Notes under the pieces: model-generated
The model's input: only the letters and a program-made list of their open reading frames with translations
Databases searched by the model: none
Told to the model about the DNA's origin: nothing
In this document: piece by piece, positions 1 to 62,391 of the stretch
How positions within the stretch are numbered: position 1 is the stretch's first letter
Layout: each line of letters begins with the position of its first letter
Position numbers and translations under genes: made by a program
Virus record (IMG/VR): IMGVR_UViG_2061766007_001805
Length of the DNA stretch: 62,391 nucleotides
Reading direction: 5' to 3' (one strand)
From: an uncultured virus (IMG/VR IMGVR_UViG_2061766007_001805)
Taxonomy: Duplodnaviria; Heunggongvirae; Uroviricota; Caudoviricetes

Positions 1-244
1 ACCACCTGTATCATTTCAATTTTTGAAAATATAAATTTTCCATTTTATTGAAATTTTTCATATAGTCTGAATTATTACATACATTTTACTCATTTTACAA
101 TAATCTTTTATGAAAGTATTTATAAAAAATGCTCATTTTTTCATATTCATATAATAATAAAAATTTTCAAAAATAAATATTTTGGAACAGAAAGAGATTA
201 AGCTCGTTGTTAATTCTTGTTAAAGAAAATTAAAAAATATTAAT

Positions 245-320
245 TAGGACTATTTAACACAAATTAGGATTTTTTAGGATAGTTTAGGACTATTTAACAC
301 AATTTAGGATTTTTTAGGAT
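245..320. repeat. Two ~40-bp direct repeats (TTAGGACTATTTAACACAA.TTAGGATTTTTTAGGAT) in an AT-rich non-coding region
   Basis: Directly visible tandem duplication, with further ATTTAACA copies up to ~850. Confidence 0.8.
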
Positions 321-446
321 TTTCAAACATCAGATTTAACATAAATTAATCAATTTTTGGGTTTTCCAACATCATTTAACAAAAATTAATGCAAGTTGCG
401 TTATAAAATCGTTTTGCTGCGAAACAACTTGTCATCGGAGTGACTT

Positions 447-3400
447 ATGGGACAGAAAATAGAACATGGATTTAACAAAACTTAGGATGTTGGCACTCCA
501 ACATCATCACTGAACATACCGGCGTCGTCTATTATCATTCCTGCTCATCCAAAGAAGCGGGTGGAATCGGAAGATGCGGTTGGCGAGCCATTATCTGGAG
601 CATCTGAGCAGACAGAAAATTGTTTTGCTGCGAAACATTAGTTTAATTCGGATTTAACAAATGATGTTGGCAGTCCAACATCATCAACTTGTTTTGCTGC
701 GAAACAACAGGCTGGCACTTCAACATCATCTTCCGGAAATCAGAGGATGTCAGCCGGCAGTCCAACAGGAAATGCGGAGTCTGTGGTTGGTGAGCCTGGG
801 TTGTCAAGTTGTTTTGCTGCAGAACATTAGTTTAATTCGGATTTAACAAATGATGTTGGTGAGCCAACATCATCAAATCGTTCTGCAGCAAAACATCAAG
901 CTGACAGTATCCCAACATCGTCAACAAATTCTGTTGCATCACCCGTGTCTTGCGGAAGTCCAACGTCATTTCGCGGAACATCTGCATCATTTCGCGGAAC
1001 TATACAGTCGGAATCTTCAGCAGAGCAGTCATATTCCGGCACTCCAACATCATCTTACGGAAGTTCTATGGAATCTCGCGGAACCGGAACTGCATTTGGC
1101 GGAGCTGCAACATCATTTGGCGGAAGTTCATCATCATCGGCAGAGTCTGAAGCATCATTAGCAGACTCTGAAGCATCTGCACAGGTTAGTGATGACATTA
1201 CTGCGGATGATGTTGATAGTCCGGTGTCAGACAGTTCCGTATTAAAGCGTAAGCGTGGTCGTGTAAAGGGCAGTGTTTCGTCGAATAAGAGCAGTGGTGC
1301 ATCAAAGAAGATTGGAAAGTACGTATATAGTAAGGATGAAGCGGATGATGAGAAAAACAGTGTGTATGTCGATACAGAGAATTACTTTGACGCAGATCGT
1401 CTTGATGACAATCAGCCGATGAAGCAGGATCGCAAGTTATACAATGAGCCTATTGACATTCCGGATTGTTCTGAAGAGCGTTGGAAGTCTGTATGGAATG
1501 TCTCAGATGAGTACAAGTTGTACATTTCGAATCACGGAAGGGTCCGTATTATACCGGAAATCAAGACTAACAAGCACGGACGTCGTTTTCTCAACATACA
1601 TGGTGTTATGTATCCGATAGATGTGCTTGTAGCGTCTCTGTTCACTACGAATCCTACGAAGTCTGAGTTGGTTATTCACACGGACAGCAGTGTGGGCAAT
1701 GATCGTGCTGACAATCTGTGTTGGGTTCCGAACAAGACTGTTGATTATCCGGTCATCACTATGTGTAATATGACTACGAACACTTATCAGCACAAGTTGT
1801 ATCCGCGTCAGACTGTGGCGTTGATGAAGGATATGATGCACCGTATGATTCTGGACAAGATTCTGGTTCCTCTGATGCCTGGTTTGGCTCGTTGTCAGCG
1901 TCAGGTGATATATGACGGTATTTCTGAAGAGATGAACGATGAGGTTCTTGAGTACATAAGGGAGAAGTATCCGTATATGATGCCTGATGACATAGAGTGG
2001 TTGGGTGACAAGCCGGACAGGTTCAGGAGAAAGTGGAATCATGTGGTTAAGGGTAACAATGAGTACTTGTTGTCTGATGAGGAGTATGCAAGGGCGAAGG
2101 AGAACAAGGTTCAGCAGGTCAAGGACAGGGTGACTGCGTGGAACGAGTACCAGATTATGAGCAATTTGTATGACGGCGGTATAGACGGCGTGAAGTTGGG
2201 TGTGGATGTCGGTCCTTCCGGTGTGTATATGGATGACAGGCATGCGAGGGAGTATGTGGATGATTTGAGGAAGAGCGGTGAGAGCCGTTTGTCTTCGTTG
2301 CAGTACACGGATTTCAACAGGAGAATGAGAGAGCATAACGGTGCATAGCCTGCCAAGAGGTGGAATAACACGGATTTGGATAAAGGTTGTTACGGTGATA
2401 GTGTGAATCGTTCTGCTGCAGAACATCAGGCTGGTTCATCTCAGATGAGCAGTGAGTCTGGTAGCGGTTCGTCTCAGAAGAGCGGTGATTCCGGTCAGAA
2501 GCAGATGACAGCCGGTGACTGGTTCGGCAGTGCGTACGGTGCCGGCGGAATGAGCGGTGCGGTTGAGACTGTGGTGAAGAAGAAGGTGAGTGGTGTTCCT
2601 GATGTAGATGAGAATAATACGGATTTAACAAATGACAGTTATGGTATGTCACAAGCAAATCGTTCTGCAGCAAAACAATTGGCTGATTACTATTATGAAG
2701 ATGAGGATGAAGAAGATGATGATTCTTCTGAAGACAGTCCTGTGAATATCCACATTAATAGAGAAGATAATGAAGATGACAGTCTTGCCGGTCTGTATAG
2801 GGGCGGTAATACGAAGAAAGTGATAAAGATGAAAGAAGATGCTGTGAAGAGACAGCAATAGAGAGAGCAGGAGAATGTGAATTACAAGCGTTCTTCAGGG
2901 CGTGTTATGTTTGACGAATTCAAAGAGTACTTGGGTGGTAAACCTATGACAATGGAAGAGTACAAGAAGAAGCTGGAAGAGTATGAAGAGTTTAGAGAGC
3001 AGGGGTTCATGTATGCTAATTTTGACGAGAGTGTGTTTGAAGGCGGAGTGACTATGTTGGATCACGAGCCGTTGCTGACTCCGAATTAGAGACATGTGAG
3101 GTGGATGCGTGAGAACGGCAAGAGCATTAACGGCACTGTGGTGAAGAGAGACGACACCGGCATAAGATATTTCATTGATGAGAACGGTAAGTGGAGAGTG
3201 ATTATGGAGATTCCTGCGCCTGAGTTGCTGACAATCCGTGGAAAGTGGAATTTTGGCGGGGGAAGAAGGAGTCCGGTTCTGTGCACGTTCCCTAACGGCA
3301 AGGAGATGGTGTTCTGGAGTATAATATGTGCTGCTAAGTACTTGAATTTGGATATTGCGAATATAGTGAATTGTTGTCTTGGTAAGTCATCGATGACTGG

Positions 3401-3767
3401 TGGTATGAAGTTCAGGTATGTGGATGTCAAGGATGAGACGAGAGTCAATGATTTTTATGAAGCAAGATTGGAAGAAGACATAAGGGCATCTGAAGATGAT
3501 GACACTGACGATGAAGATTGCATATATGTTCTGAAACCTAAAATTGATGAGAATGGAAATACTGTGGATAGAAAGAAGGGACGTCCGAAGAAGAGTGAGT
3601 ACAGAAAGTTGTACAAGCCTAAGCAGACTGCCGGTGGTGTTCTGAATGTCATTGACAGAGCATTAGGTGACGTGTTTAGCACTGAAAAGAAGAAAAAGAT
3701 TAAACTGGATGACTATACTCCGACTGAATAGTAGATATAGGATATGCTGGACAGCAGTTTGGGGTGA
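447..3767 (+). CDS. ~1106 aa protein (code 15): Ser-rich repetitive N-terminus, NUMOD4 + degenerate HNH-like domain, acidic linker, NUMOD1-like HTH and AT-hook-like motifs
   Basis: ORFs 945-2348, 2376-2861, 2877-3089 and 3096-3731 share one frame and are separated only by TAG. The frame is open from ATG 447 to TGA 3765-3767. Motifs: ERWKSV...YISNHGRVR (NUMOD4), VLVASLFTTNP...IHTD...NDRADNLCWV (HNH_3-like), FWSIICAAKYL...IVNCCLGK...GGMKFRY (NUMOD1), KKGRPKK. The start codon is uncertain. Confidence 0.7.
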
Positions 3768-3870
3768 TATTCAAATATCCTGAGGAATATTTGAATATTG
3801 GTCGATATTTGAATATCTTGGGGGATATTTGAATATGGCAGGATATTTGAATATCAGATTGGGATATTTC
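3765..3870. repeat. Cluster of imperfect palindromes GATATTTGAATATC (similar clusters at ~13785-13890 and ~22825-22920)
   Basis: About 5 closely spaced copies in each of three non-coding regions. Confidence 0.7.
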
Positions 3871-4012
3871 TGGAGATGATATTTAAGAATCTGGAGATGA
3901 TAGTGAGAATGTGGTAGTCCAACAGTCCAACATCATCTCTTGAGTTTCATTTGATTAAATTGTTCTGCAGCAAAACAATAGGTTAATTTGGACTACCAGA
4001 TATCATCTGCAT

Positions 4013-4050
4013 AAAAAGAGAGCAACTATCGAGAAAGATAATTGCTCTTA
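4013..4050 (-). terminator. Intrinsic terminator AAAAAGAGCAACTATC-loop-GATAATTGCTCTT downstream of family genes (also ~5083, 6141, 8900, 15117, 17521, 19986)
   Basis: GC-containing stem followed by a U-run on the minus strand, just past TAA stops. Confidence 0.75.
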
Positions 4051-4057
4051 TTATATA

Positions 4058-4828
4058 TTAGTCCGGAAAACATTGATAAAGCTTTAACTGTAACTGTGTG
4101 TCATTATTCAGTTCATTGAATATCATAACTTTTGTTTTTTCAGGAAAGAAAAGAGAAATTATACTAACTACTATATTGTCCGGTACTATTGCATTTTTGT
4201 CTATCTTATATGAAGTGTATCTGTATGGATTATCTATATCCACATCTGAATGTTCTTCTGTTAATATATTGTTGATGTTATTAATCATTATATCGGTTAT
4301 ATAACTATTCTCATCTTTCCATAGATGTCTCATGATATTGCCTACAAATCTACATGCTGTTATATATGAATGTAGTTTGGGTAAATTAAAGAACAGCACC
4401 ATGTCGACTCTGCCGAATTCTCCACACGGAGATTGGATAAACTATTCTAATGAATTAGACCACCGTGTGATGAGTTTGTATTCATAGAAATCAATGAAAT
4501 TACATTCATTGTATTTGTCTTTAAGTAGCCACCATGCTGATTTTTCTACTACTGTTGGTTGTGAATACTCTATTCCGTACACATCAAACATATAAAGAAT
4601 GTTCTTGAATGTGTGTGGAATTTTAACAGTCCATATTTTACTCTATGTTAAACTATTATTACTGTCTACCTCAAAAATTATACAGTGTGTGTATCTGGAT
4701 GCCATTGCATCATAGTATTCAGCTGGTGTATCATAATATATGTCATCAGTGTTGAAATCACCAACTGAATTTCTCACATCCTCATCTGTCAGATCCAAGT
4801 CTTTGAAGTAGTCTTCTTTTAGTAGCAT
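4058..4828 (-). CDS. MILNE-family paralog, 256 aa (code 15)
   Basis: MLLKEDYF leader; frame open apart from 2 TAG; core YGIEYS..P / FFNLP / FFPEK / CFPD. Confidence 0.85.
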
Positions 4829-5119
4829 TAATATATAGAGATAATGTAGTTTCCTTATTTATTCTTGAGATGAGTCTGGACTATCAACCATATATTTAAA
4901 TACTGCGTTACAGGTTAAAAAACAGCAGTTTATTGCGGATATTTTGTTGGATTATATAAGATCTTTTATAGTTACTGTACCGGCAGTCCAACAGTCCAAC
5001 AACATCTCTTGGGTTTCATTTGATTAAGTTGTTCTGCAGCAAAACAACAGGTTAATTTGGAAATTCAACATCATAAAGAAAGAGAGCAACTATCGGGATA
5101 GATAATTGCTCTTGTACTA

Positions 5120-5887
5120 TTAATCATAGTCCGGAAAGCATTGATAAAGCTTTAACTGTAACTGTGTATCATTATTAAGTTCATTGAATATCATGTCATA
5201 TGTTTTTTCAGGAAAGAAAAGAGCAAGTAGTTCAAGTACTGTCTTGTCCGGTTCTATTGTTGTCTTGTTTATTCTATAAAACGAAGAAGGATTTGTCTAC
5301 GGATTATATAAATTAATTTCAACATATTGTCCTTTTAAATGTTTGATGACATCGAATATACTAAACCGATCTATAAATTTATTCTTCCATAAACACTTCA
5401 TAATATTACCGACGAACTTACATGCTGCTGTATATGACTATGTTTTTGGTAAATTAAAGAATATGATCATGTTGAGTAAGTTGCGTTTTTGGCACGGAGA
5501 TTTGGTAAACTCTTCTAATGAATCATACCGTGTGATGAGTTTGTATCCATAAAAATCAATGAATTTACAGTAGTTGAACTCATTTCTGAGACGGATTGTT
5601 GCTATGGGTTCTACTAATGTGAGTCGTGAATATTCTATTCCATATACATCAAACAACTAAGAAAGCTTCTTGTACATATGCGAGATTTCAACAGTCTTAT
5701 TGATAGTATGCATCGGAAAATCAGATATAGGTGTTGTAAAGATCAGACAGTGTGTAAATTTGGAGGTCATAGCATTATAGTAGTCAGCCGGTGTAGCATA
5801 ATCAATGTCATCAGCATCTGAATCTGAAGATGCTATATTGTCATCTGTTATTTCCAAGTCTTTGAAGTAGTCTTCTTTTAGTAGCAT
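5120..5887 (-). CDS. MILNE-family paralog, 255 aa (code 15)
   Basis: Fragments in one frame joined across TAGs; ends CFPDYD-TAA. Confidence 0.85.
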
Positions 5888-6177
5888 TGATATGAAGATA
5901 ATGTGATTTCCTTATTTATTCTTGAGGATGTGTTGAGGACTATCAACCACATATTTAAATACTGTGTTACAGGTTAAAAAACAGCAGTTTATTGCGGATA
6001 TTTTGTAGGATCATATTAGATCTTTGATAGTTGCTGTCCTGGTAGTTCAACAGTCCGGCATCATCTTTTGAATATACTTAATTAAATTGTTCTGCAGCAA
6101 AACAATTAGTTAGTCTGGAAATCCAACATCATAAAGAAAGAGAGCAACTATCAGGAGAGATAATTGCTCTTGTGCTA

Positions 6178-6951
6178 TTAATCAGGGAAGCATTTGTACA
6201 GTCTGGACAGCAGTTCACGATCACTGCTGAGTTCATCATATATTGTATCTTCATCCTTCTCCGGAAAGAACATACGGATGATTCCTGTTACTATATCATC
6301 AGGATGTACCAGGTCTTTATATACTGTATGTTTCACACCCCGGTAAGCATACGGATTGTACAAATGTAAGCCTTCATAGATTCTTCCCATAAGTGACCGA
6401 TCCTGTATGATTAACTTCTTCAAGTAACTATTATGGTTTCTGTTCTTCCACAGTTGTTTTACAATGTTGCCGATAAACCTGCATGCTGCTAAATATGTAT
6501 GGATTTTCGGTAGATTGAAGAACATCAGCATATTGATAGCACCGATTTTAATGTATGGGTTGTTGTCCTTGAGAGTAGTTAGTCCATTATACTTTGTAAT
6601 GAGTTTATATCCGTAGAAATCTATGAACTTGTACCGCTCATATCCTTCTGAGTGATGGATTTCCTGTACCATAGCAGTTGAATACCGGACTTCATACACA
6701 TCCAGTATATATTGTATATTCTTGAGCAAACGCGGAACATCATGATTCCATATCTTATCCTGTGTTAGAATGTCAGCATACTCAATATCGAAAGACATAC
6801 AGTGGGTGTATTCGGACTTCATGGAGTTAAACCACTCTTTCGGATTAGCATATGTCTTATCTGTGTCGGATATGTTGAAATCATCAATTGGATATTTCAG
6901 GTCATCATCAGTAATCTCTATGTCATCGAAGTAATTCTCTTTCAGTATCAT
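6178..6951 (-). CDS. MILNE-family paralog, 257 aa
   Basis: Intact ORF with family motifs and no internal TAG. Confidence 0.9.
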   Translation of the reverse strand: MILKENYFDDIEITDDDLKYPIDDFNISDTDKTYANPKEWFNSMKSEYTHCMSFDIEYADILTQDKIWNHDVPRLLKNIQYILDVYEVRYSTAMVQEIHHSEGYERYKFIDFYGYKLITKYNGLTTLKDNNPYIKIGAINMLMFFNLPKIHTYLAACRFIGNIVKQLWKNRNHNSYLKKLIIQDRSLMGRIYEGLHLYNPYAYRGVKHTVYKDLVHPDDIVTGIIRMFFPEKDEDTIYDELSSDRELLSRLYKCFPD

Positions 6952-7158
6952 TTAGTATGGATAATACAGTTTCCTTATTTATTCTTGGGAGATGAGTCGA
7001 TGTTCTCCGGACTGTCAATTAGCCTAACTGTGTTACCTGTTAAAAAATATGTAGTTTATTGCGGATATTTTGTATGATCATATAAGATCTTTAGTAGTTA
7101 CTGGACCGGCAGTCCAACATCATCTCCTGATAAATACATAAATTAAATTTCCATAATA

Positions 7159-7905
7159 ATGATACTGAACGAAGATTACTTCAATGACTTAGAGATAGAA
7201 GACAAAGATGTCATAGAAGATGTTGATGAACTCGACTATGAACTGACATTAGATGATGTTCAGAAGTTACCTGAACAATATAGTCATTTAATAAGATTTG
7301 AGATTGAGAATGCTGATGATAATAGGAATACAACATTTATTCAAACATCACTAATACCAAAATTATTCAAGAGACTTGATACCATATTCGAACTCTATGG
7401 TATTGAGCATTATGAATATGTACTTGCGTCAAGGCATGATGTGAAAATTTGTGAAACTGTAGTCAAATTCGGAGACTATCAGTTATTCTGCGAAGAAGAC
7501 AAGAAAGATAAATTTATAAACAACACATATGATTGTTTTTTCATCAATGTGTTTGTCAATTATCCTGAGTTTACTTATAAGAAAGCATTCCGTTTTCTAT
7601 ACACTATGCTTAATTTATATAAGAATAGTAAACTAATTAACCGGATGAGTTTTAATCTAAACACAACTAATGATTATTTTATAGAATTAGAATTTAGGAC
7701 TGAAAACAATCATATAAAATTTTATTAGTATAATACATATACATGTGGATATGACGCTATAATGTATTTATGTAATGAACTAACAGAAGAAAATAAGAGA
7801 GTATTCTACTTCTCTGTTTTCTATCATTTCTTCGGAGAAGGAGTAAGCGCACCATATAAGTTAATTGACAGGGATGTATCACTCAAACCCATTAGACCAA
7901 GATAA
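7159..7905 (+). CDS. MILNE-family paralog, subfamily B (LFKRLD..F/DRDVP), 248 aa (code 15)
   Basis: TAG at 7726 read through to the DRDVSLKPIRPR-TAA end shared with paralogs. Confidence 0.85.
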
Positions 7906-7998
7906 CATCTTGTTCTCCTGTAGAACAATAATAACTGCTGATGATAGTGGTAGTCCAACATCATTCCTGATAAATACATAAACTGAATTTCCATAATT

Positions 7999-8769
7999 AT
8001 GCTAATTAATGAAGATTATTTCAATGACTTAGAGATAGAAGACAAAGATGTCATAGAAGATGTTGATGAACTCGACCATGAACTGACAGTAGAAGAACTC
8101 CATAAGTTGCCTGAGCAATATAATCATAGCATAGCGATTGAAATAAAAAACCTTGATAAATGTAGAAGATGTACAACATTTTTCCAAACAACACTAATAC
8201 CGAAACTATTCAAGAGACTTGATGACATATTCGATATGTATGGTATTGAACATTCAGAGTATGTACTTACATCAGTTATGCAGAAATACTGTAACACTGT
8301 AGTCAAATTCGGAGATTATCAGTTATTTTGTGAAGAACATCTTAAAGACGAATTCATAAACGACACATATGAGTAGTTCTTCATTCAAGCGTTTGTCAAA
8401 TATCCGCAGTTTACTTATAAGAGAGCATTCCGTTTTATATACACATTAATTCCTAATCTATACAGAATGGACAGACATATCGGTTTTATGGGTTTTTATC
8501 CATCCGCTAATGATTATGCTACTACAACATTATATTTCTATTTTCAAAGGACACCAAATGATATAAGATTTGAATACTATGATGAAATAATTAAAAAAAT
8601 GGGACGTGGAATGTTTTTATGTGATGAAGATTATTTCACAAGTGAATATCTAAAGAAAGATTTCTACTATGCTGTTTTCCGTCATTTCTTCGGAGAGAAA
8701 GAAGTAAATAAGATAGATTATGAAGCAATTGATAGGGATGTACCACTCAAACCTATTAATCCAAGATAA
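7999..8769 (+). CDS. MILNE-family paralog, subfamily B, 256 aa (code 15)
   Basis: 7999-8376 and 8467-8769 in frame across a TAG. Confidence 0.85.
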
Positions 8770-8940
8770 CATCTTGTTCTCTTGTAGAACTATATAACCG
8801 CTGATGATAGTGGTAGTCCAACAGCATCTCTTGTGATGAAGATATTAAATTGTTCTGCAGCAAAACAATTAGTTAATTTGGAAATCCAACATATTAAAGA
8901 AAAAGAGCAACTATCGGGATAGATAATTGCTCTTGTGCTA

Positions 8941-9717
8941 TTAATCATAGTCCGGAAAGCATTGATAAAGTTTTAACAGTAACTATGTGTCATTATCAAG
9001 TTCATTGTATATCATACCATAAGATTTTTCAGGGAAAAAAAGAGAAATTGCACTAACTACTATACCATTGGGTACGATTGTACTTTTATCCATCTTATAT
9101 AAAGATGTCTTTGGATTACCTATGTCCACAACAGGATAATCTTCTGTTGATATATTGTTATTGTTATCAATCATTATATTGGATATATAACCTTTATGAT
9201 TCCCATCTTTCCACAGATGTCTCATGATATTACCGATGAACTTACATGCTGTTATGTATGAAGTTGCTTTTGGTAAATTAAAGAACATTACCATATCGAC
9301 ACTGCCAAGTTTTCCGCCCGGTGTTTGGATAAACTCTTCTAATGAATTACACCGTGTGATTAGTTTGTATCCATAGAAATCAATGAAGTTACAGTTGTTG
9401 AATTTGTCTTGAAATATCCAATATGCTGAACTTTCTACTACTGTTGGTTGTGAATACTCTATTCCGTATGCATCAAACATATAAAGAATGATCTTGAATG
9501 TGTGTGGAATTTTAACAGTCCAGTCATCACTCTATGTTAAACTATTATTACTGTCTACACTAAAAATTATACTGTGTGTAAATTTGGATGTCATAGCATT
9601 ATAATACTCAGCTGGTGTATCATAGTATATCTCATCAGAGTTGAAATCATCGACTGAAGATGCTATATCATCATCTGTTATTTCAATATCATCAAAGTAG
9701 TTTTCGTTCAGTATCAT
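8941..9717 (-). CDS. MILNE-family paralog, 258 aa (code 15)
   Basis: In-frame fragments joined across TAGs; close relative of 4058-4828. Confidence 0.85.
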
Positions 9718-9791
9718 CATCAGTGTATAATGTGGTTTCCTTATTTATTCTAACTTGCAATAGTAGGTAAAGTCCAATATCAGATTCTACC

Positions 9792-10571
9792 TTAATAGGC
9801 AACATAGTCATACAGTTTAGAGAGTAATTCTTCATTTTCCCGGAGTTCTTGTCTTATTTCCTCTGGAAATTTTTCCGGGAAGAAAGTGTTAATCAAATCA
9901 GTTAGTTTGTAATCCGGCGATGATGTTCTACGGATTGGCAATATATCTCTATACATTTGCACGCCGCATTGTTTCCGTTGCACGCCGCAATGTTCCTGTC
10001 TGCCATTAACCCATTCAAGTCTCCATATATAGAATTCGTTAATGTCCGCTTTATATTTTTTGTTTCCCCAGGGCCAGAGATATTTCTTAATACTGCCAGT
10101 AAATTTACATACGGTTTTATATGTATAGGTTTCCGGTAAATTGAAGAACATCACAAAATAAGCACCGATGTTTAAATTAATTGTCGTTTTTTCTAAAGAA
10201 TCGTGTAATGTGACTAACTTATAACTATAAAAATCAATAAAGTCATATGATTCATAGTTTGTTATAAAGCACTATTTAGGTTCTTCGTCTATTGTTTGAA
10301 TTATGGGTTTTGTGTATTCTGCTCCGTATAGATCGAATATGTCATAGATATGCTTGAATGTATTCGGTATTTCATGTTCCCATGTCTTAGACTCTGAAGA
10401 TATATCTCTCTTCTTAATGAAGAAGATCATGCTGTATGTGTATCTGGATTTTATATCCTAAAACCATTTCTCAGGATTATCACAGTTGTCATTAATAATG
10501 TGTTCGTCTGTGTCCGAAAAATCGTTATCAGTGAGTTCAAGGTCATTGAAATAATCTTCATTCAGTATCAT
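9792..10571 (-). CDS. MILNE-family paralog, ~259 aa (code 15)
   Basis: MILNEDYF start in frame with ORF 9792-10154; internal TAGs. Confidence 0.8.
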
Positions 10572-10777
10572 CATCAGTGTATAATGTGGTTTCCTTATTT
10601 ATTCTTGGGAGAATACTCAGTGATGTCTGGACTGTCAATTCACCCTAACTGCGTTACAGGTTAAAAACAGCAGTTTATTGCGGATATTTTGTATGATCAT
10701 ATAAGATCTTTGATAGTTGCTGAACCGGCAGTCCAACATCATCTCCTGATAAATACATAAACTAATTATCCGTACTG

Positions 10778-11527
10778 ATGATACTGAACGAAGATTACTT
10801 TGATGACTTGGAGATAAAGGATGAGGATATCATAGATGATGTTGAAGAACCAAAGCATGATCTGACAGTAGAAGAACTTCATAAGTTGCCTGAGCAATAT
10901 AATAATTTAATAAGATTTCGGATAGAAGTTGATGATAATGATAAGGATACAACATTTATTCAAACATCACTAATACCAAGATTATTCAAGAGACTTGATA
11001 CCATATTCGAACTCTATGGTATTGAACATTATGAATATATACTTGCGTCAAGGTATTATGTGTGTTATTGTGAAACTGTAGTCAAATTCGGAAACCATCA
11101 GTTATTCTGTGAAGAATACGAGAAATATAAATTTATAAATGGTAAATATGAATATTTCTTCATCCATGTGTATGTCAATTATCCTGAGTTTACTTATAAG
11201 AGAGCATTCCGTTTTCTATACACAGTGCTTAATCTATATAGAGATTGTAAACAAACTAATTAGATGATTTTTGAACCACTCACTGATGATTATGTTATAG
11301 AATTAGAATTTGGGACTGAATACAATCTTATAGAATTTTATTACTATAATAGAAAAATAGATGCAAGAGGAAATGTCATAAATTTAGGTAATGAACTAAC
11401 AGAAGAAGATAAGAGAGAATTCTACTACTCTGTTTTCTATCATTTCTCCAAACAAGGAGTAAGCGCGCCATTTAAGTTAATTGACAAGGATGTTCCGTTC
11501 AAACCTATTAGACCACTTGAATTCTAA
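10778..11527 (+). CDS. MILNE-family paralog, subfamily B, 249 aa (code 15)
   Basis: Two abutting in-frame ORFs separated by a single TAG. Confidence 0.85.
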
Positions 11528-11624
11528 TAATATATTGTTTCGCTGCAGAACAATATAACTGCTGTCGATAAGGTACTCCAACATCATTGTCTGCAATAAA
11601 TACATAAACTGAATTTCCATAATA

Positions 11625-12449
11625 ATGATNNNNNNNNNNNNNNNNNNNNNNNNNNNNNNNNNNNNNNNNNNNNNNNNNNNNNNNNNCTTGGAGATAACAG
11701 ATGATGATATTATAGTAGATAATCCGCTTGAGCAACCATATGATATAAATGCCGTTGATAAACATCTCACATCTTATTATGAACGCTGTCTATTATTAGC
11801 ATTGATATATGAAAAAGATATATATGCTTTAGATTCACATCCGCATATTATCAATTTGCTCAATAAAGTAAAACATTTCCTTGATGTTTACAACATAGAA
11901 TATGAATATGTATTCCGAGACAAATCAAAGGGAATTGGAAATCTGTACTTATATGATGTCGGCGACTTCAGTGTGATTTCATCATACTATCCAGAATCAT
12001 CGTTAAACTACAAAAGCAACAGATACTACAATGGTGTGACTATTGTCATATATATGAGGAAGATACCAAAGTTCACATATAAGGAATCATATCACTTCAT
12101 TCATAGATTATATAATACATTATGGAGATAGTATATGAATTATGATTCCATGAGAATCACAAAATATAAGAACTTATACACTTGGAATGAAATATGTGAT
12201 TTCATGAGAATCACAAATAAGCCGATTTCACTATATGGGGATATTCTGAATGATTCGTGGAAAGATACGTCAATAACATTAAGAGACCTTACAAATCGAC
12301 GAATAATATATAACTTGCCTTATAGGGATTATTTCAAAAAAGCATTACTGTGTTTCCATAACACAGACGAAGACATAATGATAATTGATGACATGTGTAG
12401 TAAACTCAAAAATGGTATTGACCCGTTCAAAAGCAGTAATGTGCATTGA
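11625..12449 (+). CDS. MILNE-family paralog, subfamily C (PY..FFKKA..DPF), spans an N gap
   Basis: In-frame fragments across a TAG; 5' part hidden by Ns. Confidence 0.75.
11630..11686. other. Assembly gap (N run)
   Basis: Run of n characters. Confidence 0.99.
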
Positions 12450-12509
12450 TAATAGCAGCACTCTAACATCATTGTCTGCAATAAATACATAAACTGAATT
12501 TCCATAATA

Positions 12510-13292
12510 ATGATACTGAACGAGGATTACTTCAAGGAACTTGACCTGACCGACGATGATGTGCATGTAAATGACACCCTTGGTGACGGATGTCCGGATT
12601 AGACAGATAATGTCAGGTCACTCTTCGAACATATGTTCTCCAGGTACTCGCACTGCATTGTCATTACCACCAATGAACTTGTCTATCCGTTTACTGACAC
12701 GAAACTGTGGATGACTATGATGCCGGCTCTGTTCAAGAGACTGAACTGTGTGTTGGAACTGTACGGAATACAGTATTCAGAGCCTGTCTTCATGTATGAG
12801 CATGACTGGAATGACCGTCTCTCGAACTATGACGACTGTGACAAATACAATATATACAATTATTACGGATACAAGATAATCAGCGAATATGATTCCGAAT
12901 ATGACTTTGAAGAGAGTATCCAGTATGATGAAGACGAACTGAAGATAATCATGTTCTTCGATATGCCTGAGTTCACATCACTCAGGAAAGCATACAGATT
13001 CATCTGCAATATAATCAGGAACGTATGGAAGTCCAAATACGAACAGGACATATATTGGTCAATATTTATATATAAGTCATAGGAAAAGAAATTCTATAAG
13101 AATGATATATACGATTGCATAACCGTATTCAGAAGGGAGATTAACGATATCATAGATATCAATAACTTGAAGCGCATACCTTTGTTGAACATACTCAAGT
13201 ATATGGCACCGACAGTCGGGCGCATAGTGTTTGACATGCCGTTTGACGAGTTGACTGATATTCTAAAGGGAAATAAAAAACAGCATCAGTAA
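12510..13292 (+). CDS. MILNE-family paralog, 260 aa (code 15)
   Basis: MILNEDYFKEL start; 2 TAG; TAA at 13290. Confidence 0.85.
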
Positions 13293-14006
13293 CAAGGTGC
13301 TGTTCTTTTTGTTGGATAATATGCAGTTTTACTGAAGAACAATGACAGATGATACCAGCACTCCAATATCATTCTTTTCAGATATTAATCAAATAGAAAA
13401 ACAGATACTAATCAGATACTACGGATACTGCTGGACTTCCAATATCAATCATCTGAACATTTCCCTGAACATTACCCTATTCATTACCCTGAACATTACC
13501 CTAAAGTATTTCCGAGATAAACTTCATTTTTCATACCTGTTTCTCATTTTCAAGATCTTTACGTCTTTATACACTTTTGAACATCCGGCTTCAACTAAAC
13601 AGATACTGCTGATGATAGTGGCAGTCCAACATCATCTCTTGTGATGAAGATATTAAATTGTTCTGTAGCAAAACAATAAGTTAGTTTGGACTGTCAAACA
13701 TCATTCTGCCAAGGTCTTGGGTAATATTCGGGTCGTATGCGGGTAATATTCGGGTCAGATTTGTTTTTTTATGGGTTTTAATAGAATATTTGAATATTAT
13801 GGACGATATTTGAATATTGTCGGATATTTAAATATCTTGGGAAATATTTGAATATTGCCAGATATATGAATATCGGATTTAGATATTTCCGGAGATGACA
13901 TTTCATTATAATTATATGAAAAAGACTGAAGATGAACAGTAGTTGGGCAATAGTATTGGTAGTCCAACAGTCCAACTTCTGCTTACAGCACAAGCAGTTT
14001 GTTGTT

Positions 14007-14903
14007 TCAATGTATAGTTTTACGGAATGTACATGTAGGATAATTACTGCATCCCAGGAAGGGACCGTACTGTCCGTGTTTCCTGATTAGCGTGCTTCCG
14101 CATTTCGGACAGATACCGGCATTGATTTTATCTTCTTTATCTTGTATGGTTGCGTGTATATTGTTGATATGGGTTTTCATAGAAACTTCATTTACAATAT
14201 TATTTGCAGTCAGTAACCGAGCAATCTCCTTTACATCTTCTGGTTGTATATACATTGCTCCATATTCTCTATATTCACGGAATATGTTCAATAATCCGAA
14301 GCCGTCTACGACATGGTATGCTGAACGTATGTTGCTTATGTCCGTATTGCCGACAAAACAGACAACTGGAATTACAGGCAGATTTTTCCAAGCTTTCAAT
14401 TTATTTTTTATAGCATATGTGTGCCCTATTGACTGTTTTACCGGGTTATAGAATTTGTATTTTGTTTTATAGGTATAAGTCTTGAATGGATTGCTTCTAT
14501 AATTCACATCAGTGAGTATTACCTGTGTCCATTCTTCTTGGTTGTCTTGACCGTATATAATTCCTCTGTAATTTTTTGTTTCTATTGCAAATATGCCGTA
14601 TTTTGAGACTACGATATGGTCGATCTGAGACGTAGTTCCATTATTAGTTAACAAGACTACATCATCCAGTATAATGAAACCATTTGGAAGATTCATCAGA
14701 ATGTTATGAACTTGTGCTTCACCGAGCTTGCCCCTGTATTGTGACAAATCAGTGCCAGATTCAGTTTTGGAACATTTATTAACCGATTTTCTCAGGTTAA
14801 AATATAAAATAACCGATAAGAGAAAGCCTATGAGTATTAGTATGTAAAAATACATAGGTATATAATCAAATAGAGCCATAATAGACATACAAATAGTAGA
14901 CAT
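14007..14903 (-). CDS. NERD-domain (nuclease-related) protein with N-terminal membrane anchor and C-terminal topoisomerase-type C4 zinc ribbon
   Basis: GKLGE, SQIDHIVVSKYGIFAIETKNY.G, FYNPVKQ, CPKCG...G.YG.FLGCSNYP.C; upstream TAnnTTTG promoter motif near 14922-14931. Confidence 0.9.
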   Translation of the reverse strand: MSTICMSIMALFDYIPMYFYILILIGFLLSVILYFNLRKSVNKCSKTESGTDLSQYRGKLGEAQVHNILMNLPNGFIILDDVVLLTNNGTTSQIDHIVVSKYGIFAIETKNYRGIIYGQDNQEEWTQVILTDVNYRSNPFKTYTYKTKYKFYNPVKQSIGHTYAIKNKLKAWKNLPVIPVVCFVGNTDISNIRSAYHVVDGFGLLNIFREYREYGAMYIQPEDVKEIARLLTANNIVNEVSMKTHINNIHATIQDKEDKINAGICPKCGSTLIRKHGQYGPFLGCSNYPTCTFRKTIH

Positions 14904-15157
14904 TATTGTTATTAATAGACTACAAAAGTATATAGATTATTTTACAAAAACAAAAATTCAGGAAATCATTATAGATTTTTAACAATATGATGAATATGTT
15001 CTGCAGCAAAACAATTAGTTAGTTTGGATTTCCAACATCATCTCTTGGGTTTCATTTAATTAAGTTGTTTTGCTGCAGAACAATTAGTTATTTCGGATTG
15101 TCAAACATCATTCATAAAAAAGAGCAACTATCAGGAGAGATAATTGCTCTTGTTGTA

Positions 15158-15919
15158 TTAGTCAGGGAAGTATCGATAAAGTCTAAGGAGTAGTTCAGTG
15201 TCTTTTCTAAGTTCTTTTTTTATATCATTATAATTATTTTCCGGAAAGAACAAGTTGATTATCTTGACTACCGTATAGTCTGGTTGTTCTATTGATGCTT
15301 TGTCAATTTTATAAAATGCACTACAGATGTCTGAGTTATATATATGCAGTCCGATATAGTTTTTATCCGAAAGTCTATAAAGATTATATATGGAGAACCG
15401 ATTAAGGAATCTGCTGTATTCTCCGTTTTTAAATAAACATTTTATGATCATACCGGCAAAATTACATGCGGCTATGTATGAATTTGCTTTTGGGAGATTG
15501 AAGAACAGTACCATGTTAAGTTTGTGTTTTGCAGTTGAAGTGTCACTGAACTCCGTCAAAGTGTTATAATGTGTGATTGCTTTATATCCATAGAAATCAA
15601 TGAACTTGCAGTTGTTGAATTTGTTTCTCAGCAAGACTGTCACCACTGTTTTTACTACAACGGGTTGTGAATACTCTATTCCATATACATCGAATAAGTA
15701 AAACAATTTTCTGTATATATGTGGAATTTCAACAGTCCATTTTGCAGTCTGTGTATAGATCATATGCGTTATTTCAAAGATCATACAGTGAGTATATCTG
15801 GATGACATAACATTATAGTACTCTGCCGGATTGGAGTATGTCTCGACTGTATTGAATGTATCTTCAGTCAATGACAAGTCATCTTCAGTTAGTTCAAGGA
15901 TTTTGAAATAATCTTCCAT
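15158..15919 (-). CDS. MILNE-family paralog, 253 aa (shortened leader MEDYF)
   Basis: Intact ORF with family motifs. Confidence 0.85.
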   Translation of the reverse strand: MEDYFKILELTEDDLSLTEDTFNTVETYSNPAEYYNVMSSRYTHCMIFEITHMIYTQTAKWTVEIPHIYRKLFYLFDVYGIEYSQPVVVKTVVTVLLRNKFNNCKFIDFYGYKAITHYNTLTEFSDTSTAKHKLNMVLFFNLPKANSYIAACNFAGMIIKCLFKNGEYSRFLNRFSIYNLYRLSDKNYIGLHIYNSDICSAFYKIDKASIEQPDYTVVKIINLFFPENNYNDIKKELRKDTELLLRLYRYFPD

Positions 15920-16208
15920 ATGGTTTTGTTATTTACTCTTGTGATTTCCGAAACAATGATGTCTGAAGCACCATAGTTTTTTCCTGACACTATGGAGCTG
16001 CTATAAAAACGGCAGTTTATTGCGGATATTGTCAAGAACATAGAAAAATATGAAAGATTTTAAAAAAATTTGGACTATCAAACATCATATCTTGAGTTGA
16101 GATTATCAAGTTGTTCTGTAATGAAACAAGTGGTTTTGTTTGGACTGTCAGACATCATCTGAATCCGGTTGCTGTCTGATGTGCTGTCTCTTTTTTTAGA
16201 CTAATATT

Positions 16209-16682
16209 TTGTTAAAGTTTCCTAATAATTCAACAGAAATTTTGTAGTTTGAAAAATTTCATATACCTTTGCACTCAGAGAAATGTTAAGTATTCGTATG
16301 TATTCTTTTTTTCCAATAGCACCCCTGCGTGAGCAACGGTGCTATTTTTTTATATTGGACTGTCAGACATCATCTGTTAAAGTTTTCAAATAATTCAACA
16401 GAATTTTTGTAGTTTGAAAAATTTTATATAACTTTGCACTCAGATAAAATACATCGTATTACTCATATGAATTGTTTGGTAGCACTCTTGCGTGAGCAAC
16501 GGTGCTATTTTTATTGGACCTGATATCATCTGTTAAAGTTTCCTAATAATTCAATAGAAATTTTGTAGTTTGTAAAATTTCATATACCTTTGTACTCAGA
16601 GACAGTTAAGTATTCATATGTTATGTTTATAATTTTTTGCTTGCAAATAGCACTCTTGCGTGAGCAACGGTGCTATTTTTTT
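16209..16682 (+). ncRNA. Three tandem small-RNA-like cassettes: Bacteroidetes promoter, ~40-55 nt variable segment, conserved hairpin TAGCAC..TGCGTGAGCAACGGTGCTA-Tn
   Basis: TAnnTTTG motifs at 16264, 16429 and 16585; hairpins at ~16317, 16480 and 16648; no convincing ORF. Confidence 0.55.
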
Positions 16683-17098
16683 ATATTGAACTGCCGGACA
16701 TCATCTGTTATCACTCATATCAGCAATAAGCAGTTTTAAGCAGTTATTTCTGTACTGAACTAACAACTATACTGTTTTCAGATAAAAACTCGACAGAGAG
16801 TGATTCTGTGCAGAAATACGGACTATCAACAGTTTTCCTGTAATGCTATGTAGTGTGTGCATATGCGGATGCATATATACGTATATACGTGTGTTATTAT
16901 TATATGGAATTTCAACACAAGTATCAAAATTAAGAAATTTCAAAAAAAAAAATTCATTCAGTAAATTTCTGGAATATAATGATTTACGGAAAGAAAAATA
17001 AAAAATTTGAAAAAAATTTGAGAAAATTTAAAACTAAATCAAAAACACTGAGTATAATAAATAGATAGGATATTAAGATTATTAGGTTTAAATTAGTC
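16531..17098. repeat. ~570-bp non-coding block duplicated at 61814-62391
   Basis: Long shared tracts, e.g. GCTATGTAGTGTGTGCATATGCGGATGCATATA and GAGTATAATAAATAGATAGGATATTAAGATTATTAGGTTTAAATTAGTC. Confidence 0.9.
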
Positions 17099-17561
17099 TT
17101 TCTTAAAGGAAAAATTCGATTTAGTTAACAAGAAGGGTAAAGAGTAAAGAGAGTTGGTAGAAAGAAGTAGAGAATGTTTTTCTTTGCTTCTTTCTTTTTT
17201 ATTGAAATTTTTTTGAATTTTTTTTCTTTTTGTTTCTTTTTCTTTGCTTCTTTCTTTTTTTTATTGAAAATGGATTTTAGTTAGAGAACTTGTGATTTGA
17301 AGATTCATAGATTCGAAGATGATGTTGGATGTCCGGTAATCTTCCATAACTACGCTTCAGGTTAAAAAACAGCGGTTTATCATGGATATTCTGATGATCA
17401 TAAATGATCATAGTATATAGTCCATTAGCAGTGTCTGTCTGGTAGTCTAACATCATATAGTTGTTCTGTAGCGAAACAAGTGGTTTTGTTTGGACTATCA
17501 GACATCATCTTTACAATAATAAAAAGAGCAACTATCTGGATAGATAATTGCTCTTGTGCTT

Positions 17562-18323
17562 TTAATAATCCGGGAAGCAGTTATATAGTTTGAGAAGCAG
17601 TTGGTTATTTACAGTGAGTTCTTTTTTTATATTATTATATTTCTTTTCCGGGAAGAACAGATTGACTATAGTAACTAATTTCCAGTTAGGTTCTACTATT
17701 GATGTTTTATCGATGTTATTTATTTTATTATTGTGGGTATATGGATTGACTATAGCAAATCCCATAACTGGCATAATGTTATAAACATACATTGAATCTA
17801 CGAATGTGTTATAATTTTTATTTCTCCATAATGTTTTCATAATATTACCGACGAACTTGCATGCTGCTGTATATGACTGTGTTTTTGGTAGATTAAAGAA
17901 CAATAATACACTCAACTCTTGATTTTCTAATGTATCATAATATGTGATCAATTTATATCCATGGAAATCAAAGAACTTACAGTCTTCTAATTTAGTTTTA
18001 ATAAGGTAACTTATATGGTAATCTTCTTCTGACACTACCGGTTTTGAATATTCCATTCCATATGAGTCAAACAGATAAAAGAGTTTCTTGAGCATACATG
18101 GTATTTTATTAGTCCATAGATCAGAGTCTGTTAGAATATGTTTATTTGTTTTTATACCTAAGGTTATATAATGACTGTATTTGGATGACATTGCATTATA
18201 ATACTCTTTTCCGTTAGCATACTCAAAAGAGTTGTAATTATTAGGTAACATACTGTCATCTGAAGATTTAATATCGTCATCAGTCAGTTTCAGATCATCA
18301 AAGTAACTTTCGTTCAATATCAT
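17562..18323 (-). CDS. MILNE-family paralog, 253 aa
   Basis: Intact ORF. Confidence 0.9.
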   Translation of the reverse strand: MILNESYFDDLKLTDDDIKSSDDSMLPNNYNSFEYANGKEYYNAMSSKYSHYITLGIKTNKHILTDSDLWTNKIPCMLKKLFYLFDSYGMEYSKPVVSEEDYHISYLIKTKLEDCKFFDFHGYKLITYYDTLENQELSVLLFFNLPKTQSYTAACKFVGNIMKTLWRNKNYNTFVDSMYVYNIMPVMGFAIVNPYTHNNKINNIDKTSIVEPNWKLVTIVNLFFPEKKYNNIKKELTVNNQLLLKLYNCFPDY

Positions 18324-18358
18324 CTGTATATGGATAAATCAGTTTCATTATTTATTCT
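18324..18358 (-). promoter_or_regulatory. Conserved 5' motif of family genes GAATAAATAATGAAACTGATTTATCCATATACAG-ATG, containing a T4-late-like ATAAATA box
   Basis: Nearly identical upstream of most paralogs. The variant ATAAATACATAAACTGAATTTCCATAATA-ATG precedes subfamilies B and C. The late-promoter role is inferred from T4 TATAAATA. Confidence 0.6.
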
Positions 18359-18650
18359 TCACCATAACTGCGTTCCAGGTTAAAAAACGGCAGTTTATCA
18401 CGGATTTCCTAATGATCATTGAAAGATCATAAATGTTATTGAGTCTATTAGCAGTGGCTGTCCGGTAGTCTGATAGTCCGATAGTCCGGTAATCTGGTAA
18501 TCTGGCACTTCAACATCATCTATCAAGTTGTTCTGTAGCGAAACAAGTAGTTTTATTTAGACTGCCAGATATCATCCATACAATTCCTCATGAACTGTGC
18601 TTTCTGTTTTTTATATAGTGATATAAATAAAAAAACACACAATATATAAT

Positions 18651-19421
18651 ATGTTCATAAATGAAGATTACTTCAATGATGTAGAAATAAATGATGAAGA
18701 TGTAACTGCTGATGACAATAATATAAATGACAAGATATACAATGATGCAAAAGCATTAAACAATCATCTGACATCCAAATATAAGCAATGTATAATAATC
18801 AAATTAAATACATTGTCGGATTATGATTTTGAAGAAATAGACAACCGATACATATCTCCGATAATCAAGCGACTGCAATATCTATTCAATGTGTATGATA
18901 TAGAATTTGAATATATTTTAAGAGATGAAACTAATCCGGATGATTTTATGTATAACAGAGCATATATATATGACCTGGGAAACCATAAAGTGTTTTCATT
19001 TTACAATAAGGAAGAATACTATGAAAGAGACTGTGATGAGTTGAACATAGTATTATATCTCAATCTGCCTGACTTTAATTATAAAGATTCATATAATTTC
19101 ATTAACAGAATATGCTATGCGGTATGGAAGAATGAACATGTTAATTATGAGGTAATATAGAAAATATACTTTACAGGGAAACCACGTTCATTATTTGAGT
19201 ATTTTTCTTATGGATTGAATTAGTTAAGTAATGATTTCTTTATTAATCCATACCAATATTGTGGTGTTATCGTACAAGGATTGCCATATAGAATATTCTT
19301 CAAGAAAGCACTTTGTTTCTTCAATAATACAGATAAAGATATACAGGCAATCGAAAGAATGTGGAAACAGATAGTAGTACAAGAGACCGATCCGTTCAAG
19401 TCTATAAGAAAAACGTTGTGA
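18651..19421 (+). CDS. MILNE-family paralog, subfamily C, 256 aa (code 15)
   Basis: 2 TAG read through to LPYRIFFKKAL...DPFK..TGA. Confidence 0.85.
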
Positions 19422-19518
19422 CAGTGACTGTTTGAAATTCCAACATCATTTCTCTTGGGTTTCATTTGATTAAGTTGTTCTGCAGCGAAACAAGTGGTTT
19501 TGTTTGGACTGCCAAACA

Positions 19519-19641
19519 TCATATATACAGTGGCGAAAAGTCAGTGACACACGCATTTAATGCATCTACAACAGTCTGTCGCTATTCGACTGCAATATTG
19601 GTGGAGTTGACCAAATCTCCTGTAATAACACCTTTAATCAT
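19519..19641 (-). pseudogene. Truncated SatD-like N-terminal fragment (MIKGVITGDLVNST...)
   Basis: Resembles the SatD-family start (VITGD[IL][VI]NS); TACCTTTG promoter motif at ~19664-19671; cut off at a cassette repeat. Confidence 0.45.
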
Positions 19642-20024
19642 AGATATAAACTATTTGTTGATGCAAAGGTAATACATTTTCTTAGTTAAGTCAAGCGATT
19701 ATGGTTGATTTTGCAAAATCAAGCTAATTTATTTGATTTTTTAACATATTATGATAGATCTATCTTGCACAACACAAGATTTATCATACAAAATCAAAGG
19801 ATTTTACTTGATTTCAAAGAATCAATGGAATTAAGTTGATTTGTACCGATAGTAAAATTTAAGGGAGAACATTTGAGTCCCCCCTTACAATGTGGCTTTC
19901 CTTAGCAATCTTCATAACTTCAGCACTTTAGTTAGAGTTGTTTTGTGTTATTCATGGTTATTTAGGTATTGCTACATACATTTATAAAAGAGCAAATATC
20001 AGGAGAGATAATTGCTCTTGTGTA

Positions 20025-20768
20025 TTAATCATCCGGGAAACATCTATATAATTTAAGAAGCAGTTGTTTATCTTTGATGAGTTCTTTTTTTATATCATTA
20101 CCATTCTTTTCCGGGAAGAACAGTTTGATTATATTAATTAATTTCGTGGAAGGTTTTTCTATTGATGTTTTATCAATGTTAACTAATTTATTGGTATATG
20201 GATTGACCATAACAAATATTATATCCATAAAATTATAAACACTAAATGAATTCACGAATATGTCATATAATTTATTTTTCCATAAACACCTCATCATATT
20301 ACCGACGAACTTACATGCTGCTGTATATGACTATGTTTTTGGTAGATTAAAGAACAGTAGCATACTCAACTTATTAAACCCATCTAATGTATCATACGTT
20401 GTGAACGCTTTATATCCATGGAAATCAAAAATCTTACAACCTTTAAATTTAGTTTTAATAAGGTAACTTACATAGTAATCTGGTTCTGTTACTACCGGTT
20501 TTGAATATTCTATTTCATATGTGTCAAATAGATAAAAGAGTTTCTTGAGCATATGTGGTATTTTATCAGTCCATAAATAAGAGTCTGTTAGAATATGTTC
20601 ATCTGTTTTTATACCTAAGGCTATATAATGACTGTATTTGGATGACATTTCATTATAGTATTCTTTTGGATTAGCATAGTCATCAGTGTTGAGATTAACA
20701 TCATCTGAAGATTTAATATCGTCATCAGTCAGTTTCAAATCATCAAAGAAGTCTCCGTTCAATATCAT
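20025..20768 (-). CDS. MILNE-family paralog, 247 aa (code 15)
   Basis: TAG at 20331 aligns with CAG (PKTQSY) in 17562-18323. Confidence 0.85.
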
Positions 20769-21010
20769 CTGTATATGGATAAATCAATTTCATTATTTAT
20801 TCTTCTGGAAGATGAAAAGCGGTAATCTTCCATAACTACGCTTCAGGTTAAAAAACAGCAGTTTATCACGGATGTGAACAGAAGCCGGTTTGGTAATACA
20901 GTAGTCCGGTAGTATAGTGCTTCAACAACAACTCTTGATAGTGATTATATTGTTCTGTAGCGAAACAAGTGGTTTTGTTTGGACTGCCAGACATCATCTG
21001 CATAATATAG

Positions 21011-21140
21011 AAAAAGAGCACTATCCTCACGGACAATGCTCTTAGAAATTTTTAAATTTAATCAAAATGAAAATAAAAATACACAGTTTCTATATATTAT
21101 ATTGCCGTTTTCTTGAATAGTTTTTAAAAATCCATGTTTT
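21011..21140 (-). ncRNA. Second small-RNA-like cassette family: conserved upstream motif, variable segment, hairpin GAGCA..GTCCGTGAGGATAGTGCTC-Tn (copies ~23008, 25946, 27019, 49289)
   Basis: Same flanks with different 50-60 nt interiors in 5 copies. Confidence 0.45.
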
Positions 21141-21167
21141 TATAATTTATTAACAATATTCATAACT

Positions 21168-22772
21168 TTAAAATAAGGATACTTGAAGTTGTTTAACATC
21201 GTCTATTCTATTTGATGCTTTCTTTACCGGTTTCGGCGACTCATAACATCCATCGCATTTGATTTTGAAATTATAATACTTGCCGGTTGATTCACTGATG
21301 ATGTTAAGATTCACATTATCTCCCAAATCGATTAAAGTGAGCAAGTGGTGTAATCTGTCTATTTCTTCAGGTGCTCTTAAAATCAAGTCCACGTTAATTC
21401 TGTCCACATGGGAAAAACATGTTGCAAACATAGGCATATACGTCACAAAAGAAGGTAAGGACTCTACTTCAACGCTAACAGTATCAAAGTCCGTATTCTT
21501 CTGCATAAGGTCATCAAAGACATTCTGCGGTTCTATTGCACAACCTTTATAGCCATTCGATGCAATGTAGAAATTCCCTTCAGTATTCTCCACATTTACA
21601 TTATTCATGAAATCTTCATAATCAAGCAATCTCTTTATCTTGCTTGCTATCGTATAGCCTATATGAGTAGGAACAGCTTCACCTATGCATCTCCTGATGT
21701 TTCCTTCATTTGCCTTCAAGTATTCGTCGGAGTTTTCAACAGTTAATTCAGCATCATGGTCTGTCCATTGAAATGTATTTGGAATTGTCATCAGAGTCAT
21801 AAGTTCCCTAATGCTGAGAACACGATTATCACATGGGTGAATTGTATCTTGCGATGACATAATATCACTCCTGGTTGCAATGCACGCACCGGGTCTGTTC
21901 CATATGAGTCTGCGATACTTATTTCCCATATATGCACCCTTATTGATAATACGATTACCATCTTTGTCAAAAGTACATGGCTTGGTATCGTCCGGATTAT
22001 CAAAGGCTGTCTCTCCTTCTTTTAAGTCCTTTATCCAGGCAAGCATATACTCAGGGAAAGGACGTGCAAAATGGAAAGGATCGTGTTTATCTTTCTCTCC
22101 AAAAGCAAGACGTGGAAAACTGCCAATGGAATCTCTGAGCAAAATCTCATTCTTTCTTGTCGGAAATAAATCAAGGGGCATAACATGGTGGAGTTCACGG
22201 CTTGTACCAATCACAAGTGTTCTTGGTCTGCTTGATGGAACGCCATAATCCTTGAAATTAATTATCTTCCAATAAATGTTATAATATTCAGACAGATTAT
22301 TAAATATGCAATCCCTTATAGTCATATCTTGACCGGATATGTCTGTGCAAATGGATTTCATAAATGCACGGACATTCTCGAACACAAAGACTTTAGGATG
22401 GATTGTCATAATCATCCTAATAGCTTCGACGACAAGAGAGTTTCTGATCTGCTCATGTTCATTCTTCTTATAGTTAGCCGTTGACATGCCTTGACATGGG
22501 GGTGTAGCGAACACTACATCAACTTGTTGTAGGTTATGCTTATCTCGCCACATCTGTATTTCATCCATAATCATTTGATGTGTTTCCGGAGATGTTGCAT
22601 CACCGCAGATATAACCGCTTTCGTAACGGCATTTGTGATTGGCACGTTGTACTGATATTCTGGATTCCTGTAATTCATTGGATGCTATGCACTCGAAATC
22701 GTTCATTTTGAAGCCGTAGCATCCTACACCGGCACAACTGAAAAGTGATATGTAAGTTCTTGTCATATACAT
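21168..22772 (-). CDS. C5 cytosine DNA methyltransferase (orphan; start may be 22766)
   Basis: Motif I SLFSCAGVG, catalytic PPCQG, FENV, RPRT, R.LS.RE, GEAVP. Confidence 0.92.
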   Translation of the reverse strand: MYMTRTYISLFSCAGVGCYGFKMNDFECIASNELQESRISVQRANHKCRYESGYICGDATSPETHQMIMDEIQMWRDKHNLQQVDVVFATPPCQGMSTANYKKNEHEQIRNSLVVEAIRMIMTIHPKVFVFENVRAFMKSICTDISGQDMTIRDCIFNNLSEYYNIYWKIINFKDYGVPSSRPRTLVIGTSRELHHVMPLDLFPTRKNEILLRDSIGSFPRLAFGEKDKHDPFHFARPFPEYMLAWIKDLKEGETAFDNPDDTKPCTFDKDGNRIINKGAYMGNKYRRLIWNRPGACIATRSDIMSSQDTIHPCDNRVLSIRELMTLMTIPNTFQWTDHDAELTVENSDEYLKANEGNIRRCIGEAVPTHIGYTIASKIKRLLDYEDFMNNVNVENTEGNFYIASNGYKGCAIEPQNVFDDLMQKNTDFDTVSVEVESLPSFVTYMPMFATCFSHVDRINVDLILRAPEEIDRLHHLLTLIDLGDNVNLNIISESTGKYYNFKIKCDGCYESPKPVKKASNRIDDVKQLQVSLF

Positions 22773-23118
22773 ACATTATGATTAATATCTAAAAATTATA
22801 TTTTTATTTATATAGTTTTTCTTTAATAATATCAGATATTTGGATATCCATAACAATATTTAAATATCTGGTAATATCTGAATATCTAATAATATCCGGA
22901 TATCAGATTCTGATATATTTGGACATAATATATCACGGTCTATTATTTCTGCAGCAAAACAAGTGGTTTTTGTTTGGACTGCCAGACATCATCTATACAA
23001 CAATAAGAAAAAGAGCACTATCCTCACGGACCGTGCTCCTCACTTTTTTAACTTCTAAATTTGAATATATATTTCAATCTTTTCTATATATTATACTGCC
23101 GTATTTCAAAAAAGTTTT

Positions 23119-23883
23119 TCAAATATCTGTGTTTTTATTCAAGCTGAAATACTTGTATAGTTTCTTGTACTCTGCTTTATTATTATCAAACAGTTCATCC
23201 TTTATTGTCTGTGTGTCTTTTTCCGGAAAGAACAGTCTCAGCCAGTCAAACAGCAAATCGGAGTTCTATGTCATTGTTATTCTCAGACCGGGATATTTGA
23301 TTGGATTGAAGATATAAGAACCCCAATTTGTATTATATGAGTTGATTCGTTTGAGCTCCCATATGTAGAAGCATTCGATTCGGTTTTCATACACACTGTT
23401 CCATAAGCATTTCATAATATTGCTGTTGAACACACATGCTGACTTATACGAGCGGATTACCGGAAGATTGAATAATATGACCGCTGTGTAAGTACTTAAA
23501 TATTTCAGTGCTTTAGCACCGCTGTCGCATCGGGTTGCCAACTTAAATCCGTAAAAGTCGAGGAAGTTGCAGTCTTTAAATGAATCCGAGAAATGATTTG
23601 AGACACCGTCCTGTAATATAGGCTCTGAGTAGTCTATTCCGTATGCATCGAACAGGTATTTGACTCGTTTCAATATGAACTGTATATATTCTACCGTCTC
23701 TTTTTCGTTTTCAGAGTTCACAAAATTGATGTTGATGCAGTGAGTGTACTTGATCTTCATATCAGCAAACCATTCTTCAGGAGTAACATACTTGTTGTTA
23801 TGAGATATGGCAATGCCGTCTGAAGATTCGATGTCTTCATCCTTTATCTCCAAATCATCAAAGTAGTCTTCATTTAATATCAT
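23119..23883 (-). CDS. MILNE-family paralog, 254 aa (code 15)
   Basis: TAG at 23266 read through to LFFPEKD...KLYKYF..TGA. Confidence 0.85.
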
Positions 23884-24269
23884 CTGTATATGGATAAATC
23901 GGTTTCATTATTTATTCTTAATTGACTGGTAAATGGCTTTTACTACGCTTCAGGTTTAAAAACGGCAGTTTATCACGGATATTCTGTAGAATCATATAAG
24001 AGCTTTGATAGTTGCTGTCCCGGTTCCAACATCATCTCTTGAGTTTCATTTGATTAAGTTGTTTTGCTGCAGAACAATTAGTTAGTTTAGAAATTCAACA
24101 TATTAAAGAAGGTAACGATATACGTGTTGACACATTTTAATTCATATATATTTGATTGACAACTGATTGTGTTGTATTTTGTATTTAATTATTCATATAT
24201 TTGATTTTCATATAAATTGTTTGTTGATTTCAGAATTTTTTTGTAACTTTGCCTGCAAATAAAATTTAT

Positions 24270-25385
24270 ATGATACAGGCTTACAGATATAAGATATTAC
24301 CTGATGCTCAACAGAAAGTTGTTTTATCTAACTTTTTCGGTTGTGCAAGATTCATATATAACTGGGGTTTGAATATAAAGACTAAAGAATACGAGACAAG
24401 CAAGAAAAGTGTCTCATATAATCAACTTGCTAAAGAACTCACTCAACTCAAGAAGAAAGAACAATATTCATGGTTGAATGATGTAACTGTAGAATCTCTA
24501 CAGCAGTCTTTACGGAATCTTGAAACTGCTTTTTCCAAATTCTTTAAGAAAGAAGCAGAATATCCTCAGAAGAAAAAGAAGAGAAAATGCAAAGACTCTG
24601 TGAAATTCATTAGGAATATCCATTTTGATTTCAATAAATGGATGGTTAAACTACCGAAGATTGGTTGGGTGAGTCTTTGCAAGAACAGGATGTTTGATAC
24701 AAACTCATGTAAAACCGGAACTTGTACTGTCAGCAGAGATGCTTGCGGTGAATATTGGTGTTCTATCTTAGTGGATGACAAGCATATTGCTCCGATGAAA
24801 GCCAAATTGGAGAAAGATAATGCAGTCGGCATCGATTTGGGCATCAAAGACTATGCTATACTCTCTGACGGTATCAAGTTCCATAATCCGAAATATCTTG
24901 AGAGAACAAGTCGGAAACTCACATGGACACAGAGGTCTTTTTCAAGAAAGACTAAAGGTTCAAAGAACAGAGAGAAACAGAAGACTAAACTCCTGAAGTA
25001 TTACAGACTTGTCACTAACCAGAGAATTGACTATCTTCATAAGGTTTCCACGGAAATTGTCAGAAATTACAATACAATATGTATTGAAGATCTGAATGTG
25101 GACGGTATGATGAAGAATCATAAACTGGCAAGAAGCATACAGTCTGCAAGTTGGAGTGAGTTCAGAAGGATGTTAGAGTATAAGTCTGAGTGGTATGGTA
25201 AAAATCTGCTTGTCATCGGCAGGTTTGAACCAAGCAGCAAGACTTGTAATAAATGCGGATACATCAAGAAAGACTTGACATTGAAAGACAGAGAATGGAT
25301 ATGTCCTGTATGCGGAGAACATCATGACAGAGATGTTAATGCTGCAAGAAATATCTTGGATATGTCTTTTAAAAATGTGAAATAA
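24270..25385 (+). CDS. tnpB: TnpB RNA-guided endonuclease (IS200/IS605 OrfB family), 371 aa
   Basis: AYRYKI.P...FGCARFIYNWGL HTH; RuvC GIDLG, IEDL and DRDVNAARNI; SSKTC..C / CPVCG zinc finger; TAACTTTG promoter motif at 24244. Confidence 0.95.
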   Translation: MIQAYRYKILPDAQQKVVLSNFFGCARFIYNWGLNIKTKEYETSKKSVSYNQLAKELTQLKKKEQYSWLNDVTVESLQQSLRNLETAFSKFFKKEAEYPQKKKKRKCKDSVKFIRNIHFDFNKWMVKLPKIGWVSLCKNRMFDTNSCKTGTCTVSRDACGEYWCSILVDDKHIAPMKAKLEKDNAVGIDLGIKDYAILSDGIKFHNPKYLERTSRKLTWTQRSFSRKTKGSKNREKQKTKLLKYYRLVTNQRIDYLHKVSTEIVRNYNTICIEDLNVDGMMKNHKLARSIQSASWSEFRRMLEYKSEWYGKNLLVIGRFEPSSKTCNKCGYIKKDLTLKDREWICPVCGEHHDRDVNAARNILDMSFKNVK

Positions 25386-25491
25386 AATGCCCATAGGTAA
25401 GTGGGATAAAGACTGTGGAGGGCAAGGTCACAAGACTCCCTATGAAGCAGTAAGATGTACAAGGCTTTGTGCCAACATGTATATCGTTACC
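25386..25491 (+). ncRNA. Putative omegaRNA/reRNA scaffold region 3' of tnpB
   Basis: GC-richer hairpin-forming segment after the stop codon, conserved in the MITE at 57503-57597; position matches known TnpB reRNAs. Confidence 0.5.
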
Positions 25492-25702
25492 TTTTATTAT
25501 TCCATAGATTAGAGTCTGTTATAATATGTTCATCTGTTTTTATACCTCCTAAGACTATATAATTGCTGTATTTAGATGACATGGCATTATAGTACTCTTC
25601 TATATTGGCATAGTCATCAGTGTTGTGATTAACATCATCTGAAGATTCAATATCCTCATCGGTCAGTTTCAGATCATCAAAATAGTCTTCTTTTAATATC
25701 AT
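25487..25702 (-). pseudogene. 5' remnant of a MILNE-family gene truncated by the TnpB element
   Basis: Similar to the N-terminus of 20025-20768, then runs into the TIR. Confidence 0.85.
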
Positions 25703-26087
25703 ATGGATATGGATAAATCAGTTTCATTATTTATTCTTCGGGAAGATGAAAAGCAATAATCTGCCATAACTGTGTTTCAGGTTAAAAAACAGCAGTTTAT
25801 CACGGATGTGAACAGAAGCCGGTTTGGTAGTCCAGCAGTCCGTTAGTATAGTGTTTCAACAACATCTCTTGATAGTGATTAGATGATATTGTTTTGTAAT
25901 GAAACAAGTAGTTGTTGTTTGGACTGCCAGACATCATATATACAATAAAAAAAAGCACTATCCTCGCGGACAATGCTCTCAGAAATTTTTAAATCTATAA
26001 AAAATGAAACAAAATAAAAACAAATCCTATATATTATAGAGTTGTTTTCTTGAATAGTTTTTTAAAAACTATGTTTTTTATATTTCA

Positions 26088-26780
26088 TTAACATAAAAAA
26101 TATCTTTGTTGTATTTTTTTGTATTCTGCTCTGTTGTTATTAAACAATTCGGATTTTATAGCATCCTTATTTTCCGGAAAAAATATTTCGATTATATTGT
26201 TTATATTGATTAGTATTTCGAATTTGCTGTCACAATTATTAAACAGATTTACTTCAGAGAGTTCTTGTATATTCCGTATAGTTACAATTCTACAATACTT
26301 ATTTTTCTTCCATATATATTTCATTATACTGCCCATGAACTATAAGACATTTTTATATGATTGTTTTTTTGGTATATTGATGAAAAACACTAAAGTCAAA
26401 TAATCAATATCTTTTTTATTTTCGTCTGAAATGATTTCTAATCCATTAACTTTAATGAGAGTACAAGTTTTGTAACCGGTTGCCATATCTTTGTCTGAAA
26501 CTGATTGCAATGTCACTTCTGAAGATTCTATTCCACATGCATTGAATATGTACTGTATTCTCTTTATGATTAATGATATGTTTTGTTTCCACTGATTATG
26601 TTTTATTTTCACTCCTTTCAACTAAATAATAACACTGTATGTGTATTTTGATTTAACATCCATATACCACTCTTGTAGATTAGGATATTCATTGACATGA
26701 GATGTGACGATGCCGTTTGAAGATTTTATGTCATCATCTGTTATTTCTATGTCATCAAAGTAGTTTTCATTTAGTATCAT
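26088..26780 (-). CDS. MILNE-family paralog, 230 aa (code 15)
   Basis: In-frame fragments joined across TAGs at 26340 and 26622. Confidence 0.8.
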
Positions 26781-27177
26781 CTGTATATGGATAAATCAGT
26801 TTTATTATTTATTCTTTATTGTCTGACAATTCACCCTAACTGCGTTACAGGTTAAAAAACAGCAATTTATTGCGGATATTCTGTAGGATCATATAAGAGC
26901 TTTGATAGTTGCTGTCCCGGTAGTCCAACATCATTTCTCTTGATTGAGTATTATCAAGTTGTTCTGCAGCAAAACAAGTGGTTTTGTTTGGACTGCCAGA
27001 CATCATCTTCATAATATAGAAAAGAGCACCATCCTCACGGACTGTGCTCTTTTCTGTAATAACAAATTTATATTTGAACTATTATCTATTATTTTATACT
27101 GCCGTTTTCTTGAATAGTTTTTAAAAATCCGTGTTTTTAATTTTTATTAACAGTCCGTCAAGTTGAAATGCTTATAA

Positions 27178-27933
27178 TCAATCCCAATACCGTTTGTTTA
27201 TCATATCGACTTCAAATTTCGGATAGAAATATTTCCACAACTTATACAGCAGTTGCTTGTCATCAGCAAACAACTCTTTTTTTATAGTCTGTTTGTCTTT
27301 TTCAGGAAAGGACAAATATAATATGTCTATTAAATTTGCTATTCTGACTGTATGGTGGTTATCGCTCTTATATAAATAACTGTATTCATTAACATTGATA
27401 TTACCTAAGAAAAAATCCTTATACTCTAACTGTTCAGAGGTTTTAGTATTCCACAGGCAGTTTATAATACTGCTGACAAACTTGCAGACACTTTTATATG
27501 ATTTCGCTTCCGAAAAATTGAAGAATACCGGCAAATAGACCGGCAATGATTTAATACTGTATTCCTATTTATTTTTCTTTGAGATTAATTTATAATCGTA
27601 GAAATCACGGAAGGTGCATCCTTCATATCCGCTCATATTATACAGGGTTGAATCTTGCAGTATTGCTGATTCTGAATAACATTCTGCACCGTATGCATCG
27701 AATACATACTGAAGATGTTTTATAATATAGTCGATAATCTATTTCCACTTTTGGTATTCTTCAGAAAATGTACCATTAGTTGTTAACATGATAAGCAGAT
27801 AATTATTATATCTTGACTTTATATATTCAAACCATTCTTCAGTGTTCTGTAGTACTGAAGGTGCAATATCATCAGTTGAGTCAGGTTCTGGTTCTATGTT
27901 CTGATCATCAAAAAAATCTTCGTTCAATATCAT
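27178..27933 (-). CDS. MILNE-family paralog, 251 aa (code 15)
   Basis: In frame across 2 TAG. Confidence 0.85.
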
Positions 27934-28130
27934 CTGTATATGGATAAATCGGTTTCATTATTTATTCTACATTGGACAGTAAAGTTACTCCTGTCAAAAA
28001 AACAGCGGTTTATCACGGTTTATTAATATGTTCATAAAAACCTTTGAGAGTTGCCGATCTGGTAGTCCAACATCATTATAGTTGTTCTGCAACAAAACAA
28101 TTTTTTTACTGCAGACTACCGTACATCATT

Positions 28131-28850
28131 TTATAAACTCTACCGCCAATAACTGAAACATCTAAGCAGTTTGTTCAGTAATGCAACATTATCAGCGTAC
28201 AGTTCCTGAGTTATGGTCGCGCTCTTTTCCGGAAAGAACAGATTGATTATCGATATTATGTCTGAAACGGCTATTACGGAGTCCCTGGAGAAATTCCAGT
28301 TATACACCACCGATTCGAACCCCCACACATTGAAGTCTCCGTAAGTATAATCCTTTATCGTGTCGTTCTGGATATAACCCAAGATACTGCTGATAAACAT
28401 ACATGCTCTTTTATATGTTTTCACTTCCGGAAGATTGAAGAATATAACTACGGAAATAGTATTGTTAGACCTATCTACAATTTCCGCCGTCTTGTAGTAG
28501 TTTGATATGAGCTTATACCCGTTATAGTCGATGAAGTTGTACTTGAAATAGCCATTCTATAAGTTTTGCTTTGTATATCTGTGTTCCTACAATGTAGGCT
28601 CTGAATATTCTATTCCGTATACATCGAACATATAGAACAGTCTTTTTATTATAGGCTTCGGTTTCAATTTCCACGAAATGTCCCGCTTCAGCGGTATCTC
28701 TATACAGTGAGCGTACTTAGACTTCATATCCATAAACCATTCTTCAGTAGTATCATACTCTTTGTTATGGGATACGGCAATGTCATCTGAAGATTCAATA
28801 TCCTCATTGGTCAGTTTCAGATCATCAAAGTAGTTTTCATTCAGTATCAT
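28131..28850 (-). CDS. MILNE-family paralog, 239 aa (code 15)
   Basis: EPTL-TAG aligns with EPTLQ in paralogs. Confidence 0.85.
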
Positions 28851-29037
28851 CTGTATATGGATAAATCGGTTTCATTATTTATACAGGGAGATGTAAATAC
28901 GGCGGTTTGACATGGATGTTCTTATGTTCATACAGAACCATTGAAAGTTGCCGGTCAGGTAGTCCAACATCATATAGTTGTTCTGTAGTGAAACATTTTT
29001 TACTATACCACCACACACATCATCTCGTTGAACTATA

Positions 29038-29769
29038 TCAATTGATATCATACGGTTCGGAACAGAAACACTTCAGCAGTTTGTTCAGCAATGTATTGTT
29101 ATCAGCATGCAGTTCTTGACTTATAGTCGAACTCTTTTCCGGAAAGAACATTTTGAGTATTATTTCTATGTCTGCTGCAGCATGATTTATATTACTCATA
29201 GAACTTATAGAGTATTGTCTCCCGTATATCTCCGGTTCAAAATCCCATATGTTAAAATATCCGTAATTCTAATCAATTATCTTGTAGTTCTATATACATC
29301 TCAAGATATTGCTGATAAAGACACACGCAGCTTTGTACGAGTGAACTTCCGGAAGATTGAAGAATATAACTACGGAAATATTATTGCAACTGTTATCCAC
29401 ATCTATCAGAGACTTGTAGTTTGATATGAGCTTAAAACCGTTATAGTCAATGAAGTTACACTTGGAATAGTTATTTCGGAAATTTTTCTATGTCTTTACA
29501 ATTTCTTGCAACACAGGCTCTGAGTATTCTATACTGTATGCATCAAATATATAGAACAGTCTTTTCAGTATAAGTGACAGATTCCATTTCCACTGATGTT
29601 TATGCCTCAGCGGTATCTCAATACAGTGAGCATACTTAGACTTCATATCCGTGAACATCTGCTCCGGATTGTCATACTCATTGTTATTGGATATGGCAAT
29701 GTCTTCTGAAGATTCAATATCCTCATCGGTCAGTTTCAGATCATCAAAGTAGTTTTCGTTCAATCTCAT
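29038..29769 (-). CDS. MILNE-family paralog, 243 aa (code 15)
   Basis: Frame open apart from 3 TAG. Confidence 0.85.
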
Positions 29770-29872
29770 CTGTATATGGATAAAGTAGTTTCATTATTTA
29801 TTCTTTATTGACCGACAAATCACTTTTACTGCGGACTACCGGACATCATCTCATTGAACTCTATCAATTGTC

Positions 29873-30067
29873 TTAAAAGCATCTCAGTCGCTTGTTCAGC
29901 AATGTATTGTCATCAGTGAAAAGTTTCTCTCTTATATTGGACCTCATATCCATAAACCAGTCTTCTGGAGTAGCATACTTGTTGTTATGAGATATGGTAA
30001 TGCCATCTGAAGATTCAATATCATCAGTCAGTTTCAGATTATCAAAGTAGTTTTCATTCAATATCAT
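29873..30067 (-). pseudogene. Internally deleted family gene (64 aa; N-terminal leader fused in frame to the C-terminal helix)
   Basis: MILNENYF...DMRSN joined directly to IREKLF...LRCF. Confidence 0.8.
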
Positions 30068-30278
30068 CTTGTATATGGATAAATCAATTTCATTATTTAT
30101 ACTATATGTCAGCTGGTGAGACACCCTTGTCAAAAAACAAAACAGTAGTTCATCATGATCATAAAAGAACATCCAAAGATTTGACGGTTTATCAGTCCAA
30201 CATCATATAGTTGTTCTGTAACAAAACATTTTTACTGCGGACTATCATACATCATCTCATTGAACTATATCAATTGTC

Positions 30279-30977
30279 TTAAAAGCATTTCAGCAGCTTG
30301 TTCAGCAATGCATGGTCATCAGCGAACAGTTCATCTCTTATATCACCCTTTTCCGGAAAGAATATTCTGATTATCGATATTATGTCTATGACTCCCATTG
30401 AATTTTTAAACATGGTAATATTTCTCTTATCCGCTATCGATTCAAAATTCCAGATATTGAAATCTTTGAAATGCAAATCCCTTATCTTGTCATTCAATAA
30501 ACAATTTATTATACTGCTGATGAAGGTACATGTTGCCTTGTATGAGTAGTCTTTTGGAAGATTGAAGAATATAACTACGGATATAGTAATGCTACTATTA
30601 TCCACATCTTCTACCGTCTTGTGCCTTGATGATATGAACTTATATCCGTTATAGTCGATGAAGTTACACTGGGAATAACCATTATCTAAGTTGTTTTCTA
30701 CATTTATGAGTTCCTGTAATGTAGGCTCTGAGTATTCCATTCCATATACATCAAATACATAGAATAACCTTTTTATTATAAGTTTCGGGTTCACTTTCCA
30801 CTGAACATCTCGCTTTAGCGGTATATCAATACAGTGGATGTACTTGGACTTTATGTCAGCAAACCATTCTTCAGGAGTAGCATACTCATTGTTATTGGAT
30901 ATGGCAATGCCATCTGGAGATTCAATATCTTCATCGGTCAGTTTCAGATCATCAAAGTAGTTTTCATTCAATATCAT
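30279..30977 (-). CDS. MILNE-family paralog, 232 aa
   Basis: Intact ORF. Confidence 0.9.
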   Translation of the reverse strand: MILNENYFDDLKLTDEDIESPDGIAISNNNEYATPEEWFADIKSKYIHCIDIPLKRDVQWKVNPKLIIKRLFYVFDVYGMEYSEPTLQELINVENNLDNGYSQCNFIDYNGYKFISSRHKTVEDVDNSSITISVVIFFNLPKDYSYKATCTFISSIINCLLNDKIRDLHFKDFNIWNFESIADKRNITMFKNSMGVIDIISIIRIFFPEKGDIRDELFADDHALLNKLLKCF

Positions 30978-31175
30978 CTGTGTATGGATAAATCAGTTTC
31001 ATTATTTATTCTATGACGGACAGTAAAGTCACTCCTGTCAAAAAAACAGCGGTTTATCACGGATTAAAAAACATAGATGACATCAAGTTCATTGGCAGTG
31101 ACTGTTCGGTAGTCCAACATCATATAGTTGTTCTGTAATGAAACAATGTTTTACTGCATACTACCGCACAACATC

Positions 31176-31904
31176 TTATGAGAATTTATATGGTTTGATG
31201 TATTTCAGCAGTTTGTTCAGCAATGCATTGTCGTCAGTGTGCAGTTCCTCTCTTATAGTCTCACTCTTTTCCGGAAAGAACATAGTGATTGCTGATTCTA
31301 TGTATGATGCGATGGTTCTCTTATAATTCATATAATTCGCGGAGAAGCTTCTCTTCTGCGGCACCGGATCGAAATACCGTATAATGAAATAACCTGAAGT
31401 CATATGCTTTATGCTGTTATTCTGGATACAACTAAAGATATTGCTGATGAAGACACATACTGACTTGTACGAGCGGATTTCCGGAAGATTGAAGAATACA
31501 ACTAAGGAAATAGTATTTTTAGCCCTATCCACAATTTCTTGAGTCTTGTAGTGGTTTGATATGAGCTTATACCCGTTATAGTCAATGAAGTTGCACTTAG
31601 AATAGTCATTCTATAAGTTTTGCTCTATATATATATGTTCCTGCAATGTAGGTTCTGAGTATTCTATTCCGTATGCATTAAACATATAGAGCAGTCTTTT
31701 TATTATAGGCTTCGGATTCAATTTCCACGAAATGTCCCGCTTCAACTGTATCTCTATACAGTGAGCATACTTGGACTTCATATCCACAAACCAGTCTTTA
31801 GGAGTAGCATACTCATTGTTATGAGATATGACAATGTCATCCGAAGATTTTATGTCGTCATCTGTCAGTTTCAGATCATCAAAGTAGTTTTCATTCAGTA
31901 TCAT
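31176..31904 (-). CDS. MILNE-family paralog, 242 aa (code 15)
   Basis: One in-frame TAG at 31611. Confidence 0.85.
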
Positions 31905-32145
31905 CTGTATATGGATAAAGTGGTTTCATTATTTATTCTCTATGTATGATGTCCGGCAAGTCCAGATCATGCATACATGAATAAAAAACAGCAGTTTATT
32001 GTGGATAACCTGATGATTAATTGAGAGTTCTTCAGAGATACTGGTTTGGCAGTCCAACATCATATAGTTGTTCTGTAGTGAAACAATGTTTTAGACTACC
32101 GCACATCATTTTATGAAACTCTACCACTAATTGTCGTTATACTAT

Positions 32146-32853
32146 TCAAAAACGGAAGCATTTAAGCAGCTTGTTCAGCAATGCATAGTCGTCAGCATAC
32201 AGTTCCTGAGTTATGGTCGCCCTCTTTTCAGGGAAGAACAAATTGATTATCGTTATTATGTCTGACACAGTTATCATACAATTCCCGAAGAATTTTCTTT
32301 TATATGCCACCGGTTCGAAATTCCATACATTGAAATAACTGTAAATCAAATCTTCTATCCTGTCATTCTGGATATAATTCAAGATATTGCTGATAAAGAC
32401 ACATGCAGCCTTGTATGAGTGAATAACTGGAAGATTGAAGAATATAACTATGGAAATAGTAATATTATTGCAACTGCTATTCACCTCTTCCAGAGTCTTG
32501 AAGTCTGATATGAGCTTAAAACCATTATAGTCGATGAAGTTGCAATCGGAATAGTTATCATGTAAAAAATTCTATATCTTTACGGTTTCCTGTAACACAG
32601 GCTCCGAGTATTCTATACTGTATACATCAAACACATAGAATAGATTTTTTAGTATAAGTGTCAAGTCCCATTTCCACTAATATTTCTGCTTCAGCGGTAT
32701 CTCAATGCAGTGAGCATACTTGGACTTTATGTCCATGAACATCTGTTCCGGATTATCATACTTGTTGTATGAAGACGAAGCATTAACTTCTGAAGATTCA
32801 ATATCGTCATCTGTGATTTCAATGTCCTTAAAGTAGTCTTCGTTCAAGATCAT
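32146..32853 (-). CDS. MILNE-family paralog, 235 aa (code 15)
   Basis: Frame open apart from 2 TAG. Confidence 0.85.
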
Positions 32854-33063
32854 ATGTATAGTAGTTTAATATGGTTTCCTTATTTATTCTCTATGTATAA
32901 CATCCTATAATTTTCCATAACTACGCTTCAGGTTAAAAAACAGCAGTTTATCACGGATATCCTGATGAGCAGGAGATTTACCGGTTTGGTAGTCCAACAT
33001 CATATAGTTGTTCTGTAGTGAAACAATGTTTTAGACTATCACACATCATCTAATTGAACTCTA

Positions 33064-33768
33064 TCAATTGTCGTTATACTGTCCGAAGCATCTCAGCAGT
33101 TTGTGCATCAATGCCTTGTTATCAGCATACAGTTCCTTTTCTATATCATCATATTTCTTTTCCGGGAAGAATAGTTTGATTATTGTTTCTATCATCCTAT
33201 AATTCATATATTTACTGGGGAGGAATTTCCTTCCATACGGCACCGTGTTTGAATCCCATATAAGGAAAGAACCTAAAGTCATATCCCTGATACAACTCAA
33301 GATATTGCTGATGAAGAGACATGCTGCTTTGTATGAGTGAACTTCCGGAAGATTGAAAAATATAACTATGGATAAAGTATTGTAATTCTTATCCATATCT
33401 TCTATAGTCTTGTACTTTGATGATATGAGCTTATAGCCGTTATAATCGATGATGTTACACTGGGAATAGCCACTCATTAAGTTGTCCTCCACATGTATGA
33501 AATCCTGCAATGTAGGCTCTGAGTATTCCATTCCGTATGCATCAAACATATATAACAGTCTTTTCAGTATAAGTGGAAAATTCTATTTCCATTGATATTC
33601 CTGACTCAGTGGTATCTCAATGCAGTAAGTGTATCTGGACTTCATGCCGGCGAACCATTCTTCAAGAGTAGCATACTTGTCATATGAAGACAGAACATCA
33701 TCTTCTGAAGAGTTTATGTCGTCATCTGTGATTTCAATGTCCTTAAAGTAGTCTTCGTTCAGTATCAT
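33064..33768 (-). CDS. MILNE-family paralog, 234 aa (code 15)
   Basis: One TAG at 33583. Confidence 0.85.
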
Positions 33769-33932
33769 CTGTATATGGATAAATCAGTTTCATTATTTAT
33801 ACTTTATGTCGGCTGAAGCATTCATCCTTGTCAAAAAACAAAACAGCAGTTCATCGCGTTCATAAAGGAATATCAAAGTTTTTACCGGTTTGTCAGTCCA
33901 ACATCATATAATTGTTCTGTAACAAAACAATT

Positions 33933-34652
33933 TTACTGTGGACTACCAGACATCATCTCATTGGACTATACGTTCCGGAAACATCTAAGCAGCTTGTTCA
34001 GCAATGCATTGTTATCAGCCAGTTCCTCTTCTATATCATCATATTTCTTTTTCGGAAAGAACAGTTTGATTATTCTTTCTATCATCCAATTATCTATATT
34101 TTTCCTGGTGAAAGTCCTTGCATACGGTACCGGTTTGAACTCCCATATAATGAAATTTCCATAAGTCATATCCTTTATGCTGTTATTCTGGATACAACTA
34201 AATATATTGCTGATGAAGAGACATGCAGCTTTGTATGAGTGGATTTCCGGAAAATTGAAGAATATAACTACGGATATATCAGTGTCACTCTTATTCACAT
34301 CTTCTATAGTCTTGTACTTTGATGATATGAGCTTATAGCCGTTATAGTCGATGAAGTTACACTGAGAATAGCCATTCTCTAAGTTGTTCTGCAATGTAGG
34401 CTCTGAATATTCCATTCCGTATGTATCAAATATATATAACAATCTTTTCAGTATAAGCGGAAGATTCCATTTCAACTTACAGTTCAGATTCAGCAGTATC
34501 TCAATGCAGTGAGTGTACTTAGACTTCATATCAGCAAACCATTCTTCAGGAGTAGCATACTTGTTGTATGAAGACGGAACATCATCTTCTGAAGATTCAA
34601 TATCCTCATCTGTGATTTCAATGTCCTTAAAGTAGTCTTCGTTCAATATCAT
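33933..34652 (-). CDS. MILNE-family paralog, 239 aa (228 aa if the TAG at 33966 terminates)
   Basis: Intact family ORF. Confidence 0.85.
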
Positions 34653-34826
34653 CTGTATATGGATAAATTAGTTTCATTTATATCGGCTGGTGAGCCATCA
34701 CAGCAGTTCATCGTGGTCATAAAAGAACATCCAAAAAGTTGTCGGTTCGGTAGTCCAACATCATATAATTGTTCTGTAACAAAACAATTTTACTGCGGAC
34801 TATCAGACATCATCTCATAATTGCCG

Positions 34827-35537
34827 TTATATGTTCCGAAGGAAGCATCTCTGCAGTTTGTTCAGCAATGCATTGTCGTCAGCGTACAGTTCCTCTTCTA
34901 TATCACTATATTTCTTTTCCGGGAAGAACATTTTGATTATCGGTATTATATCTGCCGTGGATATTACACGATTCCTGGAGAAGCTCTTCGCATATGGCAC
35001 TGTTTTAGAAATCCATATAATGAAATAACTTGCAGTCATATTCTTTATGCTGTTATTCCGGATACAACTCAAGATCTTGCTGATGAAGAGACATGCTGAC
35101 TTGTACGAGTGGACTTCCGGAAGATTGAAGAATATAACTATGGAAATATCATTGCTACTGTTATCCACCTCTTCCAGAGTCTTACGCTTTGATATGAGCT
35201 TATAACTGTTATAATCGATGAAGTTACATTGAGAATATCCATTCTATAAGTATTGCTCTAATTTTATGTATTCCTGCAATGTAGGCTCTGAATATTCCAT
35301 TCCGTATGCATCGAATACATAGAACAGTTTTTTCAGTATAAGTACCAGGTTCCATTTCCACTGATATTCCCGACTCAGCGGTATCTCAATGCAGTAAGTG
35401 TATCTGGACTTCATGTCAGCAAACCATTCTTCAGGAGTATCATACTTGTCATATGAAGACGAAGCATTGGCTTCTGAAGATTCAATATCTTCATCGGTCA
35501 GTTTCAGATTATCAAAGTAGTCTTCGTTCAGTATCAT
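34827..35537 (-). CDS. MILNE-family paralog, 236 aa (code 15)
   Basis: In frame across the TAG at 35244. Confidence 0.85.
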
Positions 35538-35667
35538 CTGTATATGGATAAAGCGGTTTCATTATTTATTCTATATGATGTATGATGTCCTGTAATCTTC
35601 CGTAAATACGCTCCAGGGTAAAAAACTACAGTTTATCACGGATATCTTGATGATCATTGAAAGATCT

Positions 35668-36453
35668 TCAGAGATACTTAACATCTACCCATTTCGGGTG
35701 TTTCGGACGCAGATACTTCAAATCAGGATAAAAGTATTTCCATATTTTGCACAGCAGTTCTCTGTTGTTAGCATACAGTTTGTCTTCTATGACATCTGTA
35801 TCTATTCCCAAAGCCGAATGGATGATTTCTACTATGTCGTTTATATTGACTATGCGATTTTTCTACTTGTAATAGCTTCTCTGATAATACTGCGTTACAA
35901 GGACGATATGATGCATATCTATATAATCAAACATCTTGCCTTTCCACAAGAATTTCAGTATGATGCTGATTAATTTGCATACTACTCTGTATGACTGTGT
36001 TTTCGGAAAATTAAAGAAGACAGGCATATAGATGCCCCAGTGACGCCGGCTGACTTCCTCAATGGTAGTTTTCGATATGATTTTATAATCATGGAAATCA
36101 TTGAACACACATCCTTCGTAGTCTTTCCCGTATGTAAAAATATAGACTGTATCTTCAAGTATTACTTGTTCTGGACTGTAATACTCCACTTCGTATTCTG
36201 TGAATATATAGCCGAGTCTTTTCTGTATATACGGTACCATCCATTTCCACTTATTGTAGTTATCCTATATTGTGCCGTTATAATTTTTGTCTGTATTTAT
36301 CGGAATGTGCAAGACTGCAGAGTATTTACCTTTAATCTCATTGGCAAACCATTCTTCAGGAGTAGCATACTTGAATGTTGTGTCTTCTTCTGAAGAGTAT
36401 ATGTCGTTATCTGTTATTTCAATATCATCAAAGTAGTCTTCGTTCAGTATCAT
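35668..36453 (-). CDS. MILNE-family paralog, 261 aa (code 15)
   Basis: 2 TAG; C-terminus WKYFYPDLKYLRPKHPKWVD shared with the next gene. Confidence 0.85.
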
Positions 36454-36583
36454 CTGTATATGGATAAAGTAGTTTCATTATTTATTCGGTAACATGCATC
36501 CTGTATAAAAAACAGCAGTTTATTGCGGATAACCCAATGAACATTGAAAGATCTTCAGAGATGCCGGTTTGACAGTCCAGCAA

Positions 36584-37381
36584 TTATGACATCCAGTAGT
36601 TAATCTCATCTACCCATTTCGGGTGTTTTGGGCGCAGATACTTCAAATCTGGATAAAAGTATTTCCATATTCTACACAACAGTTCTCTGTTATTAGCATA
36701 CAGTTTATCTTTTATGACATCTTTATCTATTCCCAAAGACAAGTGAATGATGTTTACTATATCGTTTATATTAACTATACGATTCTTCTTCTTTTCTATG
36801 TAATGACCGCCATACTGTGATCTAAGAACGATTTCCTGCTGTTGCAAATAATCAGCCGGCTTGCCTTCCCACAGGAATTTCAGTATGCTGCTGATTAATT
36901 TGCATACTACTCTGTATGACTATGTTTTCGGGAAATTAAAGAAGACAGGCATGTAGATGAGAAAATCATGATAGTTGTTTATATCTATAGCATCTTCTGA
37001 TATGGATATGATTTTATAATCATGGAAATCATTGAACATACATCCTTTGTAGCCGTTATTGTAATGATAAATCAAGTCTTGCAGTATTACTTGTCCGGGA
37101 TTGTAATACTCCGCTCCACATTCCGTGAATATATAGCCGAGTCTTTTCTGTATATATGGCACAATCTATTTCCAATTATTGTAGTTATCTTGCATTTTGC
37201 AGTTATATTCCTCGTCTGTGTTTATTGGAATGTACAAGACTGTGTATTTACCTTTAATCTCATTGGCAAACCAGTCAGACGGATTGTCATACTTGAATGT
37301 TGCAACAGCACTGTCTTCCGGAGATTCTATATCTTTATCTGTTATTTCAATGTCATCAAAGTAGTCTTCGTTCAGTATCAT
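36584..37381 (-). CDS. MILNE-family paralog, 265 aa (code 15)
   Basis: Three in-frame fragments; PKT-TAG-SY aligns with PKTQSY. Confidence 0.85.
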
Positions 37382-37559
37382 CTGTATATGGATAAATCAA
37401 TTTCATTATTTATTCTATATTGAGCGGTAAATTACCGTTACTACGCACATGTCAAAAAAAACAGCGGTTTATTGCGGATGTCCTGATGTTCATAAAAACC
37501 TTTGGTATTTGTCGGTCCGGTAGTCCAACATCATATAGTTGTTCTGTAACAAAACAATT

Positions 37560-38276
37560 TTACTGCAGACTACCGGACATCATCTCATTGGACTATATCA
37601 ATTGCCGGAAGCATCTAAGCAGCTTGTTCAGCAATGCATTGTTATCAGCGTACAGTTCTTCTTTTATATCATTATATTTCTTTTCCGGGAAGAACATTCT
37701 GATTATTCTTTCTATCATCTTATTATCCATATATTTCCTGGAGATGTTCCACCCATACGGCACCGATTTAAAATCCCATATAATAAAATAACCTGAAGTC
37801 ATATCCTTTATGCTGATACAACTCAAGATATTGCTGATGAATACACATGCTGCTTTGTATGAGTGAATGACTGGAAAATTGAAGAATATAACTACGGATA
37901 TATTAGTGTTAGTCTTATACACAGCTTCCATAGTCTTGTACTTTGATGATATTATCTTATAGCCGTTGTAATCAATAAAGTTACACCGGGAATAGCCATT
38001 CTCTAAGTGGTTATCTACATGCATGAAATCCTGTAATGTAGGCTCTGAGTATTCCATTCCGTATGCATCGAACACATAGAACATCCTTTTCAGTATAAGC
38101 GGTAAGTCCCATTTCCACTTACAGTCTATATTCAGCGGCATCTCAATGCAGTGAGTGTATCTGGACTTCATATCAGCGAACCATTCTTCAGGAGTAGCAT
38201 ACTTATTGTTATTGGATATGGCAATGTCGTCATCTGTTATTTCAATGTCATCAAAGTAGCTTTCGTTCAGAATCAT
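37560..38276 (-). CDS. MILNE-family paralog, 238 aa (227 aa if the TAG at 37593 terminates)
   Basis: Intact family ORF. Confidence 0.85.
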
Positions 38277-38377
38277 CGGTATGGATAATTAGTTTATGTA
38301 TTTATTTCCTGAGAGGTAATGATGTTGGACTGCCTATCATCAGCAGTTATGTAGTTCTGCAGCAGAATGATATGTTA

Positions 38378-39121
38378 TTAAAAACTAAGAGGTTTAAGTG
38401 GCACATCTCTGTCAATTAACTTATATGGCACTTTTACTCCTTCTCCGAAGAAATGACAGAAAACAGATTTGTAGAAATATTTCTTATGATATTCACTTAG
38501 TTCCTTAGATGAAAATATTACAGTTCCACGATGATATTTAGTCTCGGAAAAAAAACTTATATAATTAGATTCAATCGAAAATTCTAATTGTACATAATAA
38601 TCCTTATCTGTGATGGGTTTAAAACTCATCTAATCAATTTGTTTACCAATCTTGTATAGATTAAGCATAGTGTATAGAAAACGGAATGTCCTCTTATAAT
38701 TATTAAACTTAGGATAATTGACATACACTTGAATGTAAAAGCGATTATATGTGTCGTTTATGAATTCTTCTTCTTCACATTCATCACAAAAAAACTGATA
38801 GTCTCCGAATTTAACTAAAGTGTCACATTCTTCCGCATCATAATTTAATGTAAGTATATACTATGAATGCTCAATACCATAGTATTCGAATATGGTATCA
38901 AGTCTCTTGAATATTCTTGGTAATAGTGACGTTTGAATAAATGTTGTATTCTTATCTGTACTATCATCAATATATATTCTAATTTTTATCTCTTGATTAT
39001 ATTGTTTAGGTAACTTCTGAACATCTTCTAATGTCAGTTCATGTTTTGGTTTCTCAACATCATCTATGATGTCTTCATCCTTTATCTCCAAGTCATCAAA
39101 GTAATCTTCGTTCAGTATCAT
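38378..39121 (-). CDS. MILNE-family paralog, subfamily B, 247 aa (code 15)
   Basis: Frame open apart from TAGs at 38630 and 38861. Confidence 0.85.
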
Positions 39122-39221
39122 CAGTACAGAATGTATAGTTTATGTATTTATTGCAGGCAATGATGTTGGAGTGCCGGGTATCATCAGCAGTTATATCGTT
39201 CTGTAGCAGAATGATATGTTA

Positions 39222-39989
39222 TTAAAATCTAAGAGGTTTGATATGAACATCTCTGTCAATTGCTCCATAATCTATATTCTTTACTTTCTTCTCTCCGAAG
39301 AAATGACGGAAAACAGAGTTGTAGAAATATCTCTTATCTTCTTCTGTTAGTTTATTACCTAAATTTATTTCTGGTCCATATCCACATGCTTTTGTATTAT
39401 AGTAATAAAATCCTATATGTTTTGATTTAATCCAAAAATTTAATTCTATAACATAATCATTAGTTGTGTTTAGATTAAAACTCATCCTGTTAATTAGTTT
39501 ACTATTCTTATATAAATTAAGCATAGTGTATAGAAAACGGAATATTCTCTTATAAGTAAACTCAGGATAATTGACAAACACATTGATGTAGAAGAAAATA
39601 TATCTGTTGTTTGTGTATTTGTCTTTTAAATATTCTTCACAGAATAACTGATATTCTCCGAATTTGACTACAGTGTTACAATTTTCCATACAACGTGATG
39701 ATACAAGTACATACTATGAATGTTCAATACCATAGTATTCGAATATGGTATCGAGTCTCTTGAATAGTCTTGGTAATACTGATGTTTGAATAAATGTTGT
39801 GTCACTATCCGTATTATCATCAGCCTCTATCTGAAATCTTATTAAATTATTATATTGTTCAGGTAACTTATGGAATTCATCTAATGTCAGTTCATGTTTT
39901 GGTTCATCAACATCAGGCATTGTATCATCAGACAGAATATCTTCATCTGTTAGCTCTAAGTCCTTGAAATAGTCCTCGTTTATTATCAT
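39222..39989 (-). CDS. MILNE-family paralog, subfamily B, 255 aa (code 15)
   Basis: One TAG at 39714. Confidence 0.85.
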
Positions 39990-40226
39990 TATTACGGAAA
40001 TTCATTTATGTATTTATCAGGAATGATGTTGGAATACCACTATCATAAGCAGTTATATAGTTCTGCAGCAGAACGACAGATTAATTAAATAAAGCAGTTC
40101 CTGCTGATGAAACAGGTGTGTTTTTAGGAGTTTAGCACGGACTGCTGTCTGGTGTCATCATAAAAAAGTAGGTTTATCTTGGACTACTAACATCATTATA
40201 TTGTTCTGCTGCATAATGATATGTTA

Positions 40227-40961
40227 TTAAAATCTAAGAGGTTTGAACGGAACATCCCTTTCTAATGCATCATATGGTACTTTTACACTATCTCCGAAGA
40301 AATGACGGAAAACATATTTATAGATTTCTCTCTTATCTTTTTCTGTTAGTTCTATATCTAAAAATATATTAGTTTCACTTTGTCCTGTTCTTAAATTATA
40401 GTAATTAAAATGTATATGATTTATAAAATGCCCAAATTGTAATAAATCAGTTGTGAATGCTTCAAATCTCATCCAGGTAATTTGTTTATAATACTTATAT
40501 AAATTAAGCACTGTATATACAAAGCGGAATGCTCTCTTATAACTAAACTTGGAGTAATTGACATACACATAGATATAGAAGTAACTATATCTGTCATCTT
40601 TCTTGTATTCTGCACAGAATAACTGATAGTTCCCGAATTTGACTACAGTGTTACAATCTTTCACATAATACGCTGATGTGAGTATATATTCAGAATGTTC
40701 AATGCCATATAATTCGAATATGGCATCAAGTCTCTTGAATAGTTTCGGTATTAGTGTTGTTTGAAATAATTTTGTTGTATCAGGATTTTCACAATCATTA
40801 GCTATCTGAAACTATATACAATGTTCATATTGTTTAGGTAACTCCTTTGCTTCTTCTAATGTCAGCCTATGCTCAGGTTCTCCAACATCATTAATATCAT
40901 CTTCTATGATATCCTCGTCTTTTATCTCTAAATCATCGAAGTAATCCTCGTTCAGTATCAT
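40227..40961 (-). CDS. MILNE-family paralog, subfamily B, 244 aa (code 15)
   Basis: MILNEDYF start in frame; one TAG. Confidence 0.85.
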
Positions 40962-41070
40962 CTGTATATGGATAAATCAATTTCATTATTTATTTAGTTA
41001 ACGATGATATACAGTGCCTTGTGAACAGAGTTGTTTTGTTATGAAATATAATAATATCTGACATCATTCA

Positions 41071-41225
41071 TTTGTTAAAGTTTCCTAATAATTCAATAGA
41101 AATTTTGCAGTTTAGAAAATTTCATATACCTTTGCACTCAGAGAAATATCAATTACTTTTTGTGTTATATACATTTTCAAACATCAAATTAGCACTCTTG
41201 CGTGAGCAACGGTGCTATTTTTTTA
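41071..41225 (+). ncRNA. Small-RNA-like cassette (same family as 16209-16682)
   Basis: TACCTTTG at 41127; conserved hairpin 41190-41224. Confidence 0.55.
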
Positions 41226-41359
41226 TTGGACTAACAGACATCATTTGTTATGTTAAAGTTTCCTAATAATTCAACAGAAATTTTGCAGTTTATAAAATTT
41301 CATATATCTTTGCAGTAGAAATAACAAACAAGAAGTTTAATGCTAAAAAAGAACTTACT

Positions 41360-42112
41360 ATGACAACTAAAAGGAAATTCAAGACAGCATTGGAGTTCAT
41401 CGAGTTCTGTCATGAGAACTATACTGACAAGATTGAGATTTCTACTCCGTGCCCGGCAGACAAATTAGTCAAGCCACATGCAATGAAGAAACTCATCGGT
41501 GAAATCAAGAAGGTCTTCAACAAGTACGGCATAGACAACTTCGAAGTGGTAATCAGGCAAGATTCGGACAACTACGACTATGACCACCATACCATTGAAT
41601 ATCATGGTAGAACCATAACCGACTACAAGTTGTTCGACTACGGATTCTACAAGCATCTGTCATCAGAAGACCCAGAGAATATCCAGAAAGAATACCTTGA
41701 AGAAGATAATACTACAGCATGGGGTTACATAAACGTGTGCTTCAATATGCCTAAGCTCAACAAGCAGGACGGTTTCATGTTCATGTTCCGTCTGATGAAG
41801 GCAGTATATGGAAGGTCTAATGCCTACAATATCAACAGAATGGAGTTGAGTGACCTGAATGATTATTTCTGCGGAACCGGTTTCGAGCATATAAAGAAAA
41901 TGCAAATCCATGACTACTGTGCGGAAACTACACGTAAATTCTATGATGAAGCATGCCGGAAGGACTTCAACTACTTCATGGACACGCTGAAGGCAAAAGA
42001 AGAGCCTTGGCTATATCACGAGATTCACGGATGCACTTGTAAACGTGACATCAGGGGTCCTGAATACCTCAAGTACATAGGCACTGCCTCGTTTAAATAT
42101 CCGCCGTTCTGA
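41360..42112 (+). CDS. Divergent family member, 250 aa, without the acidic leader, behind a host-type promoter
   Basis: Core similarity (KKVFNKYGID, INVCFNMPKL..GFMFM..LMKAVY); TATCTTTG at 41305; no TAG; terminator ~42137-42168. Confidence 0.8.
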   Translation: MTTKRKFKTALEFIEFCHENYTDKIEISTPCPADKLVKPHAMKKLIGEIKKVFNKYGIDNFEVVIRQDSDNYDYDHHTIEYHGRTITDYKLFDYGFYKHLSSEDPENIQKEYLEEDNTTAWGYINVCFNMPKLNKQDGFMFMFRLMKAVYGRSNAYNINRMELSDLNDYFCGTGFEHIKKMQIHDYCAETTRKFYDEACRKDFNYFMDTLKAKEEPWLYHEIHGCTCKRDIRGPEYLKYIGTASFKYPPF

Positions 42113-42266
42113 TGATTTGGAAATAGCAATAATAAGGTTCCGTATTTATTATAATGCGGAACTTTTTTGTATTAGCAGTAGAATAACGACAGGTTCTCCA
42201 ACAAAAAGAGCACTATCTGTTGCAGACAGTGCTCTCTTTAATTTAATATTTGGTTTTTGAAAAACC

Positions 42267-43031
42267 TTATTTTTTCTTCAATAATAAGAAAGGGTCGTTG
42301 CCGTTTAATATCTCAGTGTACAGATATGGAACCGTATTAAAGTCGTCAGTAGTATTATTAAATGCATATATAGCATTTTTGAAGAAGGTCTTATAAGGCT
42401 AAGTATTCCTGATTAAGTCATTCCTATGCTGTCTCTATATAGACAATGAAATCTCTTTGTTTCCGTATGTATATGAGTACAGATCTGCAAAATTCATCAA
42501 ATCACACGGGCTGGTAGTAATTTTCAGGTTGTCGAATACAGTGGAACTTTCTGTTCTCCATAATGCATTTTGAAGTCTGTCTACAAAGTAATATGATTCC
42601 TTATATGTGAAATGCGGCATATTGCAGTAGAAGATTATATATGCATTGTCTAATGAATCTACATTAAAAAACCTCCAGTCTTCATACTTGGAGAGTACAT
42701 TACAACTCCCTACTTCATAACTATACATTATGTGTGAGCCTCTGCATCCTGAGAGGTCGCGAAAAACAACTTCATGTTCCACACTGTATGCATCAAGCAG
42801 CCGATTTACTCTGTTCACCATATCTGGAATCGTCTGCTTCCATAAAACAGTGTCGTGAAACAGATTGTTAAAGAAATCGGTAACGACAATTATACATCGG
42901 GAGTAGTGTGTCGAGAGATACTTCTGATATGTTTTGAAGTCTACGGGTTCTTCAACATCAAGATTATTATCTTCTATGATGTCTTTATCTTCTATTTCTA
43001 AGTCCTTGAAATAATCTTCATTAATAAGCAT
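42267..43031 (-). CDS. MILNE-family paralog, subfamily C, 254 aa (code 15)
   Basis: TAGs read through to PYKTFFKNA...NDPF..TAA. Confidence 0.85.
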
Positions 43032-43200
43032 AATTATGGAATGCATAGTTTAAGTATTTATTTCCTGAGAGGCAATGATGTTGGACTGCCACTATCATCA
43101 GCGGTTATATTGTTCTGCAACGAAACGATAGGTTATCTTCGGTTTCTTGAAGAATATGATGTTGATGATTTATTTTTGAGATTAGTTCAAGTTCACAATA

Positions 43201-43956
43201 TTATGGATAATTGCTCTTATCAAATGGATTATTCCCGTGCTTAATCATACGGTATAGTTTTTCGACATTCGCTTCATCTTGTTTTGTGTTATGGAAACTT
43301 AATATTGCTGCCTTGAAGAATGTCTTATACGGTTGCTTGTAGTGAATCACATCATCATTCTTTCCTCTGAGTAACTATCCACCGTGTAATATAATTGAAG
43401 AAGGTTCTTGTTCATAATAATATGAATTGAGATTACACGGTTTGATAGTGATCTTAAATAGACTGAATTCAATAGAGTCTTCTGTTTTCCACAGTGTGCT
43501 TTGTAGTCTGTCAATGAATTTGTATGATTCCTTATAAGTGAACTTAGGGAAGTTGCAGTAGATTATAATGTATATTCTGTTTATTATCTATGAATTGAAG
43601 AATCTCTGACTATTATATTGAGAGAACACATCATAGTTTTCCACTTTATGCTTATACATTGATTTCTCGTCTCCTGTGAGATCACGGAAAACAATTTCGT
43701 ATTCCACGTTATATATATCAAGCACACTGCTCACTCTGTTCAGCATATTCGGGATAGTATGGTTCCATATCTTCTTGTCATGGAAGAAATCTTTCTGAAA
43801 TGATGTTTCTATTACTATACAGCGTTGATAGTCTGACATAAGATGTCTATTATATGACTCAAAATCTGGATACTACTGCAGCACTTCAGCATCATTATCT
43901 GTTATGTCTTCATCTTCTATTTCTAAATCCTTGAAGTAATCTTCATTCAGTATCAT
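43201..43956 (-). CDS. MILNE-family paralog, subfamily C, 251 aa (code 15)
   Basis: Frame open apart from TAGs. Confidence 0.85.
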
Positions 43957-44059
43957 TATTATGGAAATTCATTTTAAGTATTTATTTCCTGAGAGGTAAT
44001 GATGTTGGAGTGCCACTATCATAAGTAGTTATATAATTCTGCAGCAGAACAATAGGTTA

Positions 44060-44827
44060 TTAGAATCCAAGCAGCTTAATAGGAACATCTCTTTCAAGTA
44101 ACTTATATGGCACTTTTACACTATCTCCGAAGAAATAACAGAAAACAGATTCATAGAATTCTCTCTTATCTTCTTCTGATAGTTCTTTTTCATCACATAA
44201 AGATATTTTACGTCCCAATTTTTCTGTTATTTTATCAATATTATCATAGTATTGAAATCTTATATCATTTGATTTCCGGTAAAACAAGAAATATAATGTT
44301 CTAACATAATCACCTAATGGTTCAAAAAGTATATAACGAATATGTCTGTCTATCCTGTATAGATTAGGAAATAATGTGTATAGAAAATGGAATGCTCTCT
44401 TATAAGTGAACTTGGGGTAATTGACATATGCATAAATGTATAGTTCCTTATATGTGTCGTTTATGAATTTGTCTTTCTCATAGTCTTCACAGAATAACTG
44501 ATAGTCTCCGAATTCGACTATGGTGTCACAGTCTTTCATACGCCCCCATGATGTGAGTACATATTCAGAATGCTCAATATCATAGAGTTCGAATATAGTG
44601 TCAAGTCTCTTGAATAGTCTCGGTATTAGTGATGTTTGGAAAAATGTCGTATCCCTATTAATTATTTTTTTTATTACAATCGCTATGCAATGATTATATT
44701 GTTCAGGTAGCTTCTTTGCTTCTTCTAATGTCAGTTTATGCTTTGGTTCATCAACATCATTAATATCATCTATGATGTGCTCATCCTTTATCTCTAAGTC
44801 ATTGAAGTAATCCTCATTTAAAATCAT
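44060..44827 (-). CDS. MILNE-family paralog, subfamily B, 255 aa
   Basis: Intact ORF. Confidence 0.9.
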   Translation of the reverse strand: MILNEDYFNDLEIKDEHIIDDINDVDEPKHKLTLEEAKKLPEQYNHCIAIVIKKIINRDTTFFQTSLIPRLFKRLDTIFELYDIEHSEYVLTSWGRMKDCDTIVEFGDYQLFCEDYEKDKFINDTYKELYIYAYVNYPKFTYKRAFHFLYTLFPNLYRIDRHIRYILFEPLGDYVRTLYFLFYRKSNDIRFQYYDNIDKITEKLGRKISLCDEKELSEEDKREFYESVFCYFFGDSVKVPYKLLERDVPIKLLGF

Positions 44828-45533
44828 TTTGAATGGAAATTCAGTTTATGTATTTATCAAGAATGATGTCGGATAGCCATTCTCATCAATAGTTATGTAG
44901 TTCTGCTGCAGAACGACAGTTATCTGAAAAGAAGATAGGAATGCTGACAGTGTTGATGAATATAATAAAAAGTCCCACATTATTTTAATAATATGGGACA
45001 CACATACATTTGGATGTACGTGAAAGCAAAAATGCTACGGCTTTACTGCCTTGTTGTGAATAGGAAACAAAAAATAAAGTTTATTTTAAACTCTATCTTC
45101 CTGATATATAATTTATTATATACAGAATGATGTCAGTGACATTGATTTGCAACCAGTTCACAACAATCTGACATGACGGATGGGCATCAGAGGGATGTTG
45201 TTGACCTGTTTTTGATTGGCTTTCTAAAAATTATAGAGAGAGAAATGAAAAAAGTCTGGCAAAACCGATATTCTTTAACATTCATTAACAATATCAAATT
45301 TCTAAATATTAAAGTAATCCTCTTTAAGTAACATTAATCCAGATTAATAATGGTTTATGTATTTATCAGGCAATGATAACGTTCTGCAGCAGAATGATAG
45401 GTTATCTCTTATCTGTGTTTTTAAGTTCTGTTAATAAGTATTGATGAGCTAATGTAGATTCTGAGTGTTTGGTATCATTATTTGATGGATATACCTTGAA
45501 ACATCAGTAATTACAAATGAAATTGTTTCCAGT

Positions 45534-46313
45534 TTATTTTAGAGTGAAATAGCCATACAGTTTATTGCGAGCTGTATCGTCATTTTTTAATTCTTCATAT
45601 ATGTCATTTTCATCTCTTTCCGGAAAGAATAACTTGATTGTCTGGATTATAGCATCGTCAGGCACTTTTAGTTTCATTACTCTCGATTCCGGATATATGA
45701 TAGGATTCCACAATTCCACATCACACTTGACTGTATTAATCCTGTCCACTGATACATCATAGTTCCATATCATAAATCTCTCATAGTCTGTTCCTACTGC
45801 AGCGTTGTGCCACAGGCATTTCATTATATTGCCGACAAGCCTGCACGGAGATGCATATGAACTGAACACAGGTGATTTGAAGAATATCAATACAAATATA
45901 TGATATCGGGTGGGTTCGTACATTTTCTTTACGGAATCATCCCTTGTTAACTGTTTGAAATATTTATGGAAATCTTTAAGTTTGCAATTCTTGACCGGTA
46001 ATAACATATCATTGAATGGCACAAAAGGACCGTCTGTTAAAACAGGTTCACTGTACTCTATTCCGTATATATCAAATATTGTCTTGAGTTTCTTGAGCAA
46101 ATGCGGAACTTGGTGGTCCCAAAGATAATCGTTCAGGAGAATGTCTTTTCTCTTTATTTCAATGAACAGGCATCGGTCATATACAGACTGTATCATACGA
46201 TACATATCTTCTATATTATTGAAAGTGCCTGAGAGTGCTATATCATTGTCCGGAGATATGATGTCGTCATCAGTAATTTCTATGTCATCAAAGTAGTTTT
46301 CATTCAGTATCAT
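45534..46313 (-). CDS. MILNE-family paralog, 259 aa
   Basis: Intact ORF. Confidence 0.9.
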   Translation of the reverse strand: MILNENYFDDIEITDDDIISPDNDIALSGTFNNIEDMYRMIQSVYDRCLFIEIKRKDILLNDYLWDHQVPHLLKKLKTIFDIYGIEYSEPVLTDGPFVPFNDMLLPVKNCKLKDFHKYFKQLTRDDSVKKMYEPTRYHIFVLIFFKSPVFSSYASPCRLVGNIMKCLWHNAAVGTDYERFMIWNYDVSVDRINTVKCDVELWNPIIYPESRVMKLKVPDDAIIQTIKLFFPERDENDIYEELKNDDTARNKLYGYFTLK

Positions 46314-46457
46314 CTGTGTATGGATAAATCGGTTTCATTATTTATTCTTCTGGAGCATGATGTCCGGTACTTCAACATCATCTCACTTGAGTAAGTATCA
46401 TCAAGTTGTTCTGTAGTGAAACAAGTAGTTTTTTGTCTGGACTGCCAACATAACCTG

Positions 46458-47180
46458 TCACTACTATTCATTCTTCAACTTAAACATCTCTTTTAGTTTG
46501 TTAAACATATCGGCATCTATGCTTTCCATGTCTTCATCTGGAAAGAACATGGTGATTATGTTAAATATATGGTGTATTGATATTTTCAGTCCGGGATAAA
46601 AGATAGGGTTGTACACGTTAAGCAAGTTGAATTCTTTGGAGTTTATTCTCTGTATGAAGAATGCCCTGAAGTATTTATGACTGCTATTGTTCCACAGACA
46701 TTTCATTATATTGCTGACGAACTTACATCCGGCAATATATTTCCGTACACTTGGTAGGTTGAAGTAAATGACAAGGTAGATAGAGCATCGCGGTATCATG
46801 TCATTGAGACCGATGACTTCTTCTATGGTCTTGTACCTGGAAATCAGTGTATAACCGTGTATATCTATAGCTGTACAATCCTTGTAATTGTTGAGATATG
46901 TGATTGTCTGGACTTGCAGTACAGGTTCTGAATATTCTACTCCGTATGCATCGAATATGTACTGTAGTTTCTTGAGCATATGCGGAATTTGATTGTCCCA
47001 TATTTCATTATCCCTTATGATGTCTTGTTTCTCTATCTTTATAGTCAGGCAATGTGAATAGGTTGATGTCATTTGATTGAACAACTGTTCCGGGTTGACG
47101 TGAGAGTTATACGGAAAATCATTCTCTGAATCAACTATGTCATCATTCATATCTTTGAAGAAGTCTTCGTTCAGTATCAT
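46458..47180 (-). CDS. MILNE-family paralog, 240 aa (ends TAG TAG TGA)
   Basis: Intact ORF. Confidence 0.9.
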
Positions 47181-47391
47181 CTGTATATGGATAAATCGGT
47201 TTCATTATTTATTCTCTTGTATGATGACAGGCAAGTCCAGATCATGCATACATGAATAAAAAACATCAGTTAATTGCGGATGTGAACAGAAGCTGGTTCG
47301 GTAGTCCGTTAGTCCAGTAGTCCGGTGTTTCAATGATATTGTTCTGTAATGAAACAAGTGGTTATCTTATCTGAACTGCCAACATAACCTG

Positions 47392-48129
47392 TCACTATTC
47401 ATTCTTCAACTTAAACATCTTTTTTAGTTTGTCGAACATATCGGTATCTATGCTTTCCTTGTCTTTATCAGGAAAGAACAAGGTCATTATGTTAAACATC
47501 TGACTCATTGATATTCTCAGTCCTGGATATAAGATAGGGTTGTACACGTTAACCGTGCAGATTGCTTTGTAATCTGCTCTCTGTTTGAAGAATGCCGTGA
47601 ACTGTATAAAGAATGCCGTGAAGTATTCATGACTGCTATTGTTCCACATACATTTCATTATATTGCTGATGAACTTGCATCCGGCAACAAATGTCCGTAC
47701 ATTCGGCAGGTTAAAGTACATGACAAGTAAGATAGATTGTCGCGGTGTTATGTCATCAATGCTGATGACTTCTTCTATGGTCTTGTACTTGGAGATTAAT
47801 GTATATCCATGGATGTCTATGGATGTACATTCTTTGTAATTGAGATATGTGATTGTCTGGACTTGCAGTACGGGTTCCGAGTATTCTACTCCGTATGTGT
47901 CGAATATGTATTTGAGCTTCTTAACCAAATGCGGAATTTGATTGTTCCATATCTCATCATCCCTTATAATATCATGTTTCTCTATCTTTATGGTCAGACA
48001 ATGCGAATAGGTTGATGTCATTTGATTGAACAACTATTCCGGGTTGATGTGAGAGTTGTCCGGAAAATCATTCTCAGAATTCACTATGTCATCACTCAAG
48101 TCTTTGAAGAAGTCTTCGTTCAGTATCAT
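47392..48129 (-). CDS. MILNE-family paralog, 245 aa (code 15), recent duplicate of 46458-47180
   Basis: TAG at 48034 aligns with CAG (PEQLF) in its neighbour. Confidence 0.88.
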
Positions 48130-48400
48130 CTGTATATGGATAAATCGGTTTCATTATTTATTCTTCTGGAATATGAAAAGCAGTAATCTGCCATAACTGT
48201 GTGACAGGTTAAAAAACAGCAGTTTATTGCGGATTGGAAAAGAAGCCGGTTTGGTAGTCCAGTAGTCCGGCAGTCCGGTAGTCCGGTGCTTCAACCACAT
48301 CTCTTGATAGTGTTCCGATGATATTGTTCTGTAGTGAAACAAGTGGTTAGAGAATCTCTGACCTGAGAATAAATAAGGAAACCATAATATCTATATACAG

Positions 48401-49162
48401 ATGCTATTAAAGGAAAACTACTTTGATGACATAGAAATCACTGATGATGACATTAAAACTCAGGACAGTCACATAGAGAGTCCGGAGAGTTCAATTACCG
48501 GCACATATGCTAATCCACAAGAGTGGTTTAATGATATGAAGAGTAAGTATTCTCATATCATGGTAATAGTCTTGCAGAAAGATGAAATCATGTCACAAAC
48601 CGATTTATGGGAAACCAAAATACCCGGTATGTTCAAAAGACTCAAATACATATTCAATGCATACGGAGTAGAATATTCGGAACCGGTAATACAGGACACA
48701 TGGCAGGACTATTTATAGAGTAAATACAGACATTGCAAATACTTCGACTGGTACGGCTATAAGTTGATTTCAGTGTTCGATAGCATTTCCATGATTAATA
48801 TGAAGCACTTTAACGTCGGCATATCCAACTTATGTGTGGTACTGTATTTCAATAAGCCGGATAATTATACATACACAAGAGCGTGCAAGTTCATTAGAGA
48901 CATCAAGAATTATTTCTGGAAAGATGACTTATACAGAAATATTATTATAAACAATACGATAAACTTCGACTCATACAAAGTAAAATACGGACTGAAGTTG
49001 AGGAATCCGGCTTATTACACTATTAATAATTCACCAAGCGGTAGAATTAGCCAGATGTTTGATATAATCAGATACTTCTTCCCTGGAACAGACGAAGATG
49101 AACTTTTACAGGAATTATAGAATAACTACGATCTTGTCGAGAAAATCTCCAAGTATGTCTGA
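48401..49162 (+). CDS. MILNE-family paralog, 253 aa (code 15)
   Basis: 2 TAG; TGA at 49160. Confidence 0.85.
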
Positions 49163-49386
49163 ACAGTCTCAATCACGGTATGGCAAGACTATGTGTCAGA
49201 ACAACCAGCATTAAGTCGGTTACTGTTAGGTATCATCAAGTTGTTTTGCAGCAAAACTATTGGACTGCCAGACATCATCTGCATAATATAAAAATAGAGC
49301 ACTATCCTCACGGACCGTGCTCTCTAATAGTTAAGATAGAAATATAAACATCTTTATAAATTAAACTGCTGTTTTCTCATTTGGTT

Positions 49387-50118
49387 TTAAAATAATAATA
49401 TGCTTTTCGATAACTTCTTGTACAGTTTTTTATCATTATCAACTTCGTACTTTAATATCTCTTTGTCTTTTTCCGGAAAGAACATATGGAGTGTGTCGAA
49501 TATTTTCATTTTTATAGTTCTTCTGTCTGATGTTGCTTCATGTATAGTAAGACGGTTTATTCGAACATCCGGTTGTATGGATTTCTTGCTAATGTTCCGT
49601 ATATAGAACTGGATAAAGTAATTGTTATAACCGTTGTTGGACCAAATGCATTTTGTAATATTCCTGATGAAATTGCAGGCTGCGGTATATGAATGTGCTT
49701 TCGGAAGATTGAAATATATAAAAATGAACATGTACTCATAATTTTTCAGTTCTTCCTGAGTGATCATTTTGAATCCGTGATAGTCAAGGAAATAAGATTT
49801 TCTGTATTTTTCCAAAATGTTATCAACTGCGTAGTGATAATAATCATCCTCATCCTGGAATACCGGCTCAGAATGCTCGATACCGTACATGTCGAACATA
49901 TACCGGAGTTTCTTGAAGACATTCGGGACTTTAACACTAAGTGTGTCCAGTTCAGTCAGTTCGCATACGGATATTTCCAAACAATGAGTGTATTTGGATT
50001 TCATATCTATGTACCATTCTTCTGGACTGTGATACTCATCACCGGCAATGCCGTCTGAAGTTTCGATGTCTTCATCAGTCAGTTTCAAATCATCAAAGTA
50101 GTCTTCGTTTAATCTCAT
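49387..50118 (-). CDS. MILNE-family paralog, 243 aa
   Basis: Intact ORF. Confidence 0.9.
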   Translation of the reverse strand: MRLNEDYFDDLKLTDEDIETSDGIAGDEYHSPEEWYIDMKSKYTHCLEISVCELTELDTLSVKVPNVFKKLRYMFDMYGIEHSEPVFQDEDDYYHYAVDNILEKYRKSYFLDYHGFKMITQEELKNYEYMFIFIYFNLPKAHSYTAACNFIRNITKCIWSNNGYNNYFIQFYIRNISKKSIQPDVRINRLTIHEATSDRRTIKMKIFDTLHMFFPEKDKEILKYEVDNDKKLYKKLSKSILLF

Positions 50119-50234
50119 CTGTATATGGATAAATCAGTTTCATTATTTATTCTCTGGTAAGATGATGTTCGGTACTTCAAGCATCTCTTGAAAGTGATTT
50201 GATAATATTGTTCTGTAATGAAACTATTGGCTTG

Positions 50235-50452
50235 TCAGTTAAATAAACTTAAATAATTGTGTGAATTATTGTATTGTGGTTTATTATTCATACCTTTGTA
50301 TCAGCAAAAGCAACGAACCTCAGTCTATACACATCGGCTGATTAAGTCTAAGATACTGGAACTGATGCAGTTAAGTGTGGAATAAAGAAACTGGTTGGTG
50401 AAAGTTGCTGAATTGAATGTACTGTTATTCAATTATATAGTGATATATTGGA
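50235..50452 (+). promoter_or_regulatory. CRISPR leader with Bacteroidetes promoter (TACCTTTG at 50291); homologous leaders at ~52778-52998, 54681-54893 and 56303-56520
   Basis: Four alignable copies, each directly 5' of an array. Confidence 0.8.
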
Positions 50453-51966
50453 GTCTATACAGTGTCATTATTTCTACTTTATGTAGATTCTTCGAGTACT
50501 TCGAACAACAAACGGAGTCTATACAGTGTCATTATTTCTACTTTATGTAGATATGATTGTATTTTGTTTAAGTTGTTTCAAGTCTATACAGTGTCATTAT
50601 TTCTACTTAAATGCCTACTTCCGTAGGTTGTAGATTCTGCAAGAAGCCTCTTTACACGATTCGTCTATACAGTGTCATTATTTCTACTTTATGTAGATCC
50701 GCAAACAACACATCTGTACAGACCGAGTATATACAGTGTCATTATTTCTACTTCATGTAGATCAATAAGATCTTCCATAGAGACTGTGGAAGTATATACA
50801 GTGTCATTATTTCTACTTTATGTAGATGAAAACCAAACTTAAAAAATAGAGTATAAAGTATATACAGTGTCATTATTTCTACTTTATGTAGATGAATATC
50901 TCTATGAGAGCCGGTCTATACAGTATCATTATTTCTACTTCATGTAGATCTGTGATATTCGCCTTGTATGGTGAATGTAGTTTATACAGTATAATTATTT
51001 CTACTCAAATGCCTACTTCAGTAGGTTGTAGATGTGGCATTGGTTGCCGTTTTCTGTATGTGTCTATACAGTATCATTATTTCTACTTCATGTAGATATG
51101 AGCAATGACATCACTGTACCAATTAAGTCTATACAGTGTCATTATTTCTACTTCATGTAGATGCAAGTGATATGGTTATCTTGATTTGTGAGTCTATACA
51201 GTGTTATTATTTCTACTTAAATGCCTACTTCCGTAGGTTGTAGATGCAATGTAAAGATTGTATCAGACTCTAACGTCTATACAGTATCATTATTTCTACT
51301 TCATGTAGATATATTGACTTCTCGCAAAACAAATTATGTCTATACAGTGTCATTATTTCTACTTAATGCTCACTTCCGTGGGTGTGTAGATCAGTACGGT
51401 CATGACTTGACAGAAGAAGGTATCCTACAATATCATTATTTCTACTTCATGTAGATTATAATATTATATAGCGTCTATACAGTGTCATTATTTCTACTTA
51501 ATGTAGATAAAAAATGCTAGTATAATTTTCAGAAGAGTCTATACAATATCATTATTTCTACTTAATGCCTATTTCCGTAGGTTGTAGATGTCGTCATTAT
51601 ATCACTCACTCTGGTCTTCAGATCTATATAATATCATTATTTCTACTTCATGTAGATCATTGTCCTTTGATTCCAGCAAGATGACCGAATTCTTTAAGAA
51701 TATATACAACAGTATAATTATTTCTACTTAATGCCTATTTCCGTAGGTATGTAGATGTGGGCACTTATCCTGAGAAAGTAGCGGTGTCTATACAGTGCCA
51801 TTATTTCTACTTCATGTAGATTTCTGCTTTCTTTCCGTTGAATATCCTTTGTATATACAGTATCATTCATTTCTACTTAAATGCCTACTTCTGTAGGTAT
51901 GTAGATATGTAATATTCGCCGCCTTTGTGTGAGAACTCAAGACAATATCATTCGTTTCCACTTAAT
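50453..51966 (+). CRISPR. CRISPR array 1, Cas12a-type repeat GTCTATACAGTGTCATTATTTCTACTTTATGTAGAT; 22 repeats / 21 spacers; 7 long-loop repeat variants
   Basis: 36-nt repeats with mostly 27-30 nt unique spacers; 3' ATTTCTAC-loop-GTAGAT matches the type V-A crRNA handle. Confidence 0.93.
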
Positions 51967-52591
51967 GCTGGCACTACCATAAGTCACGTACTAATGCTTC
52001 CTTCCGTAGATAAGGATACTTAAGGAAATCGGTTACATCTGCTATATAGAACCCCCAGTTCGTAAGGTTATAATGTTTTTTTATCAATTCGAGATTAGAA
52101 ATATTCAAGTCGGTGTTCCTGTTAATCTTAGCTATCTGTTGGGCGATGTTGCTGATGAATCTACAAGCAAAACTATATGAATGGGCTGTCGGGAGATTGA
52201 GAAATATCACCATTCTCAGATTGTTACTGATTTCATTCAAATCCCTATACTTCGTTATCAACTTATAACCATACAGGTCAAATAAATTACAAGATTTGTA
52301 TCTTTCTTTAATACATATATACGAATGTGTCTGCAGAGTAGGCTATGAGTATTCTATTCCGTATACATTGAATATGTATTGAAGTCTCTTGACGATATGT
52401 GATATTCTATCTACCGAGTGCTTGTCTTTTATTTTAACATCAAAACCCAAACAATGACTGTACTTTGACTGCATGTCTATGTACCATTCTTCCGGACTGT
52501 TATACTCATTACCGACAATGTCGTCATCATGAGTTATAATGTCGTCATCGGTCAGTTTCAAATCATCAAAGTAGTCTTCGTTCAATCTCAT
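51962..52591 (-). CDS. MILNE-family paralog, 209 aa (code 15); stop codon lies inside the last CRISPR repeat
   Basis: TAGs at 52343 and 51974; TAA at 51962-51964. Confidence 0.8.
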
Positions 52592-52998
52592 CTGTATATG
52601 GATAAAGTATTTTCATTATTTATTCTTCAGTAGGATGATGCCCGGTAATTTACCATAACTGCGTTAGCTGCTATAAAAACAGCAGTTTATTATGGAAGAC
52701 AAAAAAACGGTCCGGCACTTCAACTACATCTCTTGATAGTGATTTGATGATATTGTTCTATAACAAAACGATTGAATTGTCAGTTAAATAAACTTAAATA
52801 ATTGTGCAATGTTATTGTATTGTGGTTTATTATTCATACCTTTGTAGCATCAAAAGCAATGAACCTCAGTCTCTACATAATTGCTGAATTCAGATAAGAT
52901 AATGAAACTGAATGAGTTAATTAAAAATGTGGAAAATCAGCAGGTAAAAGTTGCTGAAGATGATGTGCTGTTATTCAATTATATAGTGATATATTGGA

Positions 52999-53767
52999 GT
53001 CTATACAGTGTCATTCATTTCTACTAATGTAGATCGGGATTGTCGCCCCATACACGTGATGTAGTCTATACAGTGTCATTCATTTCTACTAATGTAGATA
53101 TTGATGAAATAATAATACAGATTCATGTCTATACAGTGTCATTCATTTCTACTAATGTAGATTGAGAATTCTTAATGAGTTTGCCCTCAAGTCTATACAG
53201 TGTCATTCATTTCTACTAATGTAGATGGTTTGTTAATTATGTCTATACAGTGTCATTATTTCTACTTTATGTAGATACAACGGAATAATCCTTAATGTGA
53301 ATTGTTAAGACAGTGTTATTATTTCTACTTAATACCTACTTCCGTAGGTTGTAGATACCTATTCATCTCCATGTACGTTATTTAGTCAAGACAGTATAAT
53401 TATTTCTACTAATGTAGATGAATTGAATAGTCTATTGATACGTCTATGCAGTATAATTATTTCTACTTAATGCCTACTTCCGTAGGTATGTAGATACAAC
53501 GGAATAATCCATAATGTGAATTGTTAAGACAGTGTTATTATTTCTACTTAATACTTACTTATGTATGTTGTAGATAAGCATCACCTTGAAATCGTGTCTA
53601 TACAGTATCATTATTTCTACTTCATGTAGATGCGGTTATGATAGTCAAATGATGACATTGTCTATACAGTATCATTATTTCTACTTAATGCCTACATCCG
53701 TAGGTTGTAGATTGGTACCACAAAACGCTCATGACACATGTATATACAGTATCATTATTTCCACTTA
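52999..53767 (+). CRISPR. CRISPR array 2, 12 repeats / 11 spacers
   Basis: Repeat GTCTATACAGTGTCATTCATTTCTACTAATGTAGAT and variants, 4 of them long-loop. Confidence 0.92.
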
Positions 53768-54517
53768 TTGCTCAATTCCATAAGTAGTTCTCTGATTCTT
53801 TGCAAATAGACATCCGAGTACACAATCTCTATCGTGCTCATTCAACACTTGCTTGTAGAAACTGTTATAGTCATTGAATGATTTAGCATCACTGCCGTAC
53901 ACATTTATCTCTTCTTCATATGTACTGTAATAATAACCGCCGTCTATGGAAAAGAGGTTTACAAGGAAATCATCACGTTTGAAGATAGTCTTTGTTAGAT
54001 AGTAAAGAAATTTCATTCCCTGCTGTATTGTATTGAAATCAGGCATATTGAAATGCATATAAAGTACATACCAGCGTGATTCATATTCCCCATTAGTTCT
54101 CTTGATTTGAGTATCTTTACATGCAAGGTGTATGTATCCGTAGTCATATATGTTGTAATTCGGTATGGAATGACCATCTATTTCAACCGTGTTGTCATAA
54201 TCTTCTTCATACGTGTCTATCAAGAATAGTTCGGAGTGTTCTATTCCGTATGTGTCGAACAGATTGTATAGCATAGTCTATATCTTCTTTACAGTGACCG
54301 GATTTATATCATGGCTTAACGCTTCACGATTTGAAATTTTGAAATCAATACACAATCTGTCAGTGTAATGTTTCTCACAGTACAGAATATATTCATATCC
54401 GGACTGGAAGTTTTTATGTGATTTAATAAACATATCTTCACCAACAGTGCTGTCTGAAGACGTAATGTCGTCATCAGTCAATTTCAAATCATTAAAGTAG
54501 TCTTCTTTTAATATCAT
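53765..54517 (-). CDS. MILNE-family paralog, 250 aa (code 15); stop codon inside the last repeat
   Basis: One TAG at 54278. Confidence 0.85.
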
Positions 54518-54893
54518 CTGTATATAGATAAAGTGGTTTCATTATTTATTCTCTCTGTATGATGTCCGGTAATTTTCCGTAACTACGCTTCAGGTTAAAA
54601 AACAGCAGTTTATTGTGGAAACATAAAAGAAGCCAGTCCGGTAATTTGGCTACATATATTCTGTAATGAAACAATTGGCTTGTCAGTTAAATAAACTTAA
54701 AATATTATCCAATAATATTATATTGTGATTTTATATTTGTACCTTTGTAACAGCAATAGCAACAAACATCAGTCTATATACATCGGCTGATTAAGCCTAA
54801 GATACTGGGACTGACACAGTTAAGTGTAGAATAATGGAACTGGTGAATAAAAGTTGCTGAATCGAATGTGCTGTTATTCAGTTACTTAGCAGT

Positions 54894-55230
54894 ATTCTGA
54901 CAGTATCATTATTTCTACTTAAATGCCTACTTCCGTAGGTATGTAGATTAAATCTCTGTCTTTTTGCAGAATCTTCTGTCAAGACAGTATCATAATTTCT
55001 ACTTAAATGCTTACATTCGTAGGTCGTAGATACTTACTCGTCGCCATGCACGTCATTTAGTCAAGACAGTATAATTATTTCTACTTAATGTAGATCTTTG
55101 GGCGAACTCATCAAGAAAGCCTTTGTCAAGACCGTATCATTATTTCTACTTAATGTAGATAACAACGTTTAATAAAAACTTCAGTCAAGACAGTATCATT
55201 ATTTCTACTTAATGCCTACTTCCGTAGGTC
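54894..55230 (+). CRISPR. CRISPR mini-array 3, 5 repeats / 4 spacers
   Basis: GTCAAGACAGTATCATTATTTCTACTTAATGTAGAT variants, 3 of them long-loop. Confidence 0.88.
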
Positions 55231-55274
55231 GGAAAACAGTTCTTCAGTTTCATATGATGTTGTCCATGAGTTCA

Positions 55275-55997
55275 TCAATTATCTGATGTGAATTGATCGG
55301 AGATGAACATATTAAGTCTTCTTAGTATGGTTTCATCCGGTGCGATTGAAGTATAGTTCATATATTCTTTTTGGTTTATATGAAAACCGTACTGCGACTC
55401 TGGTTGAAAAATGTTATTAACAACCATCTTATTCGGATCCTGTATATAAAGTGTGTACATATTGAAAATTTTTCTATATGATTCGTTGTTCCATAAACAT
55501 TTCATAATGGCATTGATGAACTTGCATGCTTCTGAATACTTATGTACTTTGGGCAAGTCTAAGAACATCATAACACACATCTCCCATTGTGTGATGCAGT
55601 TGCGTTTGTATTCTTCCATACTATTGTATGGCGTAACGAACTTGTAACCGCGGAAGTCGATAAAGTTACAATGGGCATAATCTTCATCCCTTCTCAAATA
55701 ATAATGCCGTAGTACTGGTTCAGAGTAATCTATTCCGTATACATCGAATATATAGTGAAGCTTCTTGAGAATAGACGGTATCACATTATCCCATATGTAA
55801 TATTGTTTTTCCGATAAGATTTTGTTGCCGTCTTTCTCTAACCTGATAAGCAGACAGTGGCTGTACTTGGATTTCATATCCCTGTACCATTTTTCCGGAT
55901 TCCTGTATTCGACAGCAACAGGCAGGTTGTCTGATGAAGACTCTATGTCATCGTCAGTGATTTTATTGTCATCAAAGAAATCTTCGTTCAATCTCAT
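55275..55997 (-). CDS. MILNE-family paralog, 240 aa
   Basis: Intact ORF; the family C-terminal remnant (KLKNCFP) continues past TGA into the last repeat. Confidence 0.85.
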   Translation of the reverse strand: MRLNEDFFDDNKITDDDIESSSDNLPVAVEYRNPEKWYRDMKSKYSHCLLIRLEKDGNKILSEKQYYIWDNVIPSILKKLHYIFDVYGIDYSEPVLRHYYLRRDEDYAHCNFIDFRGYKFVTPYNSMEEYKRNCITQWEMCVMMFLDLPKVHKYSEACKFINAIMKCLWNNESYRKIFNMYTLYIQDPNKMVVNNIFQPESQYGFHINQKEYMNYTSIAPDETILRRLNMFISDQFTSDN

Positions 55998-56072
55998 CTG
56001 TATATGGATAAAGTAGTTTCATTATTTATTCTTCAGTAAGATGATGTCAGGTACTTCAACTGCATCTCCCTA

Positions 56073-56182
56073 TACCATATTTCCGGATTAGTGCATTCGA
56101 CAGCAGTAGTCTGGTTGTCTGATGAAGACTCAATGCTATCGTCAGTGATTTTATTATCAAATAGGTATTCGTTCAATAACAT
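56073..56182 (-). pseudogene. Degraded 5' fragment of a family gene (copy of the start of 55275-55997)
   Basis: MLLNEYLFDNKITDD-like start with the conserved upstream motif, then breaks off. Confidence 0.7.
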
Positions 56183-56520
56183 CTGTATATGAATAAAATA
56201 TTTTCATTATTTATTTTTCGGTAATATGATATCAGGTACTTCAACCGTATCTCTTGATAGTGAATCGGTGATATTGTTCTGTAATAAAACAATTGGCTTT
56301 AAGAGTTAAATAAACTTAAATACTTGTGTGATGTTATTGCATTGTGGTTTTATATTTGTACTTTTGTATCAGCAAAAGCATCAAGCCTTAGCATCTACAC
56401 AATTGCTTGAGTATGTTTAATATATTAAGACTGAAAGAGTTAATTGGAAATGTGGAAAACTGGTGAGTAAAAGTTGCTGAATAGAGTGTACTGTTATTCA
56501 GTTACTTAGCAGTATTCTGA

Positions 56521-56848
56521 GTCAATATAGTATAATTATTTCTACTTTATGTAAATCGAGAATCCGTTCCAACCACTACGGCGAGTCAAAATAGTATAAT
56601 TATTTCTACTTAATACCTACCTCCATAAGTGTAGGTCGTAGATAGGTCCTCAATGCACTTGTGGTCAGTAATGTCTATACAGTGTTATTATTTCTACTTC
56701 ATGTAGATTATCGATGATAATCATCTTCTATAAGTCTATACAGTATAATTATTTCTACTTAATGCCTACATCCGTAGGTTAGGTATGTAGATGAAAGGTG
56801 ATTGGTGAAGCATATGTACTGTCTATACAATATCATTATTCTTACTTA
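56521..56848 (+). CRISPR. CRISPR mini-array 4, 5 repeats / 4 spacers
   Basis: Same handle; 2 long-loop variants. Confidence 0.85.
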
Positions 56849-57451
56849 AAAGTCTTCTTCAGTAAGATCCACTCTCATTGAATATACTCCGACTGTTTGA
56901 ATTTCCTGAGTTGCATATGACTCAAACTGGTAAACTGGTTCAGTTTCGGAATCAGCACCCATAATGTATGTCACAAGACCTTCAGTGAAATAACTGTCAT
57001 CCGACTTGCTATCACGTAATGCGGATAGTGCGAGAGATGCACTGTGTGGCGGGAAATCTCCAGGGAATACACATCCGAAGAACGGACTATCCGTAACATC
57101 AACTGTTATATCACTGAGACTTGAGTCAGAGAACCAGACGAACAGTGTAGGTGCATTCATATATCCTTCACCGTCATGCTGAAGGATTGTGTACACACCG
57201 TGACACTCTTTTCCGTGTTCTTTGTCTATCAGGACAGATACAGTGCCGTCTTCTTCAGAGTCCTGCTTTACGTACCAGCCTTGAAACTCATACAGCAATA
57301 CAAGTTGTCCCGGATAATTGTCATTTGCCCAGCGACGTACCATGACATTCATTTTGTAAAGCAGGTCATTGAAATCAGCAGTGACCGGTGTGTCATAGTG
57401 CAGTTCAGGTTCATTGTCTGTGCCTAATACAAGATGATTGTTAGCTTCCAT
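56846..57451 (-). CDS. Hypothetical acidic protein, 201 aa (MEANNH...), unrelated to the family; stop codon inside the last repeat of array 4
   Basis: ATG at 57451 after an A-rich leader; the extra 48 aa in the ORF track come from the MITE and UTR. Confidence 0.75.
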   Translation of the reverse strand: MEANNHLVLGTDNEPELHYDTPVTADFNDLLYKMNVMVRRWANDNYPGQLVLLYEFQGWYVKQDSEEDGTVSVLIDKEHGKECHGVYTILQHDGEGYMNAPTLFVWFSDSSLSDITVDVTDSPFFGCVFPGDFPPHSASLALSALRDSKSDDSYFTEGLVTYIMGADSETEPVYQFESYATQEIQTVGVYSMRVDLTEEDF

Positions 57452-57502
57452 TGTGTATAGTATTTTATTTTTGATGTGAATTGATGTAATTGTAAAAAGT
57501 AT

Positions 57503-57715
57503 GGTAATGATATACATGTTGGCACAAAGCCTTGTATATCTTACTGCTTCATATGGTTGCCCTCCACAGTCTTTATCCCACTTACCTATGGGCATTTGAT
57601 ATATGTTTATTTATGAGCGAAGTTACAAAAAAATTCTGAAACCAACAAACATTTTCATAATAAATTATTAATCTAATTATTATGACTAAATTGTGCCAAC
57701 ATATATATTGTTACC
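57503..57715 (-). mobile_element. 213-bp MITE of the TIR-TnpB element (promoter plus putative omegaRNA region, tnpB deleted)
   Basis: TIRs GGTAATGATATACATGTTGGCACA / TGTGCCAACATATATATTGTTACC; 8-bp duplication AAAAGTAT at 57495-57502 and 57716-57723; interior matches 24218-24250 and 25385-25491. Confidence 0.88.
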
Positions 57716-57793
57716 AAAAGTATAACAACATGCTGTTGCTCTTGTCATAGTTCTGCTCTGAAATTTATATCTTGAAGCATTTGTTCTGGCATA

Positions 57794-58561
57794 TTATGAA
57801 GAGAAGCATCTGAATACTATACTGAACAACTCCTATTTGTCAAATACTTCCTGATGTATTGTTTCCAAATCTTTTTCAGGAAAGAACATATTAATCATAA
57901 AAATCACATTCCTATCATCATTAATCACATTCCTATCATCATTGAGATTCCTATGTTTCATATAATAATTATATTCCGAAGAGCTGAATCCATGCATTAA
58001 TGCTTGATAATTATTATCAATGCTCCGAATTTCGAAGTTAGGCACAACTGCTCTGTAATCATCATTAGCTAATATCGTTTTCATTATACTGCCTATAAAC
58101 TGGCATGCTTCCTTATACGAGCGGACTTTTGGTAAATTAAAAAAAATCACTATATATAAATAGTAGCACGGCTGGTCGGGACTGCGCTTAAATTCTTCCA
58201 ATGACTTTCTGAAGGAAATCAATTTATAATCATGTAAATCAATGAAATTGCATGCTCTGTAATTATCACCACAATACATGATGGTATAGTCTTGTATTGT
58301 TGGTTGAGAATACTCTATATCATATACATCCAATACATATTGAAGATTCTTGATCAGATGCGGAACTTTAGTTTTCCAAATATAATCCTTGTGTATGATA
58401 TCACTCTCTTCTATCCTGATGCGGAGAAAGTGACCATACTTGCTCTTCATGTCAGCGAACCATTCTTTCGGATTTGCATATTCGGCAGTGTCACTGTCCG
58501 GAGAAGTGATATCATCATCAGTAATCTCTATCTTATCAAAGTAGTCTTCGTTTAATAGCAT
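57794..58561 (-). CDS. MILNE-family paralog, 255 aa (code 15)
   Basis: TAG at 57833 read through to VFRCF..TAA, as in its neighbour. Confidence 0.85.
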
Positions 58562-58758
58562 TTGTATATGGATAAAGTAGTTTCATTATTTATTCTTTCT
58601 GACTATGATATCCGCCATAACTACGTTACATGTTAAAAAATCTACAGTTTATCACGGATGAAAAAAGCCGGTTTGTTAGTCCGACACTTGATTGGTTCAA
58701 TGATATTGTTCTGTAGTTGCTCTTGTCAGAGTTCTGCTCTGGAGTTTGTACAGTTTGA

Positions 58759-59499
58759 TTACTTTCTGAAGCATCTGAATACCACATCGGTCAAGTTCTC
58801 TTTGCTGTCAAGTAATTCCTGACGTATTGTTTCCGAATATTTTTCAGGATAAAATATATTGATTAAATTGATTACTTCATTAGGGATATTTTGATAGTTT
58901 ATAAAATTCTGTTCCAAAGTGTTGAAGCCATGTATTATCATTTTAGGAGTATCGTCAATACTATGAATGCAGAAAGCAGGCACGAATACTTTGTAATCAT
59001 CATTAGCCAATATCGGTTTTATTATATTGCCTGTGAACTGACATATTTCCTTATATGAGCGGACTTTCGGTAAATTGAAAAACACCACTATATATAAATA
59101 GAAGCGATGTTTGAATTCTTCCAATGACTTTCTGTACGTAATCAATTTATAGTCATAAAAATCAATGAAATTGCATGGTCTGTAATTATCGTCACAATAT
59201 GTACAGTCTTGTATTGTGGGTTGAGAATAGTCTATATCATATACATCCAATACATATTTAAGATTCTTGAGCAGATGTGGGGCTTTGGATTTCCAAATAT
59301 AATCATTATGTATGATATCGATATCACTCCCTTCTATCCTGATGCGGAGAAAGTGTCCGTACCTGCTCTTTATATCGTTGAACCATTCTTCCGTACTTGC
59401 ATATTCGACAGTATCAGTGTATGAAGAATCAATGTCCGGAGAAGTGATATCATCATCAGTAATCTCTATCTTGTCAAAGTAATCTTCGTTTAATAGCAT
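58759..59499 (-). CDS. MILNE-family paralog, 246 aa
   Basis: Intact ORF. Confidence 0.9.
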   Translation of the reverse strand: MLLNEDYFDKIEITDDDITSPDIDSSYTDTVEYASTEEWFNDIKSRYGHFLRIRIEGSDIDIIHNDYIWKSKAPHLLKNLKYVLDVYDIDYSQPTIQDCTYCDDNYRPCNFIDFYDYKLITYRKSLEEFKHRFYLYIVVFFNLPKVRSYKEICQFTGNIIKPILANDDYKVFVPAFCIHSIDDTPKMIIHGFNTLEQNFINYQNIPNEVINLINIFYPEKYSETIRQELLDSKENLTDVVFRCFRK

Positions 59500-59727
59500 T
59501 TGTATATGAATAAAGTATTTTCCTTATTTATTATTGAAAATGTCATATGGTAGTCTAACTGTGTTATCTTGAGTATTATCATATAGTTGTTTTGTTACAG
59601 AACAACCGGTAATATACTCAGCAGATGATGAAGCGTCGGTCTGCTTATGATGTTTGGACTGCCGGACATCATATTACTGGAAAAATGAGTAAAATGCCTA
59701 TTTCCATAAGTCAAGTACTTCCGTAGG

Positions 59728-60465
59728 TCAAGCACCATATATGCTCTATATTACCTGATTGAATTTTTTTGACAATGCTTCTCTTATCGCAAATGGATTA
59801 TGATTCGTAAAAAACATATGAATTAATTCAACCAATTCATTGATTGACATTGTAAGTTGGGGATGCTGATATGTATTGTAAATAATTGCAGAATCAAGGT
59901 ATTTGTCATATTTTTCTGTAAAAAGACATACGTTCAAGTCATTGTAATATTCTCCAAAGAACTCATTCTTCCATAGTTGCTTAGTGATATTGTGGATGAA
60001 CAGGCATGCTGCATTATATGTTTTCAACTTTGGCAAATTAACGAAGTACACTATCTTTATATAAGTGGTTGCAAGATTATACTTACTGAGTTCCGGTATT
60101 GTTTTATACTCTGTAATCACTTTATATTGGTGGAAATCGATGAAATTACAAGATTTGTATTTGTCAAGTATATACCAGGCCGGAGCGTCTTGAATAGTCG
60201 GTTCTGAATAATCCATTCCGTATGTGTCTAAAATGTATTGGAATCTCTTGATAAGCTGCTATATTTGTTGGCTCCATAATCTGTCATCAGTTAGGATTGG
60301 GATGTCTTTCTTCTTTATGTTTATCGACAGGAAACAGTTGTACTTAGTCTATATATTTTTGAACCAGTCTTCCGGACTTGCATACTCGGCAGTATCACTG
60401 TCCGAAGAAGTGATGTCATCATCAGTAATCTCTATCTTGTCAAAGTAGTCTTCGTTTAATAGCAT
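59728..60465 (-). CDS. MILNE-family paralog, 245 aa (code 15)
   Basis: MLLNEDYF start in frame; 3 TAG. Confidence 0.8.
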
Positions 60466-60688
60466 TTGTTGTGTGGCAATACAGTTTCATTATTTATTCT
60501 CTGAGTAGATGCCCGATAATCTTCCATAACTGCATGACAGGTTAAAAAACAGCCGTTTATCACGGATATTCTGATGATCATAAAAAGACCACAACTGGCG
60601 TGCGGAGAGCCGGTATCATCTCCTGTCAGACTATGCTTGTAGTATCTTTAGTGTCATCTAAAAGAAGCAATGTCAATGTCAATCAAGT

Positions 60689-61585
60689 TCAGGTTTTGGG
60701 GAATGGTTTTTCATTCAATGATATGCTAAACACCCTACACTGAGTTATGTATTCCTTAGCATCATCATTGTTCCATGTAATATGATGCTTTTTTAGCTAT
60801 TCTGCCGGATAAATGCATTCGAACAGTGCAGGCAGTATGGTAAAGACATGTGTGTTTAGTTTTTCGAAGAATTCTTTTCTCACCATTGTTTTTTCCGGAA
60901 AGAATAACTGGACTATCTTGAGTATCATCTTGATTCTCTCTCTGGTCACAAGCAAATCGGTTCTTTTCAGAGAATCAGGGTTCGGCAGGAACACTCCCCA
61001 GTATTTCTGGTTTGATGACTTTATCTGTTTGAGATTCCATATATGGAAGCAGTAGTCTTCAGAGTTGCTGTTGTTGTTCCATATGGTTTTAACGATTCTG
61101 CCTACAAACTTGCATTCCGATACATATGAGCGAATATCCGGCAAGTTCAGGAATATGATGATGTCGATTTCATAGTACAGTCCGCGCTTACATTCTTCCA
61201 TAGAATCATACTATGTAATCAGCTTGTATCCGTGGTAGTCGAAGAATTTGCACGATCTGAACTTAAACAGCAAGTTATCTTGGGTTTCGTCGATACTGCA
61301 CATCAGCACCGGCTCCGAGTATTCCATCCCGTATGTGTCGAACATATACTGGAGTTTCTTAATCATCTGCGGTATGCCGTGGATGCCCGGTGGTTCATTA
61401 AAGTCCTGAGTTTTGAAAAAATGCTCGATACATATGCAGGTACTATACTTGGACTGCATATCCGCATACATCTGCTCCGGACTGGAATATTCATTGTCAG
61501 ATAAAGCTGTATAGATATTATCGGATGTCTGAATGTCATCATCAGTCAGTTTCAAATCATCAAAGTAGTCTTCTTTTAATAACAT
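60689..61585 (-). CDS. MILNE-family paralog, ~298 aa (code 15)
   Basis: TAGs at 61211 and 60797; TGA at 60689. Confidence 0.8.
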
Positions 61586-61812
61586 CTGCATATGGATAAA
61601 GTAGTTTAATTATTTATTCTATAATGAAACAATGTATGAATCTATTGGATTACCATTGTGTATAGTTCCGTATGTTTGCAATCCGGACTGCCGGATAATC
61701 CAGTAACTACCTTTCAGGTTAAAAAACTGCAGTTTATCACGGAAGAATGAAATACCATAGAGTATCTGATTGGTATCTGTTCAGTATCTCTTCAGTATCT
61801 GAGTGGTTAGAA

Positions 61813-61972
61813 TTGTTAAAGTTTCCTAATAATTCAACAAAAATTTTGTGGTTTGGAAAAAATCATATACCTTTGCACTCAGTATCATTTTTGTATAATA
61901 ATTACATTATTTTAGGTTTTTTGTTCTTCATGATAGAATAGCACTCTTGCGTGAGCAACGGTGCTATTTTTT
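61813..61972 (+). ncRNA. Small-RNA-like cassette (same family as 16209-16682)
   Basis: TACCTTTG at 61868; hairpin 61939-61972. Confidence 0.55.
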
Positions 61973-62391
61973 ATATTGGATTACCAGACATCATCTATTA
62001 ATACACACATCAGCAATAAGCAGTTTTAAGACATTATTTTCAATAGAGACTGACAACTATACTAATCTCATATAAAAACTCAACAGAGATTGATTCTGAG
62101 TAGAAACACGGCTTATCAACAGTTATCATCCGGACATATGTATGGCTATGTAGTGTGTGCATATGCGGATGCATATACGTACATATGTGTTATTATTATA
62201 TGGAATTTCAACACAAGTATCAGAAACAGGAAATTTCAAAAAATTTTCATTCAGTAAATATCTGGAATATAATAATTTACGGAAAGAAAAATAAAAAAAT
62301 TTGAAAAAATCTCTGAAAATTTAAAACTAAACAAAAATCTTTGAGTATAATAAATAGATAGGATATTAAGATTATTAGGTTTAAATTAGTC

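Follow-up and report, generated by a model that had tools for sequence, protein, structure and literature searches.

Type V-A CRISPR arrays carry the handle motif UCUAC[N3-5]GUAGAU at the 3′ end of their repeats, and the same motif serves other type V effectors too, according to the available part of PMC7757703. The last repeats of such arrays are reported to gather disabling mutations, and a mutated terminal repeat prevents extraneous crRNA (Liao et al. 2019, as cited in PMC13187072, in its accessible text). Engineered Cas12a crRNAs with extended or split handles contain added nucleotides or an aptamer hairpin in the handle loop, and ErCas12a tolerates, at reduced activity, loops lengthened by 5 nt, by 10 nt or by a full-length MS2 aptamer (PMC11031708, as far as its available text goes). 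V-A-type repeats are also found on phage-like elements without cas genes, in multiplexed units that hijack the Cas proteins of the host and are named Racr (PMC10651486) and Cracr (bioRxiv 10.1101/2024.10.29.618823), which in the accessible parts of these sources hold one or a few short pseudo-spacers matching cas promoters. Virus-borne mini-CRISPR arrays in inter-virus conflict are cas-less arrays on a mobile element, with the Cas presumably provided in trans (PMC11656645, available portion).

The locus described here lies in a stretch of 62,391 nucleotides from an uncultured virus (the window), where four leader-equipped CRISPR arrays with type V-A (Cas12a-type) repeats stand on the + strand (Table 1). 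Compared with the accessible text of the above sources, it shares the handle motif (PMC7757703), the repeat-guide layout and a disabled oldest repeat (PMC13187072) with known V-A arrays, whereas here the disabled repeat is a loop-extended one that lacks its entire 3′ arm, and the last codons of a neighbour are written over it, with no cas gene nearby. The loop extensions are like those of the engineered crRNAs (PMC11031708), but the latter are designed guides, and the hairpin insert of 17–19 nt described here sits in natural repeats, 15 of 40 in total. No report of natural loop-extended Cas12a-type repeats was found in the literature searched. In contrast to the Racr and Cracr units, the locus has 40 mostly full-length spacers in four arrays, which vary between relatives. 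In contrast to the mini-arrays, array 1 is far longer (22 spacers), and no targets were found in INPHARED or IMG/VR.

Table 1. Arrays, leaders, convergent genes and the solitary element in the window
Feature	Position	Strand	Remarks
Leader of array 1	50232..50452	+	array-specific; conserved TACCTTTG box
Array 1	50453..51964	+	22 complete repeats (15 short-loop, 7 long-loop) and last repeat at 51937
Last repeat of array 1	51937..52011	+	5′ arm mutated to TCCAC; two tandem degenerate insert copies ending GTAGAT
Family gene, 209 aa	51962..52591	-	2 in-frame TAG; without the FFPEK...CFPD C-terminal block; tail LRKEALVRDLWQCQH, then stop
Leader of array 2	52777..52998	+	
Array 2	52999..53768	+	11 complete repeats (7 short-loop, 4 long-loop) and last repeat at 53740
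Divergent family gene, 250 aa	53765..54517	-	1 in-frame TAG; ends TTYGIEQ, then stop
Leader of array 3	54680..54893	+	
Array 3	54894..55231	+	4 complete repeats (2 long-loop, 2 short-loop) and last repeat at 55184
Family gene, degraded 3′ part	55209..55997	-	ORF stops at TGA TGA, 55272-55277; remnant runs to ...KLKNCFPTYGSRH and stop at 55209
Leader of array 4	56298..56520	+	
Array 4	56521..56868	+	4 complete repeats (2 short-loop, 2 long-loop with 27-nt loops) and last repeat at 56821
Non-family gene, 201 aa	56846..57451	-	truncated at junction; last 6 codons (LTEEDF, stop) on decayed loop insert
Solitary loop-insert-like element, no array	59690..59730	+	duplicated form as at the end of array 1

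Arrays and their two forms of repeat

The pattern TTTCTACT-N(2-30)-GTAGAT has 39 matches on the + strand between 50471 and 56792, versus 0.08 expected, and they are grouped in the four arrays. Two forms of repeat are intermixed in the same arrays. The short-loop form has a loop of 4–5 nt; 24 repeats of this form fit the V-A motif exactly, with N of 4 or 5, and a further one carries GTAAAT. The long-loop (L) form contains a palindromic insert of 17–19 nt and makes up 15 of the 40 complete repeats; with N = 22–28, these 15 fall outside the V-A motif as published. Removal of 17–19 nt from each of six L handles tested leaves exactly the short handle at 55078-55095, and the boundary of the insert is ambiguous. 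The L form probably arose from the TAAT-loop variant by a palindromic insertion into the handle loop. The insert folds into an inner 6-bp hairpin atop an outer 5-bp stem. A single compensatory change was seen in the inner hairpin, which does not differ significantly from shuffles (173/500). A 3-nt ATG duplication, counted by eye from the alignment, flanks the insert in 5 of the 15 L copies. With up to 3 mismatches, the loop core has 17 matches (0.07 expected), all in the arrays except those at 51996 and 59696/59713. In solved Cas12a complexes the handle loop is solvent-exposed.

Repeats and spacers alternate regularly, as in V-A arrays with spacers of about 24–30 nt. Among the 40 spacers, 31 are 27–32 nt and 7 are short (14–25 nt), and lengths are alike after short-loop and long-loop repeats. 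All spacers are unique except for one duplicated block, an internal 80-nt block of array 2 found at 53277-53356 and 53496-53575.

Leader sequences occur at the four arrays only, and their left junction is identical in all four. Since leaders and arrays are 71–85% identical in DNA and the flanking genes have at most 41% of residues in common, the arrays act like a conserved cassette amid rapidly changing genes. The conserved box in the leader of array 1 resembles the Bacteroidota -7 promoter element. Upstream of the leader of array 4, 56051-56253 is a duplicated piece from the 5′ end of a family gene.

The element carrying the arrays uses TAG as a sense codon. The 45 family ORFs contain 63 in-frame TAG codons and stop at TAA (32) or TGA (13), never at TAG, which is the pattern of stop recoding; the 1106-aa HNH/NUMOD ORF has 9 in-frame TAG codons. 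The residue for TAG was assumed to be Q. No tRNA gene, including a suppressor tRNA, and no structural or packaging gene was found in the window, so a phage nature of this cattle-gut element is suggested rather than read directly.

Spacers, cas genes and a possible anti-CRISPR role

No ORF for cas12a, cas4, cas1 or cas2 was found within the 62-kb window, in which the largest ORFs are the 1106-aa HNH/NUMOD ORF and a 534-aa methylase. From the repeats, the arrays would be used by a Cas12a, and the effector could also be another one because the repeat motif is shared by other type V effectors. Full-length protospacers were found neither in INPHARED phages nor in IMG/VR (best IMG/VR match 23/28), no spacer matches itself elsewhere in the window, and the search of 401 Bacteroidales genomes with the repeat pattern gave single non-array matches only.

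The arrays might instead be RNA anti-CRISPR devices of the Racr or Cracr kind, which soak up or re-aim the host Cas12a, with the L repeats as decoys or as handles that alter processing. Such a device would be expected to hold a pseudo-spacer for a host cas promoter or for a toxin-repressing site, beside a PAM. The lack of cas genes in 62 kb and the seven short spacers are consistent with it, as are two spacer pairs, each split between different arrays, that match variants of one target. Phage V-A repeat-like RNAs and multiplexed Cracr arrays, the latter with spacers paired in a like manner, are described in the accessible part of bioRxiv 10.1101/2024.10.29.618823. However, most spacers are full-length (31/40), and relatives carry other spacers of 28–30 nt at the same repeats, so that spacer content turns over between relatives. 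A cas12a gene could also lie elsewhere in the genome, beyond the 62-kb window, and no target was found in INPHARED, IMG/VR or the window. This explanation is possible, if rather doubtful.

Last repeats and the tails of the convergent genes

The last repeat is L-type in all four arrays, compared with 15 of the 40 complete repeats (0.02 if independent). These last repeats are disabled: the 3′ arm is missing in three of four and the 5′ arm is mutated in three of four. Their alignment holds up to the end of the insert and breaks down where GTAGAT is expected, array 1 being the exception, in which repeat-like sequence extends to 52011. In array 3 the loop insert is intact and the GTAGAT arm is absent, and in array 4 the arm is CTTAC and the insert is decayed. 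When the sequence after the 5′ arm was compared with an internal long loop without gaps, array 3 matched at 20/20, array 2 at 14/20 and array 4 at 15/21 positions; random window positions scored as well at a frequency of at most 2.5e-5 for arrays 2 and 4 and in 0 of 200,000 cases for array 3. The alignment of the array 1 last repeat to the long loop requires gaps.

Minus-strand ORFs read with TAG as sense end, stop included, at 51962, 53765 and 56846, and two of these three intact ORFs (51962 and 53765) are whole only with this reading. Each stop is formed by a TTA in which TA follows the final T of the 5′ arm (TCCAC-T, TCCAC-T and CTTAC-T, respectively), in a common register of the repeat, as the preliminary description had pointed out. 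Its further observation that the same TTA at 55209 closes a degraded remnant was also borne out: the reading runs through SDN, two adjacent TGA codons and THGQHHMKLKNCFPTYGSRH to this stop. The orthologue P0002, 82% identical to the degraded gene at 55209-55997, has no stop where the window has two TGA and continues to KLKNCFP, and in contigs of X4, X5 and X9 the segment 55255-55357 is replaced. The antisense of the last repeat of array 1 encodes the last 15 codons of gene 51962, including its tail, and the decayed loop insert in the last repeat of array 2 supplies the tail TYGIEQ of gene 53765. Likewise, the L repeat does read TYGSRH and stop in antisense frame 1, similar to the end of gene 53765; frame 2 reads PTEVGIKqK followed by two stops, and frame 0 is open.

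The same description had suggested that the insert may derive from the mRNA 3′ ends of the gene family. In this explanation, a native tail with its stop, or a 3′ hairpin, entered the repeats, and recombination at a fixed point lets gene and array move as one module. It would account for an open antisense frame in the insert that finishes with TAA, for a minus-strand fold in which a short GGAA-loop hairpin is followed by a U-rich run, for the insert-like element at 59690, which lies at the end of a family gene with no array beside it, and for five junctions with different genes. The six orthologues of gene 53765 are relevant here. Their tails are TYGSRH, TYGNGH, TYGSGR, TYGSEH and, in another frame, PTEAGIK, and one has none. 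Five of the six orthologue tails retain TYG, and the two changes there by which the copy in the window departs from the consensus insert are synonymous in the frame of gene 53765, which could reflect coding constraint on a native tail.

Several results speak against this origin. The L repeat is a short-loop repeat plus an insertion of 17–19 nt. Insert-like sequence at or after the stop is absent from 41 of the 45 family ORFs; the ends tabulated include many in CFPD, several with a hairpin and T-run behind, and no such tail was found in other family representatives among 187 proteins. Moreover, the tail is carried by a non-family gene: gene 56846 matches its distant homologue P0044 to residue 196 of 201, where P0044 extends 59 residues further and P0045-P0047 do likewise, so that it is truncated by at least 59 residues. 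Gene 51962 is truncated too, having lost the C-terminal block of the family. Because two genes are truncated, one of them outside the family, and orthologue tails drift, the gene tails probably come from the repeat and not the reverse; because a different frame of the insert is used in one orthologue, the shared TTA is simply the stop that is reached first in one frame out of three. A family origin of the insert is very improbable, and the related claim that the insert is antisense to gene 3′ ends is trivially true of the last repeat.

These results are best explained by four tandem V-A arrays whose dead L-type last repeats are overprinted by convergent genes, the shared stop and tails being by-products (probability about 0.65). 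Each array would be transcribed from its own leader on the + strand towards the convergent gene. Its last repeat, presumably the oldest, is an L repeat with a lost or degraded 3′ stem arm, and if intact it would give a guide made of flanking DNA; by analogy with other V-A arrays, the avoidance of such a guide may be the reason why it is dead. Since there is no spacer DNA or terminator between them, a minus-strand ORF enters the antisense of the dead repeat and ends at the first in-frame stop, which in one frame is the TAA opposite the TTA of the loop. The shared stop and TYGSRH-like tails would result mostly from tight packing. Points against this explanation are the L type of all four last repeats, the retained TYG, the missing 5′ repeat part at 59690, the inner hairpin that does not stand out from shuffles, and the different gene-side breakpoints at the five junctions. 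The overlap itself might be functional, with convergent transcripts of array and gene tuning the gene or the last guide. No terminator-like site was found at any array/gene junction and the overlap is kept in relatives, which speaks for such tuning, but the overlapped tails drift, one of them switching frame, and one overlapped gene is degraded, which makes a functional overlap quite unlikely.

Junctions in relatives and at the solitary element

Contigs of four other cattle-gut studies keep the junctions, and orthologues have tails that the repeat encodes. That of array 1 is bridged by X5, X6 and X9, that of array 2 by X6 and X9, and that of array 4 by X5 and X9, while that of array 3 is deduced only from joint-side lengths (68–76 letters left of 55255 in X4, X5 and X9). 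Swapping of different genes at the same junction was not seen in the related genomes. Of the recombination of gene and array at a fixed point that had been proposed, it therefore stands that the junctions are real, lie at nearly one place of the repeat and are kept in relatives, and that the arrays behave as a conserved cassette; exchange of genes at that place does not.

Insert-related sequence had also been described at 51977-52011 and, without an array, near 59696, and both motif and loop-core matches agree. Perfect matches to the motif CCATAAGTCANGTAC are confined to 51977 and 59704. The solitary element abuts the TGA stop of the family gene 59728-60465, and no recognisable 5′ part of a repeat belongs to it in the window. 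At the equivalent place in X9, a consensus insert follows a stretch similar to the 12 bases with which the repeat begins, as expected for a relic array end. The element is probably a relic of a lost array end.

At the five junctions (four arrays and 59690), the array-side ends coincide to within about 8 nt. The gene-side breakpoints differ and are non-homologous, falling short of the native ends by about 45 aa, at least 59 aa, about 3 codons and 1 codon. With gene-side breakpoints this different and array-side ends nearly the same, one ancestral junction does not predict the five junctions. The insert might then mark where a mobile or recombinogenic leader-array cassette ends on its right side. 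Hairpin-directed breaks or a site-specific recombinase at the long-loop repeat would repeatedly join the array end to new DNA and truncate the gene present there. Such a cassette would fit the constant array-side end, the identical left junction of the leaders and their much higher similarity compared with the flanking genes, as well as a palindromic, removable insert with ATG duplications and an ambiguous boundary. But the agreement of the array-side ends is not perfect, a search for terminal repeats bounding a cassette gave none, and no copy was found outside the cluster or at another site in relatives. No recombinase gene was found beside the arrays; only TnpB at 24249 and the HNH/NUMOD protein at 447-3767 were seen. 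A mobile cassette in this sense is very unlikely.

An extra hairpin carried by many repeats is unusual and may matter. The insert could have two roles, as a loop extension tolerated by Cas12a in working guides and as a hotspot of breaks or recombination at the distal end of the cassette, although such a dual role is unlikely. If it were true, the cassette would have repeatedly fused to and truncated different genes, as at the five junctions, and the arrays would have spread as units in a recoded phage genome, remodelling the neighbouring gene family.

Array structure and the array/gene junctions

The window holds four plus-strand arrays of the Cas12a type (type V-A), each running toward a convergent minus-strand gene that is named here by its stop-end coordinate (51962, 53765, 55209 and 56846). 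The arrays contain 40 complete repeats and four last repeats, the latter being the distal, disabled copies. The pattern TTTCTACT followed by 2–30 bases and GTAGAT gave 39 matches against 0.08 expected, all on the plus strand between 50471 and 56792. Two repeat forms are present. The short-loop form has a handle loop of 4–5 nt, and the long-loop form (15 of the 40 complete repeats) has a loop of 21–27 nt after CTACT, which carries a palindromic insert. A leader of about 215–225 nt lies upstream of each array and was found nowhere else; the leaders are 71–85% identical to one another and conserve a TACCTTTG box, which we take to resemble the Bacteroidota -7 promoter element.

Most spacers (31/40) are 27–32 nt long and seven are 14–25 nt, with equal lengths after short-loop and long-loop repeats. 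The short ones fall in the size range of the regulatory, non-cleaving guides of phage Cracr RNAs. No spacer matched elsewhere in the window. Two pairs of spacers from different arrays are related: 53357–53384 and 55032–55059 are similar and differ mostly at every third base, and 53163–53190 pairs with the reverse complement of 55096–55124. Judged from these differences, both pairs look as if they were drawn from variants of one coding target. In contigs from four other studies, different spacers of 28–30 nt separate the same repeats, which indicates that the arrays turn over. The short-loop repeat fits the V-A motif UCUAC[N3-5]GUAGAU of a published motif survey (PMC7757703). The same survey assigns the motif to other type V effectors as well, so the effector of the window arrays is not fixed by the repeat.

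Coordinates of the arrays and other features of the window
Feature	Coordinates	Strand	Remarks
Array 1	50453–51964	+	junction bridged by contigs X5, X6, X9 (other cattle-gut studies)
Array 2	52999–53768	+	junction bridged by X6, X9
Array 3	54894–55211	+	junction inferred only, from joint-side lengths in X4, X5, X9
Array 4	56521–56848	+	junction bridged by X5, X9
Short spacers (14–25 nt), starts	50894, 51457, 53227, 53420, 53576, 55161, 56709
Tandem paralogue family	4058–61591	mostly -	about 45 members
HNH/NUMOD protein, 1106 aa	447–3767		9 TAG codons in frame
C5 methylase
NERD protein
TnpB (IS605 OrfB)	24249–25385		occupies the place expected for a family gene
Family N-terminus fragment, 71 aa	25487–25702		left beside TnpB with the conserved upstream region
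57-N run	11630–11686		inside family ORF 11625–12449
165-bp tandem repeat, 2.4 copies	16210–16600		gene-free stretch; TATACCTTTGCA box in every unit, like the box of the array leaders
Decayed duplicate of the 5' end of family gene 55997	56051–56253		between that gene and the array 4 leader
Gene for an acidic protein	56846–57451	-

The preliminary description had proposed that the TTA of each last repeat is the stop of the convergent gene. Consistently, minus-strand ORFs end, stop included, at 51962, 53765 and 56846 when TAG is read as sense, and two of the ORFs ending at junctions are whole only under this reading. The stop is the complement of a TTA formed by the last T of the 5' arm and the following TA, in an identical repeat register at the three sites. 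At 55209, the same TTA closes a remnant frame (...SDN, two adjacent TGA stops, THGQHHMKLKNCFPTYGSRH, stop), as had been described. The long-loop repeat read antisense gives TYGSRH and a stop in one frame, and gene 53765–54517 does end in TTYGIEQ and a stop. Frame 1 of the antisense repeat stops at this TAA, frame 2 stops 9 nt further on, and frame 0 is open. The related motif noted outside the arrays was exact only at 51977 and 59704. The loop core gave 17 matches against 0.07 expected, all in arrays apart from 51996 and 59696/59713.

The alignment of each of the four last repeats with long-loop repeats extends through the insert and breaks down where (T)GTAGAT is due. The last repeat of array 3 keeps two further bases before diverging, that of array 1 has two tandem degenerate copies of the insert and ends in GTAGAT, and three of the four carry mutations in the 5' arm. 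No terminator-like site was detected at any of the junctions. An assembly artefact was rejected since junctions were bridged in independent runs.

The long-loop repeat and its predicted hairpin

A deletion of 17–19 nt turns each of six tested long-loop handles into the exact short handle at 55078–55095 (TAAT loop), indicating that the long form derives from the short form by one insertion. In some copies a 3-nt ATG repeat leaves the exact boundary of the insert ambiguous, and a TAAT or TAAAT start is common to all long loops. The insert is predicted to fold into an inner hairpin (GCCUAC-UUCC-GUAGGU) atop the 5-bp handle stem. In the inner hairpin 96.7% of cells pair, with one compensatory change, and the G-U pairs fit the plus strand only; the covariation was not above that of shuffles. 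Over the 15 long-loop copies, variation was seen in 0 of 135 cells of the 9-nt handle 5' part, 23 of 300 cells of the insert and 40 of 254 cells of the repeat 5' part. In a duplicated 80-nt block, the inner hairpin holds 4 of the 5 differences. The hairpin was also considered as an integron-like attC site and rejected as such, because the genes on either side are paralogues, each with a conserved upstream region of its own, and no integrase turned up.

The handle loop is exposed to solvent in solved structures of Cas12a complexes, and ErCas12a tolerated loops lengthened by 5 nt, by 10 nt or by an MS2 aptamer, at lower activity (PMC11031708). LbCas12a widely tolerates loop substitutions (PMC12508434). 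By analogy with such exposed and tolerant loops, guides with the long loop could work.

Origin of the gene tails

In a V-A array the oldest repeat is the last one, which is reported to gather mutations that block a guide made of flanking DNA (PMC13187072). Here, the dead last repeat is a long-loop repeat that lacks its 3' arm. The next gene directly adjoins the dead repeat, and its ORF reads the repeat antisense until the first stop. Such a run-in would account for the shared TTA, for the TYGSRH-like tails and the way they drift, for the changed frame of one orthologue and for the tail on an unrelated gene.

The gene sides of the junctions differ from one another. The six orthologues of gene 53765 carry the ends TYGSRH, TYGNGH, TYGSGR, TYGSEH or, from the other frame, PTEAGIK, or have no tail of this kind. 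Gene 55209 falls one codon short of the usual ...CFPD and stop, followed by TYGSRH and a stop. The product of gene 51962 (209 aa) has no FFPEK...CFPD block of the family, and insert-like DNA supplies the last 15 codons of this gene. Gene 56846, which does not belong to the family, is truncated: it matches the database homologue P0044 up to residue 196 of 201, beyond which P0044 continues for 59 residues, and P0045–P0047 likewise continue past its end. Close relatives of gene 56846 end in ...MRVESTEDDI and ...STEADI, with the same tail length. The extra C-terminal region of P0044 and P0047 ends in a DFNNDG...F.E stretch that resembles a calcium-binding loop; a looser version, DKNHDG, is present in P0045.

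The loop insert had been suggested to derive from the 3' ends of family mRNAs. The best remaining point for this origin is that five of the six orthologue tails of gene 53765 retain TYG, where two changes in the window copy are synonymous. The suggestion was not borne out: insert-like sequence at or after the stop is absent from 41 of the 45 family ORFs, an unrelated gene carries the tail, and the long form is the short form plus an insertion. The direction is therefore probably from repeat to gene tail, not from gene to repeat.

The run-in does not account for two observations. All last repeats are of the long-loop form (4/4, versus 15/40 complete repeats; probability 0.02 if independent), and five junctions, the four array ends plus a solitary element at 59690, have nearly one array-side end in common while their gene-side breakpoints differ. 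Both would be explained by a break-prone or recombinase-targeted hairpin, or by a cassette with a defined right end, which we consider unlikely. The solitary element shows the duplication seen at the end of array 1 and lies directly against the TGA stop of a family gene, which falls about three codons short of the usual family end. At this place contig X9 has a consensus insert, and the letters ahead of it resemble the repeat's first 12 bases. No 5' part of a repeat is recognisable at 59690 in the window. We read the element as a relic of a lost array end.

The element, its relatives and what is new

Under table 11 the window looks poorly coding; once TAG counts as a sense codon, about 45 ORFs of roughly 250 aa appear in tandem. 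The 45 family ORFs contain 63 in-frame TAG codons, and they stop at TAA (32) or TGA (13) but never at TAG (0). No tRNA, and so no suppressor tRNA, was found within the window, nor any cas gene or phage structural gene. We read the window as a TAG-recoded, phage-like element, "phage" being our interpretation. Cattle-gut metagenome runs carry the stretch, with about 90% of its words in two runs of one sample; runs from 13 other studies carry 11–19%.

The paralogues form one family with the N-terminus MxLNEDYFDD..TDDDI. Conservation is strong in the 5' untranslated regions of these genes, although protein identity is only 20–40%. The family had no match in Pfam, PHROGs, NCBIfam or PADLOC and no lead in Atlas. 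Among 1.84 billion proteins, 200 family representatives were found at E <= 0.001, and a word-indexed search gave 40 matches, every source of which is metagenome-derived (ENA, Logan and one JGI record). The AlphaFold model was confident (pLDDT 84.6) and predicts a mixed alpha/beta core; it has no clear structural relative (Foldseek, nothing at E <= 0.001; best VIA Z = 6.6).

Searches of IMG/VR with the repeat pattern, the long-loop pattern and the family profile gave nothing, and INPHARED phages gave nothing by DNA or protein. One scan of JGI metagenome contigs yielded 4 single matches and one of GTDB genome contigs 12. These were rejected as relatives: 11 of the 16 loci, those with context examined, were ordinary sequence with no repeat array, and the handle motif occurred in 0 of 16. 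Eight of the 11 represent a single conserved stretch, in several cases from Paludibacteraceae or Bacteroidales genomes. In 401 Bacteroidales genomes, the narrow pattern TATTTCTACT-N(3-5)-GTAGAT gave 8 single matches, none in an array, which says little about the host. Array 1 gave only chance-level matches to phages at E <= 10, among them weak matches to Lak phages of Prevotella at E = 5. Two degenerate spacer patterns gave 0 matches and 28 chance matches in IMG/VR, and Rfam gave no match at the gathering score or at E <= 1.

For arrays of this type, there is nothing unusual in the junction. Disabled last repeats, engineered loop extensions and cas-free arrays carried by mobile elements are already known, as are phage V-A repeat-like RNAs (bioRxiv 10.1101/2024.10.29.618823). 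A limited literature search over selected passages, which is no proof of absence, found no natural Cas12a-type repeat with a hairpin-extended loop. The motif survey mined 69,117 arrays with a loop range of 1–8 nt only (PMC7757703); the long loops lie outside this range, and such arrays would thus be invisible to motif-based surveys of this kind. Natural hairpin-extended handle loops would give a natural precedent for loop-engineered guides. A TAG-recoded, phage-like cattle-gut element with four arrays, changing spacers and about 45 paralogues offers a tractable example of a mobile element that relies on a Cas protein perhaps encoded elsewhere.

Follow-up and report, generated by a model that had tools for sequence, protein, structure and literature searches.

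In a stretch of 62,391 nucleotides of uncultured viral DNA (the window), two spacers located in different CRISPR arrays show differences that are nearly all synonymous, and the pair most likely recognises two naturally occurring variants of a single gene on rival mobile DNA. The explanation we favour, with a probability of roughly 0.6, is that a single site in a C5 cytosine DNA methyltransferase gene was captured from two diverged alleles, with subsequent shuffling of modules among four paralogous Cas12a-type arrays carried by a mobile element.

The four direct-repeat arrays all lie on the + strand, within 50.4-56.9 kb of the window (Table 1), where they are interleaved with genes of one paralog family. 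A pattern count over the window for TTTCTACT-(3-30 nt loop)-GTAGAT returned 39 + strand matches against an expectation of 0.01. The repeats are ~36 nt long and possess a 3' handle, ATTTCTACT-(4-5 nt loop)-GTAGAT, with TCTACT-loop-GTAGAT placed directly 5' of each spacer; the first repeat of array 4 ends in GTAAAT. Spacer lengths are mostly 26-29 nt, with a few truncated at 13-21 nt and one of 44 nt. Spacers are unique, only two similar pairs being present among all pairs of the 39: the pair considered here (spacers 1 and 2) and the spacers at 53277 and 53496, which both belong to array 2 and differ by one mismatch. Common to all four arrays is a preceding leader of ~200 nt with long invariant blocks, including, ~160 nt before the first repeat, a TAnnTTTG-like box (TACCTTTG) that we take to be the Bacteroidota -7 promoter motif. 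Array 2 has two parts, a leader-proximal one with four identical repeats (52999-53226) and, distal of 53226, an older mosaic of long- and short-loop repeats.

Table 1. Arrays, repeats and spacers referred to in the text, with their positions in the window
Feature	Position	Strand	Remarks
CRISPR array 1	50452..51906	+	21 Cas12a-type repeats, 7 of them long-loop; leader ~200 nt upstream, from ~50250
CRISPR array 2	52999..53790	+	leader ~52800-52998; degenerate terminal repeat
CRISPR array 3	54893..55235	+	four repeats and a degenerate terminal repeat; leader ~54700-54892
CRISPR array 4	56521..56850	+	three pattern-matching repeats, then a degenerate terminal repeat; leader ~56350-56520
Spacer 1	53357..53384	+	array 2; + frame 1 reads TYSSPCTLF, matching methyltransferase motif IV
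Spacer 2	55032..55059	+	array 3; + frame 1 reads TYSSPCTSF
Long-loop repeat 5' of spacer 1	53303..53356	+	would form the 5' handle of the spacer 1 crRNA
Long-loop repeat 5' of spacer 2	54977..55031	+	
Short-loop repeat 3' of spacer 1	53385..53419	+	variant GTCAAGACAGTATAATTA..., otherwise only at 55060-55095
Short-loop repeat 3' of spacer 2	55060..55095	+	as 53385-53419 save one extra loop T
Spacer 53163	53163..53190	+	array 2; reverse complement reads LEGKLIKNS(H), a C-terminal methyltransferase site
Spacer 53632	53632..53659	+	array 2; + frame 3 reads (S)GYDSQMMT, matching motif I (FSGYDSQMMAL)

From their sequence, these loci are read as type V-A-like (Cas12a-type) CRISPR arrays because of the 39 patterned repeats, the spacing of the spacers, the leaders and the published form of Cas12a repeats. 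The direct repeat of Eubacterium rectale Cas12a is described as 35 nt long with the same handle at its end (PMC10583194), and Cas12a is described as recognising a hairpin/pseudoknot handle and cutting just upstream of it (PMC7968991). In common with type V-A (Cas12a/Cpf1) arrays, those in the window combine handle-bearing repeats, spacers of typical length, a leader and a single direction. They are unlike them in being split into four arrays that have individual leaders and lie among genes of a paralog family, and in that 15 of the 39 repeats are long-loop, the loop being replaced by an extra 6-bp hairpin. They also stand without a cas gene, as neither cas12a nor cas1, cas2 or cas4 was found within the 62-kb window, whose sole Cas12-related protein is a 378-aa TnpB (24249-25385). 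Interference would be provided by a Cas12a encoded elsewhere, either on the element or by the host. The inner helix of the long-loop hairpin showed covariation not above that of shuffled alignments (194 of 500 shuffles reached the observed score), and no description of this repeat form was found in the portions of the literature covered. An Rfam search over 49000-58000 gave no family at E <= 1, and the repeat sequence had 0 matches in IMG/VR.

Spacers 1 and 2 are each 28 nt long, start directly after ...GTAGAT and end directly before a repeat. The sequence-only reading had reported that they share identical boundaries and are followed by the same repeat variant, and both observations were confirmed: the 5' part of the downstream repeat, GTCAAGACAGTATAATTA, is found in just two of the 39 repeats, those following spacers 1 and 2, and these two repeats are identical bar one T in the loop. 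The upstream repeats differ by nine substitutions and one indel in 54 nt, and the spacers neighbouring the pair in arrays 2 and 3 are unrelated. Comparison of the two 28-nt strings likewise reproduced the reported differences at positions 3, 6, 9, 12, 18 and 23 (C/T, T/C, A/G, T/G, T/C and T/C, respectively). Five of these six changes are silent in + frame 1 (TYSSPCTLF versus TYSSPCTSF). The earlier count of five synonymous changes therefore stands for the + strand; for the other strand, in - frame 3 (NNVHGDE-TAG versus NDVHGDE-TAA), it becomes four, or five when both stops are counted as equal.

A candidate target for the pair was found with a wobble-degenerate search pattern, in which the first two bases of each codon were fixed and the third was left free. 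This pattern matched 14 loci in JGI metagenome contigs, most of which are high-GC or outside genes. Of the low-GC loci, L009 with three mismatches and L007 and L014 with four each come closest to spacer 2, and the same loci have 5-6 mismatches to spacer 1 (5/28 at best, at L007 and L014). Among the sites recovered, these are the nearest to the spacers and the only ones judged to fall in a genuine gene. The three loci are mutually homologous and in each the site lies in frame within a 410-aa protein, ...ELF|TYSSPCTSF|SMAG, with the match on FTYSSPCTSFSMAG. The product of the L007 gene belongs to the C5 cytosine DNA methyltransferases (PF00145, E = 5.8e-43) and the matched site is motif IV (F-TYSSPCTSF-SxxG), which harbours the catalytic Pro-Cys. 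Among 120 listed relatives of the L007 methyltransferase, the usual form of this motif is [LIV]FTYSSPC[QT]xFS and a few have TYSSPCTSF; TYSSPCTLF is absent from all 121 family proteins, which comprise these relatives and the L007 enzyme. As the near-sites mismatch at position 3, they represent homologues of the targets rather than the actual targets.

The T-rich PAM forms considered were TTTV, which is canonical for Cas12a, and TTN. The motif IV near-sites on L007, L009 and L014 have the 5' flank GTTT, i.e. TTT directly 5' of the site, and this sequence, with T at -1, departs from TTTV; a T-rich 5' flank at near protospacers may nevertheless be a further likeness to type V-A arrays. The conserved Phe codon preceding motif IV is predicted to supply this T-rich flank or PAM, and TTTC or TTTA might arise in relatives that have Ile-Phe here or in which Phe-Ser precedes motif I. 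On L014 and L007 the methyltransferase gene adjoins two tyrosine integrases and therefore lies on an integrative mobile element, with a GC content of ~42% in comparison with 33% in the window.

The perfect match to each spacer that the sequence-only reading had named as a test was found for neither of them in IMG/VR, JGI metagenome contigs, GTDB species genomes, GenBank phages or PLSDB plasmids. Exact and wobble-degenerate searches of IMG/VR for the spacer site gave 0 loci, and the nine pattern loci in GTDB species genomes all lacked the F-S-x-x-G continuation of motif IV, as judged from their translations. BLASTN of the array region against GenBank phages and PLSDB plasmids yielded chance-level matches only (E >= 0.2). 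Relatives of the target methyltransferase are present at five IMG/VR loci (best identity 51%), none of which has a spacer-like site within nine mismatches; identity reaches at most 36% in GenBank phages and 29% in plasmids, and protein cluster P0014 has no relative in IMG/VR. Thus, of the earlier proposal that the spacers match two alleles of one coding target, the coding nature is borne out by the in-frame motif IV near-sites, whilst an exact match to either spacer is lacking. In terms of sequence, a protein-coding target is supported and the pair looks like two versions of one site, the notion of two alleles being well supported indirectly.

According to the favoured explanation, both spacers would copy the same 28-nt site, the TYSSPCTSF codons of motif IV with the catalytic cysteine, beginning directly after the conserved Phe codon that would be the source of a T-rich 5' PAM. 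Their origin from two diverged natural versions of the gene would account for differences at silent third codon positions, and the non-silent change at position 23, which is PAM-distal, would probably be a later mutation in the array. The differences bear the signature of purifying selection on a protein and must therefore have originated in the target gene or been screened for agreement with it. Four linked, PAM-proximal silent differences point to long-diverged alleles or homologues rather than fresh escape mutants, which fit poorly because a single change would suffice for escape. Consequently, of the suggested repeated capture or updating against escape variants, repeated capture from the gene family is upheld, two more spacers being directed against it (see below), but updating against escape is not. 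With four differences in the PAM-proximal 12 nt, each crRNA should be allele-specific; this would be the reason for the retention of both spacers, and keeping both would widen the range of rival elements reached. Since the nearest relatives of the target reside beside integrases, the target itself would be an integrative mobile element.

We infer two separate captures and a later shuffling of modules between arrays by recombination. In the proposed order, two alleles were first captured, repeat-spacer-repeat modules were then exchanged, either between arrays or between co-infecting genomes, and both spacers were finally retained. A history of module exchange is called for because the long- and short-loop flanks, together with the unique downstream repeat common to both spacers, misfit two simple acquisitions at the leader end. 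That module duplication does occur follows from the duplicated spacer-plus-repeat unit of array 2 (53277/53496).

The alternative that survives best, albeit as a rather unlikely one, is a single capture against motif IV, after which the module was copied between arrays and altered by point mutation, with selection keeping those changes that matched circulating silent-site variants. The internal duplication in array 2 speaks for such copying, as do the identical and unique downstream repeats of both modules and the fact that both upstream repeats are long-loop. However, the nine substitutions and one indel separating the upstream repeats, set against 0 substitutions downstream, are uneven for one block copy, and positions 3, 6, 9 and 12 differ together, such that intermediates would mismatch both alleles PAM-proximally.

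Cattle-gut sequencing runs bear on both histories. The stretch 52800-55300 is almost complete in two runs of one cattle-gut sample, possibly its source, and a small part of it is present in 18 further gut runs from 11 other studies; none of the runs listed is an RNA run. Logan contigs of four runs were compared with 50200-57000, the readings being taken from the rows listed and from single short contigs. Run X1, the probable source run, carries spacer 1 as in the window. In run X4, one contig (depth 2.7) has C at 53379 and the window letters at 53359-53368, an allele equivalent to spacer 1 with TCA and thus reading TYSSPCTSF. In run X6, one contig (depth 10.8, ~53319-53411) has the spacer-2 letters at positions 3, 6, 9, 12 and 23, with the listed rows covering neither position 18 nor the upstream repeat, and suggests an array-2 context holding a spacer-2-like allele. 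Further silent-site alleles therefore appear to exist at the same array position in cattle-gut contigs, although these are leads only. If the X4 and X6 readings are right, all allele differences are silent except the window's own TTA, and one array position bears different alleles in different strains. Alleles that seem to lie one step away, at spacer positions 18 and 23, in this place in the array would suit a single capture, as would the array-2-type context of the spacer-2-like allele; against this, the Logan rows listed include no intermediate allele.

The preferred reading, capture from two alleles of one methyltransferase gene, gains from other spacers. For these, the references were the L007 gene and a protein set of 121, made up of the 120 relatives listed for the L007 methyltransferase and that enzyme itself. 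Matches to family 8-mers at 7/8 or better were found for four of 34 spacers, compared with 0 of 204 shuffled spacers, and an exact 7-mer match arose in any form in three of 200 shuffled spacer sets. The matches of spacers 1 and 2 are circular, as the protein set was found through them, but those of spacers 53163 and 53632, both at 7/8, are independent of the pair. Spacer 53163 lies in the young part of array 2, flanked by identical repeats, and, compared with the opposite strand of the L007/L009 methyltransferase gene, differs at 5/26 nt from a C-terminal stretch, a fit equalled by 0 of 300 shuffled spacer sets. Its near-site has the flank TCGG, and GKLIKNS is present in four family members. 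The motif I reading of spacer 53632 is present in ten, and motifs I and IV both begin directly after a conserved Phe codon. As two more array 2 spacers map to motif I and to a C-terminal site, this enzyme family is targeted repeatedly. GYDSQMM and TYSSPCT do not occur together in any of the 121 proteins, and the spacers may therefore aim at different members. Exact scans of IMG/VR with two spacers besides the pair gave 0 matches.

The concentration of four spacers on one gene family is unusual and might suggest self-directed or regulatory guides, whereby the element or its host carries the methyltransferase and the crRNAs control or police it; the analysis covered a 62-kb window of the genome, which leaves room for such a gene elsewhere. 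Nevertheless, this is very improbable: the 62-kb window holds no site within five mismatches of the spacer pair, the C5 methyltransferase encoded there (21168-22772) reads FATPPCQGMS, and not the target sequence, at motif IV, and the nearest homologues of the target are located on the integrase-bearing elements of higher GC content described above. More improbable still is a target on the other strand, at the 3' end of a gene terminating in ...N[N/D]VHGDE and a TAG or TAA stop. In its favour, five of six changes are silent there too under table 11, with the stop-to-stop change counted as silent; against it, the + reading has three in-frame gene matches and two other spacers to the same gene. 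A search for such a - strand gene end recovered no matching one; pattern matches that read on this strand were high-GC or in unrelated contexts, and the one checked (L010) is in no credible gene.

Least probable of all, and disfavoured, is neutral drift of a duplicated spacer with a third-base periodicity by chance, to which the small number of differences (six) and the phase clustering alone (P = 0.026 for at least five of six in one codon phase) are favourable, but not the probability that at least five of six random substitutions would be silent in any of six frames (P = 0.004 unbiased, 0.012 with transition bias), nor a reading that encodes an established catalytic motif, which occurs in frame in genuine genes and is preceded there by T-rich sequence, nor the other-run alleles, which again differ at silent sites. 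The rejection of drift in the sequence-only reading is thus sustained by these probabilities together with the identity of the motif. The silent-site pattern is real; it is moderately unlikely by chance alone, and the database evidence strengthens it much.

The carrier of the arrays is probably a large recoded phage of a Bacteroidota host from the cattle gut. ORFs of 200 aa or more number 24 in the window, and 53 when TAG is read through; 47 of the 49 ORFs of roughly 210-300 aa constitute the paralog family that surrounds the arrays. Its 47 members contain 64 in-frame TAG codons, located in columns enriched for Q (2.7-fold) and E (1.9-fold); the stops used are TAA (33), TGA (16) and TAG (0). 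The codon usage is suggestive of an element that reads TAG as a sense codon; tRNA genes, including a TAG suppressor, are absent from the window. The paralog family has no Pfam or PHROG family and no relative in IMG/VR, and its model (pLDDT 64) has no PDB fold match at E <= 0.001; weak kinase-like Atlas leads fall below the feature count expected of true relatives. No capsid, portal, terminase or tail gene was found in the window, whose phage-like content is confined to TnpB, an HNH endonuclease, a methyltransferase and one PHROG without an assigned function. At 1106 aa with TAG read as Q, the longest ORF is HNH/NUMOD-like. Relatives of the element were found neither among GenBank phages nor in IMG/VR.

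Primed or repeated acquisition gives rise to several spacers against one gene or site, and the window resembles such cases in having four of 34 spacers on one gene family, two of them on the same 28-nt site. It is unlike them in that the same-site pair differs almost only at silent positions and its members, flanked by matching repeat variants, lie in separate arrays; a literature search found no precedent for a same-site spacer pair with silent-site differences. Huge phages carry CRISPR loci. In archaeal viruses, mini-arrays are described as taking part in conflicts between mobile elements (PMC6858448). In common with virus-borne arrays, those in the window have a mobile carrier without adjacent cas genes, and their spacers are apparently directed against another mobile element and not against the carrier. 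They differ from these in their large size (39 repeats or more), in their type V-A form and in sitting on a putatively TAG-recoded carrier without structural genes in the window, and also in targeting a conserved enzyme motif instead of a close relative's genome.

crAss-like phages reassign the TAG stop codon. The same reassignment is described for the Lak megaphages of Prevotella, and the excerpted text of that report names CRISPR only as host spacers against Lak, not as phage arrays (PMC8346664). The element described here is akin to TAG-reassigning phages in its low GC content, gut habitat and apparent readthrough of TAG, but is unlike them in lacking GenBank phage or IMG/VR similarity and, in the window, a suppressor tRNA.

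What is already known comprises Cas12a arrays and, from the covered portion of the mini-array report, arrays of mobile elements directed against rival elements (PMC6858448). What is new is the same-site silent pair, the long-loop repeat, the putatively recoded carrier and the clustering of guides on catalytic motifs within a single methyltransferase family. If the favoured explanation is true, natural CRISPR guides are directed against the catalytic motif of an enzyme, from which the target can escape only via silent changes. Parallel silent-site spacer alleles would then allow an escape-and-update arms race to be read from sequence alone. A gut element with a recoded stop codon would also be added to those with a locus rich in Cas12a-type arrays, its rivals would be indicated as integrative elements that bear methyltransferases, and the extended-loop repeat would provide a natural Cas12a handle for study. 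Should the exact targets prove otherwise, spacers 1 and 2 would merely be an ordinary pair of related spacers.

A broader and only tentative reading, which we consider unlikely as a whole, is that a large recoded rumen Bacteroidota phage, lacking an effector near its arrays, relies on a borrowed Cas12a to maintain a selected set of guides. These would be directed against motifs I and IV, the most conserved catalytic motifs, in orphan C5 methyltransferases that rival integrative elements carry. Conserved Phe codons would act as PAMs for this set, the targets would be left with silent-only escape, and the phage population would keep silent-site spacer alleles and exchange them among arrays and strains, the allelic series forming a record of an arms race at single-codon resolution. 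Alongside the usual handle, the long-loop repeat would represent another natural class for Cas12a. The borrowed Cas12a could be the host's, or the phage's own from elsewhere in its genome. In run X1, the same repeats are joined to unseen spacers, and more arrays or strains therefore exist.

Two further spacers of array 2, the second of the four Cas12a-type CRISPR arrays, map to the family of C5 cytosine DNA methyltransferases (PF00145) whose motif IV is encoded by the near-identical pair of spacers at 53357-53384 (array 2) and 55032-55059 (array 3). The first, at 53163-53190, corresponds to a C-terminal GKLIKNS site of this family on the opposite strand, and the second, at 53632-53659, to its motif I (GYDSQMM). 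In shuffled controls such matches were recovered in 0 of 300 sets and for 0 of 204 spacers. The methyltransferase encoded within the window itself, with FATPPCQGMS as its motif IV, is not the target of the spacers.

The repeats of array 2 fall into two parts: the four leader-proximal copies (52999-53226) are mutually identical, those that follow are a mosaic of variants, and the junction is marked by a truncated 13-nt spacer (53227-53239). This is the pattern that would be expected if spacers had recently been added at the leader end. One spacer is present twice in this array, at 53277-53303 and 53496-53522, the copies being spaced by 219 nt and differing by a single mismatch at position 16. 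Both precede the same GTTAAGAC long-loop repeat, and the two copies are therefore attributed to internal duplication of a spacer-plus-repeat unit. X1 is a cattle-gut sequencing run and probably the source sample; across 50200-57000, its Logan assembled contigs show these repeats connected to spacers absent from the window. Additional arrays or strain variants, with different spacer content, thus exist in that sample.

The long-loop repeat, which precedes both spacers of the near-identical pair, is a second repeat form found in 15 of the 39 repeats (50600-56792), in which the Cas12a-type handle carries ~22 nt in place of its 4-5-nt loop. This insert folds as a 6-bp hairpin (GCCTAC-TTCC-GTAGGT), with 96% of cells paired and, at 51356-51391, a single compensatory double change that turns UA into CG; covariation in the hairpin was not above that of shuffles. 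All four arrays are preceded by a leader that is conserved and contains invariant blocks (AAAGTTGCTGAA, CTGTTATTCA). It also carries, ~160 nt before the first repeat, a box, TACCTTTG (TACTTTTG in array 4), that resembles the Bacteroidota -7 promoter motif.

Coordinates of leaders, long-loop repeat examples and genes outside the paralog family
Feature	Position	Strand
Leader, array 1	50250-50451	
Leader, array 2	52800-52998	
Leader, array 3	54700-54892	
Leader, array 4	56350-56520	
Long-loop repeat	53322-53356	
Long-loop repeat	54996-55031	
1106-aa acidic, low-complexity protein; HNH and NUMOD-like parts; 9 in-frame TAG	447-3767	+
298-aa protein; match to PHROG of unknown function	14007-14903	-
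534-aa C5 methyltransferase	21168-22772	-
TnpB (OrfB_IS605) transposon nuclease	24249-25385	+

The arrays are placed between genes of a single paralog family, each diverging from one such gene. With TAG read through, this family takes in 47 of the 49 ORFs of ~210-300 aa between 4058 and 61591, at a median identity of 33% (maximum 83%), and retains an N-terminal MILNEDYFDDLEITDDDI block together with YGIEYSEP, FFNLPK and FFPEK. Neither Pfam nor PHROG contained a match, and a PDB fold search with an AF2 model (pLDDT 64) gave no significant one; 49 relatives were found among 5.8 billion clusters, every one on a short contig. Throughout the window TAG appears to be read as sense: stop codons comprise 33 TAA, 16 TGA and no TAG, and the columns holding the 64 in-frame TAG codons of the family are 2.7-fold enriched in Q. 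No tRNA genes were found within the window. One paralog-family gene (11625-12449) contains a run of 57 Ns at 11630-11686.
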